Assembly: GCA_038062675.1 (NCBI GenBank)
Contig: JBBTWP010000005.1
Span: forward strand, 43,844-107,843
DNA length: 64,000 nt
Source: Patescibacteria group bacterium
Lineage (GTDB): Bacteria > Patescibacteriota > Minisyncoccia > Phycocordibacterales > UBA1550
Reading direction: 5' to 3'
How positions within the stretch are numbered: the first letter of the stretch is position 1; each line of letters begins with the position of its first letter. Shown piece after piece: positions 1-64,000 of the stretch. Made by a program: the position numbers and the translations under genes. Under the pieces are notes generated by a model, which was not told the origin of the DNA, did not search any database, and saw only the letters and a list, made by a program, of their open reading frames with translations.

Positions 1-647
1 TTTCTATAGCTCCGGGACCATTTTCCATTTTCCGCAAAGAAGTCTTCGTAAAACTAGGACTCTATGAACAAGCTCACAATACTGAGGATATGGAAATTGC
101 GCTCCGCATGCAGTCAAACCACCTGCGTATCAGAAATATCCATACCGCACATGTTTACACTTCAGGACCTCGGACTTTCTACAAACTTTACCGCCAACGA
201 TTACGTTGGGCATACGGTGGTATAAAAAACATAATCGATTATCGCTTTATGCTCTTTCGTCGCACCTATGGCATTTTGGGAATGATCACACTTCCTCTCT
301 CCTTGTTTGGGATGATTATCTTTCTCTATAATTTTAGTTTTGTTGTGTTTTATGCAACAAAAAATATTCTCAGCAAACTCCTCGAAATTGGAACTGTTGG
401 CTTTTCTTTCACTCTCCCCACTATTGATTCCTTTTTCTTTAACACAAACTTTATAATGATTCTCTCCTACATCCTCCTCGGTTTTGCACTCGTTATTATT
501 TGGAATGGTACAAAACTTGCCGAAGGACGGTTCCGTCCAACATTCGGCATCTTTTATTTCTTAGTACTCTATGGTATTGTGGCACCAATCTGGATTGTAC
601 GCGCGTGGTGGAATGTCGCCTTTTCTCGACGCACCACATGGCGCTAA
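1..647 (+). CDS. GT2-family processive glycosyltransferase, C-terminal part (5' end lies outside window)
   Basis: Frame is open from nt 3 and translation upstream of the track Met reads ...FRKEVFVKLGLYEQAHNTEDMEIALR, a GT2 'ED' region. The QRLRW motif (QxxRW, as in cellulose/chitin-synthase-like GT2) is followed by 4-5 hydrophobic TM helices. Confidence 0.75.
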   Translation, partial: SIAPGPFSIFRKEVFVKLGLYEQAHNTEDMEIALRMQSNHLRIRNIHTAHVYTSGPRTFYKLYRQRLRWAYGGIKNIIDYRFMLFRRTYGILGMITLPLSLFGMIIFLYNFSFVVFYATKNILSKLLEIGTVGFSFTLPTIDSFFFNTNFIMILSYILLGFALVIIWNGTKLAEGRFRPTFGIFYFLVLYGIVAPIWIVRAWWNVAFSRRTTWR

Positions 648-665
648 CCCTCACCACTACTCATT

Positions 666-1373
666 ATGCGCACCAAAATCGAAACAAAAAAATATATCAC
701 CGTCTTTATCATCACTCTAGCGATATTTCTTGGTGCATTTGCTATCAGTAAACGCTTTGAGGAGAGACGTCTTGGGGAAGTAAGAACTATTGAAAACAAA
801 ATTTCACTCGATATCATTGCTTCCGAAACTCAATTTGCGCTTCTCAAGGAACTTTCCTGCAAAGCAATTGATCACAGTACCGCCTTCTCTGAAGAGCTCA
901 ACAACCTCGCGCAAAAACTGACCATCATGGAAAACAATCTGGGCGACAAGAACACTGATGTTACCAATCTCAAAAAATACTATTCACTGCTTCAAGTTAA
1001 AGACTATTTGCTGGTAAAACAAATCAATGAACGATGTCGTGTAAAACCAATTACGGTCATTTATTTTTATTCGAATGCGGGAGATTGCAACGACTGCAAG
1101 AAAGAGGGATATGTCCTCGATAGTTTGCGCGAAGAATACCCCGAGCTTCGTATTTATTCTTTTGACTACAATCTTGACCTCTCTGTTGTAAAAACCATGA
1201 AATCGATATACGGAGTTAAAAACACCCTCCCTGCACTTATTATTTCTGAAGATCCACACTACGGATTTCAAAGAGTTGAAGACATGGAAAGGCTTATTCC
1301 CGAGCTCCAGAGATTGCGTGCGCAACACGAAAAGGAAGCGCTCAAAAAAACTGGCACGAGTACTGCAGAGTAA
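666..1373 (+). CDS. hypothetical membrane-anchored protein with CxxC motif (possibly thioredoxin-like fold)
   Basis: 235-aa ORF with an N-terminal hydrophobic helix (ITVFIITLAIFLGAFAI) and a GDCNDC CxxC pair. No recognisable catalytic family. Followed directly by a strong terminator. Confidence 0.55.
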   Translation: MRTKIETKKYITVFIITLAIFLGAFAISKRFEERRLGEVRTIENKISLDIIASETQFALLKELSCKAIDHSTAFSEELNNLAQKLTIMENNLGDKNTDVTNLKKYYSLLQVKDYLLVKQINERCRVKPITVIYFYSNAGDCNDCKKEGYVLDSLREEYPELRIYSFDYNLDLSVVKTMKSIYGVKNTLPALIISEDPHYGFQRVEDMERLIPELQRLRAQHEKEALKKTGTSTAE

Positions 1374-1421
1374 CCACAGAAAAAGACCGCAGGGCGTACG
1401 CCCCGCGGTCTTTTTCTGTGG
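1374..1421. terminator. bidirectional rho-independent terminator between convergent genes
   Basis: Near-perfect 48-nt palindrome ccacagaaaaagaccgcagggcgtacgccccgcggtctttttctgtgg. A GC-rich core stem is flanked by A-run and T-run, and it lies between the + gene ending at 1373 and the - gene ending at 1431. Confidence 0.8.
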
Positions 1422-1430
1422 TTACTGCGA

Positions 1431-1955
1431 TTACCCACGAACATCAATGAGTTCCATAAACTCAAGAATTTCTCCTGTATAAGTAGGAACTACTGAAGTA
1501 TTATAGTGCCAAAGTTTTTCTTCTGTCGTCTTGCCTTTATAATAACGCTCTGTTTTGGGGTTACCCCCTCCAAGGTTACGTGCAACAGTCTCGATAGCTG
1601 TTTCCCATGCGTCAAACTTAATCTTACATGAACCCCATCCGAAAGGATTTTTTCCACATGCGAATTTACCACCCGTGGATTCTTTGATCGCAATAGCTGG
1701 CAAAAGACGCCAATCGATATTGTGTTCTTCTGCTGCGAGCACCATGGTCATACCATAGCCCACAAGAGGCATGTTGCGCTTCTCAAAGTACGTATCGATT
1801 TTATCGGCACGATCCTTAAGGACAAGTGTCTGGGCCTCTTTTGCATCTTTCTGGATAACTACTTGAGTGCTATTGGTCATCGCAAACGGAGACGAGGTGG
1901 TCAAAAAAGGAATGAACAACAAGCCTCGCACGAATTGTATTGTTTGTTTTTTCAT
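1431..1955 (-). CDS. secreted glucosaminidase/lysozyme-like (mannosyl-glycoprotein endo-beta-N-acetylglucosaminidase-type) domain protein
   Basis: N-terminal signal-like segment (LLFIPFLTTSSPFAMT). The central AIAIKESTGGKFACGKNPFGWGS resembles the LESGWG...NNLFGIK core of the FlgJ-type glucosaminidase domain. Confidence 0.55.
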   Translation of the reverse strand: MKKQTIQFVRGLLFIPFLTTSSPFAMTNSTQVVIQKDAKEAQTLVLKDRADKIDTYFEKRNMPLVGYGMTMVLAAEEHNIDWRLLPAIAIKESTGGKFACGKNPFGWGSCKIKFDAWETAIETVARNLGGGNPKTERYYKGKTTEEKLWHYNTSVVPTYTGEILEFMELIDVRG

Positions 1956-2007
1956 AAGGTAGCGATATGTGCTTCGCTAAACGCGTTGTCGTCTTTTCAC
2001 TACTTCA

Positions 2008-2036
2008 ACAAAAAAGCACCTAACTAAAGGTGCACG
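2008..2036 (-). terminator. candidate hairpin terminator (minus-strand orientation)
   Basis: gcacctaactaaaggtgc is an 18-nt hairpin. On the minus strand it is followed by TTTTTTGTTG. It sits between the sigma gene and the glucosaminidase-like gene and could also be an attenuator. Confidence 0.4.
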
Positions 2037-2251
2037 TGATTACTTCTTTAATAACTCTTATATACTAGCATGTCAAGGCAAAAAAGTCAAGGGTTTTGAG
2101 CTCATTGCTCATTGGTGTTTTGTATAAAATGAACGAAAACTCTATATTTTGCAAGGGTTTTTTAGAATAGCACTTTACAGTTTAAATTTCGTGTTTTTTA
2201 ATAAAAAAGACCTCCCCTTCAAAAGAAACTGCGGGTAAGCAATTCAAGGAA

Positions 2252-2287
2252 GATAGAAAATAAAAGCCATCTTGCGAGATGGCTTTT
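2252..2287 (-). terminator. rho-independent terminator downstream of sigma-factor gene
   Basis: Palindrome aaagccatcttgcgagatggcttt. On the minus strand it is followed by a T-rich run (TTTTATTTTCT). Confidence 0.75.
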
Positions 2288-2297
2288 TAAAGAAAAT

Positions 2298-3194
2298 CTA
2301 ATAAAACATTGCCCTTTCCAACGCTTCTTCAGTCTGAATCGAGTAATTTGCAATCAAATAAGCCCGAAGTTCCATTAAAACCTGTTGCTGTATCTGAGAA
2401 ACACGAGATTCACTTATTCCCAATTTCTCACCTAACTCCTTACAAGTGAATCTTTCCTCATCGCAAGACAGAGTACGACGCAGAAGAACTTCTTTTTCCC
2501 GTTCCGTTAACAAACTCAGCGCGCCAAGCAAAATCGGCAAAAACCTCTTTGCATCCTCATCTCGTTCCCAAGTAGCCATCCCTCCATCCCAAGAAACAGA
2601 ATGTTGAAGAGAGAACTGCCGGTCTTCCGTTTCGCAAATACAAGAGAGGCTGAAAGTCATGCGAAATTCTTGAACCAATCGCGCACCTTCAAACTTCTCT
2701 TGAACATGTACAGGGAGAGCATTTTTCCATTCCGCAAGTGTCGGACTTCGCAACAATGTCTGCTGAGCAAGCTGTACATAAATACGCTCAGCGGTACGCA
2801 CAGCTTTTGTGATCGCCTTTGGAAAAGGAGAGTCCTTTCTTAAGGCATCGATAATCGCCCCTTTGATGCGTAGTCCTGCGTAGGTGTCAAAGCTTGCGCC
2901 CCGAGACACATCGTAGTTATTTACCGCACTCAAGAGACCAATATTACCCTCCTGAACAAGGTCATTAAGAGGAAAGAAGCTCCCTGCCCCATGTCTTGCA
3001 ACACGATAAGCAACGGAATGAACAAGATCTGCAGAACGAACGACAATCTCATGCATTGCTTTCTCTTCCCCTTTTCGGGCTCGAACAATAAGCCTAAGCG
3101 CCTCTTCTTGTGGAAGCTTTTTGATTACCCGCTTCTCTATGTGTGAAGGAACTTGAGAAGACCTAACGTGCACAGTCTCATTTGCTGTTTCCAT
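2298..3194 (-). CDS. RNA polymerase sigma factor, sigma-70 family (group 3/4-like)
   Basis: Region 2 signature is DLVQEGNIGLLSAVNNYDVSRGASFDTYAGLRIKGAIIDALR. Region 4 helix-turn-helix is TEREKEVLLRR...ELGEKLGISESRVSQIQQQVLMELR. Confidence 0.85.
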   Translation of the reverse strand: METANETVHVRSSQVPSHIEKRVIKKLPQEEALRLIVRARKGEEKAMHEIVVRSADLVHSVAYRVARHGAGSFFPLNDLVQEGNIGLLSAVNNYDVSRGASFDTYAGLRIKGAIIDALRKDSPFPKAITKAVRTAERIYVQLAQQTLLRSPTLAEWKNALPVHVQEKFEGARLVQEFRMTFSLSCICETEDRQFSLQHSVSWDGGMATWERDEDAKRFLPILLGALSLLTEREKEVLLRRTLSCDEERFTCKELGEKLGISESRVSQIQQQVLMELRAYLIANYSIQTEEALERAMFY

Positions 3195-3288
3195 AACACC
3201 TCCTCATGATGGTTCGACTAATTAACAAAGTACCACAAAACTTCAAAAAAACAAACCTTCTCGGGCGTCTTTCTATGACGCACAATAC

Positions 3289-5760
3289 TTATTGTCCATG
3301 GCACTTCTTGTATTTTTTGCCACTACCGCAAGCACAGAGTTCGTTGCGTCCAACTTTGTCGGATTGTGCAGGCGCAGGTTTTGACGCAGACTCATCCGCA
3401 TCCTCGGCTCCGCCAATTTCAATAGCATTCTTCACTATCTCTCGTGCTTTTTCTTCTTCCTTCGCAAACGCGCCCGCGCCGACCCCCGGCAAAATACGTA
3501 AAATTTCACTCTGAACCGTCTCTTTCATTTCACGAAACAATCGCATTCCGTCTTTTTTGTATTCAATGAGAGGATCTCGCTGACCATACGCGCGGAGATT
3601 CACCGAGGACTTCAAGTATTCCATTGCTTCAAGGTGCTCCATCCACACCATATCGGTGACCTGCAAAATAAGGCGTTTGACGGTAGCATAAAATTCCGGC
3701 TCACCAAGAGCTGCCACCTTCTGAGCAACAAGCTCAGTGAGCGCAGTATCTCCTGCGATGATTTCCACGAGATACGCTTTTACCGCATCCTGTCCACCCA
3801 TGAGCACTTCGCGACGTTTGCCGTACACAAAAGCACGCTGTTTGGTCATGACGTCATCATAGGAAAGCACATGCTTGCGAGAATCAAAGTGAAAGCCTTC
3901 AATCTTCTCTTGCGCCGTTTCAAGCGAACGCGAAATGAGTTTGTTTTGTATCGCCTCATCTTCAGCTATGCCAAGTCTTCCCATCATGTTCTTTACCACA
4001 TCAGAAGCAAAGACGCGCATCAGGCTATCTTCCATGGAAACAAAAAACTGTGTCTCCCCCGGATCCCCTTGTCGTCCTGCGCGACCACGGAGCTGATTGT
4101 CGATGCGCCGCGCTTCATGACGTTCTGTTCCAAGCACAAACAAACCACCGAGCACCTTCACTTCGTCATACAACTCGGGAGTACTTGGATTTCCGCCAAG
4201 TTTAATATCCACACCGCGACCTGCCATATTGGTGGCAATCACCACGCTTCCCTTGCGCCCCGCCTGAGCGACAATTTCTCCTTCGCGTTCATGATTCTTT
4301 GCATTCAACAACTCATGAGGCACTCCTTCACGCTTGAGATATTCTGAAAGGAGTTCGTTTTTCTCAATAGAAACCGTACCAATAAGTACCGGCTGACCTT
4401 TTGCATTCAACTCTTTCACTTTTCGCGCAATTGCCTTAAATTTCCCTTGTTCTGTCTGGAAAATAAGATCCTGACGATCAATACGCGCCACACCACGATT
4501 GGTAGGAATTGATGAAACTTCCAATCCGTACACTTTGAAAAATTCTTCGCTTGAAGTTGCCGCCGTCCCCGTCATGCCGGCAAGTTTTGCATACAATCGG
4601 AAATAATTTTGAAATGTAATCGACGCAAATGTGCGTGACTCTTGCTGAATCTTGACTCCTTCTTGTGCTTCGACTGCTTGATGAAGCCCCTCGGACCAAC
4701 GGCGCCCCGGCTGAAGACGCCCCGTAAACTCATCGACAATAATGACCTCGCCATTTTGCACCACATACTCTTTGTCGTGATGAAACAATGCGCGTGCACG
4801 CACCGCAGTTTCTAAATGGTGCACATATTTCACTCCTCGCTCTGTATAGATGTTTTCAACACCCAAAAGCTCCTCTGCTTTAGTGATACCAGCATCAGTA
4901 ATCTGAATAGCTCGCAATTTTTCATCGATTGTGTAATGCTCCCCTTCTTTGAGTTTGTTTGCGATACCAGCAAACGTCTGATAGAGATTCTCTGCGTCGC
5001 CAGAGGGAGCCGAGATAATAAGCGGGGTACGCGCTTCATCAATCAAGATTGAGTCAATTTCATCCACAATAGCGTAGTGATATTCGCGTTGAGTAAGATC
5101 TTCGGGGCGATACGCAATATTGTTGCGCAAATAATCAAAACCAAATTCATTATTCGTACCATAGGTAATATCCGCCGCATACGCATCGCGCTTTGAGCAT
5201 GGTCGCATGAATTCGTGAATAACCTTAAACGAAGCAACTTCATCGCGTGTTTCATCCAAATTTTGATGATTAGGATCGTAGAGATATGAGGAATCATGAT
5301 TAAGTACGCCGACAGACAACCCAAGGAACGAATAAATCTGACCCATCCACACTGCATCACGACGCGAGAGATAATCATTCACCGTTACCACATGAACTCC
5401 TTTGCCCTCCAGCGCATTCAAGTATGCGGGGAGTGTTGCGACGAGTGTTTTTCCTTCTCCTGTCATCATCTCGGCAATCCTTCCCTCATGGAGCGCCATA
5501 CCTCCCATGAGTTGAACATCATAATGACGCTGGCCAAGCGTACGGCGGGCTGCTTCACGCACCGCTGCAAACGCCTCAGGAATGAGGTCGTTCAACAGTG
5601 CACCTCCCGCGAGGCGCGTACGAAATTCAGCAGTTTTTTGAGGAAATGCCTCATCGGAAAGAGCTTGGAATTGAGGCTCTAGGGCATTAACGCTCTTGAT
5701 AATGGGGGCGTAGAGTTTGGCAGCTCCTCCTCCCCCGATAAGATTCTTTAAAAATGACAT
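3289..5760 (-). CDS. secA: preprotein translocase ATPase SecA
   Basis: 823 aa. Contains the DEAD-like motor (MMTGEGKTLVATLPAYLNAL; HVVTVNDYLSRRDAVWMG) and the C-terminal zinc finger CACGSGKKYKKCHG. Confidence 0.97.
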   Translation of the reverse strand: MSFLKNLIGGGGAAKLYAPIIKSVNALEPQFQALSDEAFPQKTAEFRTRLAGGALLNDLIPEAFAAVREAARRTLGQRHYDVQLMGGMALHEGRIAEMMTGEGKTLVATLPAYLNALEGKGVHVVTVNDYLSRRDAVWMGQIYSFLGLSVGVLNHDSSYLYDPNHQNLDETRDEVASFKVIHEFMRPCSKRDAYAADITYGTNNEFGFDYLRNNIAYRPEDLTQREYHYAIVDEIDSILIDEARTPLIISAPSGDAENLYQTFAGIANKLKEGEHYTIDEKLRAIQITDAGITKAEELLGVENIYTERGVKYVHHLETAVRARALFHHDKEYVVQNGEVIIVDEFTGRLQPGRRWSEGLHQAVEAQEGVKIQQESRTFASITFQNYFRLYAKLAGMTGTAATSSEEFFKVYGLEVSSIPTNRGVARIDRQDLIFQTEQGKFKAIARKVKELNAKGQPVLIGTVSIEKNELLSEYLKREGVPHELLNAKNHEREGEIVAQAGRKGSVVIATNMAGRGVDIKLGGNPSTPELYDEVKVLGGLFVLGTERHEARRIDNQLRGRAGRQGDPGETQFFVSMEDSLMRVFASDVVKNMMGRLGIAEDEAIQNKLISRSLETAQEKIEGFHFDSRKHVLSYDDVMTKQRAFVYGKRREVLMGGQDAVKAYLVEIIAGDTALTELVAQKVAALGEPEFYATVKRLILQVTDMVWMEHLEAMEYLKSSVNLRAYGQRDPLIEYKKDGMRLFREMKETVQSEILRILPGVGAGAFAKEEEKAREIVKNAIEIGGAEDADESASKPAPAQSDKVGRNELCACGSGKKYKKCHGQ

Positions 5761-5823
5761 AGGGGTAGTTTAGCACAATCAAGCGCCACTTTAAAAGGGG
5801 TTATCTTTCTGAGGACAAAATAA

Positions 5824-5860
5824 CAAAAACGCTTTACCTTGAGGCAAAGCGTTTTTGTTT
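5824..5860 (-). terminator. hairpin terminator between Lys-rich sORF and secA
   Basis: aaacgctttaccttgaggcaaagcgttt stem-loop with one mismatch, flanked by A-run and T-run (gtttttgttt). Confidence 0.55.
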
Positions 5861-5870
5861 AGAGCGAAAT

Positions 5871-5960
5871 TTACTTTCGTCTTTTTGCAGTTTTTTTCTT
5901 TGCAACTTTCTTTGTAGTCTTTTTCTTTGCTACTTTCTTCGCTTTCTTTTTTGCTGCCAT
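5871..5960 (-). CDS. unannotated 29-aa lysine/alanine-rich small protein (MAAKKKAKKVAKKKTTKKVAKKKTAKRRK)
   Basis: Reverse complement of the aaga/cttt-rich stretch gives ATG...TAA with 29 codons. It is below the ORF-track length cutoff and is followed by the 5824-5860 hairpin. Composition resembles histone-H1/HU-tail-like basic peptides. Confidence 0.4.
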   Translation of the reverse strand: MAAKKKAKKVAKKKTTKKVAKKKTAKRRK

Positions 5961-6287
5961 ATTTTTATTGTGCTCGTATTTGCATTACTGCAAATACTTC
6001 GCGTATGCAAATTATTATCTACAATAACATTCGACCCAATCATCTGTGAAAAAAATTCTCAAATGATTGTGTGTAATTACCGGATCATTTACTATCATGG
6101 TGCTCGCATGAGACCGCTCTCATGCTCTGTACTCTGATCTATACTTATTATCGTACATCTGCAAACAAACGCAATACAAATTTACAAAAAACTGTGGATA
6201 ACTTTTTTTTAAAAAAAATATTTTTATAAAATGGTGATGATAAAAAATTAAAAATTAAAAATTAAATTCAAAAACAAATTTATTTTT

Positions 6288-7307
6288 TTATAAAATCACC
6301 ACTTCTTCCTCGAGAACAATCCCCGTTTTTTGAAAAAGACTGCCTCTCATTTTTTGCGCAAGATTTAAAATTTCTTGCGCCGACGCTCCACCATAATTCA
6401 CTAAAACAAGTGATTGTTTTTTGTACACTCCCACATTTCCACGCCGCACCCCACGCCAACCACACACTTTATCCAAAAGCCATGCAGCAGAAAGCTTTAT
6501 TGTTCCATCCCTTTGTACATAAGCCTTTATTTCAGGGTATGTTTTTTTAAGGCTCTCAAACACATCCACAGAAACAACGGGATTTTTAAAAAATGAGCCA
6601 GCCGTCCCGAGTGGGGGTGCCGGCATTTTTGCAGTGCGAATAGCAATAATTGCACAGCGGATATCTTCAAGTGACGGTGCATTATTATTTTGTGTTAAAA
6701 AATACTTCTTCACATCTTCGTAATCAGTTTGTGCTTTTTCTTCACGACCAAGTTCAAGCGCCGCACGTACGACAATTAAATTTCGATTTGTTTTAAAAAT
6801 ACTTGTACGATACCCAAACATACATTCACTGCGCAAAAAAATCTTTGTCTTCATTGTTTGCATGTCATATGCTTCGACCCAAAGGACACTGTCGCACACC
6901 TCAACACCATACGCGCCGATATTTTGTACTATGGCACCACCGAGAGTTCCTGGAACGAGCGAAAGATTTTCAATACCCCACAACCTCTCTAAAACTGCAG
7001 ACAGGACGACGTAGTCCCATCTTTCTCCCGCACCAACAATCATGCGTACGCGATTTCCCTCATCCAACTCAAAAGAAATACCCTTGCACTCTACCTTCAT
7101 AACAAGGCCTGAAAATCCCGTATCAGGAATCAGTACATTCGATCCACCACCAAGTACGAGTAGTGGAATGTTTTTTGCACGCGCGAACGAAACCACTTCA
7201 GATATTTGTGAGGCGCCAGTAATTCGCACAAAAAAACGCGCCGCACCTCCCACAAGCATCGTGGTCAAAGGGGCGAGCGCTACTCCTTCTTCGATTTGAA
7301 TATTCAT
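6288..7307 (-). CDS. murB: UDP-N-acetylenolpyruvoylglucosamine reductase MurB
   Basis: FAD-binding N-terminal domain (LAPLTTMLVGGAARFF, LVLGGGSNVL). The C-terminal MurB domain runs to ...GSLFQKTGIVLEEEVVIL. Confidence 0.9.
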   Translation of the reverse strand: MNIQIEEGVALAPLTTMLVGGAARFFVRITGASQISEVVSFARAKNIPLLVLGGGSNVLIPDTGFSGLVMKVECKGISFELDEGNRVRMIVGAGERWDYVVLSAVLERLWGIENLSLVPGTLGGAIVQNIGAYGVEVCDSVLWVEAYDMQTMKTKIFLRSECMFGYRTSIFKTNRNLIVVRAALELGREEKAQTDYEDVKKYFLTQNNNAPSLEDIRCAIIAIRTAKMPAPPLGTAGSFFKNPVVSVDVFESLKKTYPEIKAYVQRDGTIKLSAAWLLDKVCGWRGVRRGNVGVYKKQSLVLVNYGGASAQEILNLAQKMRGSLFQKTGIVLEEEVVIL

Positions 7308-7379
7308 ATAGTGAAAGATGAAAAATCTTTGTTGGAACCTCTATCCCCCCCCAAAAAAAATGTGGCAGAGGCAAATACT

Positions 7380-7526
7380 TACTTTGAGTTACGGAACTCG
7401 TCGACGACACTTGCTTTTAAGGGGGTTTCGAGCGTGACGACGCGAGAATTTCAGGATTTTTTAAGCTTTAAAAAATCCGTACCCTTAAAAGCAAGTGTCG
7501 AGTAAAGAGTTCCGTAAATCAAAGAT
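7380..7526. repeat. about 147-nt long imperfect inverted repeat (large hairpin or MITE-like) with a nested perfect 25-nt palindrome
   Basis: Arms are gttacggaactcgtcgacgacacttgcttttaaggg and cccttaaaagcaagtgtcgagtaaagagttccgtaa, with 19 nt perfect plus 11 nt perfect and a bulge. The loop contains ggattttttaagctttaaaaaatcc, a perfect palindrome on AAGCTT. Confidence 0.6.
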
Positions 7527-7542
7527 ACTTAATAATTCCCGT

Positions 7543-7607
7543 ACTCTTTTGGCCAGCGTGGGCGAACCCCAACAAATGTCTAATATGTGAGTGCAGACGC
7601 TGGCCAA
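7543..7607. repeat. 14-bp perfect inverted repeat hairpin (cttttggccagcgt / acgctggccaaaag) with about 37-nt loop
   Basis: Seen directly in sequence. Part of the hairpin-dense noncoding gap 7308-7863. Confidence 0.55.
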
Positions 7608-7799
7608 AAGAAAACAGGAGCTTCTTTTCTATTGTAGGTGATTTATGTCTTGGACGCAAACAGACGCGCAAAACCCCGCTTTCGCGGGGCCTTACGCAGA
7701 CATTCGTTTGTTGAATATGCCCTAAAGTTTCCTTCGGAACACTCACATAAAAAAAGTATATCAGATTTAACTTAAAAGTCAAGCTTTTCGATTCTGCGG

Positions 7800-7839
7800 A
7801 ATCGTGTCGCGTAAGTCCTTTAGACGCGACACGATTCCA
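7800..7839. repeat. 14-bp perfect inverted repeat hairpin (gaatcgtgtcgcgt / acgcgacacgattc)
   Basis: Immediately 3' of the stop of the 7864-10047 minus-strand gene. No flanking T-run, so this is not a classical intrinsic terminator. Confidence 0.5.
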
Positions 7840-7863
7840 CCCACGAGATGACTTGATGGGTTT

Positions 7864-9981
7864 TTAAAGATTTTTTCCTGCCTCAATCCCTCGAATAAAC
7901 GACTCCCCTTTCTCTTTGAAAGTCGGATCAATCTCGATCGCTTTGCGTATCTCGGCAAGTGCTTGTGGGCGCCTACCAGTGTTCAAGTACAAGGATGCAA
8001 GATTGAGACGCACATCGATGTTCATCGGGGTTCGCGCAAGATCTTCCTTAAAAACCCTTTCTATCTCATCGTATTTTTTCATCTCAACCAATATTTGTAT
8101 GTAGAACTTTTTAGCATCTACGTACAAAGGTTCGAGTTCGTATGCGGTACGAAACACTTTCTCTGCCTCAGCAAAATCTTTTTTCACATACTGTGCATTT
8201 GCAAGCTCAAAGAGAATCGTTTGTTTTTTTGGCGAAAGCTCTACCGCTTTTTTCAAATACGGAAGTGCGTCATCAATCGCCCCAACACGAGAAAGAAATG
8301 AGCCGGCAAACACTTGGTAGCGAGCATCGTTTGGCAAAAGTTTTGCTTGTGCAACAATCTCCTGTGTCGCAAGTCTCAAAAAATCCTCTTGGTCTTTGGT
8401 AATCGCTTTTGACCTGTCGAGTCCGTTTATCGAGATTTGCGCAAGCTGCTCACGCGTCTCGCTCGTGCCATACGAATTATATGCAATCGCCTCTTTGAAA
8501 AGTGCGATGTTATGCGGGAGTCCACCATTTGATGTTTGATTGCTCATTGCATTAAGAAGTGTGGTGTTTTGAGCGATTCCTTTATAGTTGACCCCGTACA
8601 CCAACACTACTGCGAGCACAACCGCTCCACCCAAGATAAATGGTGCGAACTCGGACAATGATTCTTGCATTCGAGATGCATGCTTTGCGGAGACAACTCC
8701 TTCATGACTCAAGCTTTCAATGTATGCCAAAATGGCAAAGAAAACCATGAGACTGGTGATATTGTCGAAGACAAAAAGGTTTTGAAAAAAGTATCCACCC
8801 AAAAGCCCTGTAAGAACGCTTTTCTCAACGACAGACAGGGTCTTGTTACGACGCCAAATAGCATAAAGCGCAAACCCAAACAACCCAAGGTATGCAAGAA
8901 GTGCTGGGAGTCCGCCTGCAATCAGCCAGTCGAAAAACACATTGTGTGCTCGGTCGAACCACTGCTCTTGGCTATACATTCGCGGATTGTAATATTCATT
9001 GAAAACATAATTAAAGTTTTCCATTCCCCATCCGAGTACCGGATGTTCTTTGAAACCCTCTATTGCCATTCCCCAAATCATGAAGCGAGACTTGGTTGTT
9101 TGCTCGTCGAGAGATATTGAAGCAAAGCGGTTGAGCACCGGACTTTCGCGAACAAATGTCGCGTCGCGAACTGCCATAAATCCTCCAACAAAGAGCGTCA
9201 GCGCAACAAGGATGCCAATAGCGCCACGGCGAAGCAGAGTGCGCTCACGCTCAAAAATCGCGATGAGTAGCGTTGCAAGACCAGCCCCCGCAAGAAAACC
9301 AAGTATCGCACCGCGGGTGGCAGTATGATAGAGCACAAATATTTGGAGCGCCACGAGAAGTCCGTACATTGCAACACGCACTCGTTCCCCTGTGGTGGTA
9401 AAACTTTCGCGCACCATCAAAAACGCAGCAAGAAAAATATTGAAAAGTGCGTATGAACCAAGATATGCCGCATTACCGAGCGTACCATTCACGCGATTGC
9501 CATCCTGAACAATCTCAACCATTCCCGCCCACTGAAGAACCCCATATCCTGCCATAATAGCGCCCGCGACAAGATGCAGATTGAGGTAAGGACGCCAGAG
9601 GCCACGCACTGTGAGCACTGTAGAAGCAACCAAAAAATATGCAGCGAGGTGAAAGTATGTGACTACCCCCTCCATGCGCTCAAAGTTTGACCAAAAACTT
9701 TTAGTTGGATTTTCGCCAAAAATTGCGGCAAGAGTAATGATGCCAATAAAGACAGCGAGCGTAGCGAGCAAATGGCTTTTCTTTGGGCGATATGCCGGAT
9801 CGAGAATCGCTAGCACGAGCCACGCAGAGAACATGACCTCAACCACAATTCGGAACGCAAAGTTTTTCCCAACAATAAAAGGGAAGAAAGTTGAATTCGA
9901 CAAAATAATAAAGGGAATAAACGGGATGACCGCAAACCCCACAAGCACCACCGCATTCGCCAACATTTTTTGGATATTCAT
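7864..9981 (-). CDS. O-antigen ligase (Wzy_C/WaaL-like) polytopic membrane protein fused to C-terminal TPR repeats
   Basis: About 10 TM helices with a large periplasmic loop in the Wzy_C pattern (RGAILGFLAGAGLATLLIAIF...). The C-terminal ~200 aa form TPR-like helical repeats (AEKVFRTAYELEP..., ALAEIRKAIEIDP). The start is uncertain: ATG at 9981 (MNIQKMLANAVVL...) or 10035, and the track start at 10047 is GTG. Confidence 0.75.
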   Translation of the reverse strand: MNIQKMLANAVVLVGFAVIPFIPFIILSNSTFFPFIVGKNFAFRIVVEVMFSAWLVLAILDPAYRPKKSHLLATLAVFIGIITLAAIFGENPTKSFWSNFERMEGVVTYFHLAAYFLVASTVLTVRGLWRPYLNLHLVAGAIMAGYGVLQWAGMVEIVQDGNRVNGTLGNAAYLGSYALFNIFLAAFLMVRESFTTTGERVRVAMYGLLVALQIFVLYHTATRGAILGFLAGAGLATLLIAIFERERTLLRRGAIGILVALTLFVGGFMAVRDATFVRESPVLNRFASISLDEQTTKSRFMIWGMAIEGFKEHPVLGWGMENFNYVFNEYYNPRMYSQEQWFDRAHNVFFDWLIAGGLPALLAYLGLFGFALYAIWRRNKTLSVVEKSVLTGLLGGYFFQNLFVFDNITSLMVFFAILAYIESLSHEGVVSAKHASRMQESLSEFAPFILGGAVVLAVVLVYGVNYKGIAQNTTLLNAMSNQTSNGGLPHNIALFKEAIAYNSYGTSETREQLAQISINGLDRSKAITKDQEDFLRLATQEIVAQAKLLPNDARYQVFAGSFLSRVGAIDDALPYLKKAVELSPKKQTILFELANAQYVKKDFAEAEKVFRTAYELEPLYVDAKKFYIQILVEMKKYDEIERVFKEDLARTPMNIDVRLNLASLYLNTGRRPQALAEIRKAIEIDPTFKEKGESFIRGIEAGKNL

Positions 9982-10102
9982 AATACTGGGAATTATACCG
10001 CGTAGGGAGCGAGGATGCAAACAAAGCGGCAACATTTCTTCGCACACAAGAATACCGACTCATGCTACCCAACAATGCCCGAATAGTGTAGCATATCCAT
10101 AT

Positions 10103-11404
10103 ATGAAAAATCTTATTGAGCGAGCCAAAATCACAGCATACCAGCTTCTCCGCAAAAGCGAGAAATATACCAAAACAGACATGGTCTATCTCACCAAGGG
10201 CGGTTTTTGGCTTGGAGTAGGGCAAATAATTTCCTCGGTAGCAATTTTTTCACTAGCAATCGCTTTTGCGAACCTTATGTCGCAAGAAACTTATGGAACA
10301 TACAAATATGTCTTATCAATAACAGGGCTCCTCACCATACTAACATTAAGGGGGGTGGACTCTGCAGTACTTCAATCAGTTGCCCGCAATTTTGAGGGAG
10401 TACTTATTCCTGCATTAAAGACGAGGATAAGGTGGGGGCTTCTCAGTGCCACCAGCAGTATATGTATTGCAATATATTATTACATCAACGGAAATAATAC
10501 ACTCGCTATATCCTTTTTGATTGCGTCAGGATTTTTACCTTTTATAGATTCATTCGGAATCTATAACGCCCTTTTAAACGGCAAGAAACTATTCCACCTG
10601 TCAGCCACTTATGCGGCAATCAGCCAGATCGGTAGCGCTATTACAATGGCTGGAAGTTTATTTTTTACAAAAAATTTATTCACCATTCTCTTTGTATATT
10701 TTTTATCATGGACATTATTTCGTTTTGTCTTTTTTATGGTCACCATAAAAAAATTCCCGCCGAACAACAAAATTGATCCAGAGACCATCCCCTATGGAAA
10801 GCACTCGAGTCTGATCAACATCTTTGACGCTCTTGTTAGCTCCGTGGATGGATTGATTGTGTTTCACTATCTTGGTTCAGTCAATCTGGCAATATATTCT
10901 TTTGCGCTTGCTCCTGTTGTCCAAATAAGAGGTCTTTTAAACAACATCCCTACTCTTGCCATACCAAAATTATCAGCTCGGTCCTCAATTGAAATTGAAG
11001 TGGTGCTCAGGAAAAGAATCCTTGCATTATTTGCACTAGGGGCTTTCATTTCTCTTGCGTACATTCTTGTTGCGCCATATATTTATCAAATATTTTTCCC
11101 CAAATATATTGACTCTGTATTTTCTTCACAATTATTCTCCCTCGCAATTGCATTATCCCTACCACAAGTGATTTTCGGCTCAACAGTAGGATCTAAGCTT
11201 ACGCTTATCCCAAAAAAAATGCTTTACTTGTGGAATATACCGGGGGTTATATTCATCATTTCTGTCCTAACTCTTATTGGAGCATTCGGCGTGAATGGCG
11301 TTATTTTCAGCAGACTACTTTCAATTACCTCTGGGTTTGTTATCAACTGCATTATCTGGAAAAAAATAAAAAAGATTGAAGCTGAAAGTATGCTGAAAAT
11401 CTAA
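10103..11404 (+). CDS. Wzx-type polysaccharide/oligosaccharide flippase (MOP superfamily)
   Basis: About 12 TM helices with MATE/Wzx-like topology. The start is set at the internal ATG 10103 (MKNLIERAK...), because the track ORF from 9659 overlaps the convergently coded O-antigen-ligase gene. A tataat-like box lies upstream. Confidence 0.75.
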   Translation: MKNLIERAKITAYQLLRKSEKYTKTDMVYLTKGGFWLGVGQIISSVAIFSLAIAFANLMSQETYGTYKYVLSITGLLTILTLRGVDSAVLQSVARNFEGVLIPALKTRIRWGLLSATSSICIAIYYYINGNNTLAISFLIASGFLPFIDSFGIYNALLNGKKLFHLSATYAAISQIGSAITMAGSLFFTKNLFTILFVYFLSWTLFRFVFFMVTIKKFPPNNKIDPETIPYGKHSSLINIFDALVSSVDGLIVFHYLGSVNLAIYSFALAPVVQIRGLLNNIPTLAIPKLSARSSIEIEVVLRKRILALFALGAFISLAYILVAPYIYQIFFPKYIDSVFSSQLFSLAIALSLPQVIFGSTVGSKLTLIPKKMLYLWNIPGVIFIISVLTLIGAFGVNGVIFSRLLSITSGFVINCIIWKKIKKIEAESMLKI

Positions 11405-11439
11405 ATTAGGAGAGATTTTCCACCTCGATATACTTATCA

Positions 11440-12258
11440 TTATTTCTTTAGTATATCTCGCTTCCAGCACTGCACCCCTTCAGATGGTTTAAGACCAGCA
11501 AACAATTCAACAAGAAACGCATCAAGTGACCGCATGAAAGCGTATTTAAACCCAAGAGCGCCATCTTTATAAAGCTTACGAGTAAAATAAATTTTCTTAA
11601 AACGAAAGGAGAAATACCATACACCGCGGACAAAGTGCCCAAAAAAAGACTTCGTCTTTGGGACACGGTCAATTTGAAGCTCCAACTGAAAGAAAATTCG
11701 CTGTGGCCGCATCACATAGTGGTTCCATCGTTGCTCGTGAGAAATAATTCCTGAAAAACTTTTTGTTGAAACTTGATGTGCGAGCTGCTCGTGTACCCTC
11801 GATAACTCATCAAGTCCATATTGTATGCCTGAGTCACGTTTTATGATACGCTCGGGATAATCGACGAGGTGCGGAAGCAATTCATCTTTTCGGGCAACAC
11901 TCGCCACAGTCGGACTCTCGACCAAAATGAAATCGTGCACCGTTTGCTTAAACTCATCTGTTAATCGCTCATCCGCATCAAGAACAATGACGTAATCTTT
12001 CGTCGCATTGTCTATGGAAAAATTCTTTGCAACACCGTAATGGAATCCTCCTGCAGACACATATTTAAGGAAGCGTATGTTTACTGATTTGTGTGCAGAA
12101 ATAAAATTCTCGATACACACAACAGTGTCATCTGTTGAACCAGTGTCAACAATAACAATTTCATCCGCGAACCCATCAAGCGAGGTAAGGAAATCCTCGA
12201 TGCGCTCGCGCTCGTTCTTAACAATCGTGCAAACTGAAATAGTTGGATTCTGTTTCAT
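11440..12258 (-). CDS. GT2 family glycosyltransferase
   Basis: The N-terminus has the GT-A fold signature ISVCTIVKNERERIEDFLTSL...IVIVDTGSTDDT and a DxD motif (VLDADE). Confidence 0.88.
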   Translation of the reverse strand: MKQNPTISVCTIVKNERERIEDFLTSLDGFADEIVIVDTGSTDDTVVCIENFISAHKSVNIRFLKYVSAGGFHYGVAKNFSIDNATKDYVIVLDADERLTDEFKQTVHDFILVESPTVASVARKDELLPHLVDYPERIIKRDSGIQYGLDELSRVHEQLAHQVSTKSFSGIISHEQRWNHYVMRPQRIFFQLELQIDRVPKTKSFFGHFVRGVWYFSFRFKKIYFTRKLYKDGALGFKYAFMRSLDAFLVELFAGLKPSEGVQCWKRDILKK

Positions 12259-12263
12259 AGTAA

Positions 12264-13364
12264 TTACTGCTTGAGAATCCTAGACCTTGCTTTCTCGTTT
12301 TTAGTTTTCAAAATCAGTTGGATTATTTTTTCATGCACATACTGTGCAATTTTTTTATGACTGAAATTATCTCTCACCATTCGTGTTCCCTCTTGCTGTA
12401 TACTCTTCAGCTTGTCAGGATTATTTAAGTAATAAGTGACCTTTTTTTTGAAATCATCAACATCAAACTCCCTATGTTTAATACAGTTAACGCCGTCGAT
12501 AAAACCGAGGTCTGAAAAACATTGATGATCCGAGCAAACCAAAACAGAACCACTTGCAGGACCTTCAAATGTTTTACCTGAAGGGAAATATTGCAAACTT
12601 TCGCAATTAACAAACATCTTATAGTCGTTGAGTATTTTAACGATATCGTATTTAAAGTTTTTTGTCTCTGGGTAATCGGGCAACCTGCTGTCCATTATAT
12701 CTTCTAAATTTCTTTCATTTTCCTTGAGCATCCGCCTGAATTTATGCATGAATTTTTCTCCTCGGCTCAAAAAAAAATTATTTGTCTCCTTGAGCTCATC
12801 TATGTTATGAACAGGGTCATCAAACGAATTAACCGAACCAAGCGCAACACACTTGTTTTTTCTCTCTTCAAAAAGTTTAACGTCCTTAAATCTTTCACCA
12901 AAACCAAACGGTACTGGAATAACCCTCCCTATAAAAGATGGGTACTTCTCTTTAAAAAAGTTGCAATATTTACCATGATCATTGTATCCAAACACATAAT
13001 CAACCCCATTTGCTTTTAAAATTTCATGACTCAGCGAAGGATAAAAAGTATAGTCCATGAGGTGATTCACTTTTAGTTTCCTAAATCCCTTTATTGGCCA
13101 ATTTTCTTCAAGATACGAATTACCGTTAAAACAGACGAGTGCGTCTGCCAGGATGTTTAATTTATTTTGAGAAAAAACAACCTTAAAAGAAAGCGGGTTT
13201 AATTTGTATTTATAAAAAAACTTCGGTAAATATCTTACATACTTTACATTCGAGACGAAGATGATGGGCTTGTACATCTTTATAAAATCTAGAGTCCATC
13301 CGTTAACATTCGTCAAGTCACAGAACATCGGATTTTGTATAGCAATTTTTATTTTGTGCTCCAT
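12264..13364 (-). CDS. putative glycosyltransferase (GT1/GT4-like C-terminal motif), low-GC
   Basis: The C-terminal FEGPASGSVLVCSD resembles the E-x-FG...EA-x-A-x-G-x-PV motif of GT-B enzymes. The N-terminal region is unrecognised and the gene lies in a ~33% GC block. Confidence 0.5.
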   Translation of the reverse strand: MEHKIKIAIQNPMFCDLTNVNGWTLDFIKMYKPIIFVSNVKYVRYLPKFFYKYKLNPLSFKVVFSQNKLNILADALVCFNGNSYLEENWPIKGFRKLKVNHLMDYTFYPSLSHEILKANGVDYVFGYNDHGKYCNFFKEKYPSFIGRVIPVPFGFGERFKDVKLFEERKNKCVALGSVNSFDDPVHNIDELKETNNFFLSRGEKFMHKFRRMLKENERNLEDIMDSRLPDYPETKNFKYDIVKILNDYKMFVNCESLQYFPSGKTFEGPASGSVLVCSDHQCFSDLGFIDGVNCIKHREFDVDDFKKKVTYYLNNPDKLKSIQQEGTRMVRDNFSHKKIAQYVHEKIIQLILKTKNEKARSRILKQ

Positions 13365-13396
13365 AATGATCCTTGTTTATATATGTACCTTATTTT

Positions 13397-14305
13397 TTAT
13401 TTAACCATTATAAACATTTCGTGATTTAATGGTTTTGAAATTTTCATCAATTCCACGAAACCTAAGTAGCAGTACGGAACTACCTTGCCAAAAGAACCTA
13501 TTTTTTTTATCAGAGAAAATTCGTTATTTAATTGGTAATCAATATAGTTAACCCTTGGTTCGATTTGAACATCTTCAGCCGTAACACTATTGCTCATGCC
13601 AAGTTTATATTTAATATATTTTTTTGTTTTCATATAAACATTTAGCAGGTAACTAAGTGCTTTTACTCTTAAAGCTACGCTTATGATTATGCCTTTAAAT
13701 AAATTTTTGATCCTTGTTTGTAAAGGTGTGTATATTGACCCAGAATAACCAAATAAATATTGGAAATCATTATCTATCCTTTCAATAAAAGTAAACCGCC
13801 TAGTAGTCGTTGGTTCATGCAAACCAACGTAAACACCGCCTGGTTTCAACATTGATTTTATTAACTGAACTCCCCCCTCGATGTCAACCAAATGGTGAAG
13901 AAATGATGCACTAAAAATTATGTCAAATTCGTTTTTATGTTTATCAGCAAAAAACTCCAGGGCTGCAACTTCATAAACAGCCTTTCTGTCTTTTGTTTTC
14001 AAACGAGCAACATTGATCATTTTGGGGCTCAAATCTATCCCGTAAAATTTTGAAGCGCCATTTAATAACACTAAGTCTGTGAAAGTTCCAGTTCCACATC
14101 CGACCTCAAGCACAGAAGCATCCTTAAAATCTTTACCTTTGTTATTGCACGCATCCTTTAATAACCGCCAGTAGTACGCGCGAGTGCTGGACCTATGTAT
14201 ATAGGGAACATTCCTGTCATGCATCTCTGCATGGAAATCGTGCGCTTTTGCATTTGCCTCATGAACCATAGCCACCACCTCATCGTCACTAAATTGTTTT
14301 TTCAT
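13397..14305 (-). CDS. class I SAM-dependent methyltransferase
   Basis: Motif I is VLEVGCGTGTFT. Motif post-I is GIDLS... Confidence 0.82.
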   Translation of the reverse strand: MKKQFSDDEVVAMVHEANAKAHDFHAEMHDRNVPYIHRSSTRAYYWRLLKDACNNKGKDFKDASVLEVGCGTGTFTDLVLLNGASKFYGIDLSPKMINVARLKTKDRKAVYEVAALEFFADKHKNEFDIIFSASFLHHLVDIEGGVQLIKSMLKPGGVYVGLHEPTTTRRFTFIERIDNDFQYLFGYSGSIYTPLQTRIKNLFKGIIISVALRVKALSYLLNVYMKTKKYIKYKLGMSNSVTAEDVQIEPRVNYIDYQLNNEFSLIKKIGSFGKVVPYCYLGFVELMKISKPLNHEMFIMVK

Positions 14306-14315
14306 GTTTTATAAA

Positions 14316-15134
14316 TTATTCTTTATCAATCAACAGAGATTCTGAAGCTAAGGTCATTTTTAATTTATCCGGATATGCAGTACATATACCATAAATTCCC
14401 CATTTATTCAAATCTCTCCAAACATTTTCATACCCATTTTCTGATTGCGGGTGACCATGTTCTCTGTGTAACTCTGGAGAAATAGCATAAATTTTTTTGC
14501 CGGTTTCGTGCACTTCATTAATTAATGCCTTATTCAAAACACTTCCTTGTATTTTCCACTCATCAAGCCAAATATAGTTAAAATTATCAAGATTAGAGAC
14601 TATTTCCTCCCATCGATAGACCGTAGGACTATAATTGCTCTCTCCAACAGACAGAGCTATGGGGATTTTGTCGTTTATTTTTTTAAGTTTTTTTGCATTT
14701 ACCAGAGTCAGGTCAAAAATAAGTGCTTTTTGGTACAAATCATAATTTCTGAAAACTTGAGCCATTGATTGTAGCATTTCTTCTGTCTGTTCTTCGTATT
14801 TTAAATGAATAGCAGCTTTTTGACCAACAGGTAAATCACTTGTTATAAGTTCACAAACTTCATCAATTGTTGGTATTCTGGCCCCCGCAAACTGCAGATT
14901 AAGGTGCCTACCAACATCTAGCCTGCGTAATTCTGCCAAAGACACCGAGGAGACATCCATGTGTTTCTCCGTAAATTTCCACAGATCACTATCATGGACG
15001 ACAACGACCTTTTTATCCATTGTCATCCTCACGTCAAACTCAATACCAAAACCACCCAAAAACGCTTTTTTGAACGCCGGTATCGTGTTCTCTGGCATTT
15101 CGTTCTTCATTCCGCGGTGAGCAAAAATAATCAT
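14316..15134 (-). CDS. glycerophosphodiester phosphodiesterase (GDPD) family protein
   Basis: IIFAHRGMKNEMPENTIPAF...GIEFDVRMTMDKKVVVVHDSDL gives the canonical GDPD catalytic motifs HRG, PENT and E-D...HD. Confidence 0.85.
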   Translation of the reverse strand: MIIFAHRGMKNEMPENTIPAFKKAFLGGFGIEFDVRMTMDKKVVVVHDSDLWKFTEKHMDVSSVSLAELRRLDVGRHLNLQFAGARIPTIDEVCELITSDLPVGQKAAIHLKYEEQTEEMLQSMAQVFRNYDLYQKALIFDLTLVNAKKLKKINDKIPIALSVGESNYSPTVYRWEEIVSNLDNFNYIWLDEWKIQGSVLNKALINEVHETGKKIYAISPELHREHGHPQSENGYENVWRDLNKWGIYGICTAYPDKLKMTLASESLLIDKE

Positions 15135-15154
15135 AAATAAAGACTTATTTTAAT

Positions 15155-16084
15155 CTACCGAACCCTACGCCACACACTACTAAATGACATTTTTATTTTA
15201 TACAAAAAAATGTCTACTGAATCTAAGAATGATGTATGGAAAATAATGATTTTTGCACTATCTTTATTTAAATAGCTTGTCAATGCCTTTTCTTCCAAAT
15301 CTGAGAGGTGTTTCTTTAATCTTGCTAGCGCAAAATATCTTGCGTGTATTTCCTCAATTTTAGCAAATAAACTAGCTTTATATTTTTGTAAATGCTTCCT
15401 TTGTAGCAAAGAAAAATTGCCGATATTTTCATCAATACACAAAGCATCATTGTTGGAAGCTAAATTAATATAAAACATATAGTCAGAAGTAAAATCAAAA
15501 CTCTCGTTAAAACGAATACCGCTTACTGCGTTTTTCGAAAACATACATGAAAGCGGGGCACCAACCCAATTTCCATTTTTTACAAAAAGCATCAGCCCGT
15601 CCCTTGGAGTTAAATATTTTTCCTCACTAAAAGTCTGAACTTTTTTTACTAAATCTTTTTCAGTAGCACGATATCCAGCAACAACAATCCCGAGCTTATC
15701 ATCGTACTTATTGAAACCATTCAGTAATATCTCAAGACCGGCTTTTTGTAGTGTATCGCCGGTAAACAAAAATTTTAAGTAATCAAAGTCACTCAATAAA
15801 AACAATTCGATGCATTTATTCCAGTTTTGAATCCGTCCAAGGTTTAAAGGATTAGCAACAAATTCTATTTTTTCAGAATTATCATTGACGCGACGCATGT
15901 TTTCAACAATACCAGCAGTCCTGTCAGTTGAACAATTATCAACGACCAAAATTTTATAGTTTTTTATTGATTGATTAAGGACGCTCTGAATGGTTACCAC
16001 AATAGACTCTTCTGCGTTATAAGAAGGGACGCACACAAGTATTTTATCTCGTTTCCTCGCATTTTTATTACTAGAAATATGCAT
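15155..16084 (-). CDS. GT2 family glycosyltransferase
   Basis: ILVCVPSYNAEESIVVTIQSVLNQ...ILVVDNCSTDRT is a GT-A signature with a DxD-like motif. Confidence 0.85.
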   Translation of the reverse strand: MHISSNKNARKRDKILVCVPSYNAEESIVVTIQSVLNQSIKNYKILVVDNCSTDRTAGIVENMRRVNDNSEKIEFVANPLNLGRIQNWNKCIELFLLSDFDYLKFLFTGDTLQKAGLEILLNGFNKYDDKLGIVVAGYRATEKDLVKKVQTFSEEKYLTPRDGLMLFVKNGNWVGAPLSCMFSKNAVSGIRFNESFDFTSDYMFYINLASNNDALCIDENIGNFSLLQRKHLQKYKASLFAKIEEIHARYFALARLKKHLSDLEEKALTSYLNKDSAKIIIFHTSFLDSVDIFLYKIKMSFSSVWRRVR

Positions 16085-16830
16085 TATATCTTTATTTTTC
16101 CTTCCTCTATTTTCTTCAGAAATGCGTCTAGATCTTCTGGAGTTCCGAGTCCATGCATTTTCCCTGCATCAATATTATAAATATAAATTTTATCTCCCTT
16201 AAGAATGAGCTCATTGTACACGGGGCAAACGTAGAATTCATTGTTATGGCGAATATCTTTATGGATCATCGACTGCGCTCCTTCTACAAAATCGCTACCT
16301 TTTTTGTAATAATAGATGCCCACAGTTGCTTTATCAGAAATCACTTTCTTTTCTGCAACTTCGAGCACCTTCCCTGAGTCATCAACACGAGAATAACTCC
16401 ACTTTGGGTGACTTGCTTTAAATGTCATCATAAGCCCATCCTTGTTATTCACCCTTGATTCTTTAATAAAATCATTAATATCAAATTCGATGAATTGGTC
16501 CGAGTTGGCGACAATTAATTCATCATCGTTATTGATATATTGCGCAGCCGTTAAAACAGTGCAAGCGGCTCCTTGCGTGATACCATTCAACAGGACAACT
16601 TCAAAGTTATTACCGGTCGCGTTCTTTAGGACATTATGAAGATCGTATTTTTCATAATGTCCTCTTTGGCAAATGAGAATAAACTTATGCTCACATTTAG
16701 GTTTTAGATTTCTAATAACGACTTCAATCATCGTTTCTCCATTAATATCAATAAGTGGCTTAGGAAATGCGTAGCCAGCATCTTGGAAACGAGAGCCTCT
16801 TCCGGCCATAGGGATGACAATATTAAGCAT
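16084..16830 (-). CDS. sugar-phosphate / phospho-alcohol nucleotidyltransferase (LicC/CTP-transferase-like)
   Basis: IVIPMAGRGSRF is the G-x-G-x-R NTP-transferase P-loop. Size and neighbours (GDPD, HAD, methyltransferases) resemble LicC-type CTP:phosphocholine or CDP-alcohol forming enzymes. Confidence 0.78.
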   Translation of the reverse strand: MLNIVIPMAGRGSRFQDAGYAFPKPLIDINGETMIEVVIRNLKPKCEHKFILICQRGHYEKYDLHNVLKNATGNNFEVVLLNGITQGAACTVLTAAQYINNDDELIVANSDQFIEFDINDFIKESRVNNKDGLMMTFKASHPKWSYSRVDDSGKVLEVAEKKVISDKATVGIYYYKKGSDFVEGAQSMIHKDIRHNNEFYVCPVYNELILKGDKIYIYNIDAGKMHGLGTPEDLDAFLKKIEEGKIKI

Positions 16831-16842
16831 AGAATAATTTAT

Positions 16843-17475
16843 TTATTTTAATAAAACGTTTTCAAACAAGGACAGGGTCACATCATCGACATCTCGGACT
16901 TCATATACGGTTGCACCACTTGCTTTCCCTGATGCAATACCATGAGGAGAGTCTTCGACAATAATGCACTCCTCAGGAGAGACGTGGAGCTTTCCAAACG
17001 CCACCTGATATATTTCAGGGCTTGGCTTCGGGTTTGCCACCTCATCGTTCCCAATGATTATATCAAAAAAATCGAATAACTGGGCAGATTTTAACATCAA
17101 ATGAAGTGTTTCTTTCGTTGAGTTTGAACAACACCCCAGCTTAAAGCCCTGCTCTTTGAGGTGGCGTAAGAGAATAATCTTTGAGTAGTCTGGTGCGCAA
17201 TATTGGGGAATAATTTCTTTTGTGTATTTTTGCTTTATGCCGTTAATGAACTCTCTTAAACCAATTGGTAAGCGTTTCTGCTGCTCAAGCGTTTCCAGCT
17301 TTTTTCTTGTAGGCAGACCATTAAAATGACCATAATGTTCTTCTTCGTTTATGTGTACACCAAAAAGCCCCAGGGCTTTATTGAGCGCTTCATAGTGCCC
17401 GACGGGCATATTTACCAGTACGCCGTCCAAATCAAATAGGACCGCCTTAATTTCTCCAAGGTTAACATTATTCAT
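16843..17475 (-). CDS. HAD-superfamily hydrolase (beta-phosphoglucomutase-like subfamily IA)
   Basis: Motif I is AVLFDLDGVLVN and the C-terminus has ...IIVEDSPHGIASGKASGA. The start is set at ATG 17475 (MNNVNLGEIK...), which removes the overlap with the upstream methyltransferase gene. Confidence 0.8.
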   Translation of the reverse strand: MNNVNLGEIKAVLFDLDGVLVNMPVGHYEALNKALGLFGVHINEEEHYGHFNGLPTRKKLETLEQQKRLPIGLREFINGIKQKYTKEIIPQYCAPDYSKIILLRHLKEQGFKLGCCSNSTKETLHLMLKSAQLFDFFDIIIGNDEVANPKPSPEIYQVAFGKLHVSPEECIIVEDSPHGIASGKASGATVYEVRDVDDVTLSLFENVLLK

Positions 17476-17509
17476 AAGATTGCACAGTAATAGATTACCA
17501 AAATACTGA

Positions 17510-18322
17510 CTATTTTTCAATCTCGAACGTGGTACCATACCCAAAATTCCTCAAAACGCCATTTTTTTTATGAGCATCAAAAAATTTTATGAACGGTAAT
17601 AAAAATTCAAAATAAGGCAAACAAATACTCGATGCTTCATACGAAATTAATTTATAGCCATTCTTTTTGATTTTTCTTTTCATAACCCAGGGGAATCTGA
17701 AAACATGCGGGACTCCATCATTCCCCGCATATGATTCGTCGACACCCTCCTGGTTCAATATGAGAGCACGGCACATTTTTAAAAAACCAAAAGGTAGTGC
17801 AACAAAAGACCTCACCCCTTTCAAATAAAACCATCCGTGCCCAACCTGTACCAAAGAACACATGTTCAAGATTGTTGGTATCGCAACAACAGCGCGTTTC
17901 TTAGTGACCCTCATTATCTCTCTTAACCCCTGATCAAAATCAGGGAGATGTTCAAGTACGTGTGAGCTCACCACGAGATCAAACGTACTATCTGGAAATG
18001 GCAATTTTTCTGCATCGCCAACCAAAAAATTCGTGTTCATTTCAACATTATTTTCAATTGCATACAATTTTGATTTTTCAACATTTGGCCTAGACAAATC
18101 ACAACCTGTCACCACTGCACCCTTTTTTGCCATCATTATAGAGAGCACTCCCTCACCACACCCTGCATCAAGCACCTTCATCCCGGGAGTAACGAAGTTC
18201 AGTATGCTTTCATATTGCTTAACGTGAGCATATTGTCGCAAACGATACGGTGAACGTAGCCTCTTATCTATAATTTCATCAGCATAATCGCTGTAAAAAT
18301 TTTTTATGTCTTTACTTTGCAT
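17510..18322 (-). CDS. class I SAM-dependent methyltransferase
   Basis: Motif I is VLDAGCGEGVLSIMM. An acidic motif follows: DLVVSSHVLEHLPD. Confidence 0.82.
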   Translation of the reverse strand: MQSKDIKNFYSDYADEIIDKRLRSPYRLRQYAHVKQYESILNFVTPGMKVLDAGCGEGVLSIMMAKKGAVVTGCDLSRPNVEKSKLYAIENNVEMNTNFLVGDAEKLPFPDSTFDLVVSSHVLEHLPDFDQGLREIMRVTKKRAVVAIPTILNMCSLVQVGHGWFYLKGVRSFVALPFGFLKMCRALILNQEGVDESYAGNDGVPHVFRFPWVMKRKIKKNGYKLISYEASSICLPYFEFLLPFIKFFDAHKKNGVLRNFGYGTTFEIEK

Positions 18323-19475
18323 TTCTTTTTGTAAGCGCAGTGTACACTTCTACGGTCTTTTTACCAATAGCGACCCAACTTAATTCTTGCTCCGCATATC
18401 GTAAGGCAGCGGACACTCGTTTACTGTCGGGGGTCAAGATACTTTCACTAATAGCATCCGCCAGTTCTTGATATCGCTCATTCTCAAGAGAGAGCGGTGC
18501 GTCGTAATTAGACCCTTCCCACGACACAAGCCGCACAAGTCTCCCCCTTTCTTCATTTTTACCAAGGAGTTCTGGAAGTCCTCCAACTCTACTTGCCACA
18601 ATACTCTTCCCCATCCCCATGGCCTCTGCGCACGCAATACTCGATGACTCCGCAGTCGATGGGAACACTACTGTATCAGCAAGCTTAAGATATGCAGGAA
18701 TTTTATCATTCTCGACTGACCCAAGTACATCAACGTACTCATGAATACCGAGGTCATTAATCCGACTTTCAATATATTCCCTCATTCTACCGTCTCCGAT
18801 CATAATATATTTTAAACTTGGAACCTTTTTCACAATAAAAGGAATTGCTTCCACTAAAAAATGAATTCCATTTTTGGGAACAAGGCGACGCACCGTAACA
18901 ACAACACGAGTATTCTCATATTGTCGTTTCAAGCTGACTGGTATTTCAACTTTTCTATTAAACATTTCTGTATTGTATCCATTCAAAACAATACTAATTT
19001 TTTTATTAGGGACATATTTTCGTGCAACCTGAGCAAGATCATCCGAAGTAGAAATAATATGCGTTGAAAAAACGAGAGATATGTATCGATACAATGAATG
19101 GGCGCTGCGATAAACAAATTCAGCGTTGGGAATATCAAGCGTACCAAGCCCGTGCAATACTACTACGACAGGAATATTGCGTAATCTCCCGACAATACTT
19201 GCAATGGCAGCAAGGCGATAAGAATAATGACAATGAATTATATCTACTCCTTTTGATTCACGCCAAAGTAACCCGAAGAGTGACGGGATTCCACTTCTAC
19301 TCCACGGGATTCTGACCACAGGGTGATTGTTTTCAAAATCGCTTGTCTTGATTTCGTTTGTTACTAAAGTAATCTTATGCCCACCTTTCTCAAGCTCTTC
19401 AATTAAATTTTTAACATGAATTTCCGCTCCGCCGATCAGAGGGAGGAATGTGTCGCTGGTCATCAATATTTTCAT
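18312..19475 (-). CDS. GT4 family glycosyltransferase (GT-B fold)
   Basis: The N-terminus is MKILMTSDTFLPLIGGAEIHVKNL. The C-terminal domain carries the E-x7-E-like sugar-donor motif region ...IACAEAMGMGKSIVASRVGGLPELL. Confidence 0.88.
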   Translation of the reverse strand: MKILMTSDTFLPLIGGAEIHVKNLIEELEKGGHKITLVTNEIKTSDFENNHPVVRIPWSRSGIPSLFGLLWRESKGVDIIHCHYSYRLAAIASIVGRLRNIPVVVVLHGLGTLDIPNAEFVYRSAHSLYRYISLVFSTHIISTSDDLAQVARKYVPNKKISIVLNGYNTEMFNRKVEIPVSLKRQYENTRVVVTVRRLVPKNGIHFLVEAIPFIVKKVPSLKYIMIGDGRMREYIESRINDLGIHEYVDVLGSVENDKIPAYLKLADTVVFPSTAESSSIACAEAMGMGKSIVASRVGGLPELLGKNEERGRLVRLVSWEGSNYDAPLSLENERYQELADAISESILTPDSKRVSAALRYAEQELSWVAIGKKTVEVYTALTKRNAK

Positions 19476-20575
19476 ATATGTTTCAAAATAATATCAAGCA
19501 TTTTTTGAGAAGCGTCCCCTTTTCCAAAAGGTGACCCCCATTTTATTGAGTGTTCATTGTCCATTATTTCCTGGACACACTTCAAAATGCGTTTTTGAGA
19601 AACACCAGCGATACGATTTCCTCCCCCTACAAGTGTTTCGGGTCGCTCTGTATTATCACGCAAGGTTACGCAGGGAACCCTTAGAATCGATGCCTCCTCT
19701 TGTAGTCCCCCTGAATCCGTGAGAACTATTCGAGCATTACTGCTCAATTGAAGAAAATCAAGATACCCAACAGGCTCAATAAACTTAATTGCATTATCAA
19801 CATGAAGTCCGAAATATTTGATCATCTTGCTTGCGCGGGGATGTATCGGGAAAATAACAGGCATACTATATTTCTGAGTAATAAGCATGAGTCCGTTGAG
19901 GACGGACTGGAATCGCGCTTTGTCATCAACATTTTCCTGACGATGCGCAGTCACTAAAAAATATCCCTTTGGGGATAATTCCATTTTTTTCAAGATGCGA
20001 GAAGCTCTGGCGGTTTTCGTGTTTTGCATCACTGCATCAACAACAGTATTTCCCACAAGAAATATTTTTTTAGTGCTGATGTTTTCTTTTATTAAATTAT
20101 TTTTTGAGTCTTTTGTTGGAGTGAACAAAAAATCGGAGATATGATCAACCATCACCCGATTTAACTCCTCAGGCATTTGGCGATCATAAGATCGTAACCC
20201 CGCCTCAATATGCCCAACTGGGATATGGAGCTTCACCGCAGCTAGTGCGCCCGCTAAAACAGTATTTGTATCCCCTTGAACAAGAACGATGCTTGGTTTT
20301 TCTTTTACCAAGATTTCTTCTATCTCGATAAGCATTTTCCCCGTTTGTCCACCATGGGACCCTGAACCAGTCTGTAAGTTGTATTTTGCGGATGGCAAAT
20401 TCAGGTCTTTAAAAAAAACTTTATCAAGATTCTCAGAATAGTGTTGGTGGGTATGCAGTACAAAAAATGGCACTTTTCGCTTGATGCATTCGTGAATAAC
20501 GGGTGCCATTTTGACTATTTCGGGTCGAGTCCCAAAGACAAAACAAATCTGTTTATTTTTAGTATTTTTCATCAT
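19472..20575 (-). CDS. wecB: UDP-N-acetylglucosamine 2-epimerase (non-hydrolysing), WecB/MnaA family
   Basis: ICFVFGTRPEIVKMAPV...LVQGDTNTVLAGALAAVKLHIPVGHIEAGLRSYDRQMPEELNRVMVDHISD is a canonical epimerase_2 core. The start is placed at ATG 20575 (MMKNTKNK...), giving an ATGA overlap with the upstream gene. Confidence 0.9.
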   Translation of the reverse strand: MMKNTKNKQICFVFGTRPEIVKMAPVIHECIKRKVPFFVLHTHQHYSENLDKVFFKDLNLPSAKYNLQTGSGSHGGQTGKMLIEIEEILVKEKPSIVLVQGDTNTVLAGALAAVKLHIPVGHIEAGLRSYDRQMPEELNRVMVDHISDFLFTPTKDSKNNLIKENISTKKIFLVGNTVVDAVMQNTKTARASRILKKMELSPKGYFLVTAHRQENVDDKARFQSVLNGLMLITQKYSMPVIFPIHPRASKMIKYFGLHVDNAIKFIEPVGYLDFLQLSSNARIVLTDSGGLQEEASILRVPCVTLRDNTERPETLVGGGNRIAGVSQKRILKCVQEIMDNEHSIKWGSPFGKGDASQKMLDIILKHI

Positions 20576-21717
20576 ATCCCAATAAATGATAGTATCGTAG
20601 CGGCTCGTCTGTCCCATGTATATCTCTGCACATCTTTGCATGCTTGTTCTGCAATACTAGCCGAAAAGTCTTTATTTTTCAAGAGAGACAGTATACCGTT
20701 CAACAGACCATCAATATCTTCATTCTTGACAACAAGAGCGTTGCTTTCATTTAATATTTCTCTCACCGACGGCAGGTCTGAAGTAATAATCGGCACACCG
20801 CTCGCCATATACTCAAAAAGCTTAAGTGGTGACATGTAAAGTGCATAGTGTGGCATATTAGGATAGTTCATCACAAGTACGTCAGACGCTTTCATATACA
20901 TGAATGCTTCTTTCTGGGGAATATGTGTAACGATTTTATAATATTCCTCATCTACTCCTGCTCGCTGAAATACTTTTTTCACCTCCTCGACTTCATTCTC
21001 ATTTATCCCGACGAGAAGCAAGAACGCTTTTGGTAAAGCAGGTAAAACTTTTGAAAAACTAACGATGAGGTCATCGACCCCTTTTGGCTCGCCCATAGTT
21101 TTGTACTTACCAATATAGCCGATAATTTTTTTATCCCAAGGCAAACCTAAACGTCCCCTCAATTCTACTTGATTTTCCCCCATATTGAACTGCTTGATAT
21201 CCACCCCATCCGGCGCAACAAGTATCTTTCCTTTATTTACATCTTTTGTGACGTAAAAATCTTTGAGCCCTTGTGTGATTGAGATAATACCAAGCGCGGT
21301 CTGCAATACGCGAGCAGCAAAGAAATTTTCTTTTTTAGTGTGCGTTTCCCAAAAAATATTCTTTTTGAAGAAACCGATAAGGAACAGCGTCAATTCGTCG
21401 CGGGAATAGATTACTTGGGCATTTTTCGACAAAAGTGTGTAAAAAAATGCAAAAAAAGCAAATGAGGATGTTTGTATCCAGAAGCCGATTCTCCCTAGCA
21501 TAATGAGGTCAAGTGATGGAATTTTAGTAATTGTGAATTTTTTCTCCACCCCATAGTAAACAAAGGGGTCTTCCTTTATTTTGTTGAAGCGCCACGGAAC
21601 AACGAGCTCAACGGTTGCCCCAGCCGTGTTCGCGAAAGCTTCACACATCTTCATAATCTGGATACCGTGTGCTTTTTCTGTGGGCAATCGTATATTTGCG
21701 AGATAAATTAATTTCAT
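20572..21717 (-). CDS. GT4 family glycosyltransferase
   Basis: The N-terminus is MKLIYLANIRLPTEKAHGIQIM. The GT-B C-terminal domain is ...LFEYMASGVPIITSDLPSVREIL. Confidence 0.85.
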   Translation of the reverse strand: MKLIYLANIRLPTEKAHGIQIMKMCEAFANTAGATVELVVPWRFNKIKEDPFVYYGVEKKFTITKIPSLDLIMLGRIGFWIQTSSFAFFAFFYTLLSKNAQVIYSRDELTLFLIGFFKKNIFWETHTKKENFFAARVLQTALGIISITQGLKDFYVTKDVNKGKILVAPDGVDIKQFNMGENQVELRGRLGLPWDKKIIGYIGKYKTMGEPKGVDDLIVSFSKVLPALPKAFLLLVGINENEVEEVKKVFQRAGVDEEYYKIVTHIPQKEAFMYMKASDVLVMNYPNMPHYALYMSPLKLFEYMASGVPIITSDLPSVREILNESNALVVKNEDIDGLLNGILSLLKNKDFSASIAEQACKDVQRYTWDRRAATILSFIGI

Positions 21718-21718
21718 C

Positions 21719-22516
21719 TTATTTTTTGACCTTTACCAGAGAAATGAAGGCTTCTTTTATCAGCCAAATATGATAACAAGCATTATACCATTCATACAAA
21801 AACGGCATCCTCTTCCCTGATCCTCTCATAAATGTTAGCGCGTATTTGATTAAGTACTTCACAAAAATCAAAGAATTACTAAGAAAAAGACCTGAGAACG
21901 TCTTGGGTGTGACCTTCATGGTGTGAATTTGCATTTGGGCGTAGTTGTACCATTTTTTCTTTAGGGTACTGATATCACCCATAGGAACATACTCCGGGTT
22001 TTTCAATATTCCTATTTCGTATCCTTCTTTTACACTGATTCTTTCGTGAATTTTTTTTATGAAACCAAAAGTTGCCGGAATATAGAAAAAACGTAGTTGG
22101 TAATTAGGATACATAGAGGAACGCTCAACAACCTCGCCGTTTACCACATATTTTCTTGGTAATTTATACGCGTAGTGGATGTTATTTTGTTCTTGATTCA
22201 CAATCTCACGCATCTCAGCTACCGCCTCAGGAGAGAGGTATTCATCGCTGTCGATAAAAAGAAACCACGGGTATCTCGCCTGCTTGACCCCCTTGTTGCG
22301 AACTGCTGAGAAATCGTTAATCTTCACCTCTTTTTCTCGTGCATCAGTTTGAGGGATAACGCAGGCACCGTATTTTTCTGCAAGCGCAACCGTCCCGTCA
22401 GTGCTACCGCCGTCAAGAATAATTATATCTTCAAAATCGCGTACACTTTCGAGACAACGCTTTAATGTCTTTTCAGAGTTTAGGGTCAAAATTTCTACAC
22501 TGCAAGGTATTTTCAT
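21719..22516 (-). CDS. GT2 family glycosyltransferase
   Basis: SVEILTLNSEKTLKRCLESV...IIILDGGSTDGT and a DxD motif (FIDSDE). Confidence 0.85.
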   Translation of the reverse strand: MKIPCSVEILTLNSEKTLKRCLESVRDFEDIIILDGGSTDGTVALAEKYGACVIPQTDAREKEVKINDFSAVRNKGVKQARYPWFLFIDSDEYLSPEAVAEMREIVNQEQNNIHYAYKLPRKYVVNGEVVERSSMYPNYQLRFFYIPATFGFIKKIHERISVKEGYEIGILKNPEYVPMGDISTLKKKWYNYAQMQIHTMKVTPKTFSGLFLSNSLIFVKYLIKYALTFMRGSGKRMPFLYEWYNACYHIWLIKEAFISLVKVKK

Positions 22517-22521
22517 AAAAA

Positions 22522-24399
22522 TTATTCCATAAAACGCTTATACCAAATTTGAAAAGTAAAAATTGACCACAGGGTGTTTAGAGCGTACTTTTGTCCTGAT
22601 TGATGATCTTTTAAAATTTTTTGAATTGCATTAAAGTCAAACATATCTTTCGTGCCCACACAATAAGAAGGGGACAAGACTTCTTCAAAATAACCCTTCA
22701 AGTCTCCTCGTATCCATTTCGCTGCAGGGGAAAACCACCCCCATTTTGGCTGATCTAGAACAAAGTCTGGCAAATATGCCGACATCGCCCTTTTGAGGAT
22801 ATCCTTTCCTTTATATCCAGTGCCTGCTTTTCCTATATGGATTCCTTTTCCTCCTATTTTGTATTCTAAAGGGATGCGGTCCGCCAATTCCACCAAACGA
22901 TGATCCAAAAAAGGAACGCGTTGCTCAAGCCCTGAGGCCATAGACATTTTGTCGGACCTCACGAGTGATTCGCTTGGCAACCACGAAAGCAGGTCAGTTC
23001 GCATAAACTGCCTCGTGAAATTCTTTTTATCTACGGTATTAAAATATAGTTTTTTATACCATTCTGCAGTCGCGGCAGGATTGTTGTATTCACGGCAAAG
23101 AAACAACTCTATCTGATCTTCTTTCTGAGAAAGGAAATTCAAATACCGAGAAACTCCTGGTGGTGTGTTTATTTTTTCATAGAGACTACTTTTGCCCACT
23201 ATATCAAAGATAATTTCTGTTACTATATTTTTTCTTAAAAACTTTGGTATTTTTTGGAAACGATCTATTAAATAATTATAATAATAGCGTTCATACCCCC
23301 CGAATAATTCATCTCCCCCATCCCCACCCAACACAACCGCTACCTGTTTTGAAGCTTCACGTGCAAGCAAAAGATTTACTGCCTGTACATGGTTTGAGAT
23401 TGGCTCATCCATGTGGTATATGGAGTCCTCCAGACTATTTTTAATATCTTTCGGCGAAAGAATATATTCGTTGTGAATTGTTCCAAAATGATGGGCTGTT
23501 TTTCGTGCAACTTTTGCATCATTATTATACTTCTCTGCCTGTGCTGTTTCCTCAAATCCAACGGAGAATGTTTTTATATTTTTTGAGAATGAGCTAGCTA
23601 CGCCGGCAATAATTGTTGAATCGATGCCACCAGACAAAAATACTCCTACAGGACGATCGGAGACCAACTGCATCTTGATTGAGTCAGTAAGTAAATTTGA
23701 GATTTCAGACTCTAAATATTCCCTGTCATAAATGAGTGGTTTCTCCTCCATCTCCCAATATCGCTTAATTTCCATTTTTCCTCTTTCAACAACAGCGTAA
23801 TGCCCTGGCTCAAGTTTGTAAACATTTTCCCAAATAGTAAGAGGGGCAGGAACGTATAAAAGGCGAAAGTAAATATTTAATGCATCTTTATTTATAGTTT
23901 TATCTATCTTGTGCTTAAAAATAGCTTTTGCTTCTGAAGAAAAGATAAATACTCCCTCCTTATGGTAATAATAAAGTGGTTTTATGCCTACTCTGTCGCG
24001 CGCCAAAAATAACCGGCCTGTTTGATTGTCCAATATAGCAAAAGCAAACATCCCATTGAATTTCTCAAGGCAATCACTCCCCCATTCTTCGTATGCACAC
24101 AAAATTACTTCTGTATCAGTATCTGACACAAAGACATACCCTTTCGCAATAAGTTCTTTTCTTATATCTAAAAAATTATAGATTTCTCCATTATAAACAA
24201 TGGTATATCGCTTATCCTTGCCATGCATTGGTTGATGACCAGCTTGGCTTAAGTCAATAATCGACAAACGATTATGGCCGAGGGAGTAATTTGCAGACAA
24301 AAACACGCCCGCATCGTCCGGACCACGATGCTTCGTTGTTTCATTCATTTCGTGAATCAAGCCCTTATCTATGAAATTGAATCCGTTTATGCCACACAT
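22522..24399 (-). CDS. asnB: asparagine synthase (glutamine-hydrolysing)-family amidotransferase
   Basis: N-terminal nucleophile MCGINGF, a GATase-2 domain, then an ATP-pyrophosphatase PP-loop (VGVFLSGGIDSTIIAG). In glycan clusters such AsnB-like enzymes commonly amidate uronic acids. Confidence 0.9.
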   Translation of the reverse strand: MCGINGFNFIDKGLIHEMNETTKHRGPDDAGVFLSANYSLGHNRLSIIDLSQAGHQPMHGKDKRYTIVYNGEIYNFLDIRKELIAKGYVFVSDTDTEVILCAYEEWGSDCLEKFNGMFAFAILDNQTGRLFLARDRVGIKPLYYYHKEGVFIFSSEAKAIFKHKIDKTINKDALNIYFRLLYVPAPLTIWENVYKLEPGHYAVVERGKMEIKRYWEMEEKPLIYDREYLESEISNLLTDSIKMQLVSDRPVGVFLSGGIDSTIIAGVASSFSKNIKTFSVGFEETAQAEKYNNDAKVARKTAHHFGTIHNEYILSPKDIKNSLEDSIYHMDEPISNHVQAVNLLLAREASKQVAVVLGGDGGDELFGGYERYYYNYLIDRFQKIPKFLRKNIVTEIIFDIVGKSSLYEKINTPPGVSRYLNFLSQKEDQIELFLCREYNNPAATAEWYKKLYFNTVDKKNFTRQFMRTDLLSWLPSESLVRSDKMSMASGLEQRVPFLDHRLVELADRIPLEYKIGGKGIHIGKAGTGYKGKDILKRAMSAYLPDFVLDQPKWGWFSPAAKWIRGDLKGYFEEVLSPSYCVGTKDMFDFNAIQKILKDHQSGQKYALNTLWSIFTFQIWYKRFME

Positions 24400-24423
24400 G
24401 ATTGCTTTGTATTATACAATGAG

Positions 24424-25176
24424 TTAATCATTATCCCCAAAACTTGGTTTAGAAAAAATATCGTCCAGACTTGCCTTTCGTGCAACTACACCTATTTGCT
24501 GCCCAGATTGAGGAAAAATCTTCATAAAGAGCTTGGCAAATATATTTCTGGTTTTCCCAACATAAGCAATATTCTCTATTTTGAATCCGTGCATATTGAG
24601 AATTTGCCGAAGCATTGCCGGTCCAAAAAATATTTTATGCTGTGGTTGAGTAAGCAACCTTTTTTCAGTATTACGCAACACCAAAAAATTGTCTTTTGTT
24701 TCATTGTAGGTTAATTCTGACACATCACCTAACGAATCTTTTTTTCTAAAATAAATACGAAATACATTGATATAGCTAAAAACATTAGGGGTATCTATAA
24801 TCAGCTGTCCATCATCCTTAAGTATGCGCGCGCACTCCGAAATAATTTCTCCTGGCCTCCACGAGTGTTCAATAATTTCTCCGGCATAAATACAATCAAA
24901 CATCTTGTCTGGCACAACTCCCGAAAGATTGTGCAGATCTCCGATGTATTGATTCTTAATACCAAGCTTTTCCGCCAGATTCTTGTTAACATCAAGCCCA
25001 AAATATTCACCGCCATTGGATTCAACCATTTTTTCTAAATCAATATTTTTTTCGCCATCGCCCAAATTGCCAACATCTAATAGTTTCACTTTCTTCCCAT
25101 TCAAAAAATGAGCGACGTACTCCGTCCTAGACGGAAAAAATAGTGCTTCTTTTATACTAAAAAAAATATTTCTCAT
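24424..25176 (-). CDS. class I SAM-dependent methyltransferase
   Basis: Motif I is LLDVGNLGDGE (degenerate), followed by a DxxxxxGxxE-like segment (YAGEIIEHSWRPGEII). Low-GC. Confidence 0.7.
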   Translation of the reverse strand: MRNIFFSIKEALFFPSRTEYVAHFLNGKKVKLLDVGNLGDGEKNIDLEKMVESNGGEYFGLDVNKNLAEKLGIKNQYIGDLHNLSGVVPDKMFDCIYAGEIIEHSWRPGEIISECARILKDDGQLIIDTPNVFSYINVFRIYFRKKDSLGDVSELTYNETKDNFLVLRNTEKRLLTQPQHKIFFGPAMLRQILNMHGFKIENIAYVGKTRNIFAKLFMKIFPQSGQQIGVVARKASLDDIFSKPSFGDND

Positions 25177-25190
25177 ACAGTAAATTATTA

Positions 25191-26246
25191 TTATTTAAAC
25201 CTAGTTAATATCTCCACAATTCTCTTAGCTGTTTTACCGTCCCATAAAGGTATCGCTGTTTTTTGTTGACCTATGCGACGCTTCTTATAAGCCTTAAGGA
25301 TGTCTGCCTTCCGCGTGCCAGCAACAATATTTGTGCCGCAAGTCACCGTAATTGGCCTTTCTGTCTCATCGCGCAGTGTTATGCATGGGGTTCCCAGAAA
25401 ACTTGATTCCTCTTGCACTCCACCAGAGTCTGTAAGAACAAGCTTTGCATTTTTTTGATAAAAAAGAGATTCCTTATAGGAAAGTGGCGGGAGTAAGGAA
25501 AAAATCTTTTTCATTCTTTCGGTTAACTTAAACTTCTTTGCCATTTTTTCTGTTCGCGGATGAAGGGGTAAGTAGACCTTGTTGTTCTGCGCGATAATTT
25601 CAAGCGCATCGAGTATCCCACTGAACCTTTCTTTGTCATCCACGTTTTCCGCTCGGTGAAGCGTGCAGAAATAAAATTCTTCATTTGTTTTTTTCACTTC
25701 AGGCAAAAACATTTTAAGAGTATCAATCATGATGTTGCCAACAAAATAAACAGCACCATTTATTTTTTCTTTCTTTAAATTTTCTATTCCATTTTCTTCA
25801 GTAACAAAAAGCACATCAGATATCTGGTCAACAATAATCCGATTGATTTCCTCTGGCATTGTTCGGTTAAATGAACGTAGCCCTGCCTCTATGTGTGCAA
25901 GGGGAATCCCCATTTTGTTTGCCACAATCGCCCCAGCAAGTGTTGAATTAACATCACCCACCACTGCAACAAAAGAAGGTTTTTCTTTTTCAAAAATCTT
26001 ACCGAGCTCTGCTACGATTGCCGAAAATTGCGCTATCGCAGATGTGCGGGGAGGGTTAATAGTATAATGTGGCTTAATCCCGAATTCCCTTAGCAAATCT
26101 TCTGACATCTCTGTAGTGAAATGTTGCCCAGTATTTATAAGTGAATGCTTAATGTTTAATCTTTTTAATTCATGACAAAGAGGCGCAACTTTCATAAAAT
26201 TTGGTCTTGCGCCCGCTATTATCATAATGTTGTCTTTATTTTTCAT
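25191..26246 (-). CDS. UDP-N-acetylglucosamine 2-epimerase, second WecB-family paralog
   Basis: MIIAGARPNFMKVAPL...VVGDVNSTLAGAIVANKMGIPLAHIEAGLRSFNRTMPEEINRIIVDQISD is alignable throughout with the 19472-20575 paralog but clearly diverged. Confidence 0.88.
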   Translation of the reverse strand: MKNKDNIMIIAGARPNFMKVAPLCHELKRLNIKHSLINTGQHFTTEMSEDLLREFGIKPHYTINPPRTSAIAQFSAIVAELGKIFEKEKPSFVAVVGDVNSTLAGAIVANKMGIPLAHIEAGLRSFNRTMPEEINRIIVDQISDVLFVTEENGIENLKKEKINGAVYFVGNIMIDTLKMFLPEVKKTNEEFYFCTLHRAENVDDKERFSGILDALEIIAQNNKVYLPLHPRTEKMAKKFKLTERMKKIFSLLPPLSYKESLFYQKNAKLVLTDSGGVQEESSFLGTPCITLRDETERPITVTCGTNIVAGTRKADILKAYKKRRIGQQKTAIPLWDGKTAKRIVEILTRFK

Positions 26247-26255
26247 GACGGAGCG

Positions 26256-27263
26256 CTAATTATCTTCTGCGATTAATTTGCCTATTTTGCCAACAAGAGA
26301 CTTGAGGCTGTGCCCCTCTTCAACAATATCCCTCAGTTGATTCGCCTTATATCGTGACAATTCTCCAGAAAGGATAAACTTTGCAATATCTTCAGGGTTC
26401 TCACTATTGGGACAAATCGAAAGTCCGATAGCTTTTGAATTTCTTGGGGTAGTAACTGGGTATATACCAAAAATCATACCCTCAAGCATTGTTTTATCTA
26501 TCGTTTCTCGGGCCATGTTAATCATCACTCTATATGATGGGTAAATATTTTTTAGGTTGCCCATAGAAACGGGTCCTTTGAAGATCACTCTTTCCCTAAG
26601 ACCCTCTTTTTTTACCAATGCCTCGAGTTCCGCGTAGTAATCCTTCTCCACATCTCTACCATAGACAGTAAGTGTATATTCCTCGGGGAGATACTTTAAC
26701 GTAAGAATTCCTAGCTCTAATCGTTTAGAGCGACAAATACGGTGAACAGAAACAAGGTCAAAGGGAGATGCATTATTTTCTTTAGGAATACCGTCTTTCC
26801 AAAAATCAATATCTATGCCATGCCCGACTATGGTCTTTTTTGGATTACCTTCGTATTGAGGTAAGCTCTGTGGTGTCGCTGCAAACATTCTCTTACATAA
26901 AATACCAGATATCCACAAATGTATGTGCGTAGTATAATGAGTGTACCAAAGATAGATTGGCTTACGCGAAAGGAACCAATACCAGCCACCAAGAGTGACA
27001 TATTCTGGATTCATGTGCACAAAGACCCTGTCATAGTCAAGAGAAAATATTAATTTTAAAAAAATAAAAATTCTTTTGATTTTTTTAAAGCCTTTTTCCT
27101 TTCCCAAAGAAAATACTGGGAACGAGCCATCAAAATCCCCTTTTTCAAGACATATAACCTTAACTGATGCACCTTGATTAATAAACTCCTTGATCCACAA
27201 AATAACAAAAGCTAAGTCATCGTCGTTCTCGTTGATTTTCTGAGTAATAAAAAGTAGCCGCAT
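26256..27263 (-). CDS. glycosyltransferase (GT-B-like), low-GC
   Basis: 335 aa. Its N-terminus MRLLFITQKINENDDDLAFVILWIKEF... is homologous to the remnant ORF at 27282-27542. A C-terminal GT-B-like region follows. Confidence 0.65.
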   Translation of the reverse strand: MRLLFITQKINENDDDLAFVILWIKEFINQGASVKVICLEKGDFDGSFPVFSLGKEKGFKKIKRIFIFLKLIFSLDYDRVFVHMNPEYVTLGGWYWFLSRKPIYLWYTHYTTHIHLWISGILCKRMFAATPQSLPQYEGNPKKTIVGHGIDIDFWKDGIPKENNASPFDLVSVHRICRSKRLELGILTLKYLPEEYTLTVYGRDVEKDYYAELEALVKKEGLRERVIFKGPVSMGNLKNIYPSYRVMINMARETIDKTMLEGMIFGIYPVTTPRNSKAIGLSICPNSENPEDIAKFILSGELSRYKANQLRDIVEEGHSLKSLVGKIGKLIAEDN

Positions 27264-27281
27264 ATAATTATACTAAATGAA

Positions 27282-27542
27282 TTACAAATATTTTACCACA
27301 GCACATACGCTCCTCAAACAGATCGACCTTTTTGAATTTCCGAGCCCACCTCTTTCTTGCGCGAATAATTCCTTACCCAACGAAAACACGCGCACGTTCT
27401 TCGGCAGATCATACTCACCAACCCCAAGTGCAATGACGGTCACCTGCTCTGCGTGCTTCGCAAACTCACGAATCCACCCATGGAAAAATCCGAGGATATC
27501 GTCATTCTGGTCGACTTTTTGGGTGAGGATAAGGAGTTTCAT
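27282..27542 (-). pseudogene. N-terminal remnant (about 60 aa homologous) of a glycosyltransferase paralogous to 26256-27263
   Basis: MKLLILTQKVDQNDDILGFFHGWIREFAKHAEQVTVIALGVGEYD...FSLGKE aligns with MRLLFITQKINENDDDLAFVILWIKEFINQGASVKVICLEKGDFD...FSLGKE, then goes out of frame. GC is about 50%, versus about 36% for the intact paralog. Confidence 0.7.
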
Positions 27543-27545
27543 TTT

Positions 27546-27815
27546 TTATTCAAAAAGGTCGGAATGGGTGCCAGTACGTACAAGTATAATATCATTATCA
27601 TCGTATTTCCAAATCAAAAGCCAATCAAATTCTATGTGGCATTCCCAGCACCCTTCATATTCACCATGTAACTTGTGCGGACGAAACCTATCAGTAAGCC
27701 GTCCATCATTTTCAAGAATAAGCACGACTGCTATCAGTTTTTCAATATCCTTGCCTCTACGTTTTATACGACGGATATCCTTATCAAACTGCGGTTTTGT
27801 AATACTGCGACGCAT
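27546..27815 (-). CDS. yafQ: type II toxin, YafQ/RelE-family mRNA interferase
   Basis: 89 aa. ...HKLHGEYEGCWECHIEFDWLLIWKYDDNDIILVRTGTHSDLFE matches the YafQ C-terminal catalytic region (H...EC HI..DWLLIY...RTG.HSDLF). Confidence 0.88.
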   Translation of the reverse strand: MRRSITKPQFDKDIRRIKRRGKDIEKLIAVVLILENDGRLTDRFRPHKLHGEYEGCWECHIEFDWLLIWKYDDNDIILVRTGTHSDLFE

Positions 27816-27818
27816 ATT

Positions 27819-28085
27819 TTAAAGTGAGCGCATGTGCTTTGCAAAATCCTCAAAAGTGTCAAATGACATTAGATTTTTCTCGGATCGAGCTTCTTCAATC
27901 GCCTTGCGCGTTTCTCTGTTGGGCATACTCAGAGAAAAAGGAATTTCTTTATCATTGGCAATGCGTCGGTAAAATACGTTAATCGCTTCTGAGGGAGATA
28001 TACCGATCTGGGACAATACCATCTCTGCCTTCTTTTTTACTGATGGCTCTATGCGAGCACGAACGAAAGCTGTTTTTGTAGTCAT
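27819..28085 (-). CDS. dinJ: type II antitoxin, DinJ/RelB family
   Basis: MTTKTAFVRARIEPSVKKKAEMVLSQIGISPSEAINVFYRRI is the DinJ ribbon-helix-helix N-terminus. It lies 4 nt upstream of yafQ. Start is taken at ATG 28085. Confidence 0.85.
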   Translation of the reverse strand: MTTKTAFVRARIEPSVKKKAEMVLSQIGISPSEAINVFYRRIANDKEIPFSLSMPNRETRKAIEEARSEKNLMSFDTFEDFAKHMRSL

Positions 28086-28092
28086 ATGTATA

Positions 28093-28114
28093 TTGTAGCA
28101 CATATGTGCTACAA
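28093..28114. promoter_or_regulatory. perfect 22-bp palindromic operator upstream of dinJ-yafQ
   Basis: ttgtagcacatatgtgctacaa lies 8 nt upstream of the dinJ start. This is typical of TA autoregulatory operators bound by the RHH antitoxin. Confidence 0.6.
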
Positions 28115-28122
28115 CGCAATAC

Positions 28123-29808
28123 TTACAAATATTTTACCATATATGTTCCCTCGAGCTGGTATCCTTGTTTGCGATAGTATTCGCGCACGCCGATACCCGA
28201 GATAACCGCGAGTTTTTTGTACCCTGCTTCGCGCGCAATGCGTTCTGCCTCCAAGAGGAGTCGTTTCCCAAACCCCATGTGCTGACTTTGTGTTCCCACC
28301 TCCCCTACTTGCGCCATGCGCCCATACGTGTGAAGCTCGCGCACGAGCGCCGCACCCTGGAGCACCTCAAGCCCTGTCCCCACAAACTCCTGCCCATGAT
28401 TTTTCGGCAACCGCAAGCGCAAAAACGACGCGAGCTTGCCTTCATTCGCCTCTTCAAACGAAAGGAAAATTTCCCGCCCACTTCTCGTACGATACTCTTT
28501 CACCGTCAGTGGAAATTTCTCGAGTTCGACTTCCATCCCGCGCACTTCACGACAGCGAATGCACTTGCATCGCCAATTATTTTTCTTCATATCGTTGAAC
28601 AACCACTGGCGCAGATTTGAAACTTTACTTCCTGCTTGAATGTAGGTCGCAGGAATATCGCGAATCACCCGAATGATGCGCACGTATTTTGGGATTTGTT
28701 TTTTTGCACCCGCAAGCACACTCATGAGCTCCTCATCCGTGTACGGTTTAAATTTCCCCGCTTTCCAAATATCAAAAAGTTCACTTCCTTCGAGCACCAT
28801 GCAGGGATACATCTTAATCATGTCGGGATGAAAATCCTCACTCGAAAAAAGCTCGCCAAACATTTCAATATCACGCTGGGGCGTGCTCCCCTCCAAGTTT
28901 GGCATCATGTGGTACACAATCTTAAATCCCGCATTGCGCAAAAGCTCGGTTGCTTCTTTCACCGCACCAATCTTCATGTCGCGCTTGGTGAGCTCGAGCA
29001 CATCGTCGTCGAGATGCTGCACACCAATCTCCACCTTGGTCACCCCGAGGCTACGCAACCGCTCAAGCTCCTTTGGATTGATATAGTCTGGACGCGTCTC
29101 AATCGAAAGCCCAATGAGGCGCGTTCGTGCAGTTTCGTTTTCGTGCATCATCTCAGCGAATGTTTTTTGCCCCTTCGGCGTCTGCATCTCGGGGGGCACG
29201 TCAAAGTTATTGCATGCACGGTAACACTCCGCAAGAAATTCTTCCTGATACTTCGGATGATAAAAACTCCACGTACCGCCAATGACAATCATTTCGATTT
29301 TGTCGGTCTCGTGGCCGTTCATACGAAGCGCGAGCAAGCGACTCGTGATCTGGTCGTACGGATCAAAATCGTTCGCAAGAGCACGCGCCGCCGCCGGCTC
29401 TTTTGAAAGATAGCTCTTGGGCATGTTTGCTTCGGTAGGGCAATACGTGCATCGCCCTGGGCACGGGTAGGGCTTCGTAAGAAGTGAGACCACCGCAACC
29501 CCTGAGTTGCTCCGCGTTTTGAGCTTCTTAAGCACCAGCTCTGCGTTGGAATTCTTCTCTTCTTCTCCCGCCTCCACAAGCGCCTTATAGAACGCCAAGA
29601 GCTCGGCATTGGTAGGCACATGTGACCCATAAAACTCCTCAGAAATGGCCTCCAAGGGCATCAATTGCCCCGCAGGAAGCACTTTATTCTCCCGTGCGTG
29701 AATCTGCCTCCGCAGATCCAAAATACGCCCATAGAGCGCCGGATCAACCATGATTTTCCGCTTCAGGTTCTGCAGGTCCTTTTCGGTTTTGATATCAGTA
29801 AAAAGCAT
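28123..29808 (-). CDS. Elp3-like radical SAM / GNAT acetyltransferase (Elongator catalytic subunit homolog)
   Basis: Radical SAM cluster motif CPGRCTYCP (C-x3-C-x2-C) and a TIM-barrel rSAM region (LSIETRPDYINPKELERLRSLGVTKVEIGVQHLDD). C-terminal GNAT fold (QHMGFGKRLLLEAERIAREAGYKKLAVISGIGVREYYRKQGY). About 55% GC. Confidence 0.85.
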   Translation of the reverse strand: MLFTDIKTEKDLQNLKRKIMVDPALYGRILDLRRQIHARENKVLPAGQLMPLEAISEEFYGSHVPTNAELLAFYKALVEAGEEEKNSNAELVLKKLKTRSNSGVAVVSLLTKPYPCPGRCTYCPTEANMPKSYLSKEPAAARALANDFDPYDQITSRLLALRMNGHETDKIEMIVIGGTWSFYHPKYQEEFLAECYRACNNFDVPPEMQTPKGQKTFAEMMHENETARTRLIGLSIETRPDYINPKELERLRSLGVTKVEIGVQHLDDDVLELTKRDMKIGAVKEATELLRNAGFKIVYHMMPNLEGSTPQRDIEMFGELFSSEDFHPDMIKMYPCMVLEGSELFDIWKAGKFKPYTDEELMSVLAGAKKQIPKYVRIIRVIRDIPATYIQAGSKVSNLRQWLFNDMKKNNWRCKCIRCREVRGMEVELEKFPLTVKEYRTRSGREIFLSFEEANEGKLASFLRLRLPKNHGQEFVGTGLEVLQGAALVRELHTYGRMAQVGEVGTQSQHMGFGKRLLLEAERIAREAGYKKLAVISGIGVREYYRKQGYQLEGTYMVKYL

Positions 29809-29837
29809 ATTCTGGTAAGATACTTACTATACTACGT

Positions 29838-30533
29838 ATGCGCCAAGAATATGCAAATAAAATCCTCGAGCAATCGCGCTCTGGGTACGAAACTATCGCC
29901 AGCGACTTCTCGCGTACCCGTGGCACATTTTGGCAAGAGCTGATGTTTGTTTACGACATGGTGCCACCCACGTCACGCATCCTCGACATCGGCTGTGGCA
30001 ATGGACGCTTTTTAAGCGCACTCAAAGACGACACGGTAGACTACACCGGCGTTGATTTTTCCAAAGGACTCATCGACATCGCAAAGGAACGCTACCGAGA
30101 ACGGCCACACGCCACATTTCAAACCGCCGACGCACTCGCCCTCCCTTTCTCCAACCACTCCTTCGACATAGCCGTATCGTTCGCCGTCCTCCACCACATT
30201 CCCTCGCGCGCGTATCGCATTCAATTTCTCAAAGAGGCCGCGCGCGTCATCAAACCGGGCAGCACCATCATCCTCACCGCGTGGAATGTCTGGCATTCCC
30301 GCCCATGGACCGTACTAAAATTCGCGCTTAAAAAATTACTCGGTCAAACACACACCGACGTTGGCGACGCACTCCTCGACTTCGGCAAAGAAAAAAACGT
30401 GCGCTTTGTGCACGCCCTCACCGCGCGCGAAATCCGCTCTCTCGCACGCGGTGCTGGCCTCACCATCACCCGCCTCGAGAAAATCCGCCGCCCGAGTGGT
30501 GAAGAAAATTTCTTTGTGGTACTCCAAGCGTAA
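29838..30533 (+). CDS. class I SAM-dependent methyltransferase (possibly Trm9/SmtA-like)
   Basis: Motif I is ILDIGCGNGRFLSAL, then VDFS, then DIAVSFAVLHHIP. Divergently transcribed from the Elp3-like gene with only 29 bp between the start codons. Confidence 0.8.
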   Translation: MRQEYANKILEQSRSGYETIASDFSRTRGTFWQELMFVYDMVPPTSRILDIGCGNGRFLSALKDDTVDYTGVDFSKGLIDIAKERYRERPHATFQTADALALPFSNHSFDIAVSFAVLHHIPSRAYRIQFLKEAARVIKPGSTIILTAWNVWHSRPWTVLKFALKKLLGQTHTDVGDALLDFGKEKNVRFVHALTAREIRSLARGAGLTITRLEKIRRPSGEENFFVVLQA

Positions 30534-30666
30534 CTCAAAAAACATCTGCCCAATTTGCTTGACGTACCCCCCCCCTCAAATGCTAGACTGCGCCGAGATG
30601 TACTTGCTTGCGCATTCCGCACGAGCATTTAGTTTGACAACGCAACAATACAGAAAGGGGTAATCT

Positions 30667-31935
30667 ATGAGACACTTGCAAAGGTGGTTTTTTGTTTTTA
30701 TGGTGAGTATGTGGTTCGCATCCTTGACACACGCCGACCAGATGACCTACCAACCGGGACCAGAAGGAACGGATGTTTGGATTACCAACACCTATGACTA
30801 TGGGAGTGACTATGGTGTTGATAACGACAAACTTGAGGCGGGCGGCTGGGGCGATGAGTATCGCTTTCTCTGGAAACCCGATTTCACGGGTTTCCCGCAA
30901 AATGCAACCTCGGCTGCTTTGTGGATGTTTCCTTACCCTCGCGGAGATGCTTCAACGCCAGTAAGCATGGCTGTTGATTTGATGACTACGCCATGGAACG
31001 AGGACACTGGGTGGTACAATACGGTAATGAATGGAATACCAGTTGGTGTTCTTTCAGCTCCAACACCAGGGCAATGGTACGGTATAAACATTACTCAAAT
31101 CTACAATCTGTGGAAGGCGGGAACGTACGCCAACCACGGCTTTAGATTTAGGCCGACGGGAATCAACAATCAGTTCTCGCAATTTTTGAGTTCTGATTTT
31201 TGGTACGGTCCGTATCGCCCGAAGGTTGTGGTTACCTACAAGGGCGCGGATTTACAATTTCCTCTTGCGAAACCGAGACCGGCGGGCTTTATTGGGCCAA
31301 TCATTCCTGTGTTCCTTTCACCGTATGCGGCACAGATTAATTCTGTGTTGGACCATTCGTTGACCACGGAAGCGTATTGCAAAGATGATGTCATTGTTGC
31401 ATATACGGGAGAGCGTGCGGAGGAGAAGTATGGAACATCTGGATGGATTGGTACGCCTTCGTCCACAAGATGTTCGGGCAAGACTTTAAACGGATACCGA
31501 CAAGACACCGTCGGAACACCTTTTGTTGTGAATGGAAACTATGGTGGAGGGGCATTTTTGTTCTATGACGGGCATGATGGGTATGACTTTCAAGCCGAGA
31601 ATGGAACAGATGTTCATGCTGCTGCGGATGGAAAAGTGTACAATTCAAACGCTGTTGGGGAAGAGAATGTGAGGATCGAGCATCCGAGCGGATATGTTAC
31701 TCAGTATTGGCACATGCCAAAACGATATGTAGTAGAGGGACAACTTGTTTCAAAAGGTCAAAAAATCGGTATCGTAGGAAAAGGGCACCTGCACTTTACG
31801 GTGAAGAAAGGTAAGCTTTCAGAACCAGCAAAACTGCAACTCGTCGACCCCTACGGCTGGAAAGGCGAGTATGGCACGGATCCACTCAAAGTTGACGGTA
31901 AAGACAATGCTTGTCTGTGGGCGGTTTGTCAGTAG
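30667..31935 (+). CDS. secreted M23-family (LytM-type) metallopeptidase with N-terminal accessory domain
   Basis: Signal peptide (WFFVFMVSMWFASLTHA). The C-terminal LytM domain carries HxxxD (YDGHDGYDF) and HxH (GHLHFTV) zinc ligands plus GQKIGIVG. RBS AAAGGGG lies 7 nt upstream. Confidence 0.85.
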   Translation: MRHLQRWFFVFMVSMWFASLTHADQMTYQPGPEGTDVWITNTYDYGSDYGVDNDKLEAGGWGDEYRFLWKPDFTGFPQNATSAALWMFPYPRGDASTPVSMAVDLMTTPWNEDTGWYNTVMNGIPVGVLSAPTPGQWYGINITQIYNLWKAGTYANHGFRFRPTGINNQFSQFLSSDFWYGPYRPKVVVTYKGADLQFPLAKPRPAGFIGPIIPVFLSPYAAQINSVLDHSLTTEAYCKDDVIVAYTGERAEEKYGTSGWIGTPSSTRCSGKTLNGYRQDTVGTPFVVNGNYGGGAFLFYDGHDGYDFQAENGTDVHAAADGKVYNSNAVGEENVRIEHPSGYVTQYWHMPKRYVVEGQLVSKGQKIGIVGKGHLHFTVKKGKLSEPAKLQLVDPYGWKGEYGTDPLKVDGKDNACLWAVCQ

Positions 31936-32016
31936 TTCCTTTGTGTTGTTGATGTTAAAAAGTTAAGCAATCATTCAATCTCCTTGCCGTTCGCGGTGAG
32001 GGGATTTTTTTTGTAA
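31842..32016. repeat. 175-bp direct repeat, copy 1 (3' end of M23-peptidase gene plus terminator region)
   Basis: Identical to 32719-32893 over 175 nt: tcgtcgacccctacggctggaaaggcgagtatggcacggatcc...gcggtgaggggattttttttgt. Confidence 0.9.
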
Positions 32017-32027
32017 ATATTTCCTTG

Positions 32028-32666
32028 TTATTCGAGGAATCTGAAGGTGGAGAGGACTGCATCAAGGAGTTTTTGTGATTCACTATTACTGAGAATATTG
32101 AACATAAAAGACTTTTCTTTGCGAAAAAAACTTGCCCGAGAAACACTCATGTTGTCATAATACTTTATTTTTTCTCCGTTCAAAATACTCTCTCTAGAAA
32201 TAATTTTCTCTTCTACTCCTAAATTTTTCCAATAGGTTGTTGTTGCCGCTCTTTCCCAGACTTCCTTAGAGGTAACTCTAAATCCCAAAGATGGTGGATC
32301 GTATCTCTGTCCAGTTAGTAGTTCTTGGTGAATGCTCAGAACAGGGCTACTGCATTCGAAAATTTGGGAGCTCATTGGCATATCGTCTTCGTAATTCCAT
32401 GATGTATCATACAAAAACCACCCCTTCGGATACTTAAACTCATACCCATACTTCTCATTTCGGCACACCGGCCAACTTGCGATTGCTTCAGGAGAAAGGT
32501 CGGGGAGTTGAATGGGTAGTTTTTCATATTCCGACAATGGTTCCACTGTTGTTTTTGCAGGTTCAGGAATCGGCTCAACAGATATTTGATTCTGTGAAAT
32601 CACCACCCCCACGACGACAACTGCCACAATAATCCCCCCGAGTAGTATTTTTTTCTTCTTTTCCAT
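32028..32666 (-). CDS. membrane-anchored hypothetical protein, paralog A (N-terminal 80 aa identical to paralog B)
   Basis: MEKKKKILLGGIIVAVVVVGVVISQNQISVEPIPEPAK...CRNEKYGYEFKYP, then a divergent middle and a related C-terminus (...LSTFRFLE). Confidence 0.7.
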   Translation of the reverse strand: MEKKKKILLGGIIVAVVVVGVVISQNQISVEPIPEPAKTTVEPLSEYEKLPIQLPDLSPEAIASWPVCRNEKYGYEFKYPKGWFLYDTSWNYEDDMPMSSQIFECSSPVLSIHQELLTGQRYDPPSLGFRVTSKEVWERAATTTYWKNLGVEEKIISRESILNGEKIKYYDNMSVSRASFFRKEKSFMFNILSNSESQKLLDAVLSTFRFLE

Positions 32667-32718
32667 AAAATGACTTTAGCATGTTTTGTTTGATATCCCA
32701 ACCACACTACACCCCAGT

Positions 32719-32893
32719 TCGTCGACCCCTACGGCTGGAAAGGCGAGTATGGCACGGATCCACTCAAAGTTGACGGTAAAGACAATGCTTGTCTGTGGGC
32801 GGTTTGTCAGTAGTTCCTTTGTGTTGTTGATGTTAAAAAGTTAAGCAATCATTCAATCTCCTTGCCGTTCGCGGTGAGGGGATTTTTTTTGTG
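32719..32893. repeat. 175-bp direct repeat, copy 2 (orphan copy of peptidase 3' end plus terminator)
   Basis: Exact copy of 31842-32016, 877 bp downstream. It is not part of any intact ORF. Confidence 0.9.
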
Positions 32894-32905
32894 AGTATTT
32901 TAGAA

Positions 32906-33553
32906 TTAGTCGAGGAATTTGAAGGTGGAAATAATCGCATTCATGAGTTTTTCTCCTTTGAGATTAGGTACTGTCAAAAAAATAAATTTGTCTTTTTTGT
33001 AGAAAATCCCTGCATTAATAGAAAATATAGCAATCTGATATTTTACTGTTTTTCCATGGAGTACAAATTCTTTGAAGATAACCTCTTTTTTCTTTAGCAG
33101 TCCAAATTCTTTTACAGAGTTTGCCACTATGTCCCAATCATCTATGTCCCTTATCGAAACCCCAATAGATAGAGGAGCAAAACTAGAATCAGCTAACCCC
33201 CCTTGAGAAACTATTATCATTAATCTATCACATTCGAGAATCTTAGGGACGGGTAACACATTGTTTCCGCGCATATCATAAAGTTCTTCTTCATCATGAA
33301 CCGTCCACCCCCTCGGATACTTAAACTCATACCCATACTTCTCATTTCGGCACACCGGCCAACTTGCGATTGCTTCAGGAGAAAGGTCGGGGAGTTGAAT
33401 GGGTAGTTTTTCATATTCCGACAATGGTTCCACTGTTGTTTTTGCAGGTTCAGGAATCGGCTCAACAGATATTTGATTCTGTGAAATCACCACCCCCACG
33501 ACGACAACTGCCACAATAATCCCCCCGAGTAGTATTTTTTTCTTCTTTTCCAT
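32906..33553 (-). CDS. membrane-anchored hypothetical protein, paralog B
   Basis: Same first 80 codons, nucleotide-identical and including about 20 nt upstream of the ATG. The middle is diverged and the C-terminus ...ISTFKFLD is homologous to paralog A. Confidence 0.7.
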   Translation of the reverse strand: MEKKKKILLGGIIVAVVVVGVVISQNQISVEPIPEPAKTTVEPLSEYEKLPIQLPDLSPEAIASWPVCRNEKYGYEFKYPRGWTVHDEEELYDMRGNNVLPVPKILECDRLMIIVSQGGLADSSFAPLSIGVSIRDIDDWDIVANSVKEFGLLKKKEVIFKEFVLHGKTVKYQIAIFSINAGIFYKKDKFIFLTVPNLKGEKLMNAIISTFKFLD

Positions 33554-33670
33554 AAAATGACTTTAGCATGTTTTGCATAGTGTTGCCATCTTAATTTTCG
33601 ATGTAGTATTTCGTCTACTCAAAAAACCTTACTCCATGAGCCTAGCTTCGAAATCTTTACCGGCACAAAA

Positions 33671-34576
33671 TCAACTATTTTTAGATAGTTTTTCTTCATG
33701 CAAAGATTCAATTTTTGTAAGGCGTTTTATTAAATCAGTAATTCTAATCAAAAGAACTGATATACCCTTATCATTTTCAGGAAAATATTTTCGAATATAA
33801 GATTCTACTGCCATTAGAACAAAAACATTAATCGGGCAAAGAAGCCTAGGGTCTGGAGTAACAGATTCGGGCGTCGGTCTAAATCCAGAATCAACTTCTT
33901 CTATATGGTGTTTTACTAAGTCTACCCAAGAACCATGAATGGAGTGAGATTGAATTCCTTGAAGCATCGGATAAATTGATTCCATATCAAGAGCAGTAAG
34001 AATAGTTTTATAATCCTTTCTCCTTGGGATTATTAATTTATCAATCTCCGTTTCTGCTATCCCTGAAATTTTAAAAACACCAGTAATAGATTTAAGCATT
34101 CTGGTTTCAATCGGCAAAATACTTCCTCTTCTTTTTATCTTCTCTTGAAGGAAAGCGTACATTTCTTTTTCTGGCTTAAGGCTTGATTTTATAAATTCTT
34201 CAAAGTCTTCGACATTTGCCTTTTCACAAAAAAACTTTAAATTTGTGGCTGATTCTGTAATACAACGATTGAGTGCCATAACTACTTCGCCATGCTCACT
34301 AACTTTATCAACTAATAAGGCCATAATGGCCTTCATAAATTTTACTATTCTAATAACTAATCCTGCCCCTATTGCTTGGTTGCGAGAAAGTACTCCCTCT
34401 TTTTGATCAAACGATTCATGCAAGCTAGCTGACAACACTATGACTATTGCTGTTTCTCGGTACAAATCAAAAACCACTTTTGAGAAAGCATCCTCTGAGC
34501 CTGCATTGATATCAGAAAAATCTGTGGCAGGACTTAGGAGATCTGCTATAGATTTTTCAGTAACTTTTGTATTCAT
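33671..34576 (-). CDS. hypothetical all-alpha protein, orphan gene in low-GC islet
   Basis: 301-aa ORF with about 36% GC and no recognisable motif. It sits between the duplicated paralogs and a GT4 gene. Confidence 0.5.
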   Translation of the reverse strand: MNTKVTEKSIADLLSPATDFSDINAGSEDAFSKVVFDLYRETAIVIVLSASLHESFDQKEGVLSRNQAIGAGLVIRIVKFMKAIMALLVDKVSEHGEVVMALNRCITESATNLKFFCEKANVEDFEEFIKSSLKPEKEMYAFLQEKIKRRGSILPIETRMLKSITGVFKISGIAETEIDKLIIPRRKDYKTILTALDMESIYPMLQGIQSHSIHGSWVDLVKHHIEEVDSGFRPTPESVTPDPRLLCPINVFVLMAVESYIRKYFPENDKGISVLLIRITDLIKRLTKIESLHEEKLSKNS

Positions 34577-34658
34577 AATTATAAGGCGAAAAGTATCGTT
34601 AATTTGTCATTTTTTCTTCTATACACTATTGCTTTTACGTAAAGAAGGGCACTCAACC

Positions 34659-35765
34659 CTACCCCAGCGCATCCTCCCACGACTTTTTGTAGAGGGCAAG
34701 GTATTCTGTTTTGGTCAAAAGTACGGGGGGTTTTTGTTTAAACTTTATTTCGTGAGCGGCGACTTTTAGAAGCACTTGAGCGAGAGCACTAGCGTCTCCC
34801 ACCGTCACCACGAATCCATTCCCACCATTTTCGATTACTTCTTTTGCGCATCCGACATTTGTGGCAATCACAGGACATCCAACCACAAGCGCCTCGACAA
34901 TGGTCATTCCATACCCTTCATAGTTTGAGGTGAGGAGAAAAGCATCAGCTGTTTTCATATACGATGCAACATCATCCTGCCACGGCAGGAGCACCACATT
35001 TCGTGAAAGCCCGTGCGCCTGCACCAAACTTTTTATCCATGCCTCTTCGGATCCTTCACCCACAACAACGAGCCCAACGCGCGGATATTTTCCCAACACT
35101 TCGCCAAACGCCTCGAGTGCAAGCGGAATATTTTTCTCAACGGATAACCTCGACGCCATGAGAAAATGTGTACTGAACTGCAGATATTCTTTTTTAATAT
35201 CACGAGATACCGGAGCATTCTTTATGCGTTCCACATCCACAAAAATAGGGAGAACAGTGACCATCACTTCTCTACGAACCAACCCCTCAACAGACTGCTT
35301 GATACGCGTCGACACTACACGCACCGCATGAGCACGTGGCAACAAGAACTTTGCAAGAACGACACGCGCACGATTCATGAACGACTCTCGTGCAAAATGT
35401 GGACTCAAAAAATCCGTATGAATCTGCAAATGTAATTTCGCTCCCAATATTCGCGCAATCAAAAAAGCGGTAAGACCTGTCTCGAAGGGATCTTGCGCGG
35501 TCACCACATCAACATGAACTCCTTGTTTCTTGAGTGTGACGACTTGCCTCAGAGCAGCTGGAATATATCCGAAGCGTGTGCGAGCATTTGTAGGATACAA
35601 AAAAATATTTGGTGGAAATGACTGCGCAGCTACACCCGCCGACCGTTTTGCAAAAACAATAATCCGGAGCTCATCTGCGAGACGACCATACTCAAGCAGG
35701 CGCGACCGCACCGCGCTCCCCTCTTCAAATACTTTGCGGTCCAACGAAACAGAAAGAATATTCAT
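34659..35765 (-). CDS. GT4 family glycosyltransferase
   Basis: GT-B C-terminal domain: FLMASRLSVEKNIPLALEAF...LLTSNYEGYGMTIVEALVVGCPVIATNVGCAKEVI. Confidence 0.88.
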   Translation of the reverse strand: MNILSVSLDRKVFEEGSAVRSRLLEYGRLADELRIIVFAKRSAGVAAQSFPPNIFLYPTNARTRFGYIPAALRQVVTLKKQGVHVDVVTAQDPFETGLTAFLIARILGAKLHLQIHTDFLSPHFARESFMNRARVVLAKFLLPRAHAVRVVSTRIKQSVEGLVRREVMVTVLPIFVDVERIKNAPVSRDIKKEYLQFSTHFLMASRLSVEKNIPLALEAFGEVLGKYPRVGLVVVGEGSEEAWIKSLVQAHGLSRNVVLLPWQDDVASYMKTADAFLLTSNYEGYGMTIVEALVVGCPVIATNVGCAKEVIENGGNGFVVTVGDASALAQVLLKVAAHEIKFKQKPPVLLTKTEYLALYKKSWEDALG

Positions 35766-35786
35766 AGTATCAGCAGTATAAAGCCA

Positions 35787-36902
35787 TTACTTCATCCACG
35801 CAAGTTCATAGGCGAGTTGCTTCAACATACGCTCATCGCTAAAGTCTTTCACGCGTGCCTGTGCGGACTCGGCGAGTTTTTTCGCAAACAAAGGGTCGTC
35901 ATGAAGCAGGGCGATTGCTTGAGATAGTAAGCCGACATTATTCGGTGGAACAAGTGTGCCATTTTTTTTGTTTTCAATAATTTCAGTATTACCACCGACC
36001 GCAGTCGTGACCACTGGCGTACCCAAAGCCATGACTTCAAGCAATTGATGGGAAAAACCCTCGTACGAAGTATTGAGCACAAACACATCAGCAGCCTTAA
36101 GATACGCAAACAATTCTTTCTGGGAAAGTTTTCCGACTAAACTGATACGATCTTCAAGGTGAAGAAGTTTTATCTTTTCACTGAGCATTTTTTTGTCCGG
36201 TCCGTCTCCAATAATAAAAAGGTGTACGTCAGGGATTTTTTGCAGGAGTGTGGGCATCATTTCCACAAGCTCCACGAATCCTTTCCATGGGACCAACCTC
36301 CCCACCGACACAATGACATGCCCGCTCATACCAAGTTTCTTGCGCGCGTCAACTTTTTCTTCTTGTATTACCGGCACGTCAAACCCATTATAGATTACTG
36401 CAATTCTTTCAGCAGGAACCCCCCATGCCGTCACAATTTTTTTAAGGTATTCACTCGGCACAATGACACGGTCAGAAGCGCACGCGATTCGACACTGCAC
36501 ACGCTTTAAACTTCTCACCAACCTTGGGTACTCTTTGTGCTTTAAAACAAATGCGTCGAGTGTATCCACGACCCCTGCACGTTGCACCCCCTGCTCCCAA
36601 GCATAGTCCCCCACAATCTTGACGTAAAATTTCTTGCGAAATAACTTTGCCACAAGCATTGCAGGAAGCCCGACAGAAACAGGGTCCTGTGCATAAACGA
36701 GGTCAGCGCGCACACTGCGCACCAATACCCAGAAAAAATACACAACGTGTCGTAAAATTTTTGGCAACCAAAGAAATGTTCCAAAATTCACAACCACCAC
36801 ATCAAACCCATATGAAGGAAGTTTGTCGTGAAGGAGTTTGCTATACGTCGCCGGCCCCCCTATCTGGGGTGGATAAATTCCGGTTGCAATAAGTATCTTC
36901 AT
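35787..36902 (-). CDS. GT4 family glycosyltransferase
   Basis: The start is set at ATG 36902 (MKILIATGIYPPQIGGPATY). C-terminal ...VLNTSYEGFSHQLLEVMALGTPVVTTAVGGNTEII. The track start at 37001 adds 33 non-GT residues. Confidence 0.85.
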   Translation of the reverse strand: MKILIATGIYPPQIGGPATYSKLLHDKLPSYGFDVVVVNFGTFLWLPKILRHVVYFFWVLVRSVRADLVYAQDPVSVGLPAMLVAKLFRKKFYVKIVGDYAWEQGVQRAGVVDTLDAFVLKHKEYPRLVRSLKRVQCRIACASDRVIVPSEYLKKIVTAWGVPAERIAVIYNGFDVPVIQEEKVDARKKLGMSGHVIVSVGRLVPWKGFVELVEMMPTLLQKIPDVHLFIIGDGPDKKMLSEKIKLLHLEDRISLVGKLSQKELFAYLKAADVFVLNTSYEGFSHQLLEVMALGTPVVTTAVGGNTEIIENKKNGTLVPPNNVGLLSQAIALLHDDPLFAKKLAESAQARVKDFSDERMLKQLAYELAWMK

Positions 36903-37027
36903 ACTTATGAAGATACCATTGTTGGGAAGTTTTGAGAAGCATTGACGTTGCGCGCATAACATGCAAGAATCAAAAAAGAACCTGTCGTTGAACCTTTTCA
37001 CTCAAGAAGCAACAAAGGAGATATGTC

Positions 37028-37666
37028 ATGACACGAGTTATTAAAGCAATTGTTTTTGACTACAACGTCTTAGTCAACCACGATAACCGAAAAGTCTCCG
37101 CAATATTGGGAACATGGAGCTCTCAGAAGCTGAGCAGCGACCAAATACATCACGAGGTTTTTGATAGTCCGAAGCTATCTATATTTGAACGAGGAGAGAT
37201 CCCGCATGAAAGCTTCTACAACATTGTCATGTCCGCAATACTTGCCATGGACAAGAAACCAACTCTCGCAGAGTTTAGTGACCTATGGGGCAATGTTTTT
37301 AGTCAACGGAACAATGCAGACAATATGCTCGAACGACTCCATGTCCCTGACGCCATATTCTTGATGGGTAATGTTGACAAAATCCGCTCAGAACACTTAC
37401 GACAAATCCCGGCTATTGATACTTTCTTTGAGGGACAGTCGAGGTTAATTCTTTCTTGCGACAACAAGTCGCGCATGCCAGAGATTGGATTATGCTCTAC
37501 AGCAATCAAGCGTACCCGATGTGTCCCCAGCGAAATTTTATACGTTGGGACAAACCTTAAGTACACGGAACGATTTGAGCGATGCGGAACTGACATCCTT
37601 TTACATGACCCTCAACAACCGCTGACGTCCCTCATAAAGGAACTCCGCGCATTCAATGTTTTGTAA
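37028..37666 (+). CDS. HAD-like hydrolase (divergent)
   Basis: AIVFDYNVLVNHDN is a motif I-like D-x-N variant. A Rossmannoid core follows, with ...ILYVGTNLKYTERFERCGTDIL in the motif III/IV region. Confidence 0.5.
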   Translation: MTRVIKAIVFDYNVLVNHDNRKVSAILGTWSSQKLSSDQIHHEVFDSPKLSIFERGEIPHESFYNIVMSAILAMDKKPTLAEFSDLWGNVFSQRNNADNMLERLHVPDAIFLMGNVDKIRSEHLRQIPAIDTFFEGQSRLILSCDNKSRMPEIGLCSTAIKRTRCVPSEILYVGTNLKYTERFERCGTDILLHDPQQPLTSLIKELRAFNVL

Positions 37667-37684
37667 CAAAACAAGTTAGAGCAA

Positions 37685-37717
37685 GGCGGTCGTTTCATAC
37701 GACCGCCCTATTTTTTG
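37685..37717 (+). terminator. rho-independent terminator
   Basis: ggcggtcgtttcatacgaccgcc hairpin followed by ctattttttg. Confidence 0.85.
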
Positions 37718-37759
37718 TACAATATCCCTTTTTTCTCAAAAACATGCTAGATTGAATAG

Positions 37760-38299
37760 ATGAAAATCGTCATCGCGACCCCACTCTATCCGCCTGACAT
37801 TGAACCCACAGCACTCTACTGCAAAGAATTTGCGCGCCGATTAGCGGGGGCTGGGCACAGTGTAGTCGTTGCAACGTATGGAAACATCCCTGAAGATGTG
37901 CCGGGTGTTACCGTGACAACAACAGACAAACGTCAATTCCTTCTTGTGCGCATCATCCTCTACACAATGAGTCTTTGGAAAAGCATAAAAGATGCTAATG
38001 TGATTTATGTACAAAATGGCGCTTCTGTGGAATTCCCACTCTTCATCCTTTCCTTTGTCGCAAAGAAACCAATCGTACTGCTCTCGACGGACACGAACGC
38101 AACAGAGCGTGCTGAAAAAAACCTTTTTTTAAAAAAACTCAGACAAGCGATTGAACACCGCGCGCATCTCATAATCAAAAAACTTCCACCACAAAAACCT
38201 GAGATACTCCCCTTTGTTCCACAACCCACGCACGCCCTCACTGAATACGAAACAGCATGGCAACAACACATACAACAACTCACGCACATCACCCCATGA
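37760..38299 (+). CDS. glycosyltransferase family 4 N-terminal-domain-only protein
   Basis: MKIVIATPLYPPDIEPTALYCKEFARRLAGAGHSVVVATYG matches the GT4 N-domain. The ORF ends after 179 aa with no GT-B C-terminal donor-binding domain. The stop overlaps the next start (ATGA). Confidence 0.6.
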   Translation: MKIVIATPLYPPDIEPTALYCKEFARRLAGAGHSVVVATYGNIPEDVPGVTVTTTDKRQFLLVRIILYTMSLWKSIKDANVIYVQNGASVEFPLFILSFVAKKPIVLLSTDTNATERAEKNLFLKKLRQAIEHRAHLIIKKLPPQKPEILPFVPQPTHALTEYETAWQQHIQQLTHITP

Positions 38300-39399
38300 A
38301 CAAACCAGCGACAGAAAAAGAAATATGGGAACAGTACTGCGCAAGTGGAATCGCGATAGTCCGGCCATTGCTCACAAAGCATGGAGTGATTCTCGACGAA
38401 GCTCAACCGCACATTGCCGGAGAACGTTACCTCACACGCCCGCTCGCCGGCGCAAAAAAACTTCTCTTGTTAGGCAAGAGGAGTTCAGATAAAATGCGTG
38501 TGGTGATCAAGGTGGCGAGTGATACCGCTGGCATTGCCGAGATCCAACATGAACGCACTTGCCGCGAGATGTTGAGTTCTATGGAATTTGCGCACAGCAT
38601 ACTGCATTCGCCGGACGAGCTACTATTTATACACGAACAAAATCGAGCAATCCTCGTCAGTGAATTTATCGAACAGCCATGCTCGTTCACCGAGCGCCCA
38701 ATTTCGGAACAATTCACCCTCGCTCTCTCAATTCTCAAAGCACAAGAACAGGCACATGCGACCACTCATGGACACATAAAAACAGTACGCAAAACTTTTG
38801 GGGAGGTGCATGCGGACGACTATCTCACAAAATGCCAGACATACATCACAGAAATTAATGCGAGTGCAAAAAATCAAACCTTAGAGCAAACACTCGGGCA
38901 GAGCCTCCAGCTTTTCAAGGAGAGTACAAAGACTATCGAACAATACACCGGGTTTCTCACGAACTGGGACCTCACCCCACAAAATATTCGTGTCACCAAC
39001 GAGCGTATTTATTTCCTCGACCATGCATCATTTCATTTTGGTAATAAGCACGAAAGCTGGGCGCGCTTTATCAATTTCATGTCGCTCTACGAACCGCAGG
39101 TTGCGCAAGCGTTAATGGAATATGTTCACAGCAACCGCGCACATGAGGAGGTTGCCTCTCTTAAACTTATGCGCATCTACCGCCTCGTTGAACTCATACG
39201 CTTTTACACCGAATGGCTCATGCGTGCCGAAGGGAACGTACGCGAACTCGCATTGGCAAGAATCGACTTTTGGCAGGAAGTACTAAAAGCAACAATCAGC
39301 GACACATTCATTTCCGAAGAAACAAGGAAAGAGTATATGAAAAAACGTGATTCGCTTCGAAGCGACGATGAGAAGAAGCGACAAATTGGTTTACACTAA
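38296..39399 (+). CDS. phosphotransferase-family (APH/choline-kinase-like) putative kinase
   Basis: The catalytic-loop-like NWDLTPQNIRV aligns with HGDLHPGNI of the APH/ChoK family. A downstream IYFLDHASFHFG gives the D-x-A/D metal-binding motif. The start is placed at ATG 38296 (MNKPATEKE...). Confidence 0.6.
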   Translation: MNKPATEKEIWEQYCASGIAIVRPLLTKHGVILDEAQPHIAGERYLTRPLAGAKKLLLLGKRSSDKMRVVIKVASDTAGIAEIQHERTCREMLSSMEFAHSILHSPDELLFIHEQNRAILVSEFIEQPCSFTERPISEQFTLALSILKAQEQAHATTHGHIKTVRKTFGEVHADDYLTKCQTYITEINASAKNQTLEQTLGQSLQLFKESTKTIEQYTGFLTNWDLTPQNIRVTNERIYFLDHASFHFGNKHESWARFINFMSLYEPQVAQALMEYVHSNRAHEEVASLKLMRIYRLVELIRFYTEWLMRAEGNVRELALARIDFWQEVLKATISDTFISEETRKEYMKKRDSLRSDDEKKRQIGLH

Positions 39400-39944
39400 A
39401 GCGCTTTCATCTCTACTACGAGTCCTTCATATTCATCAACCATCGAATGAGTAAGTGAGGCACGAAACATATCGAGCATCGCCTCCTCAAACCAAATTTT
39501 CTTTTCACGTCCAGCATTGAAATAACTCCAAATGGTAGAACCCTGAGCTTGATGTGCAGCAATCAAACTATATGCATTTGCAATTTTGTCTGCCAGTGAA
39601 GCTGCCTTTGCTTCACTCCCGGCACCACGCACCGACTCAATGTACGCTTTTTTCTTTTCCTCCCACGACAGGGTGTCGTCGTGCGTAACGGGTACGACAA
39701 TATCCGTCACATCATCGCCAAGCAGATGGCGCAACTCATCAGCAGTGATATTTGTATCTTCCACCAGATCATGAACAATCCCTGCCGCAATAACGACATC
39801 TGAAAAACCGTGCCGAGCAAGAATAAGTCCGACTTCAATGGGGTGCACGATGTATGGCATTGGTGCCTCTTTGCGCATCTGTCCATCATGAGCGCGAACC
39901 GCAAGCGCAACCGCCCGCTCAATTAAACTATGATTTCGATTCAT
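39396..39944 (-). CDS. HD-domain protein, RelA/SpoT-type (p)ppGpp hydrolase-like (small alarmone hydrolase)
   Basis: YIVHPIEVGLILARHGFSDVVIAAGIVHDLVEDT carries the HD motif of the RelA/SpoT N-terminal hydrolase. At 182 aa it has no synthetase domain. Confidence 0.75.
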   Translation of the reverse strand: MNRNHSLIERAVALAVRAHDGQMRKEAPMPYIVHPIEVGLILARHGFSDVVIAAGIVHDLVEDTNITADELRHLLGDDVTDIVVPVTHDDTLSWEEKKKAYIESVRGAGSEAKAASLADKIANAYSLIAAHQAQGSTIWSYFNAGREKKIWFEEAMLDMFRASLTHSMVDEYEGLVVEMKAL

Positions 39945-39974
39945 AAAAAATAACTAAATTTAACATCATCGTGT

Positions 39975-41171
39975 TTATGACTGCAATGAATTACCGCGCT
40001 TAAGCACAGCGTCGAACACCCGCGTGCGCATTTGTTTCGCAATATTGTCCCAGTCATATTTTTCTTCAACCATTTTACGAGCATGTTCTGAAATCTTTTT
40101 TGCCTTTTCAGGATTTGCTAAAATCTCTTGCACTTTCGCAACAATTTGGTCCGGCGCATCCGGGTCAACCACCCACGCCGTTGGTTGTTTGTCAGGATTA
40201 TGTTTTTCATCAAAGACATAATCCGCCATTCCCCCGACCTGCGTCGCAATGAGTGGCAAACGTGACGCAAGTGCAGAAATGAATGCATTTCCCAACCCCT
40301 CTGACCGACTCGGTGCGACGAAAATATCTGACGCACGACGATAGAGTGTCACCACCCCCCGATCCACCTTGCCAGTAAAAATAACTCTGTCCGCAACACC
40401 AAGGTCTTCCGCAAGTTTTTTGAGCATTGGCGCATCTCCCCCGTCTCCTACTGCGAGGAATTTAATATGCACGGGAAGTTTTACTAAAGCCCGAATCGTA
40501 TCGTCAAACGCTTTTTGATGCACCAAGCGAGAAGTGTTGACCAAAAAAATGTCGCCGGGGTTTTTCCCAAGCTTTTCTTTCATTGCTTCAATCTCAGCAA
40601 CCTCAACCTTGTCTTTAATGTCACGAGGGTTTGCGCCGTTATAAATAAGTTCAATCGGACCTTTGTACCCGCGTTTCCGTGGCCACTCTGCTAAAAAAAC
40701 AGAAATTGCCTGAACCATTGATGCGGTACGAAAACCGTAGTCGAGAATCGGTGCGACAGGGCGAATAAACCATCGTTCAAAGACCTTCTCGTAAGGGTCG
40801 CCGTCTTGCAAAGTAAGGATGTGTGGCGTGCGCACCCCGCATATACGCGCCATTACAACAGGAAAGAGCATGTAGGTCATCATCGCCCACAGTGCGCCAA
40901 AATGATGTTCTTTGTCGAGTGAGCGCGCCTTAAGCCCTGCAAGTGGCACAAAAAATATTTTAGAAAGGTACGCACCGCCAAAACCAACACGGTGCACCAC
41001 AACATTACCAATACGTTCTTCGCGTGGCGCATTTTTGTCGAAAAGGAGTGTCACCATATGAAATTCAATATCAGATGGATTGATGCGCTCCGTGATTTCC
41101 TTGATTGCCGCCTCGGCTCCTGAAACAAAGCTCGGATAATATGCGAGTGAGAAAATAAGGATTTTTTTCAT
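39975..41171 (-). CDS. GT4 family glycosyltransferase
   Basis: N-terminus MKKILIFSLAYYPSFVSGAEAAIKEI. C-terminal ...FVAPSRSEGLGNAFISALASRLPLIATQVGGMADYV. Confidence 0.88.
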   Translation of the reverse strand: MKKILIFSLAYYPSFVSGAEAAIKEITERINPSDIEFHMVTLLFDKNAPREERIGNVVVHRVGFGGAYLSKIFFVPLAGLKARSLDKEHHFGALWAMMTYMLFPVVMARICGVRTPHILTLQDGDPYEKVFERWFIRPVAPILDYGFRTASMVQAISVFLAEWPRKRGYKGPIELIYNGANPRDIKDKVEVAEIEAMKEKLGKNPGDIFLVNTSRLVHQKAFDDTIRALVKLPVHIKFLAVGDGGDAPMLKKLAEDLGVADRVIFTGKVDRGVVTLYRRASDIFVAPSRSEGLGNAFISALASRLPLIATQVGGMADYVFDEKHNPDKQPTAWVVDPDAPDQIVAKVQEILANPEKAKKISEHARKMVEEKYDWDNIAKQMRTRVFDAVLKRGNSLQS

Positions 41172-41195
41172 AACACCCCCATTGTACCAATATCT

Positions 41196-41236
41196 GCATA
41201 AAAATAAAGGGCGGGTCGCGCATGCGCGACCCGCCC
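41196..41236 (-). terminator. rho-independent terminator
   Basis: Perfect 28-nt palindrome gggcgggtcgcgcatgcgcgacccgccc, followed on the minus strand by TTTATTTTTATG. Confidence 0.85.
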
Positions 41237-41245
41237 CACTACTAA

Positions 41246-41956
41246 CTAAACATCTTTTTTCGACAACTCTCCAGCTTGAGTGATTGCCATTTCCTGACTT
41301 GTGACAAAATCCGACAACGACTGCAAGAATGCCTCACCGCCAGGACTACGAGACAATTTCATGGCTCTTTTGGTTGTTACACTGAGTGGGTTTGTCTGCA
41401 CACGATCGCCACGATGAGGTGGTTCAACAATAACCACATCTTGCGGACCAGAGTTTGCATAACTCACATCTGACCCAACAGTAAAGACTTGAAACCCACA
41501 ATCAGCAAACTCGCCGAGTCGCAAAACTTCCGCTTCAGTGAAACAGCGACCGCCGTGCGTGGGTGAAGAGACAATAAACAGACACCTCGTGTCGAGTGGT
41601 TTCAAAAACTCCATCACTGCACGAATTTCCTGCCGCGTATTTTGTGCAGTTGTGTGAACCACCGAGCGATAAACAATAAGTCCTTCGGCTTCGGCGTAGC
41701 TCACACTAAGATGTGCTGCAATTTCCGACAAATGGCATAGAGCATAGTCCAAAATATACTGCCCTTCTTTCACACCATCACGTTCCGACGCGCCTGTTCC
41801 CCAAAAGATATATTTCGCGTCTTCTTCGTACGCGACTTTAAGTCCGCGCAAAATCCGACCTACTTTGCCATATTGGTTTTGCCCAAGGACAATGTTGTCC
41901 CAATCGTCAGCCCCCAAATGAAGCCCGTGAATCAGCACAGCAGACGAACCATTCAT
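41246..41956 (-). CDS. DUF218 (YdcF/ElyC/SanA) family protein
   Basis: HTTAQNTRQEIRA matches the S-x-NT-x-EN motif and IVSSPTHGGR matches the VTS-x-HM-x-R motif of DUF218 Rossmann-like proteins. Confidence 0.6.
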   Translation of the reverse strand: MNGSSAVLIHGLHLGADDWDNIVLGQNQYGKVGRILRGLKVAYEEDAKYIFWGTGASERDGVKEGQYILDYALCHLSEIAAHLSVSYAEAEGLIVYRSVVHTTAQNTRQEIRAVMEFLKPLDTRCLFIVSSPTHGGRCFTEAEVLRLGEFADCGFQVFTVGSDVSYANSGPQDVVIVEPPHRGDRVQTNPLSVTTKRAMKLSRSPGGEAFLQSLSDFVTSQEMAITQAGELSKKDV

Positions 41957-42043
41957 ACCTTTCTCCTTGTGTTGTGTGTCGTGTAGTTAAAAAGCAAATA
42001 CTGGGAAAACTATAACATGTAGATTTCAAAAAACAAGGTCAAA

Positions 42044-42940
42044 TTACGCCTGTTTCTCTTTCACACTCTTCACGTAGTCTTCAAGTTTATATTGCTGTTT
42101 CCAGCCAAGCATCTCTATTTTTGATGTGTCAGTAGTTCCTGTTGAACGCGTTGATTTTGTTTGTGGGAGCATTTCAATTTCACCACCAAACATATTCGCA
42201 ACATCAAGAAGTGAGTGCACTTCTTTGGCGCTAATGCCGTATTCTTCATGTTCCCCTTTTTCTCCTACAAGCACAATCCCCGCGACAGTATCGGAGACGT
42301 GCGTAAATGCGCGTGTCTGAGTACCCGGCGAAGCAATTTTGTGTGGTACTCCCTGCAAATAATTTTGTCGACACGTTTCGATAAATGTTCCTCGCTCGGT
42401 TGCCGATCGTTCTCGAGGGCCATACACATTGTAAAAATATGTAATCGCATACGGGAGCTTGTACCATCGTCCATAGTTTGCAACGAGATCGGAGTTTGCT
42501 GCTTTTGCCCACGTGTACGGCGAGAGGTTTCGCCCCAAAACACCATCGGCGCGCTCATCTGCTTGTTTTGTCGATGACCCCGCATACACCAGTTTGCATT
42601 TTCGCTTGCGCCAAAACTCAAGAACTCCCAATGTCCCCAACATATTGAGCGCAAACACTGTTTCCGGCTCCTCGAGACTTTTTGCAACACGTGCATATTC
42701 GCCAAGGTGGTAAACAATATCAACCTGCTCGGGGATATATTGTTCAATATCTTTGGTATGCCCTTCGCGATACTCCACCCCCAGAACGTGATTTTCTTTT
42801 GACCCAGCAAAATAATTGTCGAGTGAAATAACATGATGCCCCTCCTTCGCGAGTCGTTCACACAAATGAGACCCGATGAATCCCGCGCCGCCGGTTACAA
42901 GTATCGTTTTTTTAGCTTCTTTTTCCATAGATTTCATCAT
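42044..42940 (-). CDS. NAD-dependent epimerase/dehydratase (extended SDR; UDP-sugar epimerase/decarboxylase-like)
   Basis: ILVTGGAGFIGSHLCERLAKEGHHVISLDN is the GxxGxxG Rossmann motif. Catalytic Y-x3-K region in ...YTWAKAANSDL. Confidence 0.88.
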   Translation of the reverse strand: MMKSMEKEAKKTILVTGGAGFIGSHLCERLAKEGHHVISLDNYFAGSKENHVLGVEYREGHTKDIEQYIPEQVDIVYHLGEYARVAKSLEEPETVFALNMLGTLGVLEFWRKRKCKLVYAGSSTKQADERADGVLGRNLSPYTWAKAANSDLVANYGRWYKLPYAITYFYNVYGPRERSATERGTFIETCRQNYLQGVPHKIASPGTQTRAFTHVSDTVAGIVLVGEKGEHEEYGISAKEVHSLLDVANMFGGEIEMLPQTKSTRSTGTTDTSKIEMLGWKQQYKLEDYVKSVKEKQA

Positions 42941-43009
42941 AGCACATTAGGGCATATCTCAAAATAAAAACGACCCCCAGAAAAAATGGGGGCCGGTACT
43001 ACAAAAAAT

Positions 43010-43552
43010 TTAGATTTCGAGGACAACACAACCCTGCACGGTCATAAAGTTCCCTTTTTCTGCAGCAGAAAGAACTTTTGCTACTGCTTCGTTGGTCAAA
43101 CGTTCAAGTGAATCACGCTTCATAAACACAGCGTAGTGAATACCGAGTCCACTTCGCAAATAACGCAAAGCATGATGCTTTGCATCCTGAATCAAAGAAT
43201 CGTTGACCTCGTCGCCATCACCGGAAACGCCTGAAACGCCTGAAACGCCGACAACTTTGACATTGCTGTCATGCGTCAGCTTGTACGCATTTTTATGTAA
43301 CCGCAAAAAATCACGTAATAAATCAGCCGATCCCGGTAGATTTATGCAAGAAGGGAGGATAAATAAAGAAATATGTTGATCTCCGATTTTTCGCACAGCG
43401 GCAATGTCTTCAACCGCTTCATCAAAAACCGTTTCCGATGGAACTCTCAAAGTGTTCAAGCAAAACACAAACCCGATCTGAGGAGCTTGTCGACTGCCGA
43501 CGTGGTCGCTCTCACCAAAATCAATTACATTGCTATCTTTTCCACTCGTCAT
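43010..43552 (-). CDS. hypothetical protein with GVSGVSGVSG in-frame microsatellite
   Basis: 180-aa ORF with no recognised family. Contains a 3x 9-bp tandem repeat (43223-43249) encoding GVSGVSGVS. Confidence 0.45.
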   Translation of the reverse strand: MTSGKDSNVIDFGESDHVGSRQAPQIGFVFCLNTLRVPSETVFDEAVEDIAAVRKIGDQHISLFILPSCINLPGSADLLRDFLRLHKNAYKLTHDSNVKVVGVSGVSGVSGDGDEVNDSLIQDAKHHALRYLRSGLGIHYAVFMKRDSLERLTNEAVAKVLSAAEKGNFMTVQGCVVLEI

Positions 43553-43646
43553 AGAACTCTCCTTCTGGTTGAACGGAAATTTTACTGATCTGTATCCAAT
43601 ATTACTTATACCACAAATTCATAATTTTGCAATACTTTTGGAAAAT

Positions 43647-45080
43647 TTATTTCTCTTCCGTTATTTCAAAATCCTCAGCTGAGATTTCATCGGACTTCTT
43701 TTGCCCTCTCCCAAAGCGTAGCCCTACAAGCGCAAATACGCCCAAAAAAGCAACCGCAATATACCAGACCAAAAGACTTTCTTTTTTAGGCTGAACACTA
43801 GTAGCCCCGATTGCAATAACATCAGACAAAGGTTCTAGAGCAGTAGCAAACTGAGTATCACCTTTTAGCCGAGGAGGGACTTTTTGCACAGACACCACCG
43901 GCAAGGATGCCTGCGTCACTATGGAAACATCTTTTTGCACAGATGTTTCTGTTAAAATCATCGGCTTTTCTTTAAGAGAAATAACGGCTGTGCCATTTGG
44001 ATACCGAAGCTCCGCAACACTCCCATCCGGTGTTGAAAGTCTCGTCACCTCAGAAGGAAGCGTCAAAGTCTTTCGAGCTCCCACAAGTGTATTTTTGGGA
44101 AGTACGAATGCGCTGTTCCCAACACCCACCAACCACAAAGACAAATCAATTTCGTCGCTGCCAAGATTTTCAACAGCAACAAAAGAACGCAAAGCATCTC
44201 CGCCTGTCCGAAGAATCAATTCGGGCTTTACCACCGTCACCCACACACGGTCAGATGCGGAATAATATCCCGACGAAGCATCGAGCACCACCACATACTC
44301 GCCCGGATAATAATAGGTATGTAAAACTGATTGCCCTTCGGCTGAGCCTCCGTCACCAAACGACCACACCATGCGCGCGTTTTCAATCGGTTCTTTTTTG
44401 AGACCAAACACTTTGCCGGAAAAAGTCATCGGCGCACCCGTTACGACAGTGCGCGCTGACGCACCCGCATCCACAATTATTTGTGAATCGACAGGAAATG
44501 TCGAGGTGTTTGCCACCGATGTGTTTGATGAAGCGCTCGCAGATGAATTTGAAGACGAAATATTTGATCCTGCCACAAATGTGTCGGCAGAGACTCCGAT
44601 CCCGGGAGTAGGGACTCCTCCTTTCCATATACCCCCCATTTTCTGCAGTGATTTTCCATCCTCCGTCGCACCCATGTCGCTTGCATACACTACCGTATCC
44701 GAAACAGTACCATCCGGCATCTTGAATGCAATCGTTTCGCCTCCATTTTTTAAAGAGAAAGAACTATCGAGGACAATTCCCGAAAATCCAGAATGGTCAC
44801 TTAAAAATATCCCTGCGTTGTCAGCAATAATTGCGTATGCATTTGGCGCCAACGCACCATCCCCTTTTTCTGTAGTCAACCCATGACTGCTTCCACCCTC
44901 TACAAATTTTGATTTTAAAAGATCAACAGCACTTCCTCCACTATTCCAAACTTCCACCCACTCATGCCCCGTATCCGCCCCTTTGGGGTCGTACATAATT
45001 TCTGAAATAACAACCTGCGCAGAAACCATCCTTGCAAACAAAAATAAAAAAAATAATATAATCCACCGCATACTATTCAT
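43647..45080 (-). CDS. secreted/membrane-anchored surface protein with lamin-tail domains (LTD) and a PKD-like domain
   Basis: Signal peptide (ILFFLFLFARMVSAQ). LTD signature VVISEIMYDPKGADTGHEWVEVWNSG. PKD-like WSFGDGGSAEGQSVLHTYYYPGEYVVVLDAS. A second LTD-like segment and a C-terminal TM anchor (LLVWYIAVAFLGVFALVGL). Confidence 0.72.
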   Translation of the reverse strand: MNSMRWIILFFLFLFARMVSAQVVISEIMYDPKGADTGHEWVEVWNSGGSAVDLLKSKFVEGGSSHGLTTEKGDGALAPNAYAIIADNAGIFLSDHSGFSGIVLDSSFSLKNGGETIAFKMPDGTVSDTVVYASDMGATEDGKSLQKMGGIWKGGVPTPGIGVSADTFVAGSNISSSNSSASASSNTSVANTSTFPVDSQIIVDAGASARTVVTGAPMTFSGKVFGLKKEPIENARMVWSFGDGGSAEGQSVLHTYYYPGEYVVVLDASSGYYSASDRVWVTVVKPELILRTGGDALRSFVAVENLGSDEIDLSLWLVGVGNSAFVLPKNTLVGARKTLTLPSEVTRLSTPDGSVAELRYPNGTAVISLKEKPMILTETSVQKDVSIVTQASLPVVSVQKVPPRLKGDTQFATALEPLSDVIAIGATSVQPKKESLLVWYIAVAFLGVFALVGLRFGRGQKKSDEISAEDFEITEEK

Positions 45081-46947
45081 CCCCCTTCAAAATCGCTTTT
45101 AAAACATCTTCGGGAACTTCTTTTATTTCTGCGCGCCGTGGTTCTTCGGGTTTTGGTGTAGGTGCTGGTGTAGGTCGAGGCACAAATGGTGGAGGTGTGG
45201 GTGGTTTGCTTTTTGCAGGTTCCTGATCTTTGAGTACGCCGGCGAGCGCAGACTTGAGTGAATCCATATTTTTTTCACTGGGACCCTTTGTTGGTGCCGG
45301 TGGAATCGCTCCCTTTTCAACTGTTTTTTGGGCAAGAGTGGAAAGAGGAGCACGTGGTGCAGGCGCAGGTGTTTGGCGAGGGGTAGGAGTACTAGTTACC
45401 ACTGGTTCTCGTGCAAGCTCTTTAAATGCCTGTGCAAAAGGTTTTTCAGCTTGTGGTAGTTCTTCTCGTTTTGAGGGAGGTGGAGTTTGATACGTTGATT
45501 TTTGCGGAGAGGATGTCGACAATACCGCAGGTGCATCGGTAGCACGCCGACCATACGAAGGGTTGGCCCCAACAGCGACAGCCCCTTGAGGAGGGCGCAC
45601 AGGAACTGGTTGAGGAGAGGAGGGTGTTGCTGGAGAAATCGAACCACCTCCCTCTGCATACCATTTTGCAATCGCATCTTCGATCAGTGGACGGGGGTGA
45701 CCATAGAGCAAACGCGAGGATTCAATAACTGCTTGTTTGCTTGATTTTGCTGGAGGTGCAATCGGACCCATAGTGACAGAGGAAAACGGATGCGACGCCA
45801 CGCCGTCAATCATGAGCTTTAAATATATTTGCGTAAACCCAAGACTCACCATGTCCTCCGCCGTAAAGACCGGCGCATATTCTTTTTCAAGCATCTCTGC
45901 ATCGGGCGCACCAACGCGAAACATAATCTGCGTCCCGACGTTGCCAAAAATAGCATCGGCGACTTTTTCATCCATCTGCTTGATATACTGATGTGCAACC
46001 ACGAGCGCAAGTTTGTATTTTCGCGCTTCAGACAAAATGTCGGCAAAAGATTCGTTGGCAAACGACTGAAACTCATCCACATACATATAAAAATTGGGGA
46101 GTTTTTTCAGGTCACTCTCCACCAAGTCTGCGCGTGACATCGCCGCAAGATAAATCTTGGTAATAATCATACCTCCCAAAAGATTTGCATTCCCTTCACC
46201 AAGTTGTCCTTTGGAAAGATTCACAATGAGAATCTTTCTCTCATCCATCATCTTACGCAAGTCGAAACTTGAATGGGGCTGTCCGATGATATTTCGGATG
46301 AGCGGATTTGAGGTAAATTGCCCCAACTTGTTTTGAATACCCGGGACGGCATCCTTTGCATAGTTCTCACTATATTTTGCAAATTCGTCAACCCAATATG
46401 CCTTCACCGATGGGTCTTTCACGTTGTCAACAACTTTCTTGCGGTACACTTTATCGGTGAGCAATCGACTTACACCCAGAAGCGTTGACTCCGGATACTC
46501 GAGAAGTGCAAGGAGTGAATTCATGAGAATATATTCCATGCGTGCTGAAAAAGTCTCCGGACCCCAAATCTTTTTGAACGCAGACAAAAGCCCGTTGGCG
46601 ATGAGGTGACGCTTGTCAGGACCCACGTCCTCCATTACGTTGAAAGAGACCGGGTTGTCGGTATCAAACGGCGCAAAATAAACAACGTCCTTTACGCGCT
46701 CTGGTGGAATATAATCCAAAATCATCGCGGCGGATTTGCCGTGCGGGTCGATGAACGCAAACCCTTCCCCATTTCTAATATCCTGCACCACCATGTTCTC
46801 AATCAGTGTAGACTTTCCCATCCCCGTCTTGCCAATGATGTACATGTGGCGCGTGCGGTCTTCGGCTTTGATGCCAAACGGGATGCGCTTGTTGCGCCGA
46901 TCCGTCTCCGCAAAATACGTTATGCGATTTTTATCGTAGAGATACAT
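45073..46947 (-). CDS. TraD/VirD4-like (T4SS-DNA-transfer-type) P-loop ATPase with long Pro-rich C-terminal tail
   Basis: Walker A YIIGKTGMGKSTLIENM plus the FIDPHG motif typical of type IV coupling-protein-like ATPases. Walker B LVVAHQ. The C-terminal ~230 aa are P/T/A-rich low complexity (PPTPPPFVPRPTPAPTPKPEEP). Confidence 0.7.
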   Translation of the reverse strand: MYLYDKNRITYFAETDRRNKRIPFGIKAEDRTRHMYIIGKTGMGKSTLIENMVVQDIRNGEGFAFIDPHGKSAAMILDYIPPERVKDVVYFAPFDTDNPVSFNVMEDVGPDKRHLIANGLLSAFKKIWGPETFSARMEYILMNSLLALLEYPESTLLGVSRLLTDKVYRKKVVDNVKDPSVKAYWVDEFAKYSENYAKDAVPGIQNKLGQFTSNPLIRNIIGQPHSSFDLRKMMDERKILIVNLSKGQLGEGNANLLGGMIITKIYLAAMSRADLVESDLKKLPNFYMYVDEFQSFANESFADILSEARKYKLALVVAHQYIKQMDEKVADAIFGNVGTQIMFRVGAPDAEMLEKEYAPVFTAEDMVSLGFTQIYLKLMIDGVASHPFSSVTMGPIAPPAKSSKQAVIESSRLLYGHPRPLIEDAIAKWYAEGGGSISPATPSSPQPVPVRPPQGAVAVGANPSYGRRATDAPAVLSTSSPQKSTYQTPPPSKREELPQAEKPFAQAFKELAREPVVTSTPTPRQTPAPAPRAPLSTLAQKTVEKGAIPPAPTKGPSEKNMDSLKSALAGVLKDQEPAKSKPPTPPPFVPRPTPAPTPKPEEPRRAEIKEVPEDVLKAILKGDE

Positions 46948-47074
46948 TGGTTCTATTGTATCACGACCTAAACAAAAAATCGCGCTGGAGGCGCTATTTT
47001 TTGTTTAGGCTGGGCTGAATGGCGGATTCAACCCACCAACGCAACACCTTGTTGGCATCTGTGTCATATTTTCA

Positions 47075-47623
47075 CTAAAACAAAATCTCTACGAGCAACG
47101 AAATTGCGAGATATGTAAGAGGAAAAACAAAAGCGACAAATAAGACTATGTACGATAATCTTCCTATTTTTTTATTCGTGTCCGCAGAAATATTAGGTTC
47201 GAGGTGAGCAGGCCAGAAAAAATAAGCAAATATGGAAGATATGATGCAGAGAAAAAAAGCACCGTAAAGATACACTATGCCGAGACTCCATGCCAAAGAT
47301 TCATTCGGGTCGGAAGATGAAGAAGCTAAAAATAAGAATAAGAGAAAGAGTATGTCAAGAAATAAAGTCACATATCCAATACTTAAAAAACTATTTTTTG
47401 ATCCATATTTTTTTGCAAAATAAAAAGGAGGAACAGTGCATGCGATAAATCCTCCGATTGGTAAAATCAGGTTAAAACCAGAAGTTAGAAAGAGTGTTGT
47501 TAGGATTGAGGAGATCCCCAACACATACCAAAAACTTTTTGAGCCAAGTCCTCTTTGTCCATTATTTGATTCCACAATGAATACATCATACCTGAAACGC
47601 CCCGCAGGCGCAATATTTTGCAT
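47075..47623 (-). CDS. hypothetical polytopic membrane protein
   Basis: 182 aa with 4-5 hydrophobic helices and no recognised motif. Confidence 0.5.
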   Translation of the reverse strand: MQNIAPAGRFRYDVFIVESNNGQRGLGSKSFWYVLGISSILTTLFLTSGFNLILPIGGFIACTVPPFYFAKKYGSKNSFLSIGYVTLFLDILFLLFLFLASSSSDPNESLAWSLGIVYLYGAFFLCIISSIFAYFFWPAHLEPNISADTNKKIGRLSYIVLFVAFVFPLTYLAISLLVEILF

Positions 47624-47646
47624 GACACATTTCGTATAGCAAAACT

Positions 47647-48810
47647 CTATTTCAAAAGCGCTGCGGGTGTGTACCTATTGTTCGGATCCCAGAGCATCCA
47701 GCTCGTCAATCCGGAGTCGTAGGTTGCCTGAATTTGTGCGCGAACTTCTACTGCACCATAGTCTCCGCCGTAATCAAAATCTTGAAGCCATGGGCGAAGC
47801 TTGAGCGGTGTGGTGGAAGCAACCTTTGCGCGCGCGACGGCTTTGTCCATTGAATATTTTATGACCCCGTACACATGTTCGTTCGGATTCGCCCAGCCAT
47901 TAAAATTCGGCGGATAATGTGATGGGTAAACCATGGGCGCAACGTAGTCAAAATGGCGGAGTGCCGGCTCAAGGACTTGTCCAATATTCAAATCATCAGT
48001 GTTTGTCGTTGTCATGCCGAACAAATCCGCTGAAATGACGGCGCCGGACGGCTTTACCTCTTCCTCAAGGTAAGCAAAAAACTTTTCAAGGGCGACTGAC
48101 TTTGTGGTGGTTGCCGTCCATGGATACGCAATGTCTTTCATGTTGCCATCTGAAGGAAACCGAATGTAGTCAAAATTGATTTCATCAAAACCAATTGCGT
48201 ATGCATCTTGAGCAAGAGCGCTAACGTACTCCCAGTAGGGTTTTGCACTCACATCAATAAACGAGAGTCCTTTGCGGTCCTTCCAAATACCACCATCACT
48301 TTTGCGTTTTACCGCAAGTTCGGGATGCGCATGCGTATAGAGAGGGTCTTGAAATACCGTCACGCGTGCAATGACATAGATACCCTTTTCATGAAGTGTT
48401 GCAACAAAAGCCTGCATATCAGCAACGCGACAACCAGCCACTTTTTCCTGCACTAACTTCGGAACAACTGAGCGATACGCAATGGTTCCAGAATAATCTT
48501 TCACGTCAATCATAACTGCGTTTAACTCTGTCGTTTCGATGAGATGCACTAATTTTGCACGAAGTGACGGAGCACTCGCATAACATGCGGACATGTAGAC
48601 CGCCTTGAGAGGTTCGGGAGTTTGTATGTGTGTCACAATTATTTTTGGGAGAGCTAAGGTCGTGCTTGCCATTTCAGTTTGTACACCGACTTTATCACTT
48701 AGTGGATAATACGTCACGGGGAAAAGTACTGGAACGGCAAAATAAAAGGCGGAAAAAGTTCCGACCGAAAGAGCTCCCGTAATAAATACTGTTTTCTTTA
48801 ACTGCATCAT
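47647..48810 (-). CDS. membrane-anchored putative glycoside-hydrolase-like (GHL/DUF4015-type TIM-barrel) protein
   Basis: N-terminal TM segment. A TIM-barrel-like region carries INFDYIRFPSDGN, resembling the GHL family motif. About 50% GC. Confidence 0.6.
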   Translation of the reverse strand: MMQLKKTVFITGALSVGTFSAFYFAVPVLFPVTYYPLSDKVGVQTEMASTTLALPKIIVTHIQTPEPLKAVYMSACYASAPSLRAKLVHLIETTELNAVMIDVKDYSGTIAYRSVVPKLVQEKVAGCRVADMQAFVATLHEKGIYVIARVTVFQDPLYTHAHPELAVKRKSDGGIWKDRKGLSFIDVSAKPYWEYVSALAQDAYAIGFDEINFDYIRFPSDGNMKDIAYPWTATTTKSVALEKFFAYLEEEVKPSGAVISADLFGMTTTNTDDLNIGQVLEPALRHFDYVAPMVYPSHYPPNFNGWANPNEHVYGVIKYSMDKAVARAKVASTTPLKLRPWLQDFDYGGDYGAVEVRAQIQATYDSGLTSWMLWDPNNRYTPAALLK

Positions 48811-49049
48811 TCCATCGATTTAATTTCGCGTGAAAATAAACTTGGCGGTTTTTCATCGAGCGCTCGACCAGCATCATCAATGAGCTTTTTGCAATTGCTA
48901 CAATAAATAACAGATGAAAAATAAGCGAGAGTCGCAATAGAGAGACCGCTCACCACAAAAAGCGCCGTGCGAAACCAACCGGGGAATCCCAGAAACGGCA
49001 AGACCGCCATAAATATCGCCAAGAAGATTATCGCTGCGTGTTTTGACAT
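48807..49049 (-). CDS. small hypothetical membrane protein
   Basis: 80 aa with two hydrophobic helices and a CxxC (CSNC). ATGA-type overlap with the downstream gene. Confidence 0.45.
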   Translation of the reverse strand: MSKHAAIIFLAIFMAVLPFLGFPGWFRTALFVVSGLSIATLAYFSSVIYCSNCKKLIDDAGRALDEKPPSLFSREIKSME

Positions 49050-49111
49050 ATGATTAGTATACTCGTTTATTAGAATTTTTCAAAATACCTTAAAAATCAC
49101 CTTCCGTCATA

Positions 49112-49162
49112 CAGCCAACACCAGAAAACCCGCCTTTTTGGCGGGTTTTCTGGTGTTGGCTG
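49112..49162. terminator. strong bidirectional intrinsic terminator
   Basis: 23-bp perfect inverted repeat cagccaacaccagaaaacccgcc-tttttg-ggcgggttttctggtgttggctg. The core is a GC stem with flanking A-run and T-run. Confidence 0.85.
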
Positions 49163-49188
49163 TTCAAATAGAGAATATGTATTTTTAA

Positions 49189-49521
49189 TTACAGAGAAGA
49201 TGAAACGTCTGCAAGTCCGGCATCTAGATCAGAAAAATCGGTTGCTTGTAAATCTTTTTCAATTTCCAAAATGTCAGTTGAAGCTCCTTGTTCCGAGAGT
49301 GCGGAGAGCGTCGCGTCAGTGGTCATCGTTCCCGCATTAACTTGTTGCTCCATAACTGCAGGCTGTTCCATTATAGATTTTTTAGAATCCATAAAAACAT
49401 ATACCGCTCCGGCAATAAGTACCAGTACCACAATAACAATACCCACCAATGGCCCTACTGACTTCTTTTCTTCGGGCATTCCACCCATGTTCATATTTTG
49501 ATCCATAATGAATGTGTACAA
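49189..49521 (-). CDS. small hypothetical membrane-anchored protein
   Basis: 110 aa with one TM helix (LVGIVIVVLVLIAGAVYVF) and an acidic C-terminus. Confidence 0.45.
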   Translation of the reverse strand: MYTFIMDQNMNMGGMPEEKKSVGPLVGIVIVVLVLIAGAVYVFMDSKKSIMEQPAVMEQQVNAGTMTTDATLSALSEQGASTDILEIEKDLQATDFSDLDAGLADVSSSL

Positions 49522-49529
49522 ATTAACGA

Positions 49530-50303
49530 TTATTGATTCGATGTGCTTGTTGCAGTACTTGTTGGCGTTGTGGTGGCACGAAGCTTGTTGACGCCCGGCT
49601 TCACAGAAGCAATCGCCTCAGCTACACTACGATGCGCTCCTTGAATACTCTTGATTGCTTCTTTTACCAAAGCTTCAACTTTCTTCATTTCTTCGCGAGG
49701 TGCCTCACTTGCGAGAGCGGCAAGAGTAGCTGTTTTTACTTGAGCAACTTTCACACGCGCTGCATCAAGTTTTACCTTTGCGTCAGCAAGTTTTGCGCGA
49801 GCGACAGCAACATTGATTCCTTGCGTGGTAAGTTTATCGAGTGACATTCCTACGCGATCAGCAAGTTTCTGCACGCGTGCAATTGCCGCATCCAAACGAG
49901 CCCCAACGAGCTCTGCATGTTTCTTTGCAATCTCGAGGCGTTTCTCTTTAAATCCGTCTCTCATTTGTCCACGTGCTTCCGTGGTAGATGCCCGACGATT
50001 TTTCATATCATCACGCATATCTCCGCGCGCCTCAGTGGTCGAAGCACGAAGATTTTTAATATCTCCACGCATGTTTTCACGCGCCGCTGTCGTAGATGCG
50101 AGAGTTGCTTTTGCATCCATGCGCACTTCTTTGCGTGCTTCATTTATTTCTTTGCGCGCTTCGGCAGTAGGACGAGGAACTGGGCGAGTATCGTTCTGCT
50201 CCATGGCTGGAACAATAGCGACAAGATTTCTTGTGTCCGCACTTGCCGAAAAAGCACCGAATGCGAGCAACGTAACAAGAGCGATATTTATTTTCTGATA
50301 CAT
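49530..50303 (-). CDS. secreted coiled-coil protein with three 18-aa tandem repeats
   Basis: The start is placed at ATG 50303 (MYQKINIALVTLLAFGAFSASA, a signal peptide). Repeats are ASTTAARENMRGDIKNLR, ASTTEARGDMRDDMKNRR and ASTTEARGQMRDGFKEKR. The rest is Ala/Lys-rich coiled coil, with a C-terminal Thr/Ser-rich tail. Confidence 0.65.
   Translation of the reverse strand: MYQKINIALVTLLAFGAFSASADTRNLVAIVPAMEQNDTRPVPRPTAEARKEINEARKEVRMDAKATLASTTAARENMRGDIKNLRASTTEARGDMRDDMKNRRASTTEARGQMRDGFKEKRLEIAKKHAELVGARLDAAIARVQKLADRVGMSLDKLTTQGINVAVARAKLADAKVKLDAARVKVAQVKTATLAALASEAPREEMKKVEALVKEAIKSIQGAHRSVAEAIASVKPGVNKLRATTTPTSTATSTSNQ
49938..50099. repeat. 3 x 54-bp in-frame tandem repeat inside CDS
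   Basis: Encodes the three 18-aa ASTT(A/E)AR..MR....R units of the 49530-50303 protein. Confidence 0.8.
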
Positions 50304-50475
50304 AACGAATAATAATTTAATTGCAATATCGCCCTCAACGAGAGACGACAAAAACAACACCAACGACTAATAAAGCGCACATTTCATCTGATACCCATCA
50401 AGTATAGCAAACGACTCAACTCACGCAAGAGCACCCCCTCAAAAAAAGAGCTTTCGCGCAACAAACAAAAGCCCT

Positions 50476-51162
50476 TTAGGCAACCGGCTCAACAATTACC
50501 ACAAACTCTCCTCGGATACGATCGGGGTTTTGAGTAAAATGTGCCTGCACCTCAGAAACCGTTCCTCGCACAAATTCTTCATAAATTTTTGTGAGTTCGC
50601 GCGCAACAATCACCTTGCGTTCTGCCCCACAAAATTTTTCAAGCGATGCAAGCGTCTTTTCAATACGATGCGGAGATTCATAAAAAACAATCGTGCGTTC
50701 TGCATCTCTAATTTCTTTAAAAAGTGTTTCGCGCCCTTTTTTGTGAGGAAAGAATCCGAGGAATGTAAACTCTGCAACAGAAATTCCAGCAGCGGAGAGA
50801 GCAGTGACAAGCGCCGACGGACCCGGAATGGGAACGATTGCGACCGCATCCCCAAACTTTTCTCGCACTTGAGAAACGAGAAGTACTCCCGGATCAGAAA
50901 TACATGGCGTGCCCGCATCGGACACAAGCGCCAAATTTTTTCCCTCTTCGAGCAGACCGAATATTTTTTCTACTTTGGTAAACTTCGATTGTGTGTGATA
51001 GCTCAAGGTCGGGGTCGTGATCTCATATTTTGAAAGCAAACGATGAGTAACCCGCGTATCTTCACACAAAACAACATCAACTTCCTTGAGCACGCGAAGT
51101 GCCCGCAAGGTAACATCCTCGAGATTGCCGATTGGTGTGCCAATAATAAAAAGTGTTGCCAT
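50476..51162 (-). CDS. rsmI: 16S rRNA (cytidine1402-2'-O)-methyltransferase RsmI
   Basis: LFIIGTPIGNLEDVTLRALRVLKEVDVVLCEDTR is the tetrapyrrole-methylase-fold RsmI signature. Confidence 0.9.
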   Translation of the reverse strand: MATLFIIGTPIGNLEDVTLRALRVLKEVDVVLCEDTRVTHRLLSKYEITTPTLSYHTQSKFTKVEKIFGLLEEGKNLALVSDAGTPCISDPGVLLVSQVREKFGDAVAIVPIPGPSALVTALSAAGISVAEFTFLGFFPHKKGRETLFKEIRDAERTIVFYESPHRIEKTLASLEKFCGAERKVIVARELTKIYEEFVRGTVSEVQAHFTQNPDRIRGEFVVIVEPVA

Positions 51163-51167
51163 GATTG

Positions 51168-52472
51168 TTACACAGAGTCCGAAACAAGCGCCTCCCCTAC
51201 TTTGTAAATATCCCCTGCTCCCATAGTGACCATAATATCACCTTTTTGCACGGTTTTCCTCAAATACGTTTCGATAGCAGGAAAATCGCCACCAAAGCGC
51301 ACACTGTTGTGATGCTCCGAAATAACCCTCACTAATGTTTCTGCACTTATTTCAGGATCCGGCTTTTCGCGAGCTGCATAAATAGGTGCCACAATCACCT
51401 CATCGGCATCGCTAAAACTTTGCGCAAAATCATTGAGCAAAAGTTTTGTCCGTGAATACAGGTGAGGCTGAAACACAATACGAATACGCCCAACAGGATA
51501 CCGTGCACGAAAACCCTGCAGGGTCGCGCGAACTTCTGTTGGATGGTGTGCGTAGTCATCATACACCAAAGCCCCCGACGGGGTCTCCCCTTTGTACTCC
51601 ATACGTCGCCACGTGCCTTCAAACATTGACAAAGATTTCATTGCGTCTTTTTCTGAAACATCAAGCAATCGCGCAACCGCAAGCGCCGCTTGAGCATTTT
51701 TTTTGTTGTGTTCTCCGGAAACAGCGAGTGGCAACATGAGAACTCCTTTTGTATAATCAACGACACGCGCGACAGCCCATTGAAGAATAGGTGCGACCAA
51801 TGGATCATTCGGATTGCAAACGATCATGCCCGTCGTGGGTACTTTTTCAGCCAACTCTGTAAATGCTTTCTGCACACCTTCAATCGTTCCATAATAATCC
51901 AGATGATCATTGTCGATATTCGTAATAACCAAAATCTCTGGAGAAAGACTCAGGAATGACCGCTTGTACTCACACGCCTCAACCACAAAAAGATTGCTGA
52001 CGCCCCCAATAAAATTTGAACCTGAACCTTTAAGAAGACTCCCCACGATAACGGTGGGGCTGCGCTTTGCCCCCACCAGCACCCCCGCGATCATGGCTGT
52101 GGTCGTCGTTTTGCCATGCGTCCCCGAAATGGCAATGGTACGCATTCCCTGAGAAATCTTCCCGAGCGCCTCGGGATATGAATACGTCAAAACTCCCCGC
52201 TCGCGCGCCATAAGGAGTTCGGGATTGTCGTCCGCTATCGCCGGCGAATACACCACAAGGTCAAGTTCCTCCGGAAGATGTTTTTGTTCATGACTGAAAA
52301 AAACTTTCGCACCTTCCATTTCAAGTTTTTCTGTTATGAGTGACGAGGTGCGATCGGAACCACTCACCGAAATCCCCCGCGCAAGCATAAGTCGAACCAA
52401 AGCAGAGACGCCAATGCCGCCAATGCCAATAAAATGAGCCCTATGGATACTATCGAGAAATGTTTGATTCAT
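51168..52472 (-). CDS. murC: UDP-N-acetylmuramate--L-alanine ligase MurC
   Basis: HFIGIGGIGVSALVRLMLARGISVSGSD is the MurC N-terminal domain. P-loop ISGTHGKTTTTAMIAGVL is the Mur ligase centre. C-terminal domain follows. Confidence 0.92.
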   Translation of the reverse strand: MNQTFLDSIHRAHFIGIGGIGVSALVRLMLARGISVSGSDRTSSLITEKLEMEGAKVFFSHEQKHLPEELDLVVYSPAIADDNPELLMARERGVLTYSYPEALGKISQGMRTIAISGTHGKTTTTAMIAGVLVGAKRSPTVIVGSLLKGSGSNFIGGVSNLFVVEACEYKRSFLSLSPEILVITNIDNDHLDYYGTIEGVQKAFTELAEKVPTTGMIVCNPNDPLVAPILQWAVARVVDYTKGVLMLPLAVSGEHNKKNAQAALAVARLLDVSEKDAMKSLSMFEGTWRRMEYKGETPSGALVYDDYAHHPTEVRATLQGFRARYPVGRIRIVFQPHLYSRTKLLLNDFAQSFSDADEVIVAPIYAAREKPDPEISAETLVRVISEHHNSVRFGGDFPAIETYLRKTVQKGDIMVTMGAGDIYKVGEALVSDSV

Positions 52473-53157
52473 GTTGTATATTCAAAAGTGCTTCTTCTGC
52501 GCGTTCTATATCTTCTGGGTATGCAATGGGCATCCAAAAACTACTTTCGACTGCATGCGTTGGATTGTCACGCACAAAACCAGCAATCATGTCAGTCAGA
52601 TAATACTCACCATTTTTTTGATCCGCAATATCATAATCAAAAATCCCAAAAGGCAAAATGTAGACTCCGACCGCCGCAAGATTTGACCTCGGATGTGTCG
52701 GCTTCTCTTCGATATCACGTATGGTACCGTCATCTTTTTTAACCACCACCCCGAAACGGCGAGGGTCTTCTACTGATGACACCAGTAAAGCAGCCTCGTA
52801 CGCGCAGCATTTCAAAATTGCCATTTTGTCATGCAGATCATCTGCATACATTACAATAAATTTTTCCTCCCGTGCGAGATATTCACGACAAAGATTGACA
52901 GCATGTCCTGTTCCTTTTGGTTCATCTTGCTCTACGTACGTGACCCGTTTGCCCAAAAATTTTTCACCCAAAAATTCACGTATTAAATCACTTTTGTATC
53001 CCACCACCACAATCACCTCATCGACCACATCAGGGAGAACCTCCCATGCATGCTGAATAAGTGGCTTGTCCAAAACCTTCACCAAAGGTTTTGGGATTTC
53101 AAGAGTAAGCGGGTGTAAGCGCTTCCCTTCCCCTGCTGCAAGAATAATAGCTTTCAT
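52450..53157 (-). CDS. sugar-phosphate nucleotidyltransferase (NTP_transferase family)
   Basis: MKAIILAAGEGKRLHPLTLEIPKPLV gives the G-x-G-x-R-L P-loop. The YVEQDEPKGTGHAV segment matches the sugar-nucleotidyltransferase signature. 23-nt overlap with murC. Confidence 0.85.
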   Translation of the reverse strand: MKAIILAAGEGKRLHPLTLEIPKPLVKVLDKPLIQHAWEVLPDVVDEVIVVVGYKSDLIREFLGEKFLGKRVTYVEQDEPKGTGHAVNLCREYLAREEKFIVMYADDLHDKMAILKCCAYEAALLVSSVEDPRRFGVVVKKDDGTIRDIEEKPTHPRSNLAAVGVYILPFGIFDYDIADQKNGEYYLTDMIAGFVRDNPTHAVESSFWMPIAYPEDIERAEEALLNIQHESNISR

Positions 53158-53217
53158 GAGAATATGGTGCCCATCATAACAAAAAAACAGAGAAAGAGAC
53201 AGTCTTCACAAAAGTAG

Positions 53218-54573
53218 TTAAGTGAGTTTTTTCACAAGCGCAACAAACTGATCACCACGATCAAATTCATTTTTAAATACGCCAAAACTTGCCGTGCCTG
53301 GGGAAAGAAGAACGATGTCTCCTTTCTGGGCGTTATGCTGCGCTAGTTGGATCGCCTCTGCCATACTCCCCGCAATAAAAAACGGGTATTTTTTATTCAT
53401 TGAAAGCGCAGCGGCTATTTTGTCGGTACCCGCACCTTTAAATAAAATAAGTGCTTTTACTGTTTTATTTATCCGTTGCGCCATCGGGCGATAGTCGAGC
53501 TGTTTATCGGCACCCCCCGCAAGCAAGATAACATTTTTTGCTTTTTTATCAGAAAACACATCAAGCGCCGCAAACAACCCCGCAGGGCTTGTTGCCGTTG
53601 TGTCGTTTATGTACTGAACCGCACGCACTGTCCGCACCAACTCCTGTCGCCCCGGCACACCCATAAACGTTTCTACCCCACGCTTGATATCTTTTTCCAA
53701 AATCCCCAAGGCTCGACACGCTTCCATGGCACAAGCAATATTTGCGAGGTTATGTTCACCGAGAATTTTTATCTTCCACGTTTTTGGCACGACACTTTTT
53801 CGTGCAACCTGTACTTCACTTTTTATGTTTCCCTTAAACCTCAATTTAATCTCCCCTGCTGCCTGCTCTCCCGCAATAAGAATTTCACCTTTTTTTTGAT
53901 ATTTAAAAATGTTCGCTTTATCGCGGAAATACCAATCCATGCGCCCTTGATAATAATTCATATGGTCAGGAAAAAAATTCGTAAACACAGAGATATGCGG
54001 AGAAATTTTTGCATCACCAAAACCCTGAAGTTTCCATGAATCAAGTTCCATTACCATAATGTCGCCTTTTCGCACTTTGCCCAAAAGTGGCAGTGTGGCT
54101 TTTCCTCTCACATTACCACCCAAAAATACCGACCTTCCTGCCTGTTCTAATATGTGATGAATTAAACCTGTCACCGTAGACTTCCCCCGTGTTCCCGTAA
54201 CACCCACGACAGTTACCTCGGGTGCAAGTTTCAAAAAGAGAGTTTCATCTGTTCTAACCTCAATATGATTTTGTTTCGCCTCCGCTACGTATTTTGATCC
54301 AAGAGGAAGACCTGCTGCCCGAACAATAATATCTTTTTCTTTAAAATCTTGAAGTCGGTGCCCACCAAGAGCGAATGAAATATTATCGTACTTTTTCAGA
54401 CGCAAAACACTCTGTTGCAACATCTTTTCATCTTTTAAATCGGTAACGATGACTTCCGCTCCATGTTGAGCAAGAAATAGAGCATCTTGAACCCCCCGCC
54501 CTTCGGGGTCGATCCCCATGACGGTAATTCTTTTTCCTTTCAAAAAAGTTTTGTAGTTTTCGCCAGACATCAT
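53218..54573 (-). CDS. murD: UDP-N-acetylmuramoylalanine--D-glutamate ligase MurD
   Basis: Rossmann-like N-domain (ITVMGIDPEGRGVQDALFLAQHGAEVIVTD). Mur ligase P-loop VGVTGTRGKSTVTGLI. The start is set at ATG 54573 to avoid running into the tRNA-Ile gene; track start 54657 is an alternative. Confidence 0.88.
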   Translation of the reverse strand: MMSGENYKTFLKGKRITVMGIDPEGRGVQDALFLAQHGAEVIVTDLKDEKMLQQSVLRLKKYDNISFALGGHRLQDFKEKDIIVRAAGLPLGSKYVAEAKQNHIEVRTDETLFLKLAPEVTVVGVTGTRGKSTVTGLIHHILEQAGRSVFLGGNVRGKATLPLLGKVRKGDIMVMELDSWKLQGFGDAKISPHISVFTNFFPDHMNYYQGRMDWYFRDKANIFKYQKKGEILIAGEQAAGEIKLRFKGNIKSEVQVARKSVVPKTWKIKILGEHNLANIACAMEACRALGILEKDIKRGVETFMGVPGRQELVRTVRAVQYINDTTATSPAGLFAALDVFSDKKAKNVILLAGGADKQLDYRPMAQRINKTVKALILFKGAGTDKIAAALSMNKKYPFFIAGSMAEAIQLAQHNAQKGDIVLLSPGTASFGVFKNEFDRGDQFVALVKKLT

Positions 54574-54658
54574 ATGGGATAGATTGTACCATATCAGGAC
54601 TTTAAAAAACCTCTTGTAAGAAAGCCCATTTTCTGATATATTCTCAAAGTGTTCCATT

Positions 54659-54732
54659 GCGCGTGTAGCTCAGGTGGTTAGAGCGCGTCACTGATAATGA
54701 CGAGGTCCCAGGTTCGAGTCCTGGCATGCGCA
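54659..54732 (+). tRNA. tRNA-Ile (anticodon GAT)
   Basis: GCGCGTGTAGCTCAGGTGGTTAGAGCGCGTCACTGATAATGACGAGGTCCCAGGTTCGAGTCCTGGCATGCGCA folds as a cloverleaf: 7-bp acceptor, D-arm AGCTCAGGTGGTTAGAGC, anticodon loop CTGATAA, T-arm CCAGG-TTCGAGT-CCTGG. No encoded CCA. Confidence 0.93.
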
Positions 54733-54964
54733 CAAAGTTTTAACAACAACCGCTATTTGTCAGGTGGTTGATTGGGGGAAAGATGCGAGCGCTCCTTTCA
54801 CCCTAATATGGAGTACCATATATTCTGCCATCGCTCGGGAATGAAAGTAGCTACTTTCATTTCGCTCGCTCTGTTGAATATAATGACGAGGTTAAAGGCT
54901 TCGAGTGCCTTCCTTGTGCACCAAATTTTGAGGCGAGCAAAACACAAGAACTCAGCACAACCAC

Positions 54965-54994
54965 TTGACAAGTTGTATGGTTTAGGTGTATAAT
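54965..54994 (+). promoter_or_regulatory. sigma-70-type promoter (TTGACA-18-TATAAT)
   Basis: ttgaca at 54965-54970 and tataat at 54989-54994, about 35 nt upstream of the RBS (AAGGAGGG) and ATG at 55029. Confidence 0.65.
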
Positions 54995-55028
54995 ATACAG
55001 AGTAGTAAATCCCAATCAAGGAGGGAAA

Positions 55029-55409
55029 ATGAAAAAAATTATCGAGGTAGTGATGTTTGTCGTGATTACGACGATGCTGGTCTTGGCAGCTGTTGGCCTC
55101 GCACATTATGCATTCGATATCGGGACCGCGTGGTACCCGTTTAGTTTTGCAACGTACCTCAGAGTTGCGGGGTGTGTGTATGTGCTGGCGATAGTCGCGG
55201 AGATCTGTCTCCAGCAAAACACGATGGGGCGGTGGACTTTCGTGTTTCTCCTCTCGACACCAGCATACTGGGCGTTGGTGCCGGAGAACCTACCGATAGA
55301 ATTCCCTGTCACTCCTCGCGGTCAGTTTGGATTGGCAATCCACACTATTCTGTTAAGTTTTGGGGCTATGCACCTACAGTACCGGCTCAAAGAAGCTCGA
55401 CAAGGATAA
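55029..55409 (+). CDS. hypothetical small polytopic membrane protein
   Basis: 126 aa with 4 TM helices. Strong RBS caAGGAGGgaaaATG. Consensus promoter upstream and intrinsic terminator downstream. Confidence 0.6.
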   Translation: MKKIIEVVMFVVITTMLVLAAVGLAHYAFDIGTAWYPFSFATYLRVAGCVYVLAIVAEICLQQNTMGRWTFVFLLSTPAYWALVPENLPIEFPVTPRGQFGLAIHTILLSFGAMHLQYRLKEARQG

Positions 55410-55422
55410 CATGTTCCGTAAA

Positions 55423-55458
55423 GGGCGGCATCGCAAGATGACCGCCTTTTTTATTTTC
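55423..55458 (+). terminator. rho-independent terminator
   Basis: gggcggcatcgcaagatgaccgcc hairpin followed by ttttttatttt. Confidence 0.85.
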
Positions 55459-55655
55459 CCGAAAAAACAAAATCTCTCGAGTTTTTCTTAAATCTTCATG
55501 GCAACAAGCTTACCAAACTCTTTGAGCGTCTTGTTTACTTACCTCTCTAACTTGGCATAGCAAAGACACCAAGTTTTAACGACAACCGCTTTTTGCCAGA
55601 TGGTTAGGACGAGCAAAAAATACGTACACTTCTGTCTACTTCGTTCTGTACAAAG

Positions 55656-55742
55656 CGGAGGCGGCGGGATTCGAACCCGCGAGAGGTTTAACCCCCTACT
55701 CGCTTTCCAAGCGAGCGCACTCGACCACTATGCGACGCCTCC
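55656..55742 (-). tRNA. tRNA-Ser (anticodon GGA), type II with long variable arm
   Basis: Minus strand reads GGAGGCGTCGCATAGTGGTCGAGTGCGCTCGCTTGGAAAGCGAGTAGGGGGTTAAACCTCTCGCGGGTTCGAATCCCGCCGCCTCCG. 3-bp D-stem with 11-nt D-loop, anticodon loop TTGGAAA, T-arm GCGGG-TTCGAAT-CCCGC, G73 discriminator. The acceptor could extend to 9 bp (55654-55744). Confidence 0.88.
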
Positions 55743-55838
55743 GCTTTACACAGAAATATAAAGTGCATCAACATATTGAGCTGGTGCAACGAATAAATGT
55801 ACTGTACCAGAAACTCTCTTCCTTCGCAAAATAAATCT

Positions 55839-56804
55839 TTATTCCTCTTCTGCATCCCCCACTGTTCCCAGAGCACACGCAGTAAGAATTTGTTCAATAT
55901 TGCCTAAAAATATCTTTTCTAAATTACTCCACGACTGCTTGATGCGATGATCGGTAATACGGTCCTGCAAAATATTGTACGTACGAATTTTTTCCGATCG
56001 GTCACCGGTACCAATCTGGTTTTTGCGTTCCGTAGAGAGTGCTGCTGCCGTACGTTCGCGCTCTTGGTCTTCTATTCTTGCAACAAGAATAGACATCGCT
56101 TTTTCGCGATTTTTTTGCTGACTTCGCTCACTCGTACATCTGACCGCAAGACCCGTCGGTTTATGAATAAGGCGAACTGCGGTTTCTACTTTATTCACAT
56201 TTTGCCCACCCGCGCCACCCGAACGAGAGAATTCCATTTCAATATCTGCAGGATTGATGTCGGTGTTTTTTGCTTCTCGGACAGGGAGAACTACTACAGA
56301 CGCTGTTGAGGTATGGATACGTCCCGACTTTTCAGTTGCAGGAACACGTTGCACGCGATGCACTCCTGTCTCATGACGGAGAAGTGGGTATGCGTCCTTC
56401 CCGCTAATCTCAAAAGATGCTTCTTTGTACCCACCCATTTCACTTTCTGAAGCATCGATTTTTTTCCACCCCCACCCTTTCTTTTCCGCAAATTTTTCAT
56501 ACATCATAGCAAGGTCTTGCGCAAAAATAGCCGCTTCCTCTCCGCCCGTACCTGCGCGCACTTCCAGAATGAGTTGTTTTGGTATCTCTTCCTCTTCTTT
56601 GGAGGACTCGATGATTTCTGTCATTTGTGCTTCGAGCGTATCAATCTGAGGACGAAGAACTGCAAGCTCTCCTTGCCCGAGTTCATTTAAAGCAGGGTCA
56701 CCTGCCATCATAGTTTTTATCTGCGCTTCCTCGCCAAGCAAGCGCTCATATTCTTGAGCCAAGTACATTGTCTTTGGATTTTTTTTGAATTCTTCAAGGT
56801 TCAT
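55839..56804 (-). CDS. prfA: peptide chain release factor 1
   Basis: [25 protein letters not shown] contains the RF1 PAT stop-codon-recognition tripeptide. GGQ motif at [18 protein letters not shown]. Confidence 0.9.
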
Positions 56805-56877
56805 ACGTTAAGTATACAGAGCACAGACAAACAAGGCAAAAGCCCGCGGGAAAAGATTCCGCGGGCTTTTAACGTCG

Positions 56878-57087
56878 CTATTTCTTGACTGCTGCTTGGC
56901 GCTTCTTGAAACGCTCCACACGCCCACCGCGATCGAGCACTTTTTCCTCACCCGTAAAGAATGGGTGGCAAGAACTGCAGATTTCGATATCAATCTTTGG
57001 CATTATTGACCCAACCGTAAACTTCTCGCCACATGAGCACGAGACGGCTGATTGAATATGGTATTCAGGATGTATTTCTTTCTTCAT
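56878..57087 (-). CDS. rpmE: 50S ribosomal protein L31 (zinc-binding type)
   Basis: MKKEIHPEYHIQSAVSCSCGEKFTVGSIMPKIDIEICSSCHPFFTGEEKVLDRGGRVERFKKRQ. The start is set at ATG 57087 with a GGAG RBS. The track ORF carries a spurious His/Lys-rich extension. Confidence 0.9.
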   Translation of the reverse strand: MKKEIHPEYHIQSAVSCSCGEKFTVGSIMPKIDIEICSSCHPFFTGEEKVLDRGGRVERFKKRQAAVKK

Positions 57088-57144
57088 GCTCCGTACTCTA
57101 TCAAATAAAGGGATATTTTGCAAGATGCAGGGTATAATAGCGAA

Positions 57145-57717
57145 ATGAGAAACATCGTGCTTGGTTTTGTGCTTGTGGCGCTTGTGGGTTTTGGCTTTCA
57201 AGAGCAGGCAACCCTCTCTCCCGTGAATTCTTTGGAGGGGATCAAAGAATTCACGGAAACCCCTACAAAAGCAGTAAAAAATAAACCACCAGCACCCCTA
57301 ACGCGTGTCATTCGCGTTGTTGACGGTGACACCATTGTTATCGAGGAAAACGGCGTCCAAGAAAAAGTGCGGCTCATAGGAGTGAATACACCCGAATCGG
57401 TCGACCCACGGCGTACTGTTGAGTGTTTTGGGAAAGAGGCTTCCAACTTTACAACCATGCTTCTCTTGGACAAGAATGTGCGCATTGAGAGCGACCCTTC
57501 ACAAGGCAACCGCGACAAGTACGGACGCCTTCTACGCTTTGTATTCCTCTCCGACGGAACACTTGCAAACCGCACTATTCTCGCCGAAGGTTACGGGTAT
57601 GAATACACCTACAAAACTCCGTATCGCTATCAAGATGATTTTAAATCTGCAGAAAAGAATGCTCGACGGGGACAAAAAGGGCTTTGGGCAGAAGACGCGT
57701 GCCTGACAATACGCTAA
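57145..57717 (+). CDS. secreted thermonuclease (staphylococcal nuclease, SNase-like)
   Basis: TM/signal segment (IVLGFVLVALVGFGF). The SNase core is VIRVVDGDTIVIEENGVQEKVRLIGVNTPE...GKEASNFT...DKYGRLLRFVF. Confidence 0.85.
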   Translation: MRNIVLGFVLVALVGFGFQEQATLSPVNSLEGIKEFTETPTKAVKNKPPAPLTRVIRVVDGDTIVIEENGVQEKVRLIGVNTPESVDPRRTVECFGKEASNFTTMLLLDKNVRIESDPSQGNRDKYGRLLRFVFLSDGTLANRTILAEGYGYEYTYKTPYRYQDDFKSAEKNARRGQKGLWAEDACLTIR

Positions 57718-57742
57718 AAAAATCGACACCCTTGAAAGGAAA

Positions 57743-58273
57743 CTACTGTCGAGAAGAATTTTTGTACTCGTTAATTACTTTAATGACTTCTGAATCAGGT
57801 TCCAACTCTTGAATGAAAAGAATATGACTTCGTTCTAACTCAATCGCATCAGTTGGTTTATGAAATTCCAGACCAATTTTTACCAATTTTAAATCCGGCA
57901 CTTTGATCTGTTTCCCCTCTTTGGTATTTTGAAGCTGTTCGGTGACACGCAAATAGTATGCATCTTTCAAAACAACAAATGTTCCTTCTTTGTTTGAAAG
58001 TTTACCAAAATAGACATCACCATTTTCCAAAAATACACCGTGGTATTTATCGTCATAAAAAGAAAACGTAGTAGTTGTGGTATTAGTAGAATTTTTGTAC
58101 CACCAGTATCCTCCATATAGAGCACCAAGAACAAAGATTAACCCAAAAAAGAATTTCCCCCACTTCTTGCCTCCTTTTTTAGGACCCTTGTCATGATGAA
58201 AGGACTCGTCATGCGCTTGCGCACTTGTATCCACGTGTTGATTCTGCATATTGTTTTGTGTTTGTATAAACAT
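57743..58273 (-). CDS. hypothetical membrane-anchored protein
   Basis: 176 aa with one TM helix (FFFGLIFVLGALYGGYWWY) and a poly-Thr linker. No recognised motif. Confidence 0.5.
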   Translation of the reverse strand: MFIQTQNNMQNQHVDTSAQAHDESFHHDKGPKKGGKKWGKFFFGLIFVLGALYGGYWWYKNSTNTTTTTFSFYDDKYHGVFLENGDVYFGKLSNKEGTFVVLKDAYYLRVTEQLQNTKEGKQIKVPDLKLVKIGLEFHKPTDAIELERSHILFIQELEPDSEVIKVINEYKNSSRQ

Positions 58274-58329
58274 GGTAAATTATTATGATTGATAAATGTT
58301 TCTAATATTATAACAAAAAATCAAAAATC

Positions 58330-58899
58330 CTACCACGTCATTTTTATCATCATCTCACCAAGAACAGTCCCTCCTCCAAAATCCAACCCGTTAGCTCGAG
58401 CATTTCCCGTACTTAAGTCCCCGTCATCCAGTATCCTATCAATCTCAAGCAACACATTCGTCGGAATGCGCCCCCCATTATCCCCACCCCCCATACCGGG
58501 ACGATCATCATTAAGATCGACAACATAATCATTTCCTCCCCCGTCAATGTCATAATCGTCCGTCGGTCCAAATGCACCCCCCCATGGATGAACCTTGCCG
58601 TACATAACTCCATACGGTCCTGCCCATCCGGAAACACCGAGACTATTCATGAGCGGATCATTTATTGCCGAGCACGGAAATGCGCACTGCGGATTAATCC
58701 CTGTATCAACATAATATTGATACACACTTTTAGAAAGTTCTTTAACCTCAATGACAGTTTTAGCTATTTGGGCTTTCTCCCGAGCTTTTGATATTGCAGC
58801 CAGAATAATCCCCGCAAGAAGACCGATGATTGCAATGACAATCAGGAGTTCGGTGAGGGTAAAGCCTCGAGAAGTATTCGATTTCATAAAACTGGTCAC
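58330..58899 (-). CDS. type IV pilin / pseudopilin (prepilin-type N-terminal cleavage-methylation domain)
   Basis: SRGFTLTELLIVIAIIGLLAGIILAAI is the class III signal peptide with G-F-T-L-T-E. Gly/Asp-rich C-terminal globular part. Confidence 0.88.
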   Translation of the reverse strand: MTSFMKSNTSRGFTLTELLIVIAIIGLLAGIILAAISKAREKAQIAKTVIEVKELSKSVYQYYVDTGINPQCAFPCSAINDPLMNSLGVSGWAGPYGVMYGKVHPWGGAFGPTDDYDIDGGGNDYVVDLNDDRPGMGGGDNGGRIPTNVLLEIDRILDDGDLSTGNARANGLDFGGGTVLGEMMIKMTW

Positions 58900-58905
58900 A
58901 CAAGC

Positions 58906-61900
58906 TTAGTTCGTTAAAATATCTTCACCAACATCTTGCGTGCTAGTAGCAGTGATTGCCGGCGTTGTTGTGGCAATAGGGACTACAATAGGATTTGGGT
59001 CAACCACATTCACTATACGCATTGCTTCTGCGAGCATCGCTCCTGCGCCGTTAATAACTTTGTAAACAATTTCGTGCGTACCCGTCACGCTTGTATCGAT
59101 AATTGGGGTTGTCACCTCTGCGCCATTTTGAAACGCCCGTACTCCCAAATTCACAAGTACCAAATCCGTCGAACTTGCAGTGGCACCAAGATCCCCCCAT
59201 GCTGTTTTCAAATTAACCGTCTGTGGGTTATTCCCGCTAACGATAATTTCTACAGGAGCAGTGGTTGTTGCAATCGGCATAACACTCGCAACCACGCCCG
59301 CATTTTGAGAACCCGGAGTCGTGGCGCCCGAAAGCAATTTATCAAGCTCCACCTTGGTAACACACGTCTCCCCGCTTACACTATCCCCCACGCAGAGCGT
59401 CTTCGTGTGAACACGGTTTGCAAAGAAATCTCCTATGCCATTTGCAACACTTGCGAATTTCTCCGTAATCTGCGCAAAAATATTCGAGAAGAAACTTGAA
59501 GCAAATGAACGAGATTCAGGGGTCGAGCTTGCGGTGGTACCTGCGATGGTTTCAAGGTTGAGGTTAAGCTCTTGCACCGCACCTACCGTGAGGCCCGTGA
59601 TGCGCTCAAAATGAAGCGTGAGTGGCAACCCATCGTAACCATAATCAACGAGCCGAGGATCAACCTTCTCCACTTCTTCCGCAATCAAACCAACAGATGC
59701 AGGACTCTCTTCAGGGCTTGCATATTCGCTTTTATAATCAAACGATACGACTCGCAACTTACCTAATGTCGAAAGTGCCTCTCGAGGAGTGAGTGCCTGA
59801 ATATTCTCTTTGAAACGTTGCGAGGATGGCGTACAGGTACCACCACCGGCGTCGGTGATGTCTTTCCCTGTTGTAATACAGAGCGCATTCCCCGTTGCGG
59901 AAGACGTCAGTCCGTTAAGTGCCACCGTACCATTCACTGAAAACGTACGCCATGGCGTAGTAGAAGCAATACCAATATTCCCGAGGAAATACCCCGTTCC
60001 ATTGTCATTAAACTTTGCAATGGTTGTTGAAGCATTGTTGGCGATCTCGAATGCTTGACCAGTGCCGGTACCACTTCCCCAGACAGAGAGCTTAGAATAA
60101 GGGGTCGTGGTGCCGATGCCCATAAGCCCCCCTACGGTAATCGCGGCCCGCGTACCACCATTAGTGAGGAATCGCAAATCATGATTACTCTTAGTGCCAA
60201 GAACTCCCACACCACCATTACTATTTGTTCCAGCGCAAGATGAACCAGCATGACCATGACAATCACCGATTACCATATCCACAGTACTATCGTTATTGCG
60301 TACTGTCAACGTAACATCAGTCGTGGAATTCCCTTCAAAAAGAAACTGTGTTGTAGCATTGGGACTTTGGTAGGTAGTTCCATTTGCAAGCACTGCCAAA
60401 GCAGCATACCCCGCATCATTTGTATTAATTCCCACAAAAGGATCGCCACCATAACCACTTCCTGTATAAATAAGAGGCTTTGAAGTGTTCCCCGAGCTAT
60501 TGTACACTGCAAACGGAGAATTCTGCCCCGTCTTCGCCTGCACTGCAAAGCGGTTTCTTCCCGGCGTCGTGGTCCCCACAAAGAATGAACCCATCGCGGT
60601 GGAGGTTGCCGTGGTACTCGTCGCCGTAAAGTACCCTGCGATGGCTTCGTTGCCCAACGTGGAGGAACCTTCAACGGAGAGGGTGTAGGCAGGGGTTGAA
60701 GTGGAAAGACCCAATCTACCTGCCGCGCTTAATGTAAGGTACTCCACAGCATTATTGCGAAGGTTTAAAAGTTTACCTGTTGTTGCTGCGCCTGATGAAT
60801 CAAGAAAGATGCCTTGAGCTGCTGACGCTGTTGAAGTGGAAGTGAGGAGCAAGCTAAGGGCAGACGCATTTGTGTCGACACCAGAACCATTGTGTGTGAT
60901 TTTCACTGTTCCTTTGCCTATTTCATTCCCCGTCACACCAAATGCTGAGTAATCTTCTTTTACTGAAGTGACGGTCGCGCATTCAAGGCTACTCCCTGTC
61001 ACAAGATCGCAGTTTACAACCAACGCACCACTCGTTCCATCTTGGTCAAAATAAGCTACCTGCTGGTCAAAGGCGGAATTATCCGCTGTTATTGCCAAGA
61101 GTCTGCCCGAAGCTGTAGCTCCTTGATTGTTATAAATAACTAACCCTGCCCCTGTTGAGTTGGTCGTCGTAAGGTTCACCACGCCTCCTGTTGAAACCGA
61201 CGCTGAATAATCTTTTCCTGACGGAGCAATAATTCCTAAAAGGTTTTGATTTGTTGAGTCAGTTCCAATACGGAGAGTATTCGCAAACGTACTCGTGGCG
61301 GTGGTAGAAGTGGCAATAATATAGTTTACCGTAGGAGATGTGGATGCCGTCAGTGTAGAGCCGTCGCTATGCAACCACCCCTGACCAAACGAGGTTTGCC
61401 CTGTTCCACCTCGCGCAACAGAGATTGTGCCACCATTCCAAGTACCTGATGTGATCGTACCCAACGTGGTGAGGTTGGTCGAACCCGCCCACGTGGAGAG
61501 TGCAGTGTTTTCAACATTGTTGAGTGCTAGAGATGATTTGAGGTTTGCGGTGGAGGTGCCTGCGAGGGTTCCCGTGCCGGATGCATAGAGAAGGTCACCG
61601 AGTGTATAAGAAGAGAGGCCGGTACCACCACGAGCGACCGAGAGCTGCCCACTCCAGCCCAGCGCATGTGCTGTTCCTGAGCTTGCAATGGTAACATTGG
61701 TGTCGTCCGTGAATGTTTGAGTGGCACCGGTAAGTCCATTTAACGACGTGAGACCACTGCTCCCTCCCCCCAGTGCTGTGCCATTAAAATAGAGCGAACC
61801 TCCGGTGTTGTAGAGACGATTTGTTGTCACCGATGGTGCGCTCACTTGCGCAAAATATGCAGGTCCGTTTACTGAAAGTGTGTCCGAAGGAGATGAAGTG

Positions 61901-62841
61901 CCCACACCTACACGACTGTTCACAGAATCGACATAGAGCGTACTTCCAAAATTTGACGCTCCAGTGAATGATGCGGTTGCTCCCGACACAGCACCAGTAA
62001 AAGCACCACTGGAACCCGAAAGAGTTCCATCGAAAGTGGAGCTGGTGATGGTGGCACCCGAAATGGTGACGTTGGAGAGGTTGTTAATACGGTTTGTGAG
62101 TGCAATAGCAGCATAGTTGTCATTTGCGCGCGTGTTGGCATTTGATGCGACGCGATATATTTCTGTCTTGAGTGCATTCTCAAGTTGATTGAGGCGCTCA
62201 GTAAGTGATGTTTCAGAAACACCACTCACTGTTGTGGTCGGCACCTCCACGGTACGCTCGATGACGCGCTCGATGACAGTGCGGACGGGGGCACTCACCG
62301 TAACAGGTACATCCCGTTTTACGGGAATCGAAACAGGCTCATCTTTTTTGACATCTTGCTCGGGAGGTAATTCTCTCTGAGGAGGAGTTTGTTGAGTTGG
62401 AGTAATTTCAATCGGTGGCGGAATTTCTTGCAGTGGTTCAGGTGCGGATTGGGTATTATTTTCTTCCGGCGATCCGAAAAAGAGATTACTAAAAAAACTC
62501 CTAATACTGCTCCATACAGATGCTCCCATCCCGTCTACGGTCGCGAGCAAGTTTTGTCCCACTTCAGTTGTCCTCGAATCAAAAATTGATAAATTGCTAT
62601 CTTGAATTATTTCTGGCTCAACTGTCTCTTCTGATACAAAAGAAAAACTGGTGCGATCTGACAGCACTTCTCGAAAACGATTCTCAGTATTTACCCAAAT
62701 ATCTCTAACTGAGTTTTGCGAAACTATATTTTTCAAAAAAGAACCATCTTGAGCAAATGAAACATTGAACGGCGCAAAGCATACACTTATGGTAAAAATA
62801 CCAAAAATTACATAATGTAAAAATGCGTGCGTAGCGCGCAT
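58906..62841 (-). CDS. giant (about 1,300 aa) secreted fibre-like surface protein, with S/T/G/A-rich beta-rich repeats and an internal peptidase-S74 intramolecular-chaperone-like domain
   Basis: Signal peptide (MRATHAFLHYVIFGIFTISVCFAPFNVSFA, start placed at ATG 62841), then a Pro/Glu linker. About 850 aa are low-complexity G/S/T/A/N-rich, as in tail-fibre or collagen-like proteins. The S74-like domain is SSQRFKENIQALTPREALSTLGKLRVVSFDYK...GLIAEEVEKVDPRLVDYGYDGLPLTLHFERITGLTVGAVQELNL, followed by about 250 further residues. Confidence 0.8.
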   Translation of the reverse strand: MRATHAFLHYVIFGIFTISVCFAPFNVSFAQDGSFLKNIVSQNSVRDIWVNTENRFREVLSDRTSFSFVSEETVEPEIIQDSNLSIFDSRTTEVGQNLLATVDGMGASVWSSIRSFFSNLFFGSPEENNTQSAPEPLQEIPPPIEITPTQQTPPQRELPPEQDVKKDEPVSIPVKRDVPVTVSAPVRTVIERVIERTVEVPTTTVSGVSETSLTERLNQLENALKTEIYRVASNANTRANDNYAAIALTNRINNLSNVTISGATITSSTFDGTLSGSSGAFTGAVSGATASFTGASNFGSTLYVDSVNSRVGVGTSSPSDTLSVNGPAYFAQVSAPSVTTNRLYNTGGSLYFNGTALGGGSSGLTSLNGLTGATQTFTDDTNVTIASSGTAHALGWSGQLSVARGGTGLSSYTLGDLLYASGTGTLAGTSTANLKSSLALNNVENTALSTWAGSTNLTTLGTITSGTWNGGTISVARGGTGQTSFGQGWLHSDGSTLTASTSPTVNYIIATSTTATSTFANTLRIGTDSTNQNLLGIIAPSGKDYSASVSTGGVVNLTTTNSTGAGLVIYNNQGATASGRLLAITADNSAFDQQVAYFDQDGTSGALVVNCDLVTGSSLECATVTSVKEDYSAFGVTGNEIGKGTVKITHNGSGVDTNASALSLLLTSTSTASAAQGIFLDSSGAATTGKLLNLRNNAVEYLTLSAAGRLGLSTSTPAYTLSVEGSSTLGNEAIAGYFTATSTTATSTAMGSFFVGTTTPGRNRFAVQAKTGQNSPFAVYNSSGNTSKPLIYTGSGYGGDPFVGINTNDAGYAALAVLANGTTYQSPNATTQFLFEGNSTTDVTLTVRNNDSTVDMVIGDCHGHAGSSCAGTNSNGGVGVLGTKSNHDLRFLTNGGTRAAITVGGLMGIGTTTPYSKLSVWGSGTGTGQAFEIANNASTTIAKFNDNGTGYFLGNIGIASTTPWRTFSVNGTVALNGLTSSATGNALCITTGKDITDAGGGTCTPSSQRFKENIQALTPREALSTLGKLRVVSFDYKSEYASPEESPASVGLIAEEVEKVDPRLVDYGYDGLPLTLHFERITGLTVGAVQELNLNLETIAGTTASSTPESRSFASSFFSNIFAQITEKFASVANGIGDFFANRVHTKTLCVGDSVSGETCVTKVELDKLLSGATTPGSQNAGVVASVMPIATTTAPVEIIVSGNNPQTVNLKTAWGDLGATASSTDLVLVNLGVRAFQNGAEVTTPIIDTSVTGTHEIVYKVINGAGAMLAEAMRIVNVVDPNPIVVPIATTTPAITATSTQDVGEDILTN

Positions 62842-62961
62842 TTTTTTTCTCTGTATTCGAATAAAAAGATTACTCCCCATACATTTCATTTTATCATACT
62901 TATGCACAATAAAAAACAAATTTCTGTGCATAAGTATCGCAATAAACAAAATGTGCCCCAC

Positions 62962-63009
62962 ACAACCCAAACCCCCATATCACTGGCGTGATATGGGGGT
63001 TTGGGTTGT
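62962..63009. terminator. hairpin terminator (22-bp stem)
   Basis: acaacccaaacccccatatcac-tggcg-tgatatgggggtttgggttgt, lying downstream of the minus-strand gene that ends at 63031. Confidence 0.7.
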
Positions 63010-63030
63010 CGGAGGTATCCCCTCTTTTTG

Positions 63031-64000
63031 TTACATCGTATTCAACTTCCCTCTCGTCTTGGGCCCGAGGTTCCCATACCCCGGAAGGTTAGGTCCCGAG
63101 ATTTGGTACTTCTCCTGGAAGAGCTTGAGGGCTTTGAGGGTAAGTGGTCCAAAGTACTGAGTAGGAGTTGCGGTAAAGAATCCTTCTTGTGCGAGTACTT
63201 GCTGGAGTGCCATGACGTCAGCGCCACGGGATCCCACAAAGAGCATGCGCTTGAAGGTGGTGCCGGTAGGTGCTGGGGTCGACGCACCCGGAGTGACGGT
63301 TGTGGTGGTAATTGACCTCTGTGCCAGAATGCTGTTTGCTTTGGCGCGGGTGGTGGTTGCAAAAGTGCCATCGGAGACTGCTTGTCCTCCTCCACCAATC
63401 TCACTTCGGTATTTTGCTTGGAATTTGACGAGGGCTGTTTTGGTTGCAGGACCAAAGTAGCCGGTGGGTGTTGCAGTCAGAAGCTTCTCTGATACCAAGA
63501 GATTTTGGAGGGTGGTGACGAGTGGTCCTTTGTCCCCTACTTTAAGCTCGGTGGTGAAGACTGGAGTGAAAGTGACAGTCGGTGCAGGGCAAAGTTGTCC
63601 CGTGGTGGTACTGAAGCGGTTGGTGCCGGCACAGCCAGGAATGGATGCTCCGCCACCTTGTGTGGGAGTGGGAACAATGACAGGTTGCCCTGTGGCGGCT
63701 ACGGAAGACGTGACCGTCACGACGTTACTTTGTATAGAAGGAGGGGTCACAACGACAGGAGCAGGTGCAATGCTACCTCCTCCGCCCCCTGACGAACCGC
63801 CACCAGAACTTCCACCTCCGGCACCACTTAGAGCGGGTGCGGGTGCAGCCACAGAGACATTGGTTGACTGGGTTGCTGTGCCACAGGTTAAGGTAAAGCT
63901 TGCAGCAGAGCCAATGGAGCTAATGGTTTCCGTACCACTCAAACCTTTTGTACCACTCCAGCCACCGGATGCAGAACAAGTGCTTGCATTGGCGGATGAC
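63031..64000 (-). CDS. peptidoglycan-binding-domain (PG_binding_1 x2) protein, 5' end outside window
   Basis: Two PGBD repeats: LKVGDKGPLVTTLQNLLVSEKLL...GYFGPATKTALVKFQAKY and LFVGSRGADVMALQQVLAQEGFF...QYFGPLTLKALKLFQEKYQI. A Gly/Ser-rich linker and Thr-rich N-terminal region. The frame stays open to the window edge, and the track start at 63942 is TTG. Confidence 0.75.
   Translation of the reverse strand, partial: SSANASTCSASGGWSGTKGLSGTETISSIGSAASFTLTCGTATQSTNVSVAAPAPALSGAGGGSSGGGSSGGGGGSIAPAPVVVTPPSIQSNVVTVTSSVAATGQPVIVPTPTQGGGASIPGCAGTNRFSTTTGQLCPAPTVTFTPVFTTELKVGDKGPLVTTLQNLLVSEKLLTATPTGYFGPATKTALVKFQAKYRSEIGGGGQAVSDGTFATTTRAKANSILAQRSITTTTVTPGASTPAPTGTTFKRMLFVGSRGADVMALQQVLAQEGFFTATPTQYFGPLTLKALKLFQEKYQISGPNLPGYGNLGPKTRGKLNTM

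Follow-up and report, generated by a model that had tools for sequence, protein, structure and literature searches.

An internal S74-type chaperone domain precedes a lineage-wide C-terminal cassette in a surface fibre of Patescibacteria

The fibre gene in the window (the whole 64,000-nucleotide stretch of DNA analysed here) codes for a secreted fibre of the cell surface in a bacterium of the Patescibacteria (CPR, Parcubacteria-type), in which an S74-type intramolecular chaperone is followed by further folded units. Judged from sequence, what follows the chaperone is a cassette widely conserved in Patescibacteria, consisting of a helix-hairpin module and a low-complexity tail, to which an Ig-like domain is added in some members. 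The 68-aa module is previously undescribed, while internal S74 domains and cellular S74 fibres are already known. We consider it rather probable that the S74 domain nucleates trimerisation, cuts the bond Pro1005-Ser1006 and sheds a 32-kDa cassette, and that the mature fibre stays on the cell.

The Fibre Gene and Its Product

The peptide that the earlier note had singled out is encoded exactly as quoted, on the minus strand. The span assigned to it, 58906..59950, takes in the stop codon and roughly the final 347 codons of the ORF 58906..62970(-), which encloses the fibre gene. Translation probably starts at the ATG at 62841, which gives a product of 1311 aa with a predicted mass of 135 kDa and a pI of 4.8, as computed from the translation. 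An identical 1311-aa product was called on eight Hainich groundwater contigs, and independent gene callers produced the same protein on three metagenome contigs. The fibre had been described as giant; it is large, yet members of its family reach 6358 aa. The features of the gene are listed in Table 1.

Table 1. Features of the fibre gene, in window coordinates and ordered from the N-terminus (aa, residues of the 1311-aa product)
Feature	Position	Strand	Details
Fibre gene	58906..62841	(-)	1311 codons + stop at 58906-58908 (ORF list, translation)
N-terminal signal peptide or anchor	62749..62841	(-)	aa 1-31, MRATHAFLHYVIFGIFTISVCFAPFNVSFA↓QD
Pro/Glu-rich spacer	62242..62466	(-)	aa ~126-200
HylP-like triple-stranded beta-helix domain	60709..61203	(-)	aa ~547-711
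Last of four stalk motifs, G-[VIL]-[GAS]-T-x-x-P-x-x-x-[LF]-S-V	59935..59973	(-)	aa 957-969
Cys988...Cys1003 loop, just N-terminal of the predicted scissile bond	59833..59880	(-)	cysteine positions
Catalytic motif S1006-S-Q-R1009-F-K1011	59809..59826	(-)	predicted scissile bond Pro1005↓Ser1006
S74 intramolecular chaperone (CIMCD/ICA) fold	59530..59826	(-)	aa 1006-1104, last helix 1078-1104
Post-chaperone module	59317..59520	(-)	aa 1108-1175, 68 aa: aromatic amphipathic helix, Cys1150-Cys1160 beta-hairpin, short helix (AF2 model)
Hinge, likely flexible	59260..59316	(-)	aa ~1176-1194; AF2 pLDDT <50, model residues 190-207
Ig-like (DUF5011 / Bact_surface_Ig-like type) beta-sandwich	58996..59259	(-)	aa ~1195-1282
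Short Thr/Pro/Ala-rich acidic C-terminal tail	58909..58995	(-)	aa 1283-1311

The Kyte-Doolittle scan indicated that the N-terminal segment is the sole strongly hydrophobic one of the protein, its TM-grade part being aa 4-30, and we infer a signal-peptidase site at SFA↓Q. The composition by 100-aa blocks gave 15 Pro and 11 Glu for aa 101-200, the block that holds the spacer. The paired cysteines of the fibre fit an extracellular protein. The fibre is presumably homotrimeric and assembled from phage-tail-fibre-like parts.

The beta-helix in the middle of the protein matched Pfam PF07212 (E 6e-22), the HylP1/2/3 chains of the PDB (E ~1e-19 to 6e-20) and the hyaluronidase PHROG 2332 (E 6.5e-22). 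Asp137 and Tyr149 form the proposed catalytic dyad of HylP1, which is missing from HylP2 and HylP3 (PMC11669647). In the alignment to the HylP chains, the window fibre has Thr at the position of Asp137 and keeps the equivalent of Tyr149. The other three copies of the stalk motif begin at aa 312, 711 and 908, making four copies observed against 0.001 expected (2000 shuffles) with a register-corrected regular expression drawn from the protein's own repeats. The published capping-loop consensus of the Bdellovibrio MAT fibres (PMC10769870), used as a regular expression, had no match in the fibre protein. As the four copies are recovered only with the motif taken from the protein's own repeats, the likeness to the MAT/MYRF capping-loop consensus (PMC10769870) is approximate only.

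The S74 Domain and Its Predicted Cleavage Site

An internal S74-type chaperone had been proposed for this protein. The search with Pfam Peptidase_S74 (PF13884) matched aa 1006-1065 (E 1.7e-11; 44.7 bits, cut-off 22), and the catalytic Ser/Lys dyad was located at S1006 and K1011 in TP↓SSQRFK. The proposal stands, therefore, on both the above-threshold match and the presence of the dyad. The motif S-S-Q-R-F-K lines up with HP↓(S->A)DLRAK in 7dc3, a crystal construct of the MYRF ICA, and with SSDRRIK in gp37 of phage S16. S1006/K1011 thereby align to S587(A)/K592 of MYRF, which cuts at P586↓S587 using the S587/K592 dyad (PMC8326128). The predicted bond has ...DAGGGTCTP upstream and SSQRFKENIQALTPR downstream, and the pattern C-x(n)-C-x-x-SS at this place is also seen in close homologues of the window fibre.

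The AF2 monomer model of the S74 fold has a pLDDT of about 90 or above over most of aa 1006-1104. Its best Foldseek match is the MYRF ICA 7dc3 (E 4.9e-6), and 139 viral S74 models were found at E<=1e-3, mostly with ~100-160 aligned columns among the matches listed. The last helix is shorter in the model than in MYRF. In endoNF and T5, the oxyanion Arg comes from the neighbouring beta-helix; its equivalent was not identifiable from the sequence of the window fibre.

The conservation of the dyad was examined in 109 S74 copies that have the module downstream, taken from cluster representatives <=50% identical. The Ser is kept in 108/109 of them, the Lys in 109/109 and the Arg in 88/109. The retention of Ser and Lys across such diverged representatives points to selection for catalysis where the domain is internal. 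As both residues are kept before the same extension, release of a C-terminal fragment by S74 self-cleavage, one of the two outcomes that the earlier note had named, appears the most likely.

Anatomy of the C-Terminal Extension

The domain is indeed not C-terminal, as had been stated: 246 residues remain after the Pfam match, and the stretch from Ser1006 to the C-terminus, Ser1006 included, has 306. The corresponding length has a median of 129 in canonical relatives (n=59) and of 274.5 in module-bearing relatives, and the window fibre does not fit the phage-type terminal arrangement, in which this length is about 90-160 aa. An extension of about 250 residues had been counted. It exists, but about 40 of these residues (to ~1104) belong to the chaperone fold in the AF2 model, leaving a true extension of ~207; the Pfam model stops after the first ~58 residues of the chaperone domain, whose length in phages is 133-154 residues. 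The extension had also been described as having Thr/Ala-rich, predicted beta-rich segments; it is beta-rich only in part, with a long helix, the Cys1150-Cys1160 hairpin, a short helix and a disordered hinge ahead of the Ig-like beta-sandwich and the short tail.

The Ig-like domain scored below threshold with Pfam PF16403 (E 0.0024, 18.3 bits, cut-off 27), and the homologous segments in relatives pass it. This domain was modelled with an AF2 pLDDT of ~90, and Foldseek matched it to PKD/Ig-like domains at a target-normalised TM of ~0.6. The tails of the relatives are longer, acidic, P/T/E/S-rich, disordered and highly variable. The maximum hydropathy C-terminal of the S74 domain is 1.69, within the hinge/Ig region. 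A C-terminal membrane anchor, as a strict analogy with MYRF would have it, was rejected on the Kyte-Doolittle profile, which has no hydrophobic segment after S74.

As to the suggested new domain arrangement, the internal position of an S74 domain has a precedent in MYRF (PMC3742443, PMC8326128). As for the suggested non-phage surface fibre, the cellular setting was borne out, but cellular S74 fibres are already known from the MAT fibres of Bdellovibrio (PMC10769870).

A Conserved Module Coupled to Self-Cleaving Domains

Rather than an idiosyncratic Thr/Ala-rich stretch, the extension is a defined Patescibacteria cassette found in hundreds of protein clusters. An exhaustive phmmer search yielded homologues of the module in at least 613 protein cluster representatives at E<=1e-3, with the consensus ..SFAxSFFxNLFxRITxWFADAANGIGDFFANRVxTKELCVxDxSGxETCITKAQLDALLAG. 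A word-indexed search with an 84-aa module query found one fragment only, the index being too coarse for a short query. The module has a mean column identity of 66% with both Cys invariant, which is above the conservation of the fibre and hints at a function beyond folding. Compared with the L011 relative, it is 50-58% identical, and the rest of the fibre protein 12-35%. Its AF2 monomer model has a pLDDT of 60-86. The module had no match in Pfam or NCBIfam, and neither a sequence nor a fold match in the PDB. All GTDB loci with the module (38/38) are Patescibacteria MAG contigs, and none was found among 2.9 million IMG/VR viral contigs. No relevant report of an S74 domain or intramolecular chaperone in CPR/Patescibacteria was found in the literature outside subscription journals.

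A self-cleaving chaperone domain stands directly before the module in 123 of the 127 informative representatives: S74 in 97, a Peptidase_G2-like domain in 25 and both in 1. The remaining four have the module without either domain. The G2-like assignment is a weak one (best Pfam E 6.4e-6, in 5/14 members; PDB profile E 0.0064), and the D-x-A-E motif is invariant in this group and aligned to residue 1 of the cleaved phi29 gp12 fragment 3gqh. Two apparently unrelated autoproteolytic domains thus precede the same cassette, which implies that its detachment would be the point of the arrangement. The Ig-like domain was found in 48/137 module-bearing representatives. The N-termini of the family are signal peptides or, in about 14 members, an HTH-like domain with a TM anchor, which makes the C-terminus the end that is distal or exported last.

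It is possible, and we put it forward only tentatively, that the module, the acidic tail and the optional Ig-like domain together are a detachable C-terminal cassette, specific to Patescibacteria, for the assembly or sorting of large and giant surface proteins. A conserved partner in the envelope or the assembly machinery would recognise it, and the preceding S74 or G2-like domain would remove it. If true, the cassette would be a new kind of C-terminal pro-domain, its logic resembling that of the T9SS C-terminal domain or of sortase signals, but with autocatalytic removal.

Proposed Maturation and Alternative Readings

The fibre would be exported via its N-terminal signal peptide. By analogy with phage tailspikes, MYRF and the Bdellovibrio MAT fibres, three C-terminal regions would then join via the helices of the S74 domain (aa 1006-1104), and the upstream beta-helical stalk would fold on the chaperone template. 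When a correct trimer has formed, Ser1006 and Lys1011 would cleave the predicted bond and release a 306-residue part (32.1 kDa) made up of the chaperone, module, hinge, Ig-like domain and acidic tail. What remains on the cell would be the mature fibre of ~99 kDa (aa ~32-1005, including the HylP-like beta-helix), its beta-helical tip newly exposed; in T5 pb1 and Bd3182, removal of S74 unmasks the binding tip (PMC4690869, PMC10769870). The cassette would be a detachable, lineage-wide C-terminal pro-region, and its conserved module may serve as a second oligomerisation or registration element and as a handle for a conserved partner during assembly. Against this explanation, an Ig-like adhesin-type domain and a highly conserved 68-aa module would sit on the discarded fragment.

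That the cassette is a retention or sorting handle and not waste is what a MYRF-like release would mean: the cassette would stay with the envelope or assembly machine, and, with the signal peptide already removed, the S74 cut would set free the fibre trimer on its N-terminal side, or the distal end of that trimer, in a release step under quality control. The module is the most conserved part of the protein, as motifs that a conserved partner reads typically are. With a plausible signal-peptidase site at SFA↓QD, the N-terminus need not be anchored; ICA cleavage can liberate an N-terminal trimer in MYRF (PMC3742443), and a module coupled to self-cleaving domains of two kinds fits this reading and shedding of the cassette equally well. 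However, neither a TM helix nor an LPXTG-type or other known anchor was found C-terminal of S74, the module lacks a recognisable wall-binding fold, the tails are acidic, disordered and highly variable, and the TM anchor of about 14 family members fixes the N-terminus in the membrane. We regard this release as unlikely. Retention of the whole protein, with S74 as an internal trimerisation clamp only and the Ig-like domain as a permanent distal adhesive tip, would be a truly new domain arrangement and seems to us quite improbable. Ig-like/DUF5011 domains are common as adhesin tips, the NS74 MAT fibres of Bdellovibrio terminate in beta-sandwich tips (PMC10769870), and the P22 tailspike fin is cited as an uncleaved auto-chaperone (PMC4690869). 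Yet the Ser, Lys and Arg of S-x-x-R-x-K are near-invariant in the diverged copies, a G2-like autoprotease with its invariant D-x-A-E takes the same position in relatives, and the MYRF ICA cleaves autonomously in heterologous hosts (PMC3742443). Being present in only a minority of the representatives, the Ig-like domain cannot be the general purpose of the arrangement.

Both the HylP-like and the S74 part are of kinds typical of phages, and a terminal S74 domain 69% identical to that of the window fibre (P0016) lies in a phage-like locus, which would suit a prophage or phage-derived tail-fibre gene with a phage add-on for receptor binding as its extension. However, the module is missing from that phage-context relative, as it is from the viral contigs searched, and the fibre has a signal peptide. 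The gene is flanked by cellular genes, namely those for a giant Kelch/fn3/PG-binding protein, a pilin-like protein, SNase, L31, RF1, tRNAs and Mur ligases, and nothing in the vicinity was recognised as a phage structural or lysis gene. Given these neighbours, and since the module was not found in viral contigs, prophage origin was rejected, and we hold a phage gene to be highly improbable. The relatives of the RF1 encoded here are from Yonath-, Nomura- and Paceibacteria. Taxonomy was drawn from these relatives and from the genome scan that gave the 38 loci, the cluster records of the large representatives having yielded none. The pilin-like gene lies 18 nt downstream of the fibre gene. A link to type IV pili was dropped, as an ORF with a prepilin motif occurs within 1.5 kb downstream in 0/38 GTDB loci.

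Implications

Most CPR/Patescibacteria are uncultured; these bacteria are ultra-small and are believed to live attached to other cells, and knowledge of how they make and deploy large surface proteins is limited. The fibre gene indicates that, like the predator Bdellovibrio, they equip chromosomally encoded surface fibres with a phage quality-control device, the self-cleaving trimerisation chaperone. The locus also reveals a lineage-wide and unannotated C-terminal cassette that almost always comes after one of two apparently unrelated self-cleaving domains. It offers a testable handle on fibre maturation, with one bond and one 32-kDa product, and the module is a sequence signature for detecting Patescibacteria surface fibres in metagenomes.

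Comparison with Known Systems

The S74 chaperones of phages (K1F endosialidase endoNF, T5 pb1, S16 gp37 and GA-1 gp12) belong to the same family by HMM and fold. They share with the window fibre the S-x-x-x-x-K dyad, a beta-helical or fibre stalk upstream and a helix after the core, and their trimerisation-dependent self-cleavage (PMC4690869) would be expected here by analogy. Unlike the phage fibres, the host protein of the window S74 domain is cellular and secreted, and whereas S74 ends the phage proteins (133 aa in pb1), the part from Ser onward includes two more folded units here. The streptococcal prophage hyaluronate lyases HylP1-3 (PL16) have the triple-stranded beta-helix in common with the window fibre over ~160 residues, but here it is embedded in a far longer fibre.

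The auto-chaperone of the phi29 gp12 pre-neck appendage (Peptidase_G2) is related to the family through the G2-like domain that about a fifth of the module-bearing relatives have instead of S74. They share the logic of a self-cleaving C-terminal chaperone, and the similarity is weak. The G2 domain of gp12 is terminal, and the window fibre itself has no G2-like domain.

The MAT (mosaic adhesive trimer) fibres of Bdellovibrio bacteriovorus, in their S74 subgroup, are cellular, carry a signal peptide and are phage-like, as is the window fibre, though the two come from different phyla. Bdellovibrio lives on other cells, as Patescibacteria presumably do. S74 self-cleavage has been demonstrated for Bd3182 (PMC10769870). 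The G-x-G-T-x-x-P-x-x-x-L loop motif repeated in the MAT stalk (PMC10769870) is related, but not identical, to that of the window fibre. In the MAT fibres, S74 is terminal and comes without the helix-hairpin module, Ig-like domain or acidic tail, all three of which are present here.

MYRF and MrfA, eukaryotic membrane-bound transcription factors, give the best PDB match of the window S74 domain by both sequence and fold. Both the MYRF ICA and the window domain are internal and have Pro directly before the catalytic Ser. The window fibre differs in being extracellular with an N-terminal signal peptide, with no DNA-binding domain before the S74 domain and no TM segment or MRF_C after it; neither NDT80 nor MRF_C had a Pfam match in the protein. 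By analogy, a MYRF-like outcome would be two separate fragments, presumably both trimers (PMC3742443, PMC8326128). The window fibre is a second natural case, after MYRF, of an internal S74 domain, and both cleavage products may matter.

Organization and Setting of the Fibre Gene

The stretch 58906–59950 was found, from the ORF list and its translation, to be the reverse strand of a long open reading frame and to correspond to about residues 965–1311 of its product. The peptide quoted in the earlier note is encoded verbatim on this minus strand, and the plus-strand translation contains many stops. The fibre probably starts at the ATG at 62841, giving a protein of 1311 aa (135 kDa, pI 4.8), and this 1311-aa call was reproduced by independent gene callers on eight Hainich aquifer metagenome contigs sampled from well H41 (0.1–0.2 µm fractions). 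A 187-codon TTG-initiated ORF antisense to the C-terminal region (58936–59499, plus strand) is without support and is most likely a composition by-product of the coding strand.

The sole hydrophobic segment of transmembrane grade comprises aa 4–30, and a signal-peptidase site (SFA/QD) is plausible just after it. A Pro/Glu-rich spacer follows, and then a Gly/Ser/Thr-rich stalk, the motif G-[VIL]-[GAS]-T-x-x-P-x-x-x-[LF]-S-V occurring four times in the fibre versus 0.001 expected. The octapeptide SVARGGTG is repeated exactly in the Gly/Thr-rich stalk at aa 401–408 and 474–481, at an offset of 73 residues (61618–61641 and 61399–61422 of the window, minus strand), suggesting that a stalk unit was duplicated within the protein. 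The four closely spaced cysteine pairs of the fibre are compatible with an extracellular protein. The HylP-type region aligns with the streptococcal prophage hyaluronate lyases (PL16) across ~160 residues; in the alignment, the equivalent of HylP1 Tyr149 is retained and the Asp137 position is occupied by Thr. This domain may be a polysaccharide lyase for a host-cell envelope or may be structural only.

The 2939-aa protein upstream has Kelch/beta-propeller, fn3, and PG_binding_1 matches, and two very large surface proteins are thus encoded head to tail. The prepilin-type gene begins 18 nt past the fibre stop codon and is probably co-transcribed with the fibre gene. This pairing is not conserved, since none of the 38 GTDB loci examined has a prepilin-motif ORF downstream of the related fibre. 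Beyond it lie genes for a 176-aa protein without assigned function, SNase, L31, and RF1, two tRNAs, and Mur ligases; the named relatives of RF1 (72–77% identity) belong to Yonathbacteria, Nomurabacteria, Paceibacterota, and Minisyncoccota.

Features of the fibre protein, its gene neighbours, and a phage-context relative
Feature	Residues (aa)	Nucleotide position	Strand	Evidence
Long ORF containing the fibre gene		58906–62970	-	ORF list, translation
HylP-type triple-stranded beta-helix	~547–711	60709–61203	-	Pfam E 6e-22, PDB ~1e-19, PHROG 2332
Chaperone body with closing helix 1078–1104	1006–1104			AF2 pLDDT about 90+ over most
Second long helix	1108–1143			AF2 lower confidence, about 60–72
Beta-hairpin shut by Cys1150 and Cys1160	1148–1162			AF2 about 80–86
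Short helix	1163–1173			AF2 about 75–86
Hinge	~1175–1192			AF2 below 50
Beta-sandwich	1197–1280			AF2 about 90
Short Thr/Pro/Ala tail	1283–1311			AF2 low
303-aa ORF, C-terminal end of the 2939-aa protein		63031–63942, off window end; L001:1–2811	-	
185-aa prepilin-type protein		58330–58887	-	N_methyl motif, weak GspG/T2SSG similarity
P0016 (relative on L005, Logan SRR29564168 contig, 35.8 kb)		26–1663 of L005		Tail-fibre PHROG matches

The Internal S74 Domain and Its Catalytic Dyad

The S74-like chaperone domain proposed in the earlier note was recovered by Pfam PF13884 at aa 1006–1065 (E 1.7e-11), the 44.7 bits exceeding the gathering score of 22, and the Ser/Lys dyad was located at Ser1006 and Lys1011. 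Neither outcome named in the note as refuting it, a missing dyad or a sub-threshold HMM match, was seen; its observation is confirmed, and its interpretation is supported in part. Searched against the PDB, the C-terminal 326 residues matched best the MYRF ICA domain (7dc3, E 6e-5) and the tip of the long tail fibre of phage S16 (6f45, E 2e-4). In the alignment, the fibre 'TP-SSQRFKENIQ' stands against gp37 'SSDRRIKKDI' and MYRF 'HP-(A)DLRAKEHVQ', whose bracketed A is the S587A mutation of the crystallised construct. The aligned motifs make Ser1006/Lys1011 the equivalents of the known dyads of endoNF (S911/K916), MYRF (S587/K592), and T5 pb1 (S1264/K1269) (PMC8326128, PMC4690869). A Pro precedes the catalytic Ser in MYRF (P586/S587) and the fibre (Pro1005/Ser1006) alike. 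Foldseek against the PDB also placed the MYRF ICA domain on top (E 4.9e-6), followed by PKD/Ig-like domains matching the beta-sandwich; against viral models it found 139 S74 proteins at E<=1e-3, and the alignments among the matches listed mostly covered ~100–160 columns, roughly the chaperone part. By the criteria tested at the sequence level, the domain is a member of the S74/ICA family, and it would work as the other members do.

The AF2 model of the C-terminal 326 residues (48 homologues, mean pLDDT 78.6) defined the parts listed in the table. The extension that the earlier note had put at ~250 residues exists but measures ~207; the Pfam model has 58 positions versus 133–154 residues in phage chaperone domains, so about 40 of the supposed further residues still belong to the chaperone. 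The Ig-like part scores 18.3 bits with PF16403, under the 27-bit cut-off, and the homologous segment in relatives passes.

A Conserved Module behind Self-Cleaving Chaperones

Among named proteins, the nearest homologue of the C-terminal part comes from Candidatus Kaiserbacteria and is annotated "DUF5011 domain-containing protein"; about a dozen first-round matches share the order S74, linker, Ig-like domain. An exhaustive phmmer search with aa 1100–1178 only, containing the 68-aa module (aa 1108–1175), returned 613 cluster representatives at E<=1e-3, of which 164 reach E<=1e-10. The proteins are up to 6358 aa long, and in all of them the module lies near the C-terminus. Thirty diverged copies have a mean column identity of 66% and invariant cysteines, with the consensus ..SFAxSFFxNLFxRITxWFADAANGIGDFFANRVxTKELCVxDxSGxETCITKAQLDALLAG. 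There is no model of it in Pfam or NCBIfam, and the PDB search gave neither a sequence relative nor a significant fold match. The 38 loci that the genome scan yielded all belong to Patescibacteria MAGs (Giovannoni-, Kaiser-, Nomura-, Zambryski-, Gottesman-, Magasanik-, and Doudnabacteria, Paceibacterota, Minisyncoccia), some deposited merely as "bacterium" or uncultured Saccharibacteria TPA assemblies. The module is followed by a Gly-rich hinge, in 48 of 137 representatives by an Ig-like domain, and by an acidic tail of low complexity (in relatives P 18%, T 15.5%, E 12%, S 12%, K+R under 1%).

The domain upstream of the module was classified with local HMMs in the top 137 representatives. S74 directly precedes it in 97, a Peptidase_G2-like domain in 25, both in one, and neither in four, ten being N-terminally truncated and uninformative; a self-cleaving chaperone thus stands directly before the module in 123 of the 127 informative proteins. 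The two chaperones are apparently of unrelated kinds. Among the S74 copies, 108 of 109 have the catalytic Ser (the lone exception being a doubtful alignment), all 109 have the Lys, and 88 have the Arg of the motif. The non-terminal position noted for the fibre recurs in these relatives, the median distance from Ser to the C-terminus being 274.5 aa in module-bearing proteins (n=112) versus 129 in those lacking it (n=59).

The G2-like domain, carried without S74 by P0104, P0113, P0115, P0117, P0118, P0125, P0128, P0129, P0137, P0138, P0146, P0207, and others (alignment A4), is marked by an invariant D-x-A-E-x-[YF] motif and the core GRVPxKV...GPIxIGD...PGVGMKA. Its profile weakly matches the C-terminal auto-chaperone fragment that phi29 gp12 cleaves off (3gqh, E 0.0064), the alignment beginning at 3gqh residue 1 (DFAEYF), and 5 of 14 members match the Pfam Peptidase_G2 "IMC autoproteolytic cleavage domain", the strongest at E 6.4e-6. 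This argues weakly to moderately for a Peptidase_G2-like auto-chaperone, the cleavage-motif match being specific.

Tandem S74 pairs precede one module in P0102 (673–766, 862–959), P0105 (1442–1529, 1571–1664), and P0186 (312–409, 453–540); every copy has an intact S-D/S-x-R/N-x-K motif, giving two possible cleavage sites per protein. On the TPA 'Saccharibacteria' MAG contig CAZQMS010000002.1 (L027), adjacent open frames (0–6708 and 6716–10958; 2236 and 1414 codons) both terminate in S74, module, and Ig-like domain, which indicates a local paralogous expansion of cassette-bearing fibres. Many giant members (P0105, P0110, P0117, P0119, P0125, P0142, P0158, P0159, P0164, P0172, P0175, P0192) have a conserved N-terminal HTH_17-like segment, a DNA-binding-type fold, at the cytoplasmic end (..YLSAxEAAxxxGxxxDYIxRLCREGKLxGKxxGRxWYV..), then a TM helix at ~100–200 and a huge ectodomain.

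Proposed Maturation and Alternatives

We consider it moderately probable that the fibre would be exported via its signal peptide, that three chains would associate at their C-termini and the stalk fold on the chaperone template, and that Ser1006/Lys1011 would then sever the Pro1005/Ser1006 bond. The predicted products are a ~99.5-kDa mature fibre (aa 32–1005) and a 32.1-kDa cassette. That the dyad is conserved, and that S74 and G2-like proteases replace one another, speaks for cassette detachment as the selected function. The relatives with an HTH_17-like domain and a TM helix show these proteins to be held by their N-termini, which makes the cassette distal or the last part exported. In T5 pb1 and Bd3182, S74 removal bares a binding surface (PMC4690869, PMC10769870), and by analogy cassette loss could plausibly do the same here. 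The first helix of the module has 3–4-spaced aromatic/aliphatic residues in a bundle-type pattern and is followed by the disulfide-locked hairpin; we infer that the module might act as a second registration/oligomerisation element or be bound by a conserved partner.

A MYRF-like release, with the cassette as the retained part, is unlikely, and an uncleaved fibre with the Ig-like domain as its permanent tip appears improbable.

That the fibre is a phage gene is very improbable. In the phage-context relative P0016, the S74 domain is terminal and 69% identical to that of the fibre, and the module is absent; two M23 peptidase genes follow the P0016 gene, with many small ORFs and a methylase nearby. 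Its contig is probably from a Patescibacteria phage, which suggests a recent swap of the chaperone between phage and host fibres. The module was not found in 2.9 million viral contigs, and the neighbours of the fibre gene are cellular, indicating a chromosomal Patescibacteria (CPR, Parcubacteria-type) gene and not a prophage, as the non-phage surface fibre of the earlier note implied. Of the two outcomes offered there, fragment release or a new domain arrangement, both apply under the cleavage reading: the arrangement is recurrent and lineage-specific, and its logic appears to be fragment release.

Comparison with Known Systems

Neither the post-chaperone cassette nor the S74/G2-like alternation was found in Pfam, NCBIfam, PDB, or the literature searched. 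The enzymology is not new; the cassette is a putative maturation unit that is common, lacks annotation, and lends itself to experiment, in a bacterial radiation that is still poorly understood. In phage proteins the S74 domain is terminal, whereas it is internal in the fibre. Nor is the fibre a MYRF-type protein: it has no TM downstream of the domain and no DNA-binding domain. The functionally nearest system is that of the Bdellovibrio MAT fibres, which are cellular, signal-peptide-bearing, and phage-like; a cleaving S74 domain closes 13 of them (PMC10769870). There too the domain is terminal, in contrast to its internal position in the Patescibacteria fibre.
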